In this document: positions 1-34,142 of the stretch, piece by piece
Position numbering within the stretch: the first letter of the stretch is position 1
How the letters are laid out: each line of letters opens with the position of its first letter
IMG/VR virus record: IMGVR_UViG_3300002307_000142
Location: 1-34,142 of that record
Reading direction: 5' to 3' (one strand)
Source of the DNA: a virus
Lineage: Duplodnaviria > Caudoviricetes
DNA: 34,142 nt
The notes under the pieces: model-generated
Told to the model about the DNA's origin: nothing
The model's database searches: none
The model's input: the letters and a program-made list of their open reading frames with translations, nothing else
Position numbers and translations under genes: made by a program

Positions 1-21
1 CCCCCCCCGGCGGCCACTGAC

Positions 22-984
22 ATGCCGGCGCCCACCAGCCCCGCCGCCCTGGCCGGCTTGCCCTGGACGGAGGAGCGGGAAGCGAAGCTCCGCGCCCTGT
101 GGTCACAGGCCGCCAGCGACCGAAGCATCCTGGCCACGCTGAACCAGCTGGCCGGCACGTCGCTGACCTGGCCGGCCATCTGCACCCGGGCCAGCAAGCT
201 CGGCCTCGGCAAGCGCGGCATTGCGCCGACCGACACTTGGCGCCCCGGCGCCGTCACCTGCGAGCTGGATCTCGACAGCGTCACCCTGCCGCCGGGTTTC
301 CAACCCGATGGCAAGCTGACCGAGGCGCGCGCCCGCGCGCTGGTGGCTGGCTGGCACCGCTACGCGCTGTCGGGCCGCCGCCTCCGCGCCATCCTGGCCG
401 GGCTGCCGGGCGACAAGTTCGGCGACAATGACAGCACGCTGTACAGCTTCGCGCGGCGCCTCGGCTTGCCCAGCCAGCGCTTCCCGGACGGCGCCCCACC
501 GTCCGACCCGGTACCTGAGCCCGCCGCACCGCCGCCCGTCGCGCCCCAGCCCGCCACGCCTCAGCCGGAGCCGGTCGCCGAAGCGCCGCCGCCCACGCCG
601 CCGGAGCAGCCGGTGGAGCAGGAGGAGCCGCCGGCGGGCTCGCTGCCGCCAACCCAGCCGGAGCCCCAGCCCCTGCCGGCGCCCGCGCCCGTGGCGGCAG
701 CACTTCCGACCGATGCCCTGCCCCAGCACGCCCGCCGCGAGGCGCACCCGCGCGGCTTCATCATCGCCGCGCCGAAGCGTCAGCCCTCGCCGGAGACGGC
801 GCCGGAACTGGCGGACGCGGCTGTGGACCGCAAGCACCAGGAGGCGAAGGCCATGCTCTTCCGGGGCATCCCGGCCGCGATGGTCGCCAGCCAGACCAAG
901 CTGAACCTGAACGTCGTGTACCGCCTGCAGGGCGAAGTCCGCGCCGATCGCCAACGCGCATCCGAGGAGATCGCAGCCCAATGA
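22..984 (+). CDS. GcrA-like HTH regulator: two N-terminal GcrA-type repeats, Pro-rich linker, C-terminal HTH
   Basis: WTEEREAKLRALW...ICTRASKLGL resembles the GcrA N-terminal domain. Second copy LTEARARALVAGW...ARRLGL. C-terminal GIPAAMVASQTKLNLNVVYRL is HTH-like. Confidence 0.55.
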   Translation: MPAPTSPAALAGLPWTEEREAKLRALWSQAASDRSILATLNQLAGTSLTWPAICTRASKLGLGKRGIAPTDTWRPGAVTCELDLDSVTLPPGFQPDGKLTEARARALVAGWHRYALSGRRLRAILAGLPGDKFGDNDSTLYSFARRLGLPSQRFPDGAPPSDPVPEPAAPPPVAPQPATPQPEPVAEAPPPTPPEQPVEQEEPPAGSLPPTQPEPQPLPAPAPVAAALPTDALPQHARREAHPRGFIIAAPKRQPSPETAPELADAAVDRKHQEAKAMLFRGIPAAMVASQTKLNLNVVYRLQGEVRADRQRASEEIAAQ

Positions 985-1220
985 CCGAAGAAGAATTCCT
1001 CACCGGCCTTCCCGACCCGGGCGAGGCGGAAGCAACCATCGTGCTGCCCGACTTCGCCGCCCTGAAGCTTGCCTCGGGCCTGTGGGCTGGGCGCCTTGTT
1101 GAGGGCACCTTCGCCCAGGCGCCGGCCCGCAACGGCGAGACGCACCGCACCTTCCGCGGTCGCCTCACCCACAACGGCGCGCTGCGCGTGGCCGAGCTGC
1201 GCGAGGGGCTGCCGGCATGA
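981..1220 (+). CDS. hypothetical phage protein
   Basis: GGAG-rich RBS and ATGA overlaps with both neighbours. Confidence 0.6.
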   Translation: MTEEEFLTGLPDPGEAEATIVLPDFAALKLASGLWAGRLVEGTFAQAPARNGETHRTFRGRLTHNGALRVAELREGLPA

Positions 1221-2863
1221 GCCGCGACAACGTCACGGTCGCCGATATCGAGGCGATCCAGATCTCGCCGGACGTGCCCGCGCGCACCGTACCGGCCACC
1301 CAGCGCGAGGATGCCGAGTTGGCCGCCTCGATCGCGCAGTGGGGCGTGCTGCAGCCCTTGCTGCTGCGCCAGCGCGGCAACCAGCTGGTGCTGATCAAGG
1401 GCGCGCGCCGCCTGGCCGCCGCCCGCGCCGCCGGCTGCCGCGAGGTGCCGGTGAAGATCTTCGCCGCGGATGACCCGATCAGCGACGCCGCGATCCGCGC
1501 TTCCGGCATGGTCCGCGCCAGCCTGCACCCGGTGGAGGTATGGCGCGCGACCGAGACGTTGCTGGCCGCCGGCCACAGCATGGAAACGGCGGCGGCGACC
1601 CTGGGCGTTTCCGCGCGCACCGCGCGCCAGCTGCAATGCCTTGGCCGCATCATCCCGCCGATGCTGGACGCCATGGGCCGCACGAGGGTGCCGCACACCC
1701 ACTGGCTCAACACCATCGCCCAGGCCCCGCGTGAGACGCAGGAAGCGGCCTGGCGGCAGCACGGCAAGAAGTTCACCGGCGACTGGTACGCCGTGTTCGG
1801 CGCCTGCGTCGCCACCACCTTCCCCCGCAGCCGCGCTGCCTTCGATGACGACGCCGCAGCGCGCCACGGTATCATCTGGCAGGAGGACCTGTTCGCCGAG
1901 GGCGACCGCGACACGCGCCACACCGGCGACGCCCAGGCCTTCCGCGCCGCCCAGTTGGAGTGGATGGAGGCGCGCGTCCAGGCGCTGATCGGCCAGGGCT
2001 TCCAGGCGCAGATCCTGGACGCCTCGAAGACTGGCACGCCGGTGGTGGGCAAGGAGTTCGAGCAGGTGTCCGGCCGCGAGGACAAGGCGCCGAAGAACGT
2101 CATCCGCGGCCTGTGGATCGACACCCAGCTTGCCGTGCATTTCATGCTCTACCGCCGCCGCAAGGCCGAGCCGGCGAAGGGCGCCAAGGGCAAGGCCAGC
2201 GCTGCCGCTGCAGCCGCCGCCGAGCCACAACCCGAGACCGCTCCGAAGCCGCGCGGCATCAGCAAGAAAGGCCTGGTGCTGATCGCCGAGGCGAAGGATC
2301 GCGCGCTGGCGGCGGCGCTGTCGGACGCCGAATGGCACGAGGAGGCGGCGCCCGACCAGGTCGACAACTGTGCCGTGCTCCTGCATGCGCTCCTGGTGGC
2401 GCTGACGGCGTCCAACGTCCAGGTGCAGCACGGCGCCAGCTGGCAGCGGGTGCTGATGGACGAGTTGCTGCCCGAGTTGCTGCAACCCGACGGCCGCAAG
2501 CAGTACAGCGACTTCCCGCCGCTGATTCGGCAGGCCCGCAAGGCGCTCGGCATGATGCTGCAGGCGCCGCGGCCAGAGCGCTTCGGCAGCGGCCAGGCCT
2601 TCGACCGCGTGGCCAACATCATTGGCGCCAAGAACCCCCGCTGCGACAGCGAGGACATCCTCGCCGAGCTGCCGAAGGCGGTGCTGGTCAGCCTGGCCAC
2701 GCAGCACGGCCAGCCCGCCAAGGCCGGTGTGAAGGAGCTGGCGCGCCAGCTGGCCGGCAAGCTGGACCGCTGGCAGCCGAAGGAAGCCGAGTTCACCCCC
2801 ACGCCGCTCGACGGCGCCGATGAAGCCGAGCCCACCGAGGCCGAGCTGGAGGACGCAGCATGA
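1217..2863 (+). CDS. ParB/RepB/Spo0J N-terminal domain protein
   Basis: ELAASIAQWGVLQPLLLR...LIKGARRLAAARAAG...VPV is a ParB-N motif, followed by an HTH region. Confidence 0.8.
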   Translation: MSRDNVTVADIEAIQISPDVPARTVPATQREDAELAASIAQWGVLQPLLLRQRGNQLVLIKGARRLAAARAAGCREVPVKIFAADDPISDAAIRASGMVRASLHPVEVWRATETLLAAGHSMETAAATLGVSARTARQLQCLGRIIPPMLDAMGRTRVPHTHWLNTIAQAPRETQEAAWRQHGKKFTGDWYAVFGACVATTFPRSRAAFDDDAAARHGIIWQEDLFAEGDRDTRHTGDAQAFRAAQLEWMEARVQALIGQGFQAQILDASKTGTPVVGKEFEQVSGREDKAPKNVIRGLWIDTQLAVHFMLYRRRKAEPAKGAKGKASAAAAAAAEPQPETAPKPRGISKKGLVLIAEAKDRALAAALSDAEWHEEAAPDQVDNCAVLLHALLVALTASNVQVQHGASWQRVLMDELLPELLQPDGRKQYSDFPPLIRQARKALGMMLQAPRPERFGSGQAFDRVANIIGAKNPRCDSEDILAELPKAVLVSLATQHGQPAKAGVKELARQLAGKLDRWQPKEAEFTPTPLDGADEAEPTEAELEDAA

Positions 2864-3342
2864 TCATGGAACCCCACGCCCGGCAGTCGCTGCTCGCGGT
2901 GGCCAGCACCTGCTTCGCCCGCGCGCCGGACTTCATCGTCGGCGGCGAGGATCCCTACCTGCTGCGCTGGTACCTGACCGGCTACGGCCAGCACGCCGGC
3001 GCCTACGTGCATCGCTTCCTGCGGAGCGACGACGACCGCGCCCTACATGACCACCCCTACGACAGCACCAGCGTGATCCTGCAGGGCAGCTACATCGAGC
3101 ACCTGGCGCACGGCGTCAGCGAGCTGCGGCAGGAAGGCTGGGTCGGCTCTCGCCGCGCCGCCGACGCGCACCGGGTGGAGCTGCTGCAGAGCGCCCGCGG
3201 CGTGCCCTTGGGGGTGACGACGCTGTTCCTGCACGGCGCCCGGGTGCGGGACTGGGGCTTCCATTGCCCGCAAGGCTGGCGCCCCTGGCAGGAATTCGTC
3301 GCGGCGCGCGACAAGGGTGCGATCGGCGTGGGGTGCGGGTGA
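2860..3342 (+). CDS. cupin-like phage protein
   Basis: HRFLRSDDDRALHDHPY...ILQGSYIE...AHRVEL His/Glu cupin-type pattern; ATGA overlap. Confidence 0.6.
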   Translation: MIMEPHARQSLLAVASTCFARAPDFIVGGEDPYLLRWYLTGYGQHAGAYVHRFLRSDDDRALHDHPYDSTSVILQGSYIEHLAHGVSELRQEGWVGSRRAADAHRVELLQSARGVPLGVTTLFLHGARVRDWGFHCPQGWRPWQEFVAARDKGAIGVGCG

Positions 3343-3737
3343 TGGGCTTGGAACCCTGCCCCAGATGCGACGGCCTGGGTCGCACGACGCCGACCGCGGT
3401 GCTTTGCACGTACTGCGACGGCATGGGCCAAGTCCAGGTCCACTGGATGGCTCCGCCGCCGTTTGTGGTGCCGGCGGCAGCCCCCTTCGGCCTGCGGCTG
3501 GCCCTCAACCTGATCGAGGCCGAAGTCCAGTCGGCCGAGGCGAAGTGGGCGCCGATGAACAGCGCGCATGAAGCCTTCGCCGTGCTGCTGGAGGAGGTGG
3601 ACGAACTGAAGGCGCACGTCTGGGCCAAGCAGGGCGAGCGCGACCTCGACGCCATGCGGAAGGAGGCGATTCAGGTGGCGGCTATGGCGGTGCGTTTCGT
3701 GCGCGACGTTTGCGATGGCGGGCGGGGGCGGAAGTGA
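3342..3737 (+). CDS. Zn-finger plus MazG-like all-alpha NTP pyrophosphohydrolase
   Basis: ATG at 3342 overlaps the upstream TGA. CPRCDGLG...CTYCDGMG, then LLEEVDELK...RKEAIQVAAMAVRF. Confidence 0.6.
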   Translation: MGLEPCPRCDGLGRTTPTAVLCTYCDGMGQVQVHWMAPPPFVVPAAAPFGLRLALNLIEAEVQSAEAKWAPMNSAHEAFAVLLEEVDELKAHVWAKQGERDLDAMRKEAIQVAAMAVRFVRDVCDGGRGRK

Positions 3738-4195
3738 AAGCGCACTCCGCCAGCATCGACCTGTTTGCCGTCGCCGGCATCGCCCCCTCGGGCAGGCCGG
3801 CGGCGGTGGTCACCGCCCCGCCGCCAGCGCCCCACCCGACGCCCGCGCGCTCGCTGGACGCTCATGTGCCGTCGCCGGCGGAGCTGGCGCAGCCGGCCTT
3901 CTCGGCGCTGTGCACGGCGGTGCGCGGCTGGGACATTGCCCTGCCCGGCCAGCGCGGCATGCACTTGGCTGGCGCCACCCATATCCGCCTGCTGCTGCGC
4001 GCCCTTGTCGCGGAGGACTGCCTCGCCGGCACGGCGCAGGCGCCCGGCCCGCTGGGGCTGTTACGCCAGGTGGCGGCACTGGTGCAGGCCGGGCACCTGG
4101 TGCTGCGCACCGAGCTGGGCACGCTGGCGCAGCAGGAATGGCAAGAGCTGCGCGACATGATCGCGCGCGTCGCGGAGGGCCGGCACGATGCGTAA
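3734..4195 (+). CDS. hypothetical phage protein
   Basis: GTGA overlap with the upstream stop; operon continuity. Confidence 0.5.
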   Translation: MKAHSASIDLFAVAGIAPSGRPAAVVTAPPPAPHPTPARSLDAHVPSPAELAQPAFSALCTAVRGWDIALPGQRGMHLAGATHIRLLLRALVAEDCLAGTAQAPGPLGLLRQVAALVQAGHLVLRTELGTLAQQEWQELRDMIARVAEGRHDA

Positions 4196-4421
4196 TCGGA
4201 AACGCACCCCGGCCTGGAGCGAGCATGCCGCCGAGTGGCGGGACCGCGTGGTGATCCTGGCCGAGACGTGGCAGCGCGCACTGGCTGCGGAAGGGTCGGA
4301 GCGCGCCGCCATGCTGGCCTGGGCGAGCCGCGTATCTCGGGCTGCGCGTGGCTTGGCGTCGGAGCGCGAAACACACTTGGTGCTCACGCTGGCGGCCCGG
4401 GGAGATCGTACCAATGGCTGA
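4188..4421 (+). CDS. hypothetical phage protein
   Basis: GGAGG RBS; overlaps both neighbours. Confidence 0.55.
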   Translation: MRNRKRTPAWSEHAAEWRDRVVILAETWQRALAAEGSERAAMLAWASRVSRAARGLASERETHLVLTLAARGDRTNG

Positions 4422-4779
4422 CCTCCCTCGGCGCATCCAACTCAGCCGCGCCAAGGGCTGGCGCCTGCCGGAAGGCGCGGTCTCCGTCGCCCGGCCCACC
4501 AAGTGGGGCAACCCCTGGACCGTCGCGGGCGCACGCCGGGCCGGGTTCGAGGGCACCGATGCCGAGATGCGTGCATACTGCGTGGCGTTCTTTCGCAATG
4601 GACTGGCAGCCGGCCTGCCCGCCTTGAACGGCATGTGGGATCGCATCCCCGAGCTGCGCGGCAAGCCCCTCGCCTGCTGGTGCCCCCTGCCGGCCGCCGG
4701 CGAACCGGACCACTGCCACGCGGCCGTGCTGCTGGAACTGGCCAACGCGCCGCTGCGCTGCGAGGCCGCCGATGGCTGA
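4414..4779 (+). CDS. DUF4326-like phage protein
   Basis: RIQLSRAKGWRLPEGAVSVARPTKWGNPW...ELRGKPLACWC...CHAAVLLELAN pattern. Confidence 0.8.
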   Translation: MADLPRRIQLSRAKGWRLPEGAVSVARPTKWGNPWTVAGARRAGFEGTDAEMRAYCVAFFRNGLAAGLPALNGMWDRIPELRGKPLACWCPLPAAGEPDHCHAAVLLELANAPLRCEAADG

Positions 4780-5041
4780 CCTATTTACCTTCGCTGCCGC
4801 CCAGGCGCCCCGGCCCGCGCCGCCCGCCACCCCCGAGCCAGCCCCGGCCGGGGTGCCGCTGACCGTCCGCAACCTTCGCTTCGACTGCCCCGGCTGCGGC
4901 GAGGCGGTCAGCTACGACCTGGCGCCGCTCAACGTGGCGTTGCTGTGCGAGCGGTGCAGTTTCTGGGGCGTGGAGCGGCACCAAGCGCTGCTGGACCTGC
5001 GCGACCGTTTCGCCGCCCTGGCCTCGGCGGAGCCAACCTGA
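4772..5041 (+). CDS. small Zn-ribbon protein
   Basis: CPGC...CERC; GAGG RBS. Confidence 0.55.
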   Translation: MADLFTFAAAQAPRPAPPATPEPAPAGVPLTVRNLRFDCPGCGEAVSYDLAPLNVALLCERCSFWGVERHQALLDLRDRFAALASAEPT

Positions 5042-5044
5042 CTC

Positions 5045-5290
5045 ATGCCTGACGGTGCCGGCCCTCTTCACGTCTTCGGCTGGCCCGCCTCGATGCGGGC
5101 AGAGCGGGCCGCCGCCTACCTGGACGTGTCGAGGACCTATTTCCTCGGCAACATCGCGCCGCAGCTGGCGCCTATCCGCCTGGGGCCTGGCCTGGTGCTC
5201 TACCTCCGCCGGGACCTGGACGCCTGGCTTGACCAGCGGGCCGGCGCGGCCGCACCGTCGCCAGAGGACAACCCGTGGCCGGCAGCGTGA
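5045..5290 (+). CDS. AlpA/excisionase-like DNA-binding protein
   Basis: MRAERAAAYLDVSRTYF...LYLRRDLDAWLD winged-HTH pattern directly upstream of the integrase. Confidence 0.75.
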   Translation: MPDGAGPLHVFGWPASMRAERAAAYLDVSRTYFLGNIAPQLAPIRLGPGLVLYLRRDLDAWLDQRAGAAAPSPEDNPWPAA

Positions 5291-6372
5291 CCGTCGTTCA
5301 CCTGAAGCATATCTCGCGGTTCAAGGACCGGCACGGCCACCCGCGGGCGTATCTGCGCCTGCCCGGCCGCAAGCCCGTGAAGCTGCCCGGCGCGCCCGGC
5401 AGCCCTGAATTCATGGCCGCCTACCAGGCCGCCATCGCAGCCGAACCACCGCCGCCGCCAGGGCCGAAGCAGCCGCTAGCCGGCACGCTGGACGCGCTGG
5501 CCGCCAGCTACTACCGCAGCCCGGCCTTCACGGACCTGCGCGCCAGCACCCAGGCGACCTATCGCCGCATCATCGAGGACCTTCGCGCCAGCCATGGCGG
5601 CAAGCCGGTCCGGTTGCTGGACCCCACGCGCATCGCGGGGTTGATGGCGGAGAAGGCCGCGCACCGCACCGCCGCCAACCACCGCCTTCGCATCCTGAAG
5701 CACCTGATGGCGCACGCGATCGAGACGAAGGTGCTGGTCGCCGACCCCACCGCCGGCGTGAAGCGGCTGAAGCACAAGGCGAAGGGCTACGCCACCTGGT
5801 CCGAGGCCAACATCGCCCAGTACGAAGCCCGCTGGCCCAGCGGCACCCGCCAGAGGCTGGCCCTGGCCCTGCTGCTGTACACCGCCCAGCGCCGCAGCGA
5901 CGTGGTGAGGATGGGCCGCCAGCACGTCTCCGGCCGCATGATCCGCGTGCGCCAGGTGAAGACTGGCACGGAGCTGGAGATCCCCATCCATGCCGCCCTG
6001 GCCGCCGAGCTGGCGCATGTGCCGCAGGACCAGCTGGTCTTCCTGCTGACCAGCGAGGGCGCCGACGCCAAAGGCTTCACGCCCGGCGGGTTCTACAACC
6101 GCTTCATCGGCTGGTGCCAGGAGGCAGGCATGGCCGCCGGCCTCTCTCCGCATGGTTTGCGAAAGGCCTGCGCCCGCCGCTTGGCCGAGGCCGGCGCGAC
6201 GACGCACCAGATCGCCGCCGTCACCGGCCACCGCAACCTGGCGGAGGTGGAGCTGTACACCCGGGCGGCCAATCAGGCGCGGATGGCAGTGGCCGGGATG
6301 GCGCGAATCAAGAACAAGGCTTCCAACCCGACCGGGCGGAAACTTCCAACCCGGCGGGAAAGTGGCGGATAA
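5287..6372 (+). CDS. int: tyrosine recombinase (phage integrase)
   Basis: Catalytic motifs TAQRRSDV (R), QVKTG (K), HGLRK (HxxR), TGHRN (H), ELYTR (Y). GTG at 5287 overlaps the xis stop. Confidence 0.93.
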   Translation: MTVVHLKHISRFKDRHGHPRAYLRLPGRKPVKLPGAPGSPEFMAAYQAAIAAEPPPPPGPKQPLAGTLDALAASYYRSPAFTDLRASTQATYRRIIEDLRASHGGKPVRLLDPTRIAGLMAEKAAHRTAANHRLRILKHLMAHAIETKVLVADPTAGVKRLKHKAKGYATWSEANIAQYEARWPSGTRQRLALALLLYTAQRRSDVVRMGRQHVSGRMIRVRQVKTGTELEIPIHAALAAELAHVPQDQLVFLLTSEGADAKGFTPGGFYNRFIGWCQEAGMAAGLSPHGLRKACARRLAEAGATTHQIAAVTGHRNLAEVELYTRAANQARMAVAGMARIKNKASNPTGRKLPTRRESGG

Positions 6373-6502
6373 CGGCCAGTTTTTGCGGAGTATGGCGCGC
6401 CCTGAGGGGGTGAATTATTCGAGCGGCGGCAGCACGTTAAGCCATCCAACCCCAAAAGTTCCGTCACGGCGGTTCAATGGGTTACGGCCGATTTTCCAAC
6501 CC
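6320..6502. other. putative attP: tRNA 3'-end-like core at 6393-6408 with arm-type repeats
   Basis: Minus strand of 6393-6408 reads CCCTCAGGGCGCGCCA (T-stem, acceptor stem, CCA). TCCAACCC occurs at 6322, 6345, 6445 and 6495, two each side of the core. IHF-like TTCAATGGGTTA near 6473. Confidence 0.7.
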
Positions 6503-6518
6503 TATGAACGCGCGCGTA

Positions 6519-6554
6519 GGGTGGTTCCGGACTGTGCTGGGTCATTTGGCATGG
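6519..6554. repeat. 36-bp direct repeat A, copy 1 (copy 2 at 7311-7346)
   Basis: GGGTGGTTCCGGAC-N6-GGGTCATTTGGCATGG, 32/36 identical by manual alignment. Confidence 0.9.
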
Positions 6555-6865
6555 CGGGCAACCTCGTCCGTCTCGGGGTCAAGCACGCGGGCGGCGCGGA
6601 GGATGTTGTAGACCGTGCCGGCTACGTCGCCCTCCCAGGTTTCCGAGCCGTCGCTCGCGTACCAGCCTTCAGCGCCCAGCGCCTTGGCCAGCGTTTGCAA
6701 CACGAAGTCGGCCGCGAGGTCGGCGGCTTGCTCGACCGTCTCCGCGTTGAACGGGTGGGTGGTCTCGGCCGGGGTCGCCTGACCTGTCCCGGCATCCGCT
6801 CTCGCGGGGGATGGCGGGAACGACGCCCCGGCCGAAGTGGTGGTCGTCTTCAGGTCTTCGGCCAT
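6542..6865 (-). CDS. array protein MAEDLKTTTT..., contains the in-frame 26-aa mini-element
   Basis: GGAG RBS upstream of ATG 6865; overlaps neighbours; ends in HAK*. Confidence 0.65.
   Translation of the reverse strand: MAEDLKTTTTSAGASFPPSPARADAGTGQATPAETTHPFNAETVEQAADLAADFVLQTLAKALGAEGWYASDGSETWEGDVAGTVYNILRAARVLDPETDEVARHAK
6757..6841. mobile_element. MITE-like element, copy 1: GTGGT, 11-bp TIR, core, 11-bp TIR, GTGGT
   Basis: 80/85 identical to 7966-8050; arms CTCGGCCGGGG (6764-6774) and CCCCGGCCGAA (6826-6836). Confidence 0.65.
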
Positions 6866-7059
6866 GTGGCGGGCTCCATCAGGTTGACTAGCGGGCCGCG
6901 TGCCGGCCCCATGATGCGGCGGAGCCAGCCCATCGCCCACTTCGTATCCGCGAGGCACTTCCGGCATAGCCAGTTGCCGCACGGCTCAGGCTTCGCGTTA
7001 GCCGGCGCCGCACGCTCGCAGCCGACGCAGCGCAGGGTGGTCTTTGGGCTTTCGCTCAT
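6850..7059 (-). CDS. array protein MSESPKTT..., Cys-rich, possible Zn finger
   Basis: ATGA overlap with the upstream ORF; CVGC...C...CRKC. Confidence 0.6.
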   Translation of the reverse strand: MSESPKTTLRCVGCERAAPANAKPEPCGNWLCRKCLADTKWAMGWLRRIMGPARGPLVNLMEPATWPKT

Positions 7060-7193
7060 TGTGGCATCCCCATCGCGCGCAGCAGGGGCGGGCACCACCA
7101 ATCAGCCGAGGCGTCCAGCGCCACCATAGCCAGCAGCGTCAGGCCAATCGCCCACAGTTGCGGGTCAGTGGTGGTTTCCGAACGGTCAGACAT
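7056..7193 (-). CDS. array peptide MSDRSETTT..., 45 aa, hydrophobic
   Basis: GGAGGGAG RBS; translated by hand; ATGA overlap with the next ORF. Confidence 0.55.
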   Translation of the reverse strand: MSDRSETTTDPQLWAIGLTLLAMVALDASADWWCPPLLRAMGMPQ

Positions 7194-7344
7194 GCCACTC
7201 CCTCCAGATGTTGCCGCGCCAGGCGATCAGCACGCCACGGTCATGGACGCAGACCAGCAGCGGCCAGACATCCAGCAGGAACCCAGCCCAGCGCACAAAG
7301 CGCGCCCAGCGGGTGGTTCCGGACGCGGCGGGGTCATTTGGCAT
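7186..7344 (-). CDS. array peptide MPNDPAASGTT..., 52 aa, Trp-rich
   Basis: Translated by hand; overlaps both neighbours; same Thr-Thr frame as the other array genes. Confidence 0.5.
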   Translation of the reverse strand: MPNDPAASGTTRWARFVRWAGFLLDVWPLLVCVHDRGVLIAWRGNIWREWHV

Positions 7345-7346
7345 GG
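7311..7346. repeat. 36-bp direct repeat A, copy 2
   Basis: Matches 6519-6554. Confidence 0.9.
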
Positions 7347-7534
7347 TCGGTCATCCCAGCAGCAAGAGCCGCGCGAAGACGGTCAATCTCGGCCCGGATT
7401 GGCGCGGTGAACTTTGCTCGGTCTGGTCCGAAGTCCTTGGTCGCCAGCCTGTGGTTGAGGCGGTCGATCTTCTTCCGAGCAAGCGCCGCCGCCAGCGTGG
7501 AGGGGTGCAAGCCGGCGGCTTCAGAACCGCTCAT
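7334..7534 (-). CDS. array protein MSGSEAAG...HAK
   Basis: GGGAGG RBS; degenerate site GAAGCCGCC; same C-terminal HAK* as 6542-6865. Confidence 0.5.
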   Translation of the reverse strand: MSGSEAAGLHPSTLAAALARKKIDRLNHRLATKDFGPDRAKFTAPIRAEIDRLRAALAAGMTDHAK

Positions 7535-7835
7535 CTGGCATGGCCTCCCGTGCAATTTGCAGCCGGCGCTCCGCGACTGAGCACCAGTAATCGAAGCCCG
7601 GCTGAACCCCGAGTGTGTCGGCATCCGGGGCGCGCTCCCCGATCTTGCGAAGCGCCGCCCGCAGGCGGGCTATCTCGTCGCGCTGGCGCACCATGGCATC
7701 CCGGCACGACATGATGAACCGCCCGGCGCCCGGTTCGCCCTCCAGCATGGGCGACCACGCCCAATCCTGGCACATGCCGATCAGGTGCGCCGTCTCATGG
7801 TCAGGGCTGGCGGTGGTTTGCTGATCTACCGGCAC
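7521..7835 (-). CDS. array protein (V)PVDQQTTASP..., coiled-coil C-terminus
   Basis: GGAG RBS and GTG at 7835; RDEIARLRAALRKIG is typical of small phage proteins. Confidence 0.6.
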   Translation of the reverse strand: MPVDQQTTASPDHETAHLIGMCQDWAWSPMLEGEPGAGRFIMSCRDAMVRQRDEIARLRAALRKIGERAPDADTLGVQPGFDYWCSVAERRLQIAREAMPDERF

Positions 7836-7964
7836 AGCGGCGCTCCATGGGCTGATTGGTCGAGGAACGGGTTGCAGCCCCGCGTGGTGACGGCCCAGGC
7901 GGTGTAGAAGCCCGGCGCCAGGGCGAGGCAGGCGCCGATGGCCAGCGCCCACCACAGGCCGCGC
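7811..7964. repeat. 154-bp direct repeat C, copy 1 (copy 2 at 8970-9123)
   Basis: About 136/154 identical by manual alignment; 76/78 in the half next to GGTGGT. Confidence 0.92.
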
Positions 7965-8074
7965 CGGGTGGTTTCGGCCGGGGTCGCCTGACCTGTCCCG
8001 GCATCCGCTCCCGTGGGGGATGCGGGGAACGACGCCCCGGCCGAAGTGGTCGATTGCTGGTCAGCGTTCGGCAT
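7826..8074 (-). CDS. array membrane peptide MPNADQQSTT + mini-element + single TM domain
   Basis: GLWWALAIGACLALAPGFYTAWAV is hydrophobic; paralogue of 8985-9155. Confidence 0.6.
   Translation of the reverse strand: MPNADQQSTTSAGASFPASPTGADAGTGQATPAETTRRGLWWALAIGACLALAPGFYTAWAVTTRGCNPFLDQSAHGAPLCR
7966..8050. mobile_element. MITE-like element, copy 2, perfect 11-bp TIRs and 5-bp GTGGT direct repeats
   Basis: GTGGT 7968-7972, TTCGGCCGGGG 7973-7983, CCCCGGCCGAA 8035-8045, GTGGT 8046-8050. Confidence 0.7.
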
Positions 8075-8573
8075 TGGCATCCCCCACATAATGCACCCAC
8101 GTCGCGCGCACCTCGGCCGCAACCTGATAGCCGTCGCCATCCTGCGCCGTGTTGGCGCTGTCCAGCAGCGCGCGGGCGACGCGCTTCCAGTCGATAGGGT
8201 CGGCTGGCGCGTATTTCACTACCCGCCCCATCCACTCGAAATGTTCAGCCATCTCGGCCGGCGCCATTTCCCGGTGCCCCCAACGCCACACCTGCGCATC
8301 AGCGCGCCAGGTCCAGATGACCGGCGGCATGTCATGGCCCGGCACGTCGCGGCGCCGGACCCAATGGTAGCCGCTGGCGTGACTGGGTACGCCTCGGCCA
8401 TCCCAAGCCGGTGAATTTTCACGGGCCGGTGGGCCGCTGGTCCGCTCCCACTCAGCCAAACCAGCCAAAATGGCCGGGTCGGCGGCAAGCTCTGCCGCCA
8501 GCGCGCGGTCAGCTTCGGTCGGTGAAAATTCACCGGCGGCGGTCGTCTTGGACTTGCTAGGGCTGTCGGTCAT
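8061..8573 (-). CDS. array protein MTDSPSKSKTT..., Trp-rich
   Basis: ATGA overlap with the upstream ORF; 170 aa open frame. Confidence 0.6.
   Translation of the reverse strand: MTDSPSKSKTTAAGEFSPTEADRALAAELAADPAILAGLAEWERTSGPPARENSPAWDGRGVPSHASGYHWVRRRDVPGHDMPPVIWTWRADAQVWRWGHREMAPAEMAEHFEWMGRVVKYAPADPIDWKRVARALLDSANTAQDGDGYQVAAEVRATWVHYVGDANAER
8407..8537. repeat. perfect 16-bp inverted repeat
   Basis: GCCGGTGAATTTTCAC (8407-8422) and GTGAAAATTCACCGGC (8522-8537). Confidence 0.85.
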
Positions 8574-8803
8574 AGCTTCCACCCCCGCAGTTCCATCAGC
8601 GCGGCGATCATGGCGACCACGTTGCCCGCCGCCATCGCCCGCGCTGCGGTGTCCAGGTCGTTCCTCATGGCAGCCACAGCCCAACCGCCGGCCGAGCCGA
8701 TCTGCTGGTACGTGGGGATCACCTGGTCGCGGACGCGGGCCATCTCGCGCGGCAGCGCGTCGCCCAAGGTCTCGGTGGTTTGCTGGGTTGGCGTGTCAGT
8801 CAC
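8570..8803 (-). CDS. array protein (V)TDTPTQQTT..., 77 aa helical
   Basis: GAGGG RBS, GTGA overlap; plausible helical protein LGDALPREMARVRDQVIP... Confidence 0.7.
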   Translation of the reverse strand: MTDTPTQQTTETLGDALPREMARVRDQVIPTYQQIGSAGGWAVAAMRNDLDTAARAMAAGNVVAMIAALMELRGWKL

Positions 8804-8994
8804 GGCGATTCCCTCATGCGGCGTGCCTTGAAGGCGTCAAAGCGCTCCGTGACGTAGCGCAGGCTAATCGCTGTCCCGCGTTCCAACACCTCTCCGCAAT
8901 CCTTGAACTGGTATTCGACTACGCGGGGGTCAGCTAAATTGTCGGCGCATAGTAGAAAGCGATCACCGCCGGTGGTTTGCTGATCTACTGGCAC
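8800..8994 (-). CDS. array protein (V)PVDQQTTGG...
   Basis: GGAG RBS and GTG at 8994; same first 8 residues as 7521-7835 but an unrelated body. Confidence 0.55.
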   Translation of the reverse strand: MPVDQQTTGGDRFLLCADNLADPRVVEYQFKDCGEVLERGTAISLRYVTERFDAFKARRMRESP

Positions 8995-9123
8995 AGCGGC
9001 GCTCCGTGGGCTGATTGGTCGAGGAACGGGTTGCAGCCCCGCGTGGTCACGAACCAGGCGGAGTAGAGGCCCGGCGCTAAGCCGATGGCGGCGCCGATGA
9101 CCATGGCCCACAGCAGGCCGCGC
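8970..9123. repeat. 154-bp direct repeat C, copy 2
   Basis: Matches 7811-7964. Confidence 0.92.
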
Positions 9124-9155
9124 AGGGCCCTATTCGGGCTCGATGTCTTCGGCAC
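8985..9155 (-). CDS. first array gene, 56-aa single-TM peptide overlapping the recombinase 3' end
   Basis: Translated by hand: (V)PKTSSPNRALRGLLWAMVIGAAIGLAPGLYSAWFVTTRGCNPFLDQSAHGAPLCQ*. Confidence 0.55.
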   Translation of the reverse strand: MPKTSSPNRALRGLLWAMVIGAAIGLAPGLYSAWFVTTRGCNPFLDQSAHGAPLCQ

Positions 9156-9771
9156 CTCGCTCATCGGCGGCTTCCTTCATCGCGTTGTACAGCGTGGTGC
9201 GGCCCACCTTCAGCCGGGCGGCAGCCTGGCGCACCGTCAGGCCCTCGCCGCCCTCGCTTTCGTCCGCGATCATGCGGCGCCCGGCCTGGACAATCTCGGG
9301 CGTCATCACCGGCTTCCGGCCGCCCACCCTGCCCCGGTCCCGCGCCGCAGCCAGGCCGGCCAGCGTGCGCTCCTGGATCATCTCGCGCTCCAGCTGCGCG
9401 AAGCTGCCCATCACGCCGAACATGAAGCGGCCCATGGGCGTGCTGGTGTCTATGGCCTCGGTCAGCACCCGCAGTCGGCACCCCTTGGCGTTCAGCCGTT
9501 CCGCAGTCTGGAGTAGCTGCGAGAGGTTCCGGCCCAGCCTGTCCAGCTTCCAGATGACCAGCGTGTCGCCGGCCCGCAGCGCCTTGAAGCAGGCCAGGAA
9601 GCCCGGCCGGTCCAGCGTCGCTCCGCTGGCCTTGTCCGTGTAGATCCGGGTCGCCTGCACCCCGGCCTTGGTCAGCGCGTCGGTCTGAAGCTCCAACCGC
9701 TGGTCGTCCGTGGAGACGCGGGCGTAGCCGATGGAGAGAGCGCCGGGTACCGGCTCGGTTGGGAAGGCCAT
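9130..9771 (-). CDS. small serine recombinase (Hin/Pin/Gin resolvase-invertase family) with C-terminal HTH
   Basis: IGYARVSTDDQ, DKASG, GDTLVIWKLDRLGRN, FAQLEREMIQERTLAGLAAARDRGRVGGRKP, HTH TVRQAAARLKVGRTTLY. Confidence 0.95.
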   Translation of the reverse strand: MAFPTEPVPGALSIGYARVSTDDQRLELQTDALTKAGVQATRIYTDKASGATLDRPGFLACFKALRAGDTLVIWKLDRLGRNLSQLLQTAERLNAKGCRLRVLTEAIDTSTPMGRFMFGVMGSFAQLEREMIQERTLAGLAAARDRGRVGGRKPVMTPEIVQAGRRMIADESEGGEGLTVRQAAARLKVGRTTLYNAMKEAADERGAEDIEPE

Positions 9772-9818
9772 TGCCACACTCTATCTGCGCGGCATTTGGC
9801 ACACTATCGCCGGAATGA

Positions 9819-9998
9819 TTATTTCTCATTTCGGGACGCCTTTCGGGACTCATTCTCCCGGCGCTTCAACTCGGCCTCGACCGCCTCGCGGATGAACGTC
9901 GCCATGCGGTGCGGCCCAACCAGGGCGACGATGCGCGAGCGCACGTCCTCCGTCAGCCGGACCATGGTGGCCTTCACATTGAGCGGTGGTCTTCCCAT
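9819..9998 (-). CDS. ribbon-helix-helix (CopG/Arc-like) regulator
   Basis: MGRPPLNVKATMVRLTEDVRSRIVALVG...MATFIREAVEAELKRRE: beta strand plus two helices. Confidence 0.7.
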   Translation of the reverse strand: MGRPPLNVKATMVRLTEDVRSRIVALVGPHRMATFIREAVEAELKRRENESRKASRNEK

Positions 9999-10005
9999 GC
10001 GCCCT

Positions 10006-10090
10006 GGCCTAACCGCTATCGGATATTCCGTCAAAGCCGCCCCATAACCGCAATCGGTTATTGACGTATAACCGCAACCGCTTATAGGGT
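10006..10090. promoter_or_regulatory. divergent promoters overlapped by three palindromic operators
   Basis: TAACCGCTATCGGATA 10010-10025, ATAACCGCAATCGGTTAT 10044-10061, ATAACCGCAACCGCTTAT 10068-10085. TTGACG on + at 10061-10066 and on - at 10029-10034. Confidence 0.7.
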
Positions 10091-10134
10091 GCAAGCACCA
10101 ACGCAGGCCGCGGCCTGAAACCCGGAGGCCAGCC

Positions 10135-10413
10135 TTGAGCATTACCGAAGCCGTCGCCAACACGAAGGCCGAGTTGGACGCGCTGCGCCAGCACAGCGAC
10201 TGGCCGACCGCCGTTGGTCTCATGGAACGCATCGGGCCGATGCTGGATGGCCAGACGCACGAGACGGCCATCATGGCGCTGGTCGGCACCCTCGGCCGCA
10301 CGCTACGCGCCCAGGCTGGCGCCGGGCCGGATGCCGCCATGCTCGGGGCAGTAGCGACGCTGGTGGACCAGATGTGGCGCCAGGCCCAGCTTGCCGCCGC
10401 TCCCCGCAACTGA
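10135..10413 (+). CDS. hypothetical protein
   Basis: GGAGG RBS with TTG start, downstream of the rightward promoter. Confidence 0.6.
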   Translation: MSITEAVANTKAELDALRQHSDWPTAVGLMERIGPMLDGQTHETAIMALVGTLGRTLRAQAGAGPDAAMLGAVATLVDQMWRQAQLAAAPRN

Positions 10414-10437
10414 CCTGAAAACCCCGGAGGCCCGCAC

Positions 10438-10668
10438 ATGCCACACGACAAGAAGGTCAGGCGTTATGCCAGCTATGCGCTGGACACCCTCGAAGATCAG
10501 ATTGCGTGCGCTGCCGCGACAATCGAGGATGCGTACATCATGGCAGGGGCCAACGATTACACCGCCAAGGAGTGTGTCGATTTGGCGGCCCGCGTAGTGC
10601 TGGCCGCGTTCTTCGGCGGAAAGGACGGCATGGCCACCAAGGCGACCATTAGGACGGACACGACGTAA
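10438..10668 (+). CDS. hypothetical protein
   Basis: GGAGG RBS with ATG. Confidence 0.6.
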   Translation: MPHDKKVRRYASYALDTLEDQIACAAATIEDAYIMAGANDYTAKECVDLAARVVLAAFFGGKDGMATKATIRTDTT

Positions 10669-10689
10669 ACCCCGCCCAGGAGGCCACCC

Positions 10690-10866
10690 ATGCCGCTGAT
10701 TGTCATGCTGTTGTTTGTCGGCAATCTCCACGGCGGCCCTGCCGTTATCCAGGGGTTTGATACGCTGGCGGCATGCGAAGCCGCTCGGCCTGTGGTCGCT
10801 CAAAATTTCCCCGGCGCCGGTTGGTCGCGTCCCGTGGATACCGCCTGCGTCGAGTTGCCACGGTAG
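10690..10866 (+). CDS. small secreted or membrane peptide, 58 aa, two Cys
   Basis: AGGAGG RBS; translated by hand: MPLIVMLLFVGNLHGGPAVIQGFDTLAACEAAR...TACVELPR*. Confidence 0.6.
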   Translation: MPLIVMLLFVGNLHGGPAVIQGFDTLAACEAARPVVAQNFPGAGWSRPVDTACVELPR

Positions 10867-10892
10867 CCACAAACGCACATCCAAGAACGCAG

Positions 10893-10930
10893 AAAAGCCG
10901 CCGCCAGGGTTTCCCCCAGCGGCGGCTTTG
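10893..10930. terminator. bidirectional intrinsic terminator
   Basis: AAAAGCCGCCGC-loop-GCGGCGGCTTT between convergent operons. Confidence 0.8.
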
Positions 10931-10948
10931 TCATGTTAGGGCGCGAGG

Positions 10949-11215
10949 TTACGGCGCGGCCACTACCTCGGCCACGCGCGCCAGGCGCGTGCGGCAATCC
11001 TCCCCGGCCTCGGCCAAATCCAGCACCCACCGCGCCAGCGTCGGATCATCAGCGCCCGCCCCCGGCGGTTCCGGCTGCGGCAGGCACGCCAGCAGCGACG
11101 GGGGCACGTCCAGCCGCAGCGTCTGTACCACCGGGGGCGGCGGGGCGGCGCAGGCCGTCCAGAGCGGCGCGCATAGCAGGAGACACCGCACAGGCGGTAG
11201 TGACGGGGGCAGCAT
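10949..11215 (-). CDS. Rz1: o-spanin lipoprotein (Rz1-like)
   Basis: Lipobox-like LWTAC, Pro-rich, overlaps the i-spanin 3' end in another frame. Confidence 0.75.
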   Translation of the reverse strand: MLPPSLPPVRCLLLCAPLWTACAAPPPPVVQTLRLDVPPSLLACLPQPEPPGAGADDPTLARWVLDLAEAGEDCRTRLARVAEVVAAP

Positions 11216-11495
11216 CTACGTTCCTCCGGGTTGGGGTCATGCGGGCGGTGCGGGCCGCGGCATCGCTCGCCTGCCGCTCTAGGGCGGTCACCTCGCGGGC
11301 GTGCAGGGCTTGCAGCTGCGCCAGCGCGGTATTGCGCTGCTGCACCGCGGCTAATGCCTCGGCCGCTTCCTGGCGGGCGCTGGCGGCGGCGTGGTGCTGC
11401 CACCAGGCGTAGAGGCCCAGGGCCAGCATGGCGGCGGCCAGCGCGGCCAGCAGGGCGGTGCGGAGCGCGGCGGGGATGGCGGCGAGGGCCAGCAT
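11049..11495 (-). CDS. Rz: i-spanin (Rz-like)
   Basis: N-terminal TM followed by coiled coil; directly after the endolysin. Confidence 0.75.
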   Translation of the reverse strand: MLALAAIPAALRTALLAALAAAMLALGLYAWWQHHAAASARQEAAEALAAVQQRNTALAQLQALHAREVTALERQASDAAARTARMTPTRRNVDAAPVTTACAVSPAMRAALDGLRRPAAPGGTDAAAGRAPVAAGVPAAAGTAGGGR

Positions 11496-12202
11496 CACGC
11501 GCCGCCCAGCACGGCCATCGCCAGCTTGTAGCGTGCCGTCACGTCGTCCAGCCCGATCAGCCCGCCATTCACCACCTTGCGGCAGCGCGCCAGGTCGCCG
11601 GTATCCGCGATCGTGTTGCAGCCGGCCAGGCGCCACCAGGCCGCCGCAGTATCGGCCGCGCCGGGCGGGGTCTGCATCTGCACTGCCAATGCCTCGGGCG
11701 TGGTTTCCAGTAGCCGGGCCAGCTTGCTGTACCCTGCCCTGCCGGTGACCTGCAGCAGCCCCCGTCCGCGCCACTGCCAGCCATCGCCGGGCATGGTGTT
11801 GCCGAGGTTCTTCGCGCCCCAGGCGCCGCCGTACACGATATTGGCCAAGCCGCGCTGGTCGGCCGGCTTGCCGTCCTGCCGGCAGCAGGCCAGGGCCTCC
11901 GGCGTCGCGCGGTCGCCGAAGGTCTGCCCGGCGCCGGCCGGCGAATAGTTCAGGTTCTCCACCAGCGTCCGGCCGCCGCCGGATTCGTGCCCGACGTTGG
12001 CGATGAACATGGCCAGCCGCTGCCGGTTCGTGATCTCGTTGACGCGGCAGGCATGGTCCAGCACCAGCGCCCAGACATCCGGCTGCACCCAGCCGAGGCG
12101 CTGGAGGTTGTCGGGGGTCACCAGCGGCACATCATGCGCGGCCGGGTGCGATACTTCGCCGATGCCCAGCGCGGCCCGCATCTCCTCCACCAGCGGGATC
12201 AC
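11495..12202 (-). CDS. endolysin, glycoside hydrolase family 19
   Basis: RLAMFIANVGHESGG...ENLNYS...GDGWQWRGRGLLQVTGRAGY...VNGGLIGLDD GH19 motifs. Confidence 0.9.
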   Translation of the reverse strand: MIPLVEEMRAALGIGEVSHPAAHDVPLVTPDNLQRLGWVQPDVWALVLDHACRVNEITNRQRLAMFIANVGHESGGGRTLVENLNYSPAGAGQTFGDRATPEALACCRQDGKPADQRGLANIVYGGAWGAKNLGNTMPGDGWQWRGRGLLQVTGRAGYSKLARLLETTPEALAVQMQTPPGAADTAAAWWRLAGCNTIADTGDLARCRKVVNGGLIGLDDVTARYKLAMAVLGGA

Positions 12203-12414
12203 GCGCCATCCCCCTTGCCGGGGTCGCGCATCAGCAGCAGCGGCAGCACCACGGCGGCCAGGGCGCCGCCCGCCGTCACGTCGCTGGCCCACCGCTGAAC
12301 CGCCTCGGCGCCGAAGATCAGGCCCGCGCCGGCCGCCAGGACCGCGAGGCCGATGGCCGTGGAACGCGGGTTGCCGAACACGCGCGCCTTCGCGCACGCG
12401 AGAATGTCGCGCAT
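12199..12414 (-). CDS. putative holin, 2 TM
   Basis: 71 aa with two hydrophobic helices, directly upstream of the endolysin. Confidence 0.6.
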   Translation of the reverse strand: MRDILACAKARVFGNPRSTAIGLAVLAAGAGLIFGAEAVQRWASDVTAGGALAAVVLPLLLMRDPGKGDGA

Positions 12415-12440
12415 GGGAACCTCCGATGCTGGTGGTGGTG

Positions 12441-12806
12441 TCAGCGGCCCGCTGGGCGGTCCATGATCGAGAGCAGCCGGGCAACCCCGGCCTCGATCCC
12501 GTTCAACTTCGTCTCGGTGCGCGCGCTGGACAGAGCCTGCGCCTCGGCTTGCTGGCGTAGCGCGGCGATCTCGGCAGCCTGTTGCCGGTCAACCGACTGC
12601 ATGTCGGCGGTCACCCGCTGCCAGCGTTCGACGCCGATGGCTTTCGCCGCTGCCAGGTCGCCAGCCACCTCGCGCACGTCGCGCTGCACGTTGGTCAGCA
12701 GCACGCCAACCGCGAAGGCGCCACTCACAACGATGGCGATCAGCGCGCCCACGGTCTTCAGGTTGAGCCAGAGGGACATGCGGGCGAGGTCGGGCATCGG
12801 CGGCAT
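12441..12806 (-). CDS. single-TM coiled-coil protein, holin/antiholin-like
   Basis: TVGALIAIVVSGAFAVGVLL TM plus coiled coil, at the start of the lysis cassette. Confidence 0.55.
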   Translation of the reverse strand: MPPMPDLARMSLWLNLKTVGALIAIVVSGAFAVGVLLTNVQRDVREVAGDLAAAKAIGVERWQRVTADMQSVDRQQAAEIAALRQQAEAQALSSARTETKLNGIEAGVARLLSIMDRPAGR

Positions 12807-12899
12807 GATCCGTCAACGGGTGGTGCGGAGGGGATGCGTCGAGCCATGGCGCGCGGTATGCGCCATCGCCCGTGAGCCCAGCGTGAAAGTCGGCATGGC

Positions 12900-13406
12900 C
12901 TAGTCCCGCGCTGCGCGGAGCAGCACGGTCAGGTCGCTGGTGCTGGCCGGTGTGATGGCACCGCGGGCGATCAGCAGCCCGAACAGGTTCGCGGTGCCGG
13001 AGACCGGCAGCAGCGGCAGCGTCAGCCCGCCCGCCTGGGCAAAGCTGGCGGTGCCCAGCGAGGTCCAGTCGGTCAACGCGATCTTGGCCACCGCCTTGGC
13101 ATAGTCGGCCGCCACGATGGCCACCGCCGCCTTGTCGGTGGTGGTGCTGCCTGTCGGGTTGGCGTTGAACAGCACCAGGTCAATCGCCGCGCTCTGCACC
13201 GCCTTGGATTGCAGCACGACCGACTGCACCGTGAACGATTTGTCGGCCGCCCGGGCAATGCCGGTGAAGGTCAGCAGCCCGCCCAGCACGTTGCCGCTGG
13301 CATAGGCCGCAGCCTGCACGGTCGGGCTGGCCGAGACGATGCCGATCTCGCCGCCGACCGCGCCGAGGTGCGCTTCCCCGGCCAGCAGGATGGATGAGGT
13401 TGCCAT
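12900..13406 (-). CDS. hypothetical beta-rich virion-associated protein
   Basis: GAGG RBS; Ala/Thr/Ser-rich; in the late operon. Confidence 0.6.
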   Translation of the reverse strand: MATSSILLAGEAHLGAVGGEIGIVSASPTVQAAAYASGNVLGGLLTFTGIARAADKSFTVQSVVLQSKAVQSAAIDLVLFNANPTGSTTTDKAAVAIVAADYAKAVAKIALTDWTSLGTASFAQAGGLTLPLLPVSGTANLFGLLIARGAITPASTSDLTVLLRAARD

Positions 13407-13415
13407 GGTCCGGCC

Positions 13416-14534
13416 TCAGGCGCTGGTGGTGGAGGAGAGCGCCGCGATCCAGCCGGATTGCGCGCCGAGCACGTCCGCGATGATCATGGTCTGGACGCGG
13501 TTGCCGTATTCGGTCTGGTGAATGTTGCCATCGGCGATGTGGTAGGTGAACGATCCGCCGACATCCACGCCGGCCGTGATCCGCGCCGTCTCGCGCGTGG
13601 TGATATCCACAAACGGCACGCCACAGTCGGATGCGGCATTCAGCGCATTCAGCCGGCGGGACGCGGAGCTGGACGCCAGCACCACCGCCGAGCCGTTCCA
13701 GTCGCCGCCGGTCGAGAAGTTGCACAGCGTGCGGCCGAGCACCGCGACGTATGGGCAGCCCAGCCACTGCAGGTACTTTACGATGGCACCGATGGTGCCG
13801 CGCGAGTTGATCGAGACAGTGGTTCCCGTGGTTGGTGCCGAACCCAGCGCCGTCACCAGGGTAATCGCGTCGCCGCTGACCGACTTCACCAGGCAGTTCG
13901 TGTTGCTTCCCACATCGATGTAGCTTCCGGCGCAGGCCATGGCCGCTGCCGCGCCGCTGGCCACGCTGAACGTGGTGGTGGTCGGCGCCGGGCTGGCCTG
14001 TACCGTGCTGCTGCCTTGGCTGTTGTCGTCATTGGTGCCCAGGGCCACCAGCGCCATGGCCGGCACGCCATACTGAAACCACCTCTGCCATTCGGCGAGA
14101 ACCTGCGTGGAGGTGTAGCCCTGGTGCCCGGCATTCTCGACCTGCACTTCAATGCCGCCGCCGCAGCCGATGATGCGCCAGCCGGCCGGCAGATCGGAAG
14201 GCGGCGCGCGGTCCAGCGTCAGCACGTCGCCGCTGCGGCCGTTGACGGTGTAGAAGGCGCCGCGGCGCCGGTTGGGCTGCTGCGCGGAACCCAGCGGCAC
14301 CAACGCGGCCGCCGGGAAGAACTGCACGCGCGTACCAGGCCGAAACAAGCTTCCGGCATCCATGCCAACCGTGACGGTAGACCCGCTGACGGAAACCACG
14401 GTCGAGTTGGCATCGCCGCGCAGCACGCGCTCCAACTGGCTTGGCCACATGTCGCTGACCACCACGCCCGCCGCCAGGTTGTGCGTCAGGCTGTCGCCCA
14501 GGCAGAGAATGCGGGCAGGCCCGAGAGTGCCCAT
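13416..14534 (-). CDS. SGNH/GDSL hydrolase (esterase) with inserted beta domains
   Basis: Blocks CLGDSLT, NAGHQG, LGTND and DGNIHQ. Confidence 0.85.
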   Translation of the reverse strand: MGTLGPARILCLGDSLTHNLAAGVVVSDMWPSQLERVLRGDANSTVVSVSGSTVTVGMDAGSLFRPGTRVQFFPAAALVPLGSAQQPNRRRGAFYTVNGRSGDVLTLDRAPPSDLPAGWRIIGCGGGIEVQVENAGHQGYTSTQVLAEWQRWFQYGVPAMALVALGTNDDNSQGSSTVQASPAPTTTTFSVASGAAAAMACAGSYIDVGSNTNCLVKSVSGDAITLVTALGSAPTTGTTVSINSRGTIGAIVKYLQWLGCPYVAVLGRTLCNFSTGGDWNGSAVVLASSSASRRLNALNAASDCGVPFVDITTRETARITAGVDVGGSFTYHIADGNIHQTEYGNRVQTMIIADVLGAQSGWIAALSSTTSA

Positions 14535-14536
14535 GG

Positions 14537-15511
14537 TCAGCGAACCCCCTGAATGACGAACTGCGCGCCCGAGACGTCGGCGTTGAGCTCCAGCGCCTGC
14601 ACCGTCGCGCCGCCGTTGCCGCCATCGGACAGCCGCAAGATTTCAGTCTGCTGCGGCGCGATGGTGCCGGACCAGAACGCGGCATAAGTGCCGGCGCCGG
14701 AGGCGAAGGACAACCGGGCCGAGACGGTCACAGGCAACCCGCCGGCCGCGTTGGTGTTGCGGATATAGACCGCTTTCAGGCCGAACAGCCGCGGCGTTCC
14801 CTGCGAGGATGTGCGCGGGTCCACCTTGGTCCAGGTGCTGCCGGTGCCAACCGCAACCGGCGCCATCGGGGCGATAATCTCGGCAATCGGCCCCTGCGGG
14901 TTGCCGGCGCCATCCTCCACGATCATGCCGTCGAAGATCAGCGTGCGCGTGGCCGCGGTGTCGCACGGGATGTGAATGCCGGCCAGGTGCCAGCCCGGCG
15001 CCAGGTCGTTGAACAGGATGTTGGCCCGGCTGCGCTGCGCGAAGGTGCGGACGTAGTAGGGCGCCTCATAGATCGGCGTCAGGTCGGGCGCGCGGTAGAC
15101 GCCATCCACCGAAACCGAGAAAGGCTTTTGCCACCAATCCGTGGTGTCGCCGGTAGACTGGTGCCGCCAGCGCAGGCCGAACAGCCGGCCATAGAAGCCG
15201 ACGCGGATGAAGACATAGTTTGCCCAGGTCGCGCTTGCAGAAAGCGAGCAATACAGCACGCTGTGGCTGCCATCTTCGTTGCCATCAACCGGCGCCGAGG
15301 TGCGTTCGTCGGCGGCATAGAATACCGCGCTGGCCGAACCCACGCTTTGGTCCGCGAAGCCATCTGGCCGGAACGGAATGAAGGCATGCCCGCGAGGTGC
15401 CGGGCGAAACGTGTTGAGCGCGGCGCCGGTAATGTCGGCCGGTGTGGTGTAGAGCGGCGCGGCAGGGCCAAGCACCCGGCCCGCTGCATCCACTTGCATT
15501 GAAAGCTGCAT
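14537..15511 (-). CDS. hypothetical beta-sandwich protein, possibly carbohydrate-binding
   Basis: Aromatic, beta-rich (FYGRLFGL...VSVDG...DLAPGWHLAGI...FDGMIV); adjacent to the SGNH gene. Confidence 0.55.
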   Translation of the reverse strand: MQLSMQVDAAGRVLGPAAPLYTTPADITGAALNTFRPAPRGHAFIPFRPDGFADQSVGSASAVFYAADERTSAPVDGNEDGSHSVLYCSLSASATWANYVFIRVGFYGRLFGLRWRHQSTGDTTDWWQKPFSVSVDGVYRAPDLTPIYEAPYYVRTFAQRSRANILFNDLAPGWHLAGIHIPCDTAATRTLIFDGMIVEDGAGNPQGPIAEIIAPMAPVAVGTGSTWTKVDPRTSSQGTPRLFGLKAVYIRNTNAAGGLPVTVSARLSFASGAGTYAAFWSGTIAPQQTEILRLSDGGNGGATVQALELNADVSGAQFVIQGVR

Positions 15512-15521
15512 GCGCGCGCCC

Positions 15522-16586
15522 CTAGGTGCGGGTCACCACGCCCGACGCGAGCGTAGTGACATGGGTGACGGAGAACGGAGCCGACCAAACTTCGGTTATG
15601 GTGCCGGCGCCAATAGTGGTGGTGACGGTCCAGCTTGTGCCGCCGTAGCTGTAGGCGTCGGTCACCGTTCCGGCGCCAATCGTGGTGGTGCTGGCTGCGG
15701 CGCCGCTTGCCATGGCGGCCAGCAGGGTAGCGGTCAGTTCAGCCGCCCGCGCCGTCGCCGCCTCAGCGGTGATCGCTGCTGCATTGGTGGCGTCGCCAGT
15801 GCTTCGCGCCGTCGCCTCTGCGGTGTCGGCCGCCGCCCGGGCCGTGGCCTCGGCGGTGATCGCTGCCGCGTTGGTCGCGTCGCCATTACTCCGCGCGGTC
15901 GCCTCGGTCGCCAGGTCGCTCGCCGCGGCAGCGCCGGAAACGTCGCCCACCGCCAGCGTCACCGCGCCTGTGCGGCCGGCCACGCTGGTCACGGCAGCGC
16001 CGCCATAGCCCTGCGCCACAACCCATGCCGTGGTGGCCACCTTCGTACTGTTGTCCGCGGTGGCCGGCGTGGGCGCGGTAGGTGCGCCGGTGAAGGCGGG
16101 GGAGGCAAGCGGCGCCGCACCGATATCGCCGGGCGTCGTAACTCGCGTGGCGCCCGCCGCCACGGCGTCCAACTTGGCCTTGTCGGTGGCCAGCATCAGG
16201 CCGTTGGCGCTGTCGGTCACGGTCGGCACCAATACGGCACCCAGAGGTGGGGGCGCCGCGCCATTGCTGGCCCGCACCAGCACCACCTGTTCTTCCACCG
16301 CCGTCGTGGGCCCGCTGCAGGTAACCCGGAATACGGCGCCGCCGGCCTTGCCCAGAGTGAAGTTCACCTGCCAGTTGCCGTCGGCCGGGTTCTCCACGGC
16401 GGCGGTGATGTCGGTGGCCTGGCCGTCGCTCTCGCGCACGGTCACCACCAGGCCGGTGGCTGCCATCGGGCGCGCGGTCACCGCGTCCTGCGCGTTGATC
16501 AGGAGCTGCACCGTCTGCCCGGCCATCACGCGCGCAGGCAGGGTCAGCCCCGCCAGCGACAGGACGAGCTTCACCGGGTTCGTCAT
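15522..16586 (-). CDS. tail or head fibre-like protein with internal repeats
   Basis: Fibre motifs APLASPAFTGAPTAPTPATADNSTKVATTAWV and VTSVAGRTGAVTL; EATAR repeats. Confidence 0.7.
   Translation of the reverse strand: MTNPVKLVLSLAGLTLPARVMAGQTVQLLINAQDAVTARPMAATGLVVTVRESDGQATDITAAVENPADGNWQVNFTLGKAGGAVFRVTCSGPTTAVEEQVVLVRASNGAAPPPLGAVLVPTVTDSANGLMLATDKAKLDAVAAGATRVTTPGDIGAAPLASPAFTGAPTAPTPATADNSTKVATTAWVVAQGYGGAAVTSVAGRTGAVTLAVGDVSGAAAASDLATEATARSNGDATNAAAITAEATARAAADTAEATARSTGDATNAAAITAEAATARAAELTATLLAAMASGAAASTTTIGAGTVTDAYSYGGTSWTVTTTIGAGTITEVWSAPFSVTHVTTLASGVVTRT
15735..15910 (-). repeat. coding tandem repeat, about 2 x 29 aa (EATARSxGDATNAAAITAEATARAA)
   Basis: Visible in the translation; coordinates approximate. 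Confidence 0.75.
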
Positions 16587-16634
16587 GCATGCCTCTCGGT
16601 GTCGGGTACGGGGCGGCTATGGTGGTCGCCGGGG

Positions 16635-17009
16635 TCAGCCCGGCGGCGTCGGCAAGGGCGCGTCGGGCCAACCGGGCTGTTCCGGCCAGGCCCGCAGCGC
16701 CGCCCGATACGCGATCCAGGCGGCCACCTGCTCCGGCGGCAGCGGCGTGTCGGTGCCCACCCGCCAATCGCAGGCGGCCAGCAGCGCGGCGCGGTGCAGC
16801 CGGGCATCCTCCGGGGTGCGAACCAGGCGGGGCGGCGGGCCGAAGCTGCCGGCGGTGTAGCTGTCGCCCTCGGCCACCGTGGCGCCGGCCGGCACCGGCA
16901 CACAGGCGGTGACGATGGCCGGATGGTGGCACTCCGCCAGGACGGCGCCATCCGGCAGCCGCAGCAGCTCGGCGACGATATCGCCCTGGATCCGCGCGAA
17001 GACCTGCAT
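16635..17009 (-). CDS. tail fibre assembly chaperone
   Basis: RAALLAACDWRVGTDTPL...AWIAYRAALRAWPEQPGWPDAPLPTPP is the typical C-terminal motif. Confidence 0.85.
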   Translation of the reverse strand: MQVFARIQGDIVAELLRLPDGAVLAECHHPAIVTACVPVPAGATVAEGDSYTAGSFGPPPRLVRTPEDARLHRAALLAACDWRVGTDTPLPPEQVAAWIAYRAALRAWPEQPGWPDAPLPTPPG

Positions 17010-17011
17010 GC

Positions 17012-18178
17012 TCAATACTCCAAAATGCCGAGGCCGGCGCCGCCGTTGCCGCCCGCTACGCCGCCGCTGGTGCTGGCCGTGCCCGCGCCGCCGCCGCCGG
17101 GGAACTGCCCGGTCGGGCCAGTGCCGTTGATCGCCCCGCCCGTGCCGCCCGCCCCGCCCATGCCGGCATGGCCGCCCACGCCGCCGTTGATGGTGGAGTA
17201 GGCGCCGCCGCCGGATTGGCCGGTGTAGTTGACCGCGCCGCCCGTGGCGGTGCCGCCAGCGCCGACGCTGGATTGCCCGCCGCTGTTGCTGGCGTAGCCG
17301 GCACCGCCGCCGGTCGCGCTGGCGAAGGAGGCGAAGGAGGTGGTGCCGCCCGCCGTGCCGTTGGTCGGGCTGCCATTGCCGCCGCTGCCCGCCGTGCCGA
17401 TGGTCCAGGTGTAGGCGGTGCCGGGCACCACATCGTATTCGCCCTCGAAGGCCCCGCCGCCGCCGCCGCCGGAACTCTGCGCCGTGCCGTTCGCGCCGCC
17501 GCCGCCGCCGCCAGGCGCCCAACCTCGGGCCTTCACGCGCGTCACGCCGGCCGGGCAGGTCCAGGCCGCCGTGCTTGTGAACACCGCCATCTGCCGGTAG
17601 CCCGGCGTTGCGGCCAGGGCGTACCAGGTGGCATTGCCATCCGAGGCCAACATCAGGCGGCCGCCCACCGGCAGCACCATGCTGGTTGCGCCGTCCAGGC
17701 TGTCGCTGCCGGCGCGCTGCACCGTCACCGTGTGGCTGCTGGTGTCGGTGCGGAGGAATTTGAACTGCACCGCGGCGTTCGGCAGCGCGGCCCCGCCGGC
17801 GGCGGTGGAAAGCGCCAGGCCGGCCGCCGCATTGGCGGCGGGCAGCGTCAATGTCACATCGCCGGAGGACGCATTGACCGGGATGATGCCCTGGTCGGCG
17901 CGCGTCAGCGCCCGGCTGGAGGTGATAGCCGTGATCGCCTTGGCCGCGGCGATGCGGGCCACCGCCTCGGCGCCGTTCGCATAGCCGGTCTTGGAGGAGG
18001 TGACGCCACCCAGGTCGCAGATCCCGCGCAACAGGGACTGCACCAGGTTCAGCCACCAGTAGCGCACGCGCGTCGCCGGCGTCACGCCCGGCGTGCCGCC
18101 GGTGTACGCGCCCTCCGTCAGGTTGGAAGGCGGCGCCGGCGGCGAAGCGACGGCGGTGGTGTCATCTATCAGGAACAT
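17012..18178 (-). CDS. tail fibre protein with Gly-rich C-terminal domain
   Basis: N-terminal YTGGTPGVTPATRVRYWWLNLVQ anchor; FTSTAAWTCPAGVTRVKARGWAPGGGGGG Gly-rich domain. Confidence 0.85.
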   Translation of the reverse strand: MFLIDDTTAVASPPAPPSNLTEGAYTGGTPGVTPATRVRYWWLNLVQSLLRGICDLGGVTSSKTGYANGAEAVARIAAAKAITAITSSRALTRADQGIIPVNASSGDVTLTLPAANAAAGLALSTAAGGAALPNAAVQFKFLRTDTSSHTVTVQRAGSDSLDGATSMVLPVGGRLMLASDGNATWYALAATPGYRQMAVFTSTAAWTCPAGVTRVKARGWAPGGGGGGANGTAQSSGGGGGGAFEGEYDVVPGTAYTWTIGTAGSGGNGSPTNGTAGGTTSFASFASATGGGAGYASNSGGQSSVGAGGTATGGAVNYTGQSGGGAYSTINGGVGGHAGMGGAGGTGGAINGTGPTGQFPGGGGAGTASTSGGVAGGNGGAGLGILEY

Positions 18179-18185
18179 GCTGGCC

Positions 18186-18782
18186 TCATGCGTAGGCGAA
18201 GAGGGGGACGGTTTCGGCGGGCGCGTAGCGGGCGATCTCGCATTCCAGGACCGCGTTGCCCCAGGCGGCCAACGGCTCGTCGGCGGCCGAGATATCGGCG
18301 GCGAACTCGAAGGTCGCTCCGGCCGGGGCGTTGATCGTCCAGGCATAGGCCCAGGCGTCGCCGTTCACGGGGTCGTCGGCCAGCATGAAGTCGGCGCGGG
18401 CCACCGCGTATTCCGTCACCGTCACCTCAAAGCCGAGCGCGGCGGCGAAAGCGATGAAGTATGGGATGCTCTGGCCACCCGTCGCCGTCAGCCGGGCCAG
18501 AACCTGCGCTTGTCGCTGCTGGATCGTCGGCGCCGGGCCGGCGCAAGGGTCGGGCAGGCCAAGCGTGGCCTCCCATTCGGGCAGCAGCTCATAGGCATCC
18601 GCCGGAAAGGCATCGGTCAGCAGGTAGGTGGCGCGGGCGTCCAGCCGCGCCGGGGTCCGCGCCAGCGCCGTCTCCACCGCCGTCTGCGTGGCGTCGGGGT
18701 CCTGCGGCCAGGCCGTCCCGGCCGGCTTAAGCGCGGCCAGCGCTGCGGCGTAGGCCGTGGCGTCTCGGGGCATCAGGGACAT
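18186..18782 (-). CDS. baseplate protein, YmfQ/DUF2313 (Mu gp48-like)
   Basis: ELLPEWEATLGLPDPC...GGQSIPYFIAFAAALGF...LECEIARYAPAET. Confidence 0.88.
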   Translation of the reverse strand: MSLMPRDATAYAAALAALKPAGTAWPQDPDATQTAVETALARTPARLDARATYLLTDAFPADAYELLPEWEATLGLPDPCAGPAPTIQQRQAQVLARLTATGGQSIPYFIAFAAALGFEVTVTEYAVARADFMLADDPVNGDAWAYAWTINAPAGATFEFAADISAADEPLAAWGNAVLECEIARYAPAETVPLFAYA

Positions 18783-18788
18783 GCGACC

Positions 18789-19916
18789 TCAGCTGTAGAC
18801 GGGGGTTCCGAGCGTGTGCAGGTAGCCGGTTGCGGCCGCGACCGGCGCCGAGGGGCTGGACAGCGTGAAGTGCGTGACTCCGGGCACCGAGGCGATGGCG
18901 GCGCTGATGTCGGAGGGGTAGATCGTGCCGTCATTGGCCGGGTAGACGGACCCGCCGACGCTCGCCCGCAGCCGCAGCATGTCCGCCATCGCGGCGTTGA
19001 TCGCTGATTGCAGCGACGGGTCGTTCAGGTTGGCGATGTGCGGGTTGATGGCCTGCGCCAGCGGGGGCGCCAGGTACACCAGCGCCGTGGCATTCCGCTT
19101 CGGAAAGATGCTGTCGGCCACCGTCAGCAGGTCGCCCGTGGCGGTTGTATCGCGCGTCTCCAGCGTGGCCACGCCGCCGGTGCCGCTCGGGAAGCCGCCA
19201 GCGCCGCTGCGCACGTCATCGAGCATGACATAGACGACCACCGTACCCGCCCCCATGCCGTTGGGCGTCACCCAGGCGCGCGTGACGCCGGCAACCGCCA
19301 GCGCCCAGCCGACATAGTCGCTGCCGGCGCCGCCTTGGGGCGGGGACGCGAAGGCCGCCATCACCCGGGCGAAGTAGGGGTCCTCAAGCTCGGCATCGGC
19401 GCCTGTCGTGGTCGTGCTGGCCCAGGCGCCCGTGGCGTTGATGCCGGGCACGGCCTGGCCCAGCTGCACCACCGCGCCCACATCGCAGTTGCCCGCGGCG
19501 CCGGCCGCTACCGCCAGCGCTGGCGCGGTCACGGTGCCATCGCTGGCCACGGTCGCCCCGGCGGTGGTGGTGAAGGCCACGCCATCGGCGGCGCGCACCA
19601 GCGGCGTGCCGCTCAGCAGCACCGTGCCGGCCGTGCCGGTGCCCGCCCAGGTCCCTGCCGCTGCCACGGCAGCCACGCGCGGCACACCCTTCAGCGCCCC
19701 CCATGCCTCCAGGAACTCGCCCCGGGACGTGAACGGCACCGCCTGCTTGGCCACCCAGTCCAGCAGGCCGTACAGCCCGTCCGTCTGCCCGGCCAGCACA
19801 ATGGCCATGGCGGCTTCCGGGCTCTGCCGCAGCAGCCCGGTCAGGCCCAGCGCGGCGGCCATGTCGGTCTTGGCGTCGGCCACCAGGGTGGACCGCGTGG
19901 GGCGGGAAAAGGGCAT
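18789..19916 (-). CDS. baseplate J-like protein (Mu gp47)
   Basis: MPFSRPT...GADAE...PPQGGAGSDYVGWALAVAGVTRAWV. Confidence 0.92.
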   Translation of the reverse strand: MPFSRPTRSTLVADAKTDMAAALGLTGLLRQSPEAAMAIVLAGQTDGLYGLLDWVAKQAVPFTSRGEFLEAWGALKGVPRVAAVAAAGTWAGTGTAGTVLLSGTPLVRAADGVAFTTTAGATVASDGTVTAPALAVAAGAAGNCDVGAVVQLGQAVPGINATGAWASTTTTGADAELEDPYFARVMAAFASPPQGGAGSDYVGWALAVAGVTRAWVTPNGMGAGTVVVYVMLDDVRSGAGGFPSGTGGVATLETRDTTATGDLLTVADSIFPKRNATALVYLAPPLAQAINPHIANLNDPSLQSAINAAMADMLRLRASVGGSVYPANDGTIYPSDISAAIASVPGVTHFTLSSPSAPVAAATGYLHTLGTPVYS

Positions 19917-19925
19917 GGTGTTCCG

Positions 19926-20390
19926 TCAGGTCTGCGCGGGGCCGGTTTCGGCGTCCCACAGGGCGGCGAAGGTCAGGGCGGTGGTGGCGCCGTCCCGCTG
20001 GTTGACCGTCACGGTCATGCCCAGCCGGCGGCCTTGCCAGAAGGCGCTGCAGACCACGCTGGCGGCCACGCCGTCATCCACCAGCCAGGCCAGCGCTTCC
20101 TGCGCGTATTCCTCGGCGCGGCGCAGCGGCTCGCGGCTGCCGGTGGCCACCTTGGCCCGGCGCAGCAGCCACAGGCGGCTGCCCCAGGGGCTGGGCGAAT
20201 AGGCGTCGCCCCACCAGCCCCCGCGATCCATTCCGGCGGGCACCTGGTCGTCGTCGCTGGCGCGGCGGTCGGTGAACAGCGAAACCAGCATGGCCGAGGC
20301 CAGGGGCGTGCCGGTGGCCAGCCCATGCGGCAGCAGCTGCCAGTCGCCGCGCGCCTCGGCCGCGCTCCAGGCGAGGGAAAGCTGGCTCAC
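19926..20390 (-). CDS. baseplate protein, Mu gp46-like
   Basis: SLFTDRRA...RGGWWGD...GSRLWLLRRAK...AEEYAQEALAWLVDDGVA. Confidence 0.92.
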   Translation of the reverse strand: MSQLSLAWSAAEARGDWQLLPHGLATGTPLASAMLVSLFTDRRASDDDQVPAGMDRGGWWGDAYSPSPWGSRLWLLRRAKVATGSREPLRRAEEYAQEALAWLVDDGVAASVVCSAFWQGRRLGMTVTVNQRDGATTALTFAALWDAETGPAQT

Positions 20391-20875
20391 AGCGCCTTCA
20401 CCTTGGTCGCCGGGTTGCCGTTGGCCAGTTGCACGGGCACCGAGGCCCCGGCGCCGCCCAGGCGGATATCCGGGCAGTCCAGCACCACCTGCGTCGCCAC
20501 GGTCGCGGTCAGCTTGTCGGCGTTGGTCACCACCAGTTCCTTGCCCAGCTTCAGGTGCAGCATCAGGCCCTCATGGGTGAACAGCGCCACTTCGCCTTCC
20601 GCCAGCGCCGGCCCCTGGTATTGGCGGTTGCCCACCCCCACCACCACGCCGGCGCCGCGGTCCCCGCCCAGGAACACCGCCACGGCGTCGCTGCCCGGCA
20701 GCGGGCGCGAGGCGATGCCGAACAGCGTCAGCATCGGCAGGTTGTCCCGCACCTCGCCCCCGGCGAACTGCATCTGCGCCAGCAAGGTGCCGCTGCCCTG
20801 ACGGGTGGAGGAGATCCTGCCCACGCCGATGGCGCTGCGCAGCCGCATCCACAGCCGTGTCACCGCATCGGCCAT
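20387..20875 (-). CDS. baseplate spike/assembly protein, Mu gp45-like
   Basis: FGIASRPLPGSDAVAVFLGGDRGAGVVV...LAEGEVALF; ATG 20875 overlaps the gp44 stop. Confidence 0.88.
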   Translation of the reverse strand: MADAVTRLWMRLRSAIGVGRISSTRQGSGTLLAQMQFAGGEVRDNLPMLTLFGIASRPLPGSDAVAVFLGGDRGAGVVVGVGNRQYQGPALAEGEVALFTHEGLMLHLKLGKELVVTNADKLTATVATQVVLDCPDIRLGGAGASVPVQLANGNPATKVKAL

Positions 20876-22023
20876 CAGAGCCTCGCCGTGTCCAGGGCGT
20901 CGTTCAAAACCGCCCGCTGCGCCGCGCCTTCCTGTGCGGCGCGCAGTGCCGCCGCCACCTGCGCGTCGAACGGCGTCAGCACGGTCGGTTGCAGCGCGAA
21001 GGCCTCGGGCGGCATCAGTGTCAGTTCGGCGCGGGTTCCCTTGCTGTCCAGCAGGTACGTCACCTCGCCGATCACCCACAGCTTGTCTTCCAGCTTCAGG
21101 CTGGGCAGGTGTACGCGGGCCAGGCGGTTCGGCTCCCACAGCACGCCGGCGGAATCGCGCCAGGTGTCGGTGGTCAGGGTCACGGCCTGGCTGCGACCGA
21201 AGCGCCGTTGCTTCTCCCATTCGGCCCGGCGCTGCGCCAGCGTCGGGTCCGCCATGGTCTGTTCGGCCAGGATGTAGTGGACGCGGAAGCGCGGTGTGCG
21301 CGGGTCTTCGACCGTGGTGAGGAACTTGTAGCCCTCGCCGGCGCCCAGCGCGTCCGCCACATCCTGCAGGCCATCCACCGAGGAGATCACCACCTTGTAG
21401 TGCGAATAGCGCTGGTCACCCTCGAAGGCGACCGAGGCGCGCTCGACATTCACCCCCTCCTCGAAGCCGGAGGCGTGCCGGTCGGTGCCCACCTGGCGCA
21501 GCATCACCCGGCCGTCAGGCTGGTCGTAGGCCAGCAGCCCGGCGAAGCGCGTCACCCGCTCCACAATGTCCCAGACCGTCTCACCCTGCATCGCGTTGAA
21601 CTGCGGGATGATCGGGCCAACGTCGCCCTCGGCGATGAACTCCACGCCGTAGGGCGCGGCCAGCTGCTGCGCCAGCGTCAGCGCGCTGGTGGCCATCAGC
21701 TGCATGCCCGGGAAGATCGCGGCGCAGTCCACCAGGTCGGTGGACTTGCTCACCGCCAGCACCTGCACTTCGTGCCCGGTCGGCTCGATGCTCGGCAGCA
21801 CCCGCGTGACATACCCGGTCAGCACCCGCGTGGCGCCGATGCTGACCGTGCAGGGCTGGAAGGGCTGCACGGCAGTATCGGCGGCGCCGGGAAAGCGCTC
21901 GGTTGCCGTCAGCGTCACATTGGCCGGCACGCGCTCGCAGCCCCGCGTTACCCGCAGCCCGGTCCAGCCGCGCCATTCCACGCCGCCCACCGTCAGCACG
22001 GGGGTATCATCGGGGTTGGCCAT
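20875..22023 (-). CDS. baseplate hub, Mu gp44/P-like
   Basis: LTVGGVEWRGWTGLRVTRG...SKSTDLVDCAA...WRDSAGVLWEPN. Confidence 0.9.
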   Translation of the reverse strand: MANPDDTPVLTVGGVEWRGWTGLRVTRGCERVPANVTLTATERFPGAADTAVQPFQPCTVSIGATRVLTGYVTRVLPSIEPTGHEVQVLAVSKSTDLVDCAAIFPGMQLMATSALTLAQQLAAPYGVEFIAEGDVGPIIPQFNAMQGETVWDIVERVTRFAGLLAYDQPDGRVMLRQVGTDRHASGFEEGVNVERASVAFEGDQRYSHYKVVISSVDGLQDVADALGAGEGYKFLTTVEDPRTPRFRVHYILAEQTMADPTLAQRRAEWEKQRRFGRSQAVTLTTDTWRDSAGVLWEPNRLARVHLPSLKLEDKLWVIGEVTYLLDSKGTRAELTLMPPEAFALQPTVLTPFDAQVAAALRAAQEGAAQRAVLNDALDTARL

Positions 22024-22035
22024 GCTTCCTCCACG

Positions 22036-22065
22036 AAAAAGGGCGGGGCCTTGCGGCTCCGCCCT
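22036..22065 (-). terminator. intrinsic terminator closing the antirepressor operon
   Basis: Minus strand AGGGCGGAGCC-GCAA-GGCCCCGCCC-TTTTT. Confidence 0.8.
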
Positions 22066-22094
22066 CGTTGCTCTCGGCAGTCTGCTGCTGGCCG

Positions 22095-22508
22095 TCAGGC
22101 GGCCAGCAGCACCGGCGGCGGTGTCTTCAAGGCCGTGTACTCGCCCAGCGCGAACTCGTCCGGCGATACCCCGGCGGCCTGCGCCACCACGGCCAGCGCG
22201 CTCAGCAACGCCGGTTCCGCCAGATCCAGGCCGGCGCCGCCGTTCTGGAAATGCCGCGCGCAGTTCAGTTTGTGCAGCACCATCACCAGCTGCGCCGCGG
22301 CGTCCGCCAGCGTCACCGCCGGGGTTTCCAGCACCAGCGCCTCCACCGCCGCAAGCCGGCGGTCGCAGGCGTCATAGGCCGCCCTTTCCGCCCGCCAGCG
22401 CGGGCTGTGCCGCGGCAGTTCGGGCAGCGCCTCGTCCAGCGCCGCGTGCTGCTCATGCAGCCGGGGCAACTGCCGCGCCAGATCGGCGCAGGTGATCGGG
22501 CCGGGCAT
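22095..22508 (-). CDS. hypothetical protein in the antirepressor operon
   Basis: GGGGAGG RBS; ETPAVTLADAAAQL motif; TGATG coupling. Confidence 0.6.
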   Translation of the reverse strand: MPGPITCADLARQLPRLHEQHAALDEALPELPRHSPRWRAERAAYDACDRRLAAVEALVLETPAVTLADAAAQLVMVLHKLNCARHFQNGGAGLDLAEPALLSALAVVAQAAGVSPDEFALGEYTALKTPPPVLLAA

Positions 22509-22942
22509 CAGTGCGGCCTCCCCTGTCCGGCGAGGGCGTCATTCCTCCGCTCCGGGCTCATCCGCCAGGGCGGCTCGCTTGTCGGATAGACCGCCCACCA
22601 CGCGCGGTCTCCGGCTTCGGCGCCTTCGGCGAGGTAGACCTCGGATGTTGCGAAGGCCACGACCTTGGCAAAGGCGTCCCCCTCTTCGATGGTGGTTGCA
22701 ACCATCGGCGGTAACTCTACCCCCAGCCCCGGAAACGGCACGATACCCTCAACCATCCGAAAGAGGGTGCTGCGGCGCGCGTTCCACCGCCCCACAAGTT
22801 CCAGCACGACCTGCACCCCGCCGGCTAAGACGAAGGCGCGGGTGCCCTCGCCTTGAGTGGCAAGCGAGATGGCCAGAGAGAGAGCGTCGTAAAACGCCTT
22901 GTCGGTCATGGCCTCGACCTCAGCGAGCGTGTGCGGTTCCAT
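22508..22942 (-). CDS. hypothetical protein in the antirepressor operon
   Basis: ATG at 22942 overlaps the antirepressor stop. Confidence 0.5.
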   Translation of the reverse strand: MEPHTLAEVEAMTDKAFYDALSLAISLATQGEGTRAFVLAGGVQVVLELVGRWNARRSTLFRMVEGIVPFPGLGVELPPMVATTIEEGDAFAKVVAFATSEVYLAEGAEAGDRAWWAVYPTSEPPWRMSPERRNDALAGQGRPH

Positions 22943-23757
22943 CAAGCCACCCCCCGCAGCGCGCCGGGCATCAGCTTCGCCAACTTGGCCAGGCCTCGAC
23001 CCGTCACCCGCACTTGCTCCGTCGTCTTTTCGGAGCCGTCCGACCGCAACACCGTCGTCACCTTGTGCGCCAAGTCGCCGGAGGCCAGCCGCGCCTGATA
23101 GCCGCACCAATGGTCGGCACCAGGCCGCCGGTAGATCCACCCGTTCTGGCAGAGGAAGCCAAAAAGGTCCTTGGGGCGCACCTGCAGCGCCTTGGCGGCG
23201 TCGGTGATGCAGTGGCTTCCATCGGCCGCGGCAATGCGGTCATGTGCCTCGGCCTTCGGCACCAGCGCCGCATTTTCGGCCTCCAGTTCCAGCACCTTGT
23301 CGGCGTAGCCGAGCAGCAGGACACGCACCTTGTCCGGGTCGCCCAGCACCTTCATCAGGGCCGCGTTGTCGTTGCCCGCCGCCACGTCCTTTACGCGGAA
23401 GTAGCTGGTGACCAGCTTGCGCTGCACTTCCCAAGCCAGGTCATCCGTGAAGGACTTCACCAGCATCAGGTAGCCGGTTTCGGTCAGCAGGGTCAGCGCC
23501 TCGGTCGCGCGGTCGGAAACCACGCCCGGAAAGCGCGTACGTATTTCGTCCGCGCTCATCGCAACGAAGTCTTCGCCTTCCGCCAGCCGGGCGCGGTGCT
23601 TGGCAAAGGTGCGCCGCGCCGTCCCTTCCGGCCGCTGGTGGACCGCATCGACCATGGCCAGGGTCACAACGCGCTGGCCGTTCACCGCCAAGATGGGCAC
23701 GTCCACGTTACCAATGGCCACTATGGCCGTTGAAGTGCTATTTGAGCGCTCGCTCAT
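22942..23757 (-). CDS. ant: phage antirepressor, ORF6N plus ANT/KilAC domains
   Basis: GQRVVTLAMVDAVHQRPEGTARRTF...LLTETGYLMLVKSFTDDLAWEVQRKLV, then PKAEAHDRIAAADGSHCITDAAKAL...QVRVTGRGLAKL. Confidence 0.92.
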   Translation of the reverse strand: MSERSNSTSTAIVAIGNVDVPILAVNGQRVVTLAMVDAVHQRPEGTARRTFAKHRARLAEGEDFVAMSADEIRTRFPGVVSDRATEALTLLTETGYLMLVKSFTDDLAWEVQRKLVTSYFRVKDVAAGNDNAALMKVLGDPDKVRVLLLGYADKVLELEAENAALVPKAEAHDRIAAADGSHCITDAAKALQVRPKDLFGFLCQNGWIYRRPGADHWCGYQARLASGDLAHKVTTVLRSDGSEKTTEQVRVTGRGLAKLAKLMPGALRGVA

Positions 23758-23840
23758 CGCCGATCCTTCTCATCGGTGTGGGTTGATGGTCCTTCCGGTC
23801 GCGCCAACGACCTTGGGCCGGGATGTCTCCAGCAGCGGGC

Positions 23841-24035
23841 CTACGCCCTCGAAGCCTCCGCCCGCTGCTGGTGCGCCCCTTGGGGGGCATTCGTGGCGTC
23901 AGCCGCCATGGCTTGCTCAAGACGGAAGACGATTTCGCTGTTTTTGCTGCGGCGGTTGCGCTTCGCCTGCCCCTCGACCCACTCGTCCACTCCCTCCGGC
24001 ATGCGGAGCTGGAACGAGGCTTTGACCATCCTCAT
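23841..24035 (-). CDS. Arc-family repressor
   Basis: FQLRMPEGVDEWVEGQAKRNRRSKNSEIVFRLEQAM. Confidence 0.88.
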   Translation of the reverse strand: MRMVKASFQLRMPEGVDEWVEGQAKRNRRSKNSEIVFRLEQAMAADATNAPQGAHQQRAEASRA

Positions 24036-24049
24036 TTCGAACCCTTTCT

Positions 24050-24121
24050 GGCTGCGCCACCATGGCGCGGAGGGATAGTAGCCAAACGCTACGATTGAAC
24101 GCAACGCCAATTCAATCGCCA
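24050..24121. promoter_or_regulatory. divergent arc/mnt-type control region
   Basis: Inverted repeat CGATTGAA (24092-24099) and TTCAATCG (24111-24118) containing opposed TTGAA -35-like hexamers; palindromes CGCCACCATGGCG and GTAGC-N5-GCTAC. Confidence 0.55.
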
Positions 24122-24550
24122 ATGGCTATCATGTCAAAACCCTCCAAGGGCGCGCGGCGGCTGGCCGAACAGTTCATGCTCCGCCTTCCCGACGGCATGC
24201 GCGACTGCATCGCCGAGGCCGCCCAGGCCAACAACCGCAGCATGAACGCGGAAATCGTCGCGCGCCTGGAAGCCAGCTTCCGCCTGGGCGGCGGCGCCGA
24301 CGCCCTCAACCCGCTGGGCTTCGGGGCCGACTCGCCCAAGCTGGTGGAACTGATGGCCAAGTTCGCCGAGGCCGTTCAGCAGGCGTCGCAGAACGATGTT
24401 GATGTCACCGTCAGCATCCTGCGCCACCAAAAGCGGGAGGAAGCGGCGCTGGAGGAGCAACTCGCCCGGCAGGGCCTCGATCCGGTTGCCCCCGTTAAGG
24501 TCAAGTCCATCAAAACCAGCGTCACCCGGCGCGCCAGGCGCGAGAAGTAG
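24122..24550 (+). CDS. Arc/Mnt-family repressor with C-terminal extension
   Basis: EQFMLRLPDGMRDCIAEAAQANNRSMNAEIVARLEASF; start could be 24131. Confidence 0.88.
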   Translation: MAIMSKPSKGARRLAEQFMLRLPDGMRDCIAEAAQANNRSMNAEIVARLEASFRLGGGADALNPLGFGADSPKLVELMAKFAEAVQQASQNDVDVTVSILRHQKREEAALEEQLARQGLDPVAPVKVKSIKTSVTRRARREK

Positions 24551-24606
24551 CGCACGCCCTCACCTGTCGTTACGCTCGCCCCTTTCGCAACGGCACGGAG
24601 GCCCAA

Positions 24607-24801
24607 ATGCGCTTGATCCTCGCCATCATACTGCCCTGGCTGACCTTCTTCACTATAGGCCGGCCCATCGCTGGCTTCGTCTGCCTTCTCCTTCAGTTCA
24701 CCCTCATCGGGTGGCTGCCGGCCTCGCTCTGGGCCGTCTATGCCCTCGGCCAGCACAAGACGGACAAGAAGATCGAAAAGGCGCTTGCTGCCCAGCGATA
24801 G
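24607..24801 (+). CDS. YqaE/Pmp3-family small membrane protein (moron)
   Basis: RLILAIILPW...CLLLQFTLIGWLPASLWAVY Pmp3 pattern; GGAGG RBS. Confidence 0.85.
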   Translation: MRLILAIILPWLTFFTIGRPIAGFVCLLLQFTLIGWLPASLWAVYALGQHKTDKKIEKALAAQR

Positions 24802-24809
24802 GCCGCCCC

Positions 24810-25370
24810 TCAATCGCTCGGCGCCAGAAACCGCAGCGGCATGAACAGCGGGTTCTCCGGGTCGGCCAGCGCAATCAGCTCATCCGCCCGGCTGCCGTCG
24901 CCGTACAGCCGCGCGGCCTGCACCACCGCCGGCAGCGCTGCCGGCGTCTGCACCTGCTTCAGCTTGGGCAGCGCCAGGGCGCGGCCGGTCAGGTCATCGA
25001 ACACCGCCAGCCGCAGCGCCCGCAGCGCCGCGGCAGCGCCGGCGTCGCCGGCATCCGCCGCAGTCAGCTCTTCGTTCGCCATCAGCTCGCAGGCCAGGTC
25101 GCGCAGCGCCAGCGCGGCATCCGCCGTGGGCGGCGCGCTGGCCGCGCAAGCCCGCCCCAGCGCCGCCAGGGCAGCCCGGCGGCACAGTGCCGCCCCTGCC
25201 GCCGCAGCCGCGTCTATCGCCTGCGCCAGCAGGCCGTTGCCGGCGGTGGGCGGGGCCGGCAGCACGGCCAGCCTGGCCAGCAGCCGCGCTTGGTCCCGGG
25301 GGTCATCCGCTGCCGCCAGCACCGCCGCGGCCAACGCCTGCACGCCATCGGCCAGATCGGCGGCGCTCAT
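24810..25370 (-). CDS. C-terminal part of Mu gpN-like DNA circularisation/tail protein
   Basis: LPAVVQAARLYGDGSRADELIALADPENPLFMP; ATGA overlap with the N-terminal gene. Confidence 0.8.
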   Translation of the reverse strand: MSAADLADGVQALAAAVLAAADDPRDQARLLARLAVLPAPPTAGNGLLAQAIDAAAAAGAALCRRAALAALGRACAASAPPTADAALALRDLACELMANEELTAADAGDAGAAAALRALRLAVFDDLTGRALALPKLKQVQTPAALPAVVQAARLYGDGSRADELIALADPENPLFMPLRFLAPSD

Positions 25371-26122
25371 AGCCCCGCCCCCAGCCGATTTACCAGGGAA
25401 GCCACCGTCACCACCGCGCCACGGGCCGCGTTGGCAGCGCCTATCGCCTGGCCAACCGTGGTGTACCCGGCGTTCAAGCCGATGCGCCAACCCCTGGCGT
25501 AGCGGCCAAGGGTGAACCCCGCTGGGGCTACCAGCGCGCCCACGGCGCGCACCACCCGGGCCGCGTCACTGACCACGGCCACGGCGGTGCGCGCCCAGCC
25601 GTTGACCACGCCGGCCACGGACACCTTCGCCGGCAAGCCCTTCGTCAGGGGGTCTTTCGTATCGCCCACGAAGGCCTCCTTGGAAGCCTGGTCCAGGTTG
25701 TCGGCCTCGGCCGTCACCTTGGCCGGCGTGTCGCGCCTTGCGGTCGGGTACAAGCGCTCGCCGGCGGCCACGAAACCGAACTTGAGCTCCACCACCCGCC
25801 CGGCATCCCAGCGGGTAGACGTGCCGAAGGCCACGCACACAACCTTCATCACGCCCAGCGTCGGGTGCACCAGCTCGCCGGGCCCGGACTTGCGGCACAC
25901 GGCGATCATTTCCTGCTGCTGCTTCAGCACGTCGTCGCCGGCCAGGAAGCCAGCCACGGTGAAGCTGTTGCTGCCGCCGCCCAGGTCTTCCACCCACACG
26001 GTCTCGCGCTTCGGGTAGCTGTGCACCGCCGTCGCGCGGGAAAAGTCGCTGTCCTCGCTGCGGACCTTGAAGGGCATGCCGCGCCAGGATGCCGGGCGGA
26101 TGTTGTCTTCCGCCCAGGTCAT
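25367..26122 (-). CDS. N-terminal part of Mu gpN-like DNA circularisation protein
   Basis: RPASWRGMPFKV...HSYPKRETVWVEDLG...GPGELVHPTLG. Confidence 0.9.
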   Translation of the reverse strand: MTWAEDNIRPASWRGMPFKVRSEDSDFSRATAVHSYPKRETVWVEDLGGGSNSFTVAGFLAGDDVLKQQQEMIAVCRKSGPGELVHPTLGVMKVVCVAFGTSTRWDAGRVVELKFGFVAAGERLYPTARRDTPAKVTAEADNLDQASKEAFVGDTKDPLTKGLPAKVSVAGVVNGWARTAVAVVSDAARVVRAVGALVAPAGFTLGRYARGWRIGLNAGYTTVGQAIGAANAARGAVVTVASLVNRLGAGL

Positions 26123-27867
26123 GGCGCGTTGCCCGGCATGGCGTGCTGAATGTTGGGCGGCTGCGCCACCACGGAACCGGTGGTCGCCACCTGCGCCGTA
26201 GTGCCGCGCGGCGCGTTGCCGATATCCAGCCTCACGCGCACGTCGCCCAGCAGCATGGTATGCGGCTGCAATGCACCGGCGGCGGCCAGTGGCTGCATTG
26301 CCGGCGCCGTCGCGCCTGGCTGCTGCGCCATGGCTACGCCGCGGCTCAGCACGTCTTGTGGCTGCACCCTGCCCTCCTGGCGGAAGATCGCCCGCATCAC
26401 GTCCTGTATGCGCGCGGGGTCAACACGTTGGTCCGGCCCAATGCCGGTCCAGGACGAGACGTTGCGGATATAGGCGGCGGTGTTGTTCTCGTTGGGCGGC
26501 GCCCAGCGAGAGATCAGGTCGCTCAGCGTGCCGGGGCCGCGGCTCAGGTGCGTCAACGCCAGTGCGGTGGCCGCGCGCACGCCATGTTCCGGCGTGGCGA
26601 AGGAAGCGAACCCGCTGGTGGCCATGGGGTTGGTCAGGCCACGCCATTGGTTGGCCGGGTTCGCCCGGATGTTGCCGGGGTTGTTGGCGCCGCCGCGCGT
26701 CGGCCCACTGCTTGGTTGGGCCGCCCCGCCGCCAAGGGAAGGCGCGCCCAGCGTGGGCACCGCACCGCCATAATCGCTTGCGGTCGGGCCTGTGCCGGGC
26801 CGGCCGCGCATCCAGCTCGGCATCGTCGCCATGCGGTCTATGCCACGGAACACCCGCGCGACGGATTCTGCCGCCCGGGCCAGGCTGCCCGCGATCTTGT
26901 CAACCTTGGCGCTGATCTCGTCCCAGTTGGTTTCGTTCAGCCAGTCGGAAAGCTGCTTGGCCCAGTCATGCACCCGGCCGGCGCTGACGTTGCGCTCTAT
27001 CCACGTCGTCAGCTTCTCGGTCACCGTCGCCAACCCCGGCGCCAGCCGCTCGGCCAGGCTGGAGGTCAGGCCGGTAATCGCCAGCCCGGCGCCGGCCATG
27101 GCCTCGCGCTGGCGCTCCTGCAACTGCGCGGTGCGCTCGGTCACCGGGTTCAGCCGCGCCGCCCGCTCCTGGTACTCGCGCAGGCCCGCGCTGCCGCGCC
27201 GCAGCAGGGGCAACAGGTCCTCGGCCGCGCCGCCGAACAGCGCCGTGGCCACGCGCGCCTGCAGGAAGGGGTTGCGGATACCGGCGATCCGGTCGGCCAG
27301 CTCCGGCAGCACATCCGTCACGTCCCGCGCCTCATGCGCGTTCTTGCGGAAGGAGACGCCCAGCAGGTTCAGGTACTGCACGGCCTCCATGTTCCGGCCG
27401 CCCACCGCATCGGTCAGCGTGTCGCCCAGGGTCCGCAGCCCGGTCGTCATGGCCCCGGTGGAGCTGCCGGCCAGCCGGGCCGCGCCTTCCAGCCGGGTCA
27501 GGCTCACGGAGGAGATGCCGATCCGCTGCGCCGCAAAGTTGGCCCGGGCGCCCAGGTCCGCCCAGCCGGAGACCATGCGCGCCATGCCGGCCAGGCTCAG
27601 GCCGCTGGTCAGCGCGCCAATCGCCAGGCTTACGCCGCTGATGCGGCTGCCCAGCGCCGTGGCATGCCCGGCGGCGCTGCTCAGGCCGCGGGCCATCGCC
27701 GGCAGGCCGGTGCGCTCGGCCGTCGCCGCCACTTCCTTGGAAAGCGCGCCAGTCGCCTTCTGCAGCACCGTCACCGGCCGCGTCATCTCGGCCAGGGCCT
27801 TGTTGACCTTGGCAATGGCCTGCGTCGCGGTATCGGTCGCCGTGATCGCAACGCTGTAGCCGGCCAT
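26119..27867 (-). CDS. tape measure protein with C-terminal lysozyme-like domain
   Basis: Position, Ala/Gly-rich helices, NNPGNIR...FATPEHGVRA...ISRWAPPNENNTAAY motif. Confidence 0.8.
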   Translation of the reverse strand: MAGYSVAITATDTATQAIAKVNKALAEMTRPVTVLQKATGALSKEVAATAERTGLPAMARGLSSAAGHATALGSRISGVSLAIGALTSGLSLAGMARMVSGWADLGARANFAAQRIGISSVSLTRLEGAARLAGSSTGAMTTGLRTLGDTLTDAVGGRNMEAVQYLNLLGVSFRKNAHEARDVTDVLPELADRIAGIRNPFLQARVATALFGGAAEDLLPLLRRGSAGLREYQERAARLNPVTERTAQLQERQREAMAGAGLAITGLTSSLAERLAPGLATVTEKLTTWIERNVSAGRVHDWAKQLSDWLNETNWDEISAKVDKIAGSLARAAESVARVFRGIDRMATMPSWMRGRPGTGPTASDYGGAVPTLGAPSLGGGAAQPSSGPTRGGANNPGNIRANPANQWRGLTNPMATSGFASFATPEHGVRAATALALTHLSRGPGTLSDLISRWAPPNENNTAAYIRNVSSWTGIGPDQRVDPARIQDVMRAIFRQEGRVQPQDVLSRGVAMAQQPGATAPAMQPLAAAGALQPHTMLLGDVRVRLDIGNAPRGTTAQVATTGSVVAQPPNIQHAMPGNAP

Positions 27868-27870
27868 CGG

Positions 27871-28086
27871 TCATTCCCCCAGCGGCGGCGCCGCGCGTGC
27901 CGCGGCCCGCCGCGCCCAGCGCAGCAGCTGCGTCATGGTCAGGTCGTAGGCCGCCAGGGGTTCCCAGCCGAAGGCGGCGCCCAGGGCCTCGGCCTTGTCG
28001 CGCCAGTCCTCCGGCCAGCCGGCGGGCAGCGCCCGCCACCCCGGAAGCACCAGGCGCTTCAGCGGGCCGAGGCCGCCTGAAAACCC
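27871..28086 (-). CDS. -1 frameshift extension of the tail assembly chaperone (gpGT/GpE'-like)
   Basis: G GGT TTT slippery heptamer at 28080-28086. The -1 frame is open to TGA 27871 and encodes ALGAAFGWEPLAAYDLTMTQLLRW. Confidence 0.8.
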   Translation of the reverse strand, partial: GFSGGLGPLKRLVLPGWRALPAGWPEDWRDKAEALGAAFGWEPLAAYDLTMTQLLRWARRAAARAAPPLGE

Positions 28087-28595
28087 AGCAGGAAGTCCAG
28101 CGCCACCCGGCCGGCCGAAACCGGCAGCGCCCGCGCCTGCACCTCGTTCAGGTTGGAGCTGGCGCCGATCAGCACGGCCATGAAGGCGAAGGGGTGCATC
28201 TGCTGCTGCGCCCGGTCCATCGCGCCCAGCGTCGGCTCGCGCAGCCGCAGCACGTCCACCTCGGCCATGCCCTTCAGCGCCAGCGGCGGGTCCAGCGGCA
28301 GCTCCCGCGTGGCACCCCCGGCCTGCCCCTCGGGCGGCTCGGCCCCGGCCGGCAGGAAGGTGGCGAAATAGGCATTCGCCGCCGCCGCGATGGAGGCCGG
28401 CACGCTGCGCGCCGCCAGCTTCGGCACGCCGGCAATCCGCTCGATCAGCACGGCGGTCCCGGCATGCTCGGTCGCCTCGCGGCTGGCGCGGTCCATGTCT
28501 TCCACGGTCGGCTCGCGCAGCTTCAGCTCGCGCAGTTCCAGCCCACCCACCGTCACCGGCGGGTCCAGGGTCAGCGTCAGCGTGTCGCCGGGCAT
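28059..28595 (-). CDS. tail assembly chaperone (Mu gp41-like), tandem duplicated domain
   Basis: LDPPVTVGGLELRELKLREPTVEDMDRA and LDPPLALKGMAEVDVLRLREPTLGAMDRA. Confidence 0.82.
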   Translation of the reverse strand: MPGDTLTLTLDPPVTVGGLELRELKLREPTVEDMDRASREATEHAGTAVLIERIAGVPKLAARSVPASIAAAANAYFATFLPAGAEPPEGQAGGATRELPLDPPLALKGMAEVDVLRLREPTLGAMDRAQQQMHPFAFMAVLIGASSNLNEVQARALPVSAGRVALDFLLGFQAASAR

Positions 28596-28960
28596 CAGAT
28601 GGTTTCCACCAGCATGCTCTCGAAGCGCAGCGGGAAGGTGCCGTCGGTCGTGCTGACCTCGGGCGGCGCCCCCACCTGCCACATGTTGCTGCCGGAGATC
28701 ATCTTCCCGTTGGCCAGCCGCGCCACCACCTGCACGTCAACCGCGGCGTTGAAGATCGCCACGTCCACATCGCCCAGGTCGGCGAACTTGCCGGCGATGT
28801 AGCCCTGCTTCGGCATCTCGCCATAGTCGGCGCTGCCATCCTGGCCAACCAGCGTGGTGCGCTCCACGCCGGAGAGGCCGTATTCCAGCTCGCCGCGCAG
28901 CTGCACCACAACGCCATCCATGGTCACGTCGGCAATGCCGGCGATCCGGGTATTCGCCAT
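28595..28960 (-). CDS. tail tube protein (Mu gpM-like)
   Basis: RIAGIADVTMDG...ERTTLVGQDG...YGEMPKQGYI...LANGK. Confidence 0.88.
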   Translation of the reverse strand: MANTRIAGIADVTMDGVVVQLRGELEYGLSGVERTTLVGQDGSADYGEMPKQGYIAGKFADLGDVDVAIFNAAVDVQVVARLANGKMISGSNMWQVGAPPEVSTTDGTFPLRFESMLVETI

Positions 28961-28984
28961 CGGTCGGGTTCCTTCCTGCGGCTA

Positions 28985-30529
28985 TCAGCGGGAGATGCTG
29001 GAGGCGTTGCGCAGCTGGCCCAGCACGGCCACCTGCTCCAGCTGGTCGATCGGCACGATCGGGTACAGCAGATCCACGCGGTTCCGCACGCCGGGGTGGC
29101 GCGCCGCCTTCGCGGTGGCCTTGAAGCCGGCGACATCCTGCACAATGCCCAGCGCCCGCGCCTGGTAGCCATAGCGGCCCACCGCATCCGCCAGCACATG
29201 CGCCGCGGTGGTGATGCGCGCGCCGGGCGGCAACGGGTCGCCATCCTCCACCAGCTTGAAGCGCGCGTACTTGGTCTCGATGTAGTTCCGCAGGTCGCGG
29301 ATCGAGGCCATGTAGCAATAGCGCCGCTGCACGTTCAGCCAACTGTCGTCCGGCTGGCCCTGCGCATTGGTCTGGTAGGTGGTGATCGCCCGCTCGATCA
29401 GCACCTTGTTGTCGGTGCTGACGGTGTAGGTGGAGATGCCGTCGTGCAGCAGCGTGTCGCGGTCGGTCTTGGCGTCGCGGTCGCGTGGCAGCGGCGGCAG
29501 CACGTTCAGCGCCACGCCGTTGTTGAACGGCAGGCCCGGGTCCGCGCGCAGGCTAACCGCAGCGGCAGCGCAGTATTCCGCCGCCCACAGGAAGCTCGGC
29601 TCCGGCGCCCCATAGAACCCCATCATCGAATGGCCAGGGTCGTTGCGCCCGGTGCCGAAGCTGGTGCGGGCGGAGAGCGTGCCGCGATAAGCACCGAAGC
29701 CGCCGCCGTACAGCATGGAGAGGTAGCTCCACGTCGTCCCCAGGTAGCTCTGCAGCGCGTTCAGGTTGGTGCTGTCGGTGTAGGGCATGGCGATGAAGTC
29801 GAAGCGCTGATCGCCCAGCGTTGCCAGGGCCGTGGTAATCGTCGGGTTGCCAGCGCCGCCGGTCAGCATGCTGGCGCCGCTGGTCCAGGCGGTACCGGTG
29901 CGCGTCACCGTCAGCCCGGGCGGCGTCTGCTCGCTGGTGTCGCCGGTCAGTTGCGACATGAAGTTGGGAAACATCACCAGGTCGCCGGCATCGGCGCCCT
30001 TGTGCTTGGCGGTGTAGTTCACCTTGCTGGTGATGCTGCCATCCACCGCGGCCGTCAGTAGCAGGTCGGTCACGGCATTGACGGCGGCGGCCCAGGCCGT
30101 GGCCAGGTTCGCCGTCGTCTGCGTCGGCAGTACCGGCATCTGCACGCGCTGGCCGCCCAGGTACTCGCTGAACGTGCCGGCGGAGGTGGCGGCAGCGGTG
30201 AAGGTCATGCTGCCGGTCGCGGCGGTGCCGCTGCCATTGTCGGCCAGCGGCAGCACGTACAGCGTGCCCAGCGGGTCGCTCTTGCGGTACTGCGCCACCA
30301 TCAGCGCCGCCATGCTGCCGGGGCCGAAGGCGGTCTTGGCCCAGGCAACGCCCTGGCACAGCACCAGCTGGCCGGCCGTGGCGGTGCCCGCGCTGGTCAT
30401 CTGCGCGATGATCAGCGCCGGCTGGTTGCCGCTGCCAAGGTTGGCGCCGCTGGCGTCCGTCTCGGCGAAGAAGAACGGAATGCGAAGCGTGTTCGGGATC
30501 TGCTGGAACGGAATCGTGCTGCCGGACAT
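28985..30529 (-). CDS. tail sheath protein (Mu gpL-like)
   Basis: IPFQQIPNTLRIPFFFAE...FGPGSMAALM...LLHDGIST...IERAITTYQTNAQGQPDDSWL. Confidence 0.95.
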   Translation of the reverse strand: MSGSTIPFQQIPNTLRIPFFFAETDASGANLGSGNQPALIIAQMTSAGTATAGQLVLCQGVAWAKTAFGPGSMAALMVAQYRKSDPLGTLYVLPLADNGSGTAATGSMTFTAAATSAGTFSEYLGGQRVQMPVLPTQTTANLATAWAAAVNAVTDLLLTAAVDGSITSKVNYTAKHKGADAGDLVMFPNFMSQLTGDTSEQTPPGLTVTRTGTAWTSGASMLTGGAGNPTITTALATLGDQRFDFIAMPYTDSTNLNALQSYLGTTWSYLSMLYGGGFGAYRGTLSARTSFGTGRNDPGHSMMGFYGAPEPSFLWAAEYCAAAAVSLRADPGLPFNNGVALNVLPPLPRDRDAKTDRDTLLHDGISTYTVSTDNKVLIERAITTYQTNAQGQPDDSWLNVQRRYCYMASIRDLRNYIETKYARFKLVEDGDPLPPGARITTAAHVLADAVGRYGYQARALGIVQDVAGFKATAKAARHPGVRNRVDLLYPIVPIDQLEQVAVLGQLRNASSISR

Positions 30530-30532
30530 GGC

Positions 30533-30787
30533 TTACTCCTTCGTCTCGGCCTGGGTTTCGGCCGCCGGTTCGGCGGGCACCGACGGGTCGGCCTCCACCA
30601 CGTCGCCATCGGCAATGCGCCGCAGCCAGTAGCCGCTTTCCGGCACCAGCCGGCCCTCGGGCGGCAGCAAGTCGCGCAGGTCGGGGTCGCGCACCTGCAC
30701 CGTGGCCAGGCCGCGCGCCTTCAGGTCTTCTGCGAGGGCATCATGCCGCCCGCGGAGGGCGTCGAGGCCCACCGGCTTCACGTACAT
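30533..30787 (-). CDS. DUF2635 (Mu gp38-like) protein
   Basis: MYVKP...VRDPDLRDLLPPEGRLVPESGYWLRRIADGDVV. Confidence 0.85.
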   Translation of the reverse strand: MYVKPVGLDALRGRHDALAEDLKARGLATVQVRDPDLRDLLPPEGRLVPESGYWLRRIADGDVVEADPSVPAEPAAETQAETKE

Positions 30788-30803
30788 CGGCTTGCTCCTG
30801 GGG

Positions 30804-31361
30804 TTAGCTCTGCGGAACCGTGATCAGGGCCTCAAGGCCGCTGTTCGGGTCGGTGACATCCACCTGCTCAAGGCTCTCGACCGGCGCTTGCCAGCCATCG
30901 GCATCGCTGAACTGCACGTCCAGCGCATAGGTCCAGCGGTAGAGGAAGCGGACGCGGTCGCTGTCCAGGTAATCGCCGCCGGCCAGCCAGAATCCGCGCG
31001 CCCCTCGGGTTGGCTGCGCATCATCCGGCATCACCGGCGGGCGCCAGCCAGCCAGCGCGGCATAGATCTGCCGCATCACGCCATCCAGGTTCTCGGAACT
31101 GGCCTGGCCGCGCCGGTCGTTGGCTAGGTCGGTGCTGTTCTCCAGCACCACCACCACGCCCACGCGCTCGGTCATCCGCTGCCACACGCCCGTCTGGGCG
31201 CCGTCGCCATCGGTTTCCAGGTCCTCCGGCACCACATAGGCGGCCGGAACGTCCAGGAAGCCCTCGTCGCGCGCCTTGCCCCACTCGGCGGCACCGGCCA
31301 CCCGGCCGCCGAACATCGGGCAGCGGTCCCGCAGCGCCGCCACCACGGCCGGATAGTTCAT
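30804..31361 (-). CDS. tail terminator-like protein
   Basis: LRDRCPMFGGRVAGAAEW...PAAYVVP...IYAALAGWRP; position before the sheath. Confidence 0.75.
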   Translation of the reverse strand: MNYPAVVAALRDRCPMFGGRVAGAAEWGKARDEGFLDVPAAYVVPEDLETDGDGAQTGVWQRMTERVGVVVVLENSTDLANDRRGQASSENLDGVMRQIYAALAGWRPPVMPDDAQPTRGARGFWLAGGDYLDSDRVRFLYRWTYALDVQFSDADGWQAPVESLEQVDVTDPNSGLEALITVPQS

Positions 31362-31864
31362 TGCCCGACCTTCCGCAGCCTGATGCCGCTGGCCAGCGCC
31401 TCGGCCACGCGGTCGCCGAGGGAGGCGGTGTCGCTACGTTCCAGGGCCGTGGAAAGGAACGGCCGCGGCGCCAGCAGCCGGCCACCAGTGGGGGCGCCGC
31501 GCTTGTTGCGCTGCCCCTTCACGCCCTTTTTGCCGCTGCCGCGGCCGCCGCGGGCGCCGCCTTCCAGGAACAGCGCGTAGAACACGGGGTCGCGCAACGC
31601 CACGCCGTCGCCGCTGCGGAACACGCGAACGCGGATGCTCGCCGCCAGCTGCCCGCTGCGCTTGGCTGGCGCCGCGCCTGGGGCGGAGGCTTTGTACTTC
31701 CGCCCGTTGAACCAGTAGGTGCGGCCAGCGCCCTCGCCGGCTTTCAGCAGGATGCGCGCCTGGCGGGCCACTTCGTTGCCGGCGGCGCGCATCACCGCGC
31801 GCTTCGCCTTGCGGTCCAGCGTCACCCGCAGGCCCAGCGGCACCTGCACCTTCAGCCGGATCAT
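31358..31864 (-). CDS. HK97 gp10-like neck/tail completion protein
   Basis: ASAPGAAPAKRSGQLAASI...FYALFLEGG...LAPRPFLSTALE. Confidence 0.75.
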   Translation of the reverse strand: MIRLKVQVPLGLRVTLDRKAKRAVMRAAGNEVARQARILLKAGEGAGRTYWFNGRKYKASAPGAAPAKRSGQLAASIRVRVFRSGDGVALRDPVFYALFLEGGARGGRGSGKKGVKGQRNKRGAPTGGRLLAPRPFLSTALERSDTASLGDRVAEALASGIRLRKVGQ

Positions 31865-32238
31865 GCCACCACCCTGTTGACTTGCTCGGCCTCGATGTTG
31901 AGGAAGCGCTTGCGCCCATCCAGGTCGTTGAGCCGGCGAATGCGGTAGATCTCGGTCAGCGTTCCGCCATCCGGTGCCGTGGTCACCCGCTGCACCTGGC
32001 AGCGCTGGTCCAAGTCATCGCGCCAGCGGATGCGAATGCGGTGCGTCACCGGCTCATCCGTCTGCACGCTGCCGTAGAAGGTCAGCGCCCCAGTCGGCTG
32101 CACGTCGCCCCACACCGTGGCAACCAGCGTCGGCGTCTCGGCAATGCCGGACTGCGCCTCGGCCGGTACCTGGGCGCGGCGGTACAGGCCCAGCCGGTAC
32201 CGCAGCTGGCCGATCCGCGTCTCGCTGAATTCGGCCAT
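31861..32238 (-). CDS. head closure protein (SPP1 gp16-like)
   Basis: IGQLRYRLGLYRR...VATVWGDVQP...THRIRIRWR...LDGRKRFLNIEAE. Confidence 0.8.
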   Translation of the reverse strand: MAEFSETRIGQLRYRLGLYRRAQVPAEAQSGIAETPTLVATVWGDVQPTGALTFYGSVQTDEPVTHRIRIRWRDDLDQRCQVQRVTTAPDGGTLTEIYRIRRLNDLDGRKRFLNIEAEQVNRVVA

Positions 32239-32894
32239 CAGAATCCGCTCAGCCTGTAAGGCCACAGCAGCGCCTGGGCGGCGGCGGGCAGCTCGGCCGG
32301 GCTGTCGCCGCGGTTCTCCCACAGGTGGGCCATCAGCAGCAGCACCGCCTGGCGGATCGGCATCGGCACGGCGTCGCCGCTGTCGCCATAGCCGGCCGTG
32401 AACTGCACCACCAGGCGCTCCAGCGGGCGCGGCACGCCGGCGGCGACCAGTCGCAGGCGCGCCGGGTCGGTGGCCAGGTCGAGGTCGTAATCGTCGGTGG
32501 TAAGGGTGGTCTCGGTCTCGCCCAGGCCGCCCAGCGTCACGCTGGTCACGCCCTGCACCGGCGCGCGGGGCAGTTCCAGCGTGCCACGCCCCGGCCAGGC
32601 AAACCCCAGCGGCGGCACAATCAGCGACCCGGGCGCCAGCAGCGTGGCGGGCGCCGTCAACGGCACCAGGCCCATGCCTGGCCCCTGGGTCGCGGCGCCG
32701 GGGCCAATGCTCCAGCGCAGCGTCTGCGTGATCAGCACGCGGCCGAGAAAGTTCTCGGCCTGGGCGCGGGCGGCGGCCAGGTAGAAAGCCAGCAGGCCGC
32801 TGTCGTCGCTGTCCACCCGGGCATGCGCGCGGGCCAGCTCGGCGCTCACCGGCTCCACCGCCGGCGGCGTCACCAGGGTGAGCGTGCTGATCAT
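32238..32894 (-). CDS. head-tail connector/adaptor (HK97 gp6-like)
   Basis: TPPAVEPVSAELARAHARVD...FTAGYG...VPMPIRQAVLLLMAHLWENRG...LLWPYR. Confidence 0.88.
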   Translation of the reverse strand: MISTLTLVTPPAVEPVSAELARAHARVDSDDSGLLAFYLAAARAQAENFLGRVLITQTLRWSIGPGAATQGPGMGLVPLTAPATLLAPGSLIVPPLGFAWPGRGTLELPRAPVQGVTSVTLGGLGETETTLTTDDYDLDLATDPARLRLVAAGVPRPLERLVVQFTAGYGDSGDAVPMPIRQAVLLLMAHLWENRGDSPAELPAAAQALLWPYRLSGF

Positions 32895-32903
32895 GGGGCC
32901 GCC

Positions 32904-33161
32904 TTAGTTGGCGGCGCCGGCGCGGAGGGCCGTGGCGATCTGCGCGCCCAGGGTGCCGATGTTGCCCTGGTTCTCCATCGCGGCCAGGCGCCCGGCCTCG
33001 GCCTTGCGGGCGGCCTCCAGCTCCTTCGGCGGAATGGTGTGCTGCTTGGCCGCGCCCTGCACGATCAGGGCGTCCGAGACATCGGGCGGGAAGGCGGCGA
33101 CCTCACCGACGTGGTAGGGCGGCACGCGCTTGGTGAACTGAACGGGGACCGTGGCGGTCAT
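32904..33161 (-). CDS. small head-associated hypothetical protein
   Basis: AAGGA RBS; VQFTKRVPPYHVGEVAAFPPDVSDALIVQGAA. Confidence 0.65.
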   Translation of the reverse strand: MTATVPVQFTKRVPPYHVGEVAAFPPDVSDALIVQGAAKQHTIPPKELEAARKAEAGRLAAMENQGNIGTLGAQIATALRAGAAN

Positions 33162-33556
33162 TGGTGGGGTTCCTTTGTCGGCAGGGGTGGAGAGAGGCGG
33201 CGGCGGGGCCGCTCGCCGGTCACGCGCGGTGCGGCGCCGCTGTCGGGCAGCGCCGCGGCCGCGTCAGGTCGGCCCGGCGGCGTCGGCTGCGGCTCGGCGG
33301 CCGGCGCAGGCCCGGGCACCGCAGGCTCTGGCGAAGCAAGTTCGGCCAGCGCCGCGCTGTTCGCCTCGGCGACGGCCGTGAAGCCGGCGATGGCTTCGGC
33401 GTCGGACTCGCCAATGCACTCGCCCTGTTCGTACTCCTCCGGCACCAGCATCGCGGCGCCGGAGGCGATCAGCTCCGCCGCCTCGGCCTCGCTGAAGCCG
33501 GCACATGCGCCGGCATTCAGCAGCCCGTGGGTGCGGAGCATGCGCAGGATCGGCAT
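33158..33556 (-). CDS. small head-associated hypothetical protein, N-terminus resembles 32904-33161
   Basis: LRMLRTHGLLNAGACAGFSEAEAAELIASGAA, then a Pro-rich tail; ATGA overlap. Confidence 0.6.
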   Translation of the reverse strand: MPILRMLRTHGLLNAGACAGFSEAEAAELIASGAAMLVPEEYEQGECIGESDAEAIAGFTAVAEANSAALAELASPEPAVPGPAPAAEPQPTPPGRPDAAAALPDSGAAPRVTGERPRRRLSPPLPTKEPHQ

Positions 33557-33559
33557 GGG

Positions 33560-34042
33560 TTACGCCGGCGGCAGGCGGTCGAAGCCGCTGAGGCTGGCGA
33601 ACACCGCCGTCTTCGCGGTGTCGGTGTTGGCGGCGCTCAGGTCCGGCGTGTGCTTCAGCCGGATGTAGCGCTTGGCGCTGCCGACATAGATCGGCAGGTT
33701 CGCCACGCCACGCTCGGTGCTGCCGCCGGTCCCGCCGGTGGCCACCACGCCGGGGTCGCCCGGGTTGCCGTAGCCCGAGGTATAGGCCACCCAGGTGCTG
33801 GCGTCGTCGCTGTGCTCGAAGGCGATGGTCTTCAGCGTCAGCGTCGCGGCCTGCGCCAGCACCGCCTCGTACAGGATGTGGAAGGTGGCGACGTTGCCCA
33901 CGCCCAGCGTGTTGCGGTCGATGGTGGTACCGGTGACGGCGGTGTTGTCGCCGGTGCCGCCGGCGGTCAGCGAGGTGAACGCCGCGGCGATCGCGCTCTT
34001 GCTGCGGTTGCCGGGGTCGTGCTGCGTCTGAATATCGGCCAT
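33560..34042 (-). CDS. putative capsid decoration/cement protein
   Basis: TGTTIDR...IAFEHSDDASTW...YVGSAKRYIRL; position upstream of the neck genes. Confidence 0.55.
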   Translation of the reverse strand: MADIQTQHDPGNRSKSAIAAAFTSLTAGGTGDNTAVTGTTIDRNTLGVGNVATFHILYEAVLAQAATLTLKTIAFEHSDDASTWVAYTSGYGNPGDPGVVATGGTGGSTERGVANLPIYVGSAKRYIRLKHTPDLSAANTDTAKTAVFASLSGFDRLPPA

Positions 34043-34142
34043 GTGCGGGCCCTTTCATGCGGAGGTTGCGGACGGGCGGCCCGGCCGCTGCCGGCAGCCG
34101 CAATGCGGTGCGGCACACCGGCGCCGGCTTGCGCCGGGCCGG

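What the first reader, a model, noticed from the sequence alone, without database searches (positions are those of the whole stretch)
6502..9771. Candidate serine-recombinase-driven gene-cassette array with junctions inside the N-terminus of each gene (ACCACC, Thr-Thr)
Seen: downstream of and co-oriented with a Hin/Pin-type serine recombinase are about 12 small overlapping ORFs with unrelated bodies. Nearly all begin x(5-9)-Thr-Thr: VPVDQQTT (twice), VTDTPTQQTT, MTDSPSKSKTT, MPNADQQSTT, MPNDPAASGTT, MSDRSETTT, MSESPKTT, MAEDLKTTTT, MPNDPAQSGTT. Exact GGTGGT (minus ACCACC, mostly after two purines) starts at 6520, 6758, 6839, 7036, 7170, 7312, 7812, 7967, 8774 and 8971. Degenerate copies lie at about 7514, 8045 and 8541. 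All are in direct orientation and read in frame as ACC ACC. CGGTGGTTTGCTG occurs three times (7811, 8773, 8970). The three duplicated blocks (36, 85 and 154 bp) each lose identity within 1 bp of the motif, so the same RBS and start are fused to different bodies. Known: small serine recombinases resolve or invert DNA, while integrons use a tyrosine IntI and cassettes holding whole genes. Inference: each unit is [headless gene body + stop + RBS + first codons of the next gene], so any unit inserted at ACCAC is translated in frame. This would be an integron-like capture or shuffling system; I do not recognise it as described.
Basis: partly seen in the sequence, partly recalled or inferred. Interest (0 to 1): 0.9.

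Follow-up and report, generated by a model that had tools for sequence, protein, structure and literature searches.

The report
Invertase-linked phage gene-swapping cassette array
An uncultured freshwater phage carries a chain of eleven tiny genes whose bodies are swapped between related genomes at one short DNA motif a few codons inside each gene, and the Gin-like recombinase encoded just upstream likely does the swapping, which would make this an integron-like gene collector built from a different enzyme class.

Summary
Observation confirmed. Eleven overlapping small ORFs and a terminal mini-ORF follow an RHH gene and an intact Gin-like serine recombinase; 10 of these 12 starts carry an in-frame RR-(A/T)C(C/G)-ACC motif (exact hexamer 10 times, shuffle mean 0.86). 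Swapping at the motif is shown, not just inferred: cluster mates of 4 of 10 array proteins looked up keep the body but carry another head, breaking at Thr-Thr, and a contig from a second study joins one window head directly to the terminal site. A second phage with a 67% identical recombinase has two opposed arrays with an AA-ACG-AGC version and no tyrosine integrase. Control loci lack arrays. The motif matches the inner left half plus core of Din invertase sites but has no right half. That the recombinase is the agent is inferred (about 0.6): only two loci were testable, no activity was shown, and the second phage also encodes RecT. Not an integron, shufflon or PeSL; nine literature searches found no description. 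The scan noted a loosely similar array beside a serine recombinase on other DNA (e1-6395012), but not this family.

The parts
10009..10085 (.). Palindromic repeats and divergent promoter upstream of the RHH gene; likely RHH operators, not recombinase sites
   Evidence: D5; similar boxes in 22 of 27 RHH loci, nearly all without the recombinase
9819..9998 (-). Small RHH-type regulator heading the operon
   Evidence: weak phrog_4113; upstream of the recombinase in 3 of 3 clade loci (window, L001, L002); the RHH label is from sequence pattern, no Pfam hit
9130..9771 (-). Gin/Hin-type small serine recombinase, 213 aa, catalytic YARVS and DRLGR intact, clade-specific EGGEG insert in the DNA-binding domain
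   Evidence: PF00239 1.5e-47; phrog_125 DNA invertase 1.3e-69; best PDB sequence hit Gin 4m6f 8e-49; alignment A1; model
8985..9164 (-). ORF1 (59 aa), overlaps the recombinase stop; no motif in its head; body duplicated at 7826-7966
   Evidence: P0253 has the same body behind a TTT head
8800..8994 (-). ORF2 (64 aa), head VPVDQQTT, site 8971-8976
8570..8803 (-). ORF3 (77 aa), head VTDTPTQQTT, site 8774-8779; widespread phage family
   Evidence: P0223 has the same body with another head
8061..8573 (-). ORF4 (170 aa), head MTDSPSKSKTT, site ACGACC 8541-8546
   Evidence: X1 contig leaves the window exactly at 8541
7826..8074 (-). ORF5 (82 aa): head MPNADQQST (site TCGACC 8048-8053), 81-bp stop-less linker unit, internal site 7967-7972, copy of the ORF1 body
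   Evidence: P0256 has the linker between other flanks
7521..7835 (-). ORF6 (104 aa), head VPVDQQTT, site 7812-7817
7334..7534 (-). ORF7 (66 aa), degenerate site GCCGCC 7514-7519
   Evidence: P0230 has the same body behind a PETTS head; X1 variant joint at 7512
7186..7344 (-). ORF8 (52 aa), head MPNDPAASGTT, site 7312-7317
   Evidence: P0232 has the identical body behind MSEDLKTT
7056..7193 (-). ORF9 (45 aa), head MSDRSETTT, site 7170-7175
6850..7059 (-). ORF10 (69 aa, Cys-rich), head MSESPKTT, site 7036-7041
   Evidence: P0235-P0237 carry three other heads
6542..6865 (-). ORF11 (107 aa): head MAEDLKTT (sites 6839-6847), second linker copy, internal site 6758-6763, own body
6502..6552 (-). Terminal head MPNDPAQSGTT with last site 6520-6525, then stop; boundary to the constant flank
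   Evidence: X2 and X4 contigs match the flank up to 6522 and then differ
5275..6502 (+). Neighbour, not part of the system: phage tyrosine integrase (5275-6372) and probable attP with four arm-like repeats (6322, 6345, 6445, 6495)
   Evidence: absent from complete phage G002

Best explanation
The array is a phage gene-cassette platform in which headless small-gene bodies are exchanged in frame at a short DNA site a few codons inside each gene, likely by the Gin-like serine recombinase encoded directly upstream. Shown: the same body occurs behind different heads, and the same head before different bodies, with the break at the last Thr (or Ser) codon. Inferred: the site is a Din-type half-site, RR-AC(C/G) followed by a 2-bp core (AC here, mostly AG in phage G002), with an unconstrained right side. 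Because the core sits at a fixed codon position downstream of an RBS and start codon, any body joined there is translated at once. Crossovers between direct sites, within a genome or between co-infecting phages, would delete, duplicate or import units; crossovers between the opposed arrays of G002 would invert and trade them. New units likely arise from ordinary phage operons whose genes start M-x-T/S, plus a looser second exchange near the start codon. An RHH-controlled promoter is predicted to drive recombinase and array as one operon.
For: (1) Head swaps with near-identical bodies: 4 of 10 window proteins looked up had cluster mates with another head, all breaking at TT (P0223, P0230, P0232, P0235-37); 1 of 10 G002 look-ups likewise at TS/TN (P0249-50); the linker unit sits between three different heads and three different bodies. 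P0232 joins the window's ORF11-type head to its ORF8 body. (2) DNA joints: an X4 contig (other study) matches the flank to 6522 and continues with 9 letters found only at 6845-6853, in register at ACC; X1 variants leave the window at 8541 and 7512. (3) DNA-level constraint: last codon ACC in 12 of 12 sites against 207 of 400 Thr codons; AGC in 9 of 9 G002 Thr-Ser heads against 45 of 109 Ser codons, with AAC, AGG and GGC as one-base neighbours. (4) Recombinase link: arrays in 2 of 2 clade loci with downstream DNA; at most 2 heads per 3 kb in 265 other resolvase loci and at most 1 in 28 RHH-only loci; motif in 8 of 10 and 7 of 10 chained small ORFs against 4 of 352, 5 of 425 and 8 of 955 in controls. 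(5) QQTT sites read CAAACC-AC-C, as the left half and core of pix/mix sites read CAAACC-AA-C/G (PMC3241671 Table 3). (6) G002 is complete and has no tyrosine integrase.
Against: Only two clade loci could be examined, and the scan rules were derived from them. No activity, circle or listed joint (table 5 empty). No symmetric full Din site in or near either array, while Din enzymes normally need two halves (dix consensus) and, from recall, an enhancer. The half-site match is only 5-6 nt. G002 encodes RecT and YqaJ. The larger G002 array lies about 3.7 kb from the recombinase, behind an early operon. Same head after different bodies in 5 comparisons needs a second mechanism. [ST]T before the body core occurs naturally in 6 of 72 distant ORF3 homologues. 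Cluster mates come without DNA context, and X1 may be the source sample.
Confidence: 0.6

Rival explanations
1. Microhomology-driven mosaicism: a phage annealase (RecT/ERF type) or illegitimate recombination joins genomes at short shared N-terminal sequence, selection keeps in-frame products, and the recombinase is a bystander or only resolves replicon dimers.
For: RecT and YqaJ in G002; second breakpoint class at RBS/ATG; no right half-site; M-x-T starts are common in the ORF3 family; G002 has a parA module that could use a resolvase.
Against: Swapped heads share only about 5-8 nt; the codon-level fixation of the core and its switch from AC to AG between the two phages are unexplained; chained small ORFs in 28 RHH-only and 36 integrase-flank regions lack the motif (not all of those regions are prophage DNA); no RecT in the 64%-complete window record (weak).
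Confidence: 0.25
2. The heads are selected as peptides or translation signals (coupling, stability or targeting tags), and swaps are rare accidents at the end of the conserved tag.
For: Heads are S/T/D/E/Q/P-rich, always in frame, and overlap the upstream stop.
Against: Synonymous codons are not used (12 of 12 ACC; 9 of 9 AGC); variants are one-base neighbours with unlike residues (Asn, Arg, Gly); the terminal head leads only to 5 codons and a stop; sites also lie mid-ORF at linker ends.
Confidence: 0.07
3. Another site-specific enzyme acts on the sites: the adjacent tyrosine integrase or a host recombinase.
For: The array ends 150 bp from the integrase, beside its probable attP.
Against: G002 has the arrays without PF00589; no integron-integrase model reached its cut-off; the integrase has its own arm-like repeats; flanks of related integrases show no array.
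Confidence: 0.05

Closest known systems
Integrons (IntI, attI, attC; PMC8618304, passages read; phage-borne integrons PMC9892861, search listing only)
   Same: Recombinase gene beside a tandem, co-oriented array of unrelated, mostly unknown small genes that are gained, lost and duplicated as units.
   Different: Enzyme is a small serine recombinase; no attC hairpins; the junction lies inside the coding sequence, so units are headless and take RBS and start from the unit in front.
Din-family multi-site inversion systems (Gin, Cin, Pin, p15B Min, D. nodosus nix; site table in PMC3241671) and the R64 shufflon (PMC9881135, passages)
   Same: Same enzyme family as Din; site resembles the dix left half plus core; crossover inside an ORF fuses a head to alternative bodies in frame.
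   Different: Sites are degenerate half-sites, all direct in the window; every body has its own head instead of one expression site with silent variants; bodies are unrelated genes; gene content changes. Shufflon Rci is a tyrosine enzyme with asymmetric sites (recalled).
PeSL cassettes of T4-type phages (PMC2839356, abstract and outline read)
   Same: Repeated motifs mediate shuffling of ORFans in a hyperplastic phage region.
   Different: PeSLs are intergenic promoter-terminator units; here the repeat is about 9 nt, coding, with no promoter or terminator signal, and a dedicated recombinase is linked.
Small serine recombinases as markers of defence islands (RADS, PMC13552941; abstract and first part of Discussion read)
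   Same: Small serine recombinase next to co-transcribed variable cargo, postulated to mobilise it.
   Different: No cassette sites described in what I read; cargo here is phage accessory ORFans with no PADLOC hit in the 11 window ORFs.

Membership tests
Small serine recombinase, Din (Gin/Hin) type | Resolvase catalytic domain with intact Ser and Arg motifs plus C-terminal HTH | tested here: met
Din inversion system | Symmetric 26-bp dix sites (AAAC-core-GTTT) | tested here: not met
   left half-like only; no RRACS-NN-SGTYY near either array
Din inversion system | Sites in inverted orientation around an invertible segment | tested here: inconclusive
   all direct in the window; two opposed arrays in G002, arms 86% complementary over 29 nt; no inverted isoform seen
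Din inversion system | Enhancer/Fis dependence (recalled) | not testable with these tools
   needs an assay
Integron | IntI tyrosine recombinase | tested here: not met
   integrase is phage-type, no IntI model over cut-off; absent in G002
Integron | attC hairpin after each cassette | tested here: not met
   10 of 10 junction windows fold no better than shuffles, z -0.91 to +2.01 (+ strand only); no Rfam match
Integron | Tandem co-oriented cassette array with unit gain and loss | tested here: met
Integron | Excised circular cassettes | tested here: inconclusive
   array depth 92-109 against 73 and 83 in flanks in X1, but no circle joint listed
Shufflon | One constant expressed head, homologous silent variable ends | tested here: not met
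   each body has its own RBS and head; bodies unrelated
PeSL | Intergenic promoter plus stem-loop terminator at each junction | tested here: not met
   0 promoter-like and 2 terminator-like hits against 2.8 expected (sigma-70 consensus only)

The most novel reading that the evidence does not exclude
A clade of Gin-like invertases in alphaproteobacterial phages has become a gene-capture enzyme: it recombines degenerate half-sites written into the first codons of genes, harvests ordinary phage genes by replacing their starts, and builds expressed arrays, with the 2-bp core (AC or AG) sorting compatible cassette pools. This would be a serine-recombinase counterpart of the integron.
Probability: 0.45. 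Interest if true: 0.93.

Novelty: categorically new. Interest (0 to 1): 0.84.

Why it matters
How phages gain and reorder their many small accessory genes is usually put down to chance recombination. Here the breakpoints are fixed to a codon, and a dedicated enzyme is a strong candidate, which makes the question testable with one plasmid assay. If confirmed it is a second, independent invention of the integron principle, it shows a Din enzyme working on half-sites without inversion geometry, and it offers an in-frame gene-fusion recombinase with a very short site.

Tried and rejected
Searches for more clade loci mostly failed: alignment A1 pulled generic resolvases (only L002, which ends at the recombinase stop); degenerate patterns gave 12 unrelated loci, none, and only G002; no clade match in 401 family genomes, 251 relatives or 401 class genomes, nor in annotated phages or plasmids. 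The RHH gene is no marker: 1 of 29 loci had the recombinase; the representative search on it added nothing. A head pattern scan gave G002 twice and 14 loci without array or recombinase. P0236 and P0144 found no contig; the 11 cassette proteins hit none of 394 fetched loci. X2-X4 barely cover the array, which shows nothing about absence. Three X1 loose ends were not at the motif: 8769 (5 nt past it, probably a homologue), 9111 and 6442. A circle 6841-7512 was considered for the X1 joint at 7512, but contig 6772-7512 is unbroken, so a related genome is at least as likely. The loose flank at 8541 could be a terminator or another in-frame unit; left open. Assembly chimeras were rejected because 5-9 nt of shared sequence is below usual assembler word lengths (general knowledge). 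Upstream palindromes were rejected as recombinase sites.
Full report
Setting. The window is a whole 34,142-bp virus record, about 64% complete, 71% G+C, with contractile-tail, lysis, ParB and tyrosine-integrase genes. It was found in one freshwater metagenome run that may be its source, with small shares in three lake runs of a second study. The nearest named recombinase relative is from Teichococcus wenyumeiae (71%), so an Acetobacteraceae host is likely (inference).

Observation. An RHH-type gene (9998-9819) and a 213-aa serine recombinase (9771-9130) are followed by 11 overlapping ORFs and a terminal mini-ORF, all on the minus strand. The exact hexamer occurs 10 times in 2.6 kb against a shuffle mean of 0.86 (maximum 5 of 1000); the wider motif, defined after seeing the data, 14 times against 0.95. 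Ten of 12 starts carry [ST]T, against 4 of 36 hand-listed other starts. The three duplicated blocks end one base after ACCACC. None of the 11 ORFs has a Pfam or PADLOC match; one has two weak PHROG hits.

Swapping at the motif is real. Of 10 window proteins looked up, 9 were in the collection and 4 had cluster mates with a different head and a nearly identical body: MTSKSETT before ORF3's ETLG, MTQDRPETTS before ORF7's LHP, MSEDLKTT before ORF8's RWARF, and three heads before ORF10's body. The MSEDLK head is a near copy of the window's ORF11 head. The 81-bp stop-less linker occurs between three different heads and three different bodies (P0226, P0238, P0256). The five closest outside homologues of ORF3 have [ST]T heads; only 6 of the 72 most distant do, and most of those begin simply MxET or MDT (the sixth-ranked one, without the head, is in neither count). 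This fits capture of an ordinary phage gene by replacement of its start. At DNA level, contigs of X2 and X4 match the constant flank up to 6522, inside the last site; the X4 contig goes on with nine letters that occur in the window only at 6845-6853, so the ORF11 head is joined straight to the terminal site. In X1, one variant leaves the window exactly at 8541 and another joins a KTT-type head at 7512, at a depth of roughly 8 against about 100 (my arithmetic from table 2, assuming 30 aligned letters). Three other X1 loose ends (6442, 8769, 9111) are not at the motif, the joint tables were empty, and 8 records were not shown.

Second phage. G002 (complete, 52 kb, recombinase 67% identical) has RHH, recombinase and three small ORFs, then a parA module, then an opposed chain of about ten small ORFs. 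Its heads read AA-ACG-AGC; a perfect 30-bp head repeat stops after ACG-AG; one of 10 look-ups gave mates with another head at TS/TN. With the X4 joint this brackets the crossover to the first two bases of the last codon: AC in the window, AG in G002 (inference; one-codon slips between tandem ACC triplets would explain TT against TTT). G002 has no tyrosine integrase but has RecT. L002 shows the same RHH-recombinase pair but ends at the stop.

DNA, not peptide. The last codon is ACC in 12 of 12 window sites (ACC is 207 of 400 Thr codons in 13 long ORFs) and AGC in 9 of 9 G002 Thr-Ser heads (45 of 109 Ser codons in 7 ORFs); duplicated heads make these counts partly dependent.

Controls. With a rule derived from the two arrays, the window scored 9 heads per 3 kb and G002 4; 265 other resolvase loci scored at most 2, 28 RHH-only loci at most 1. 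With a motif-free caller of chained small ORFs, the motif was in 8 of 10 and 7 of 10 array ORFs, 2 of 20 and 0 of 44 in the rest of the two phages, and 4 of 352, 5 of 425 and 8 of 955 in control sets (these lists include spurious ORFs and host DNA).

Enzyme and site. The protein is closest to Gin among solved structures, keeps the catalytic motifs across 53 clade members and folds as a small serine recombinase (mean pLDDT 84.6). Din sites are AAACC-core-GGTTT (PMC3241671, passages with Table 3). The array sites match the inner left half and core position but have no right half. That serine recombinases need identical cores is recalled; it would explain why each genome keeps mainly one core.

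Mechanism. Shown: in-frame exchange at the motif, DNA-level constraint, linkage in two loci. Inferred: the recombinase as catalyst (0.6), half-site use, deletion or inter-phage exchange between direct sites and inversion between opposed arrays, one RHH-controlled operon. Against: two loci only, no activity, RecT in G002, and a second breakpoint class, since the same head follows different bodies or the same body has a different tail in five comparisons.

Known systems. It works like an integron but fails IntI and attC (PMC8618304, passages). It uses a Din-type enzyme but fails symmetric sites and the single expression site of inversion systems and shufflons (PMC9881135, passages). It lacks PeSL promoter-terminators (PMC2839356, abstract and outline). 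RADS links small serine recombinases to variable cargo without such sites in the parts read (PMC13552941, abstract and Discussion part 1 of 2). PMC10159846 (passages) was irrelevant. Nine searches of the open-access library showed no description; subscription papers are not covered and no supplements were read. Cin secondary-site gene fusions and the D. nodosus omp1 switch are recalled parallels. Earlier scan notes held nothing on this sequence or on G002.

Verdict. A real, precisely jointed gene-swapping array with a strong candidate enzyme; interest 0.84.

Noticed in passing
window 7514-7519: The degenerate site differs from the motif by A-to-G at first codon positions (Ala-Ala-Gly where P0230 has Thr-Thr-Ser): either an ancestral uncaptured start or a silenced site.
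   Followed up: partly
window 6322-6502: Four arm-like TCCAACCC repeats next to the integrase; an X1 contig shares the stretch ending at 6442 and continues into what reads like the end of a host gene, a possible attachment core.
   Followed up: partly
window 9133-9150: The recombinase clade keeps a C-terminal GAxDL tail (D209 nearly invariant) that overlaps the start of the first array gene in both phages.
   Followed up: no
L285-L313, 100 bp upstream of the RHH gene: A widespread module of leaderless RHH gene, divergent promoters and palindromic operators whose spacer varies between loci.
   Followed up: partly
L282 8770-11660 (G002): parA, a putative replication gene and ATGTCGACAT-rich repeats lie between the two opposed arrays; G002 looks like a phage-plasmid whose module could be inverted.
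   Followed up: no
window 6772-9036: In run X1 the array contigs are deeper (92-109) than the flanks (73, 83), suggesting extra copies in circles or related phages.
   Followed up: partly
L330 1700-1800 (G282): The closest integrase relative (70%) sits at a tRNA-like gene, unlike the window's apparent target.
   Followed up: no
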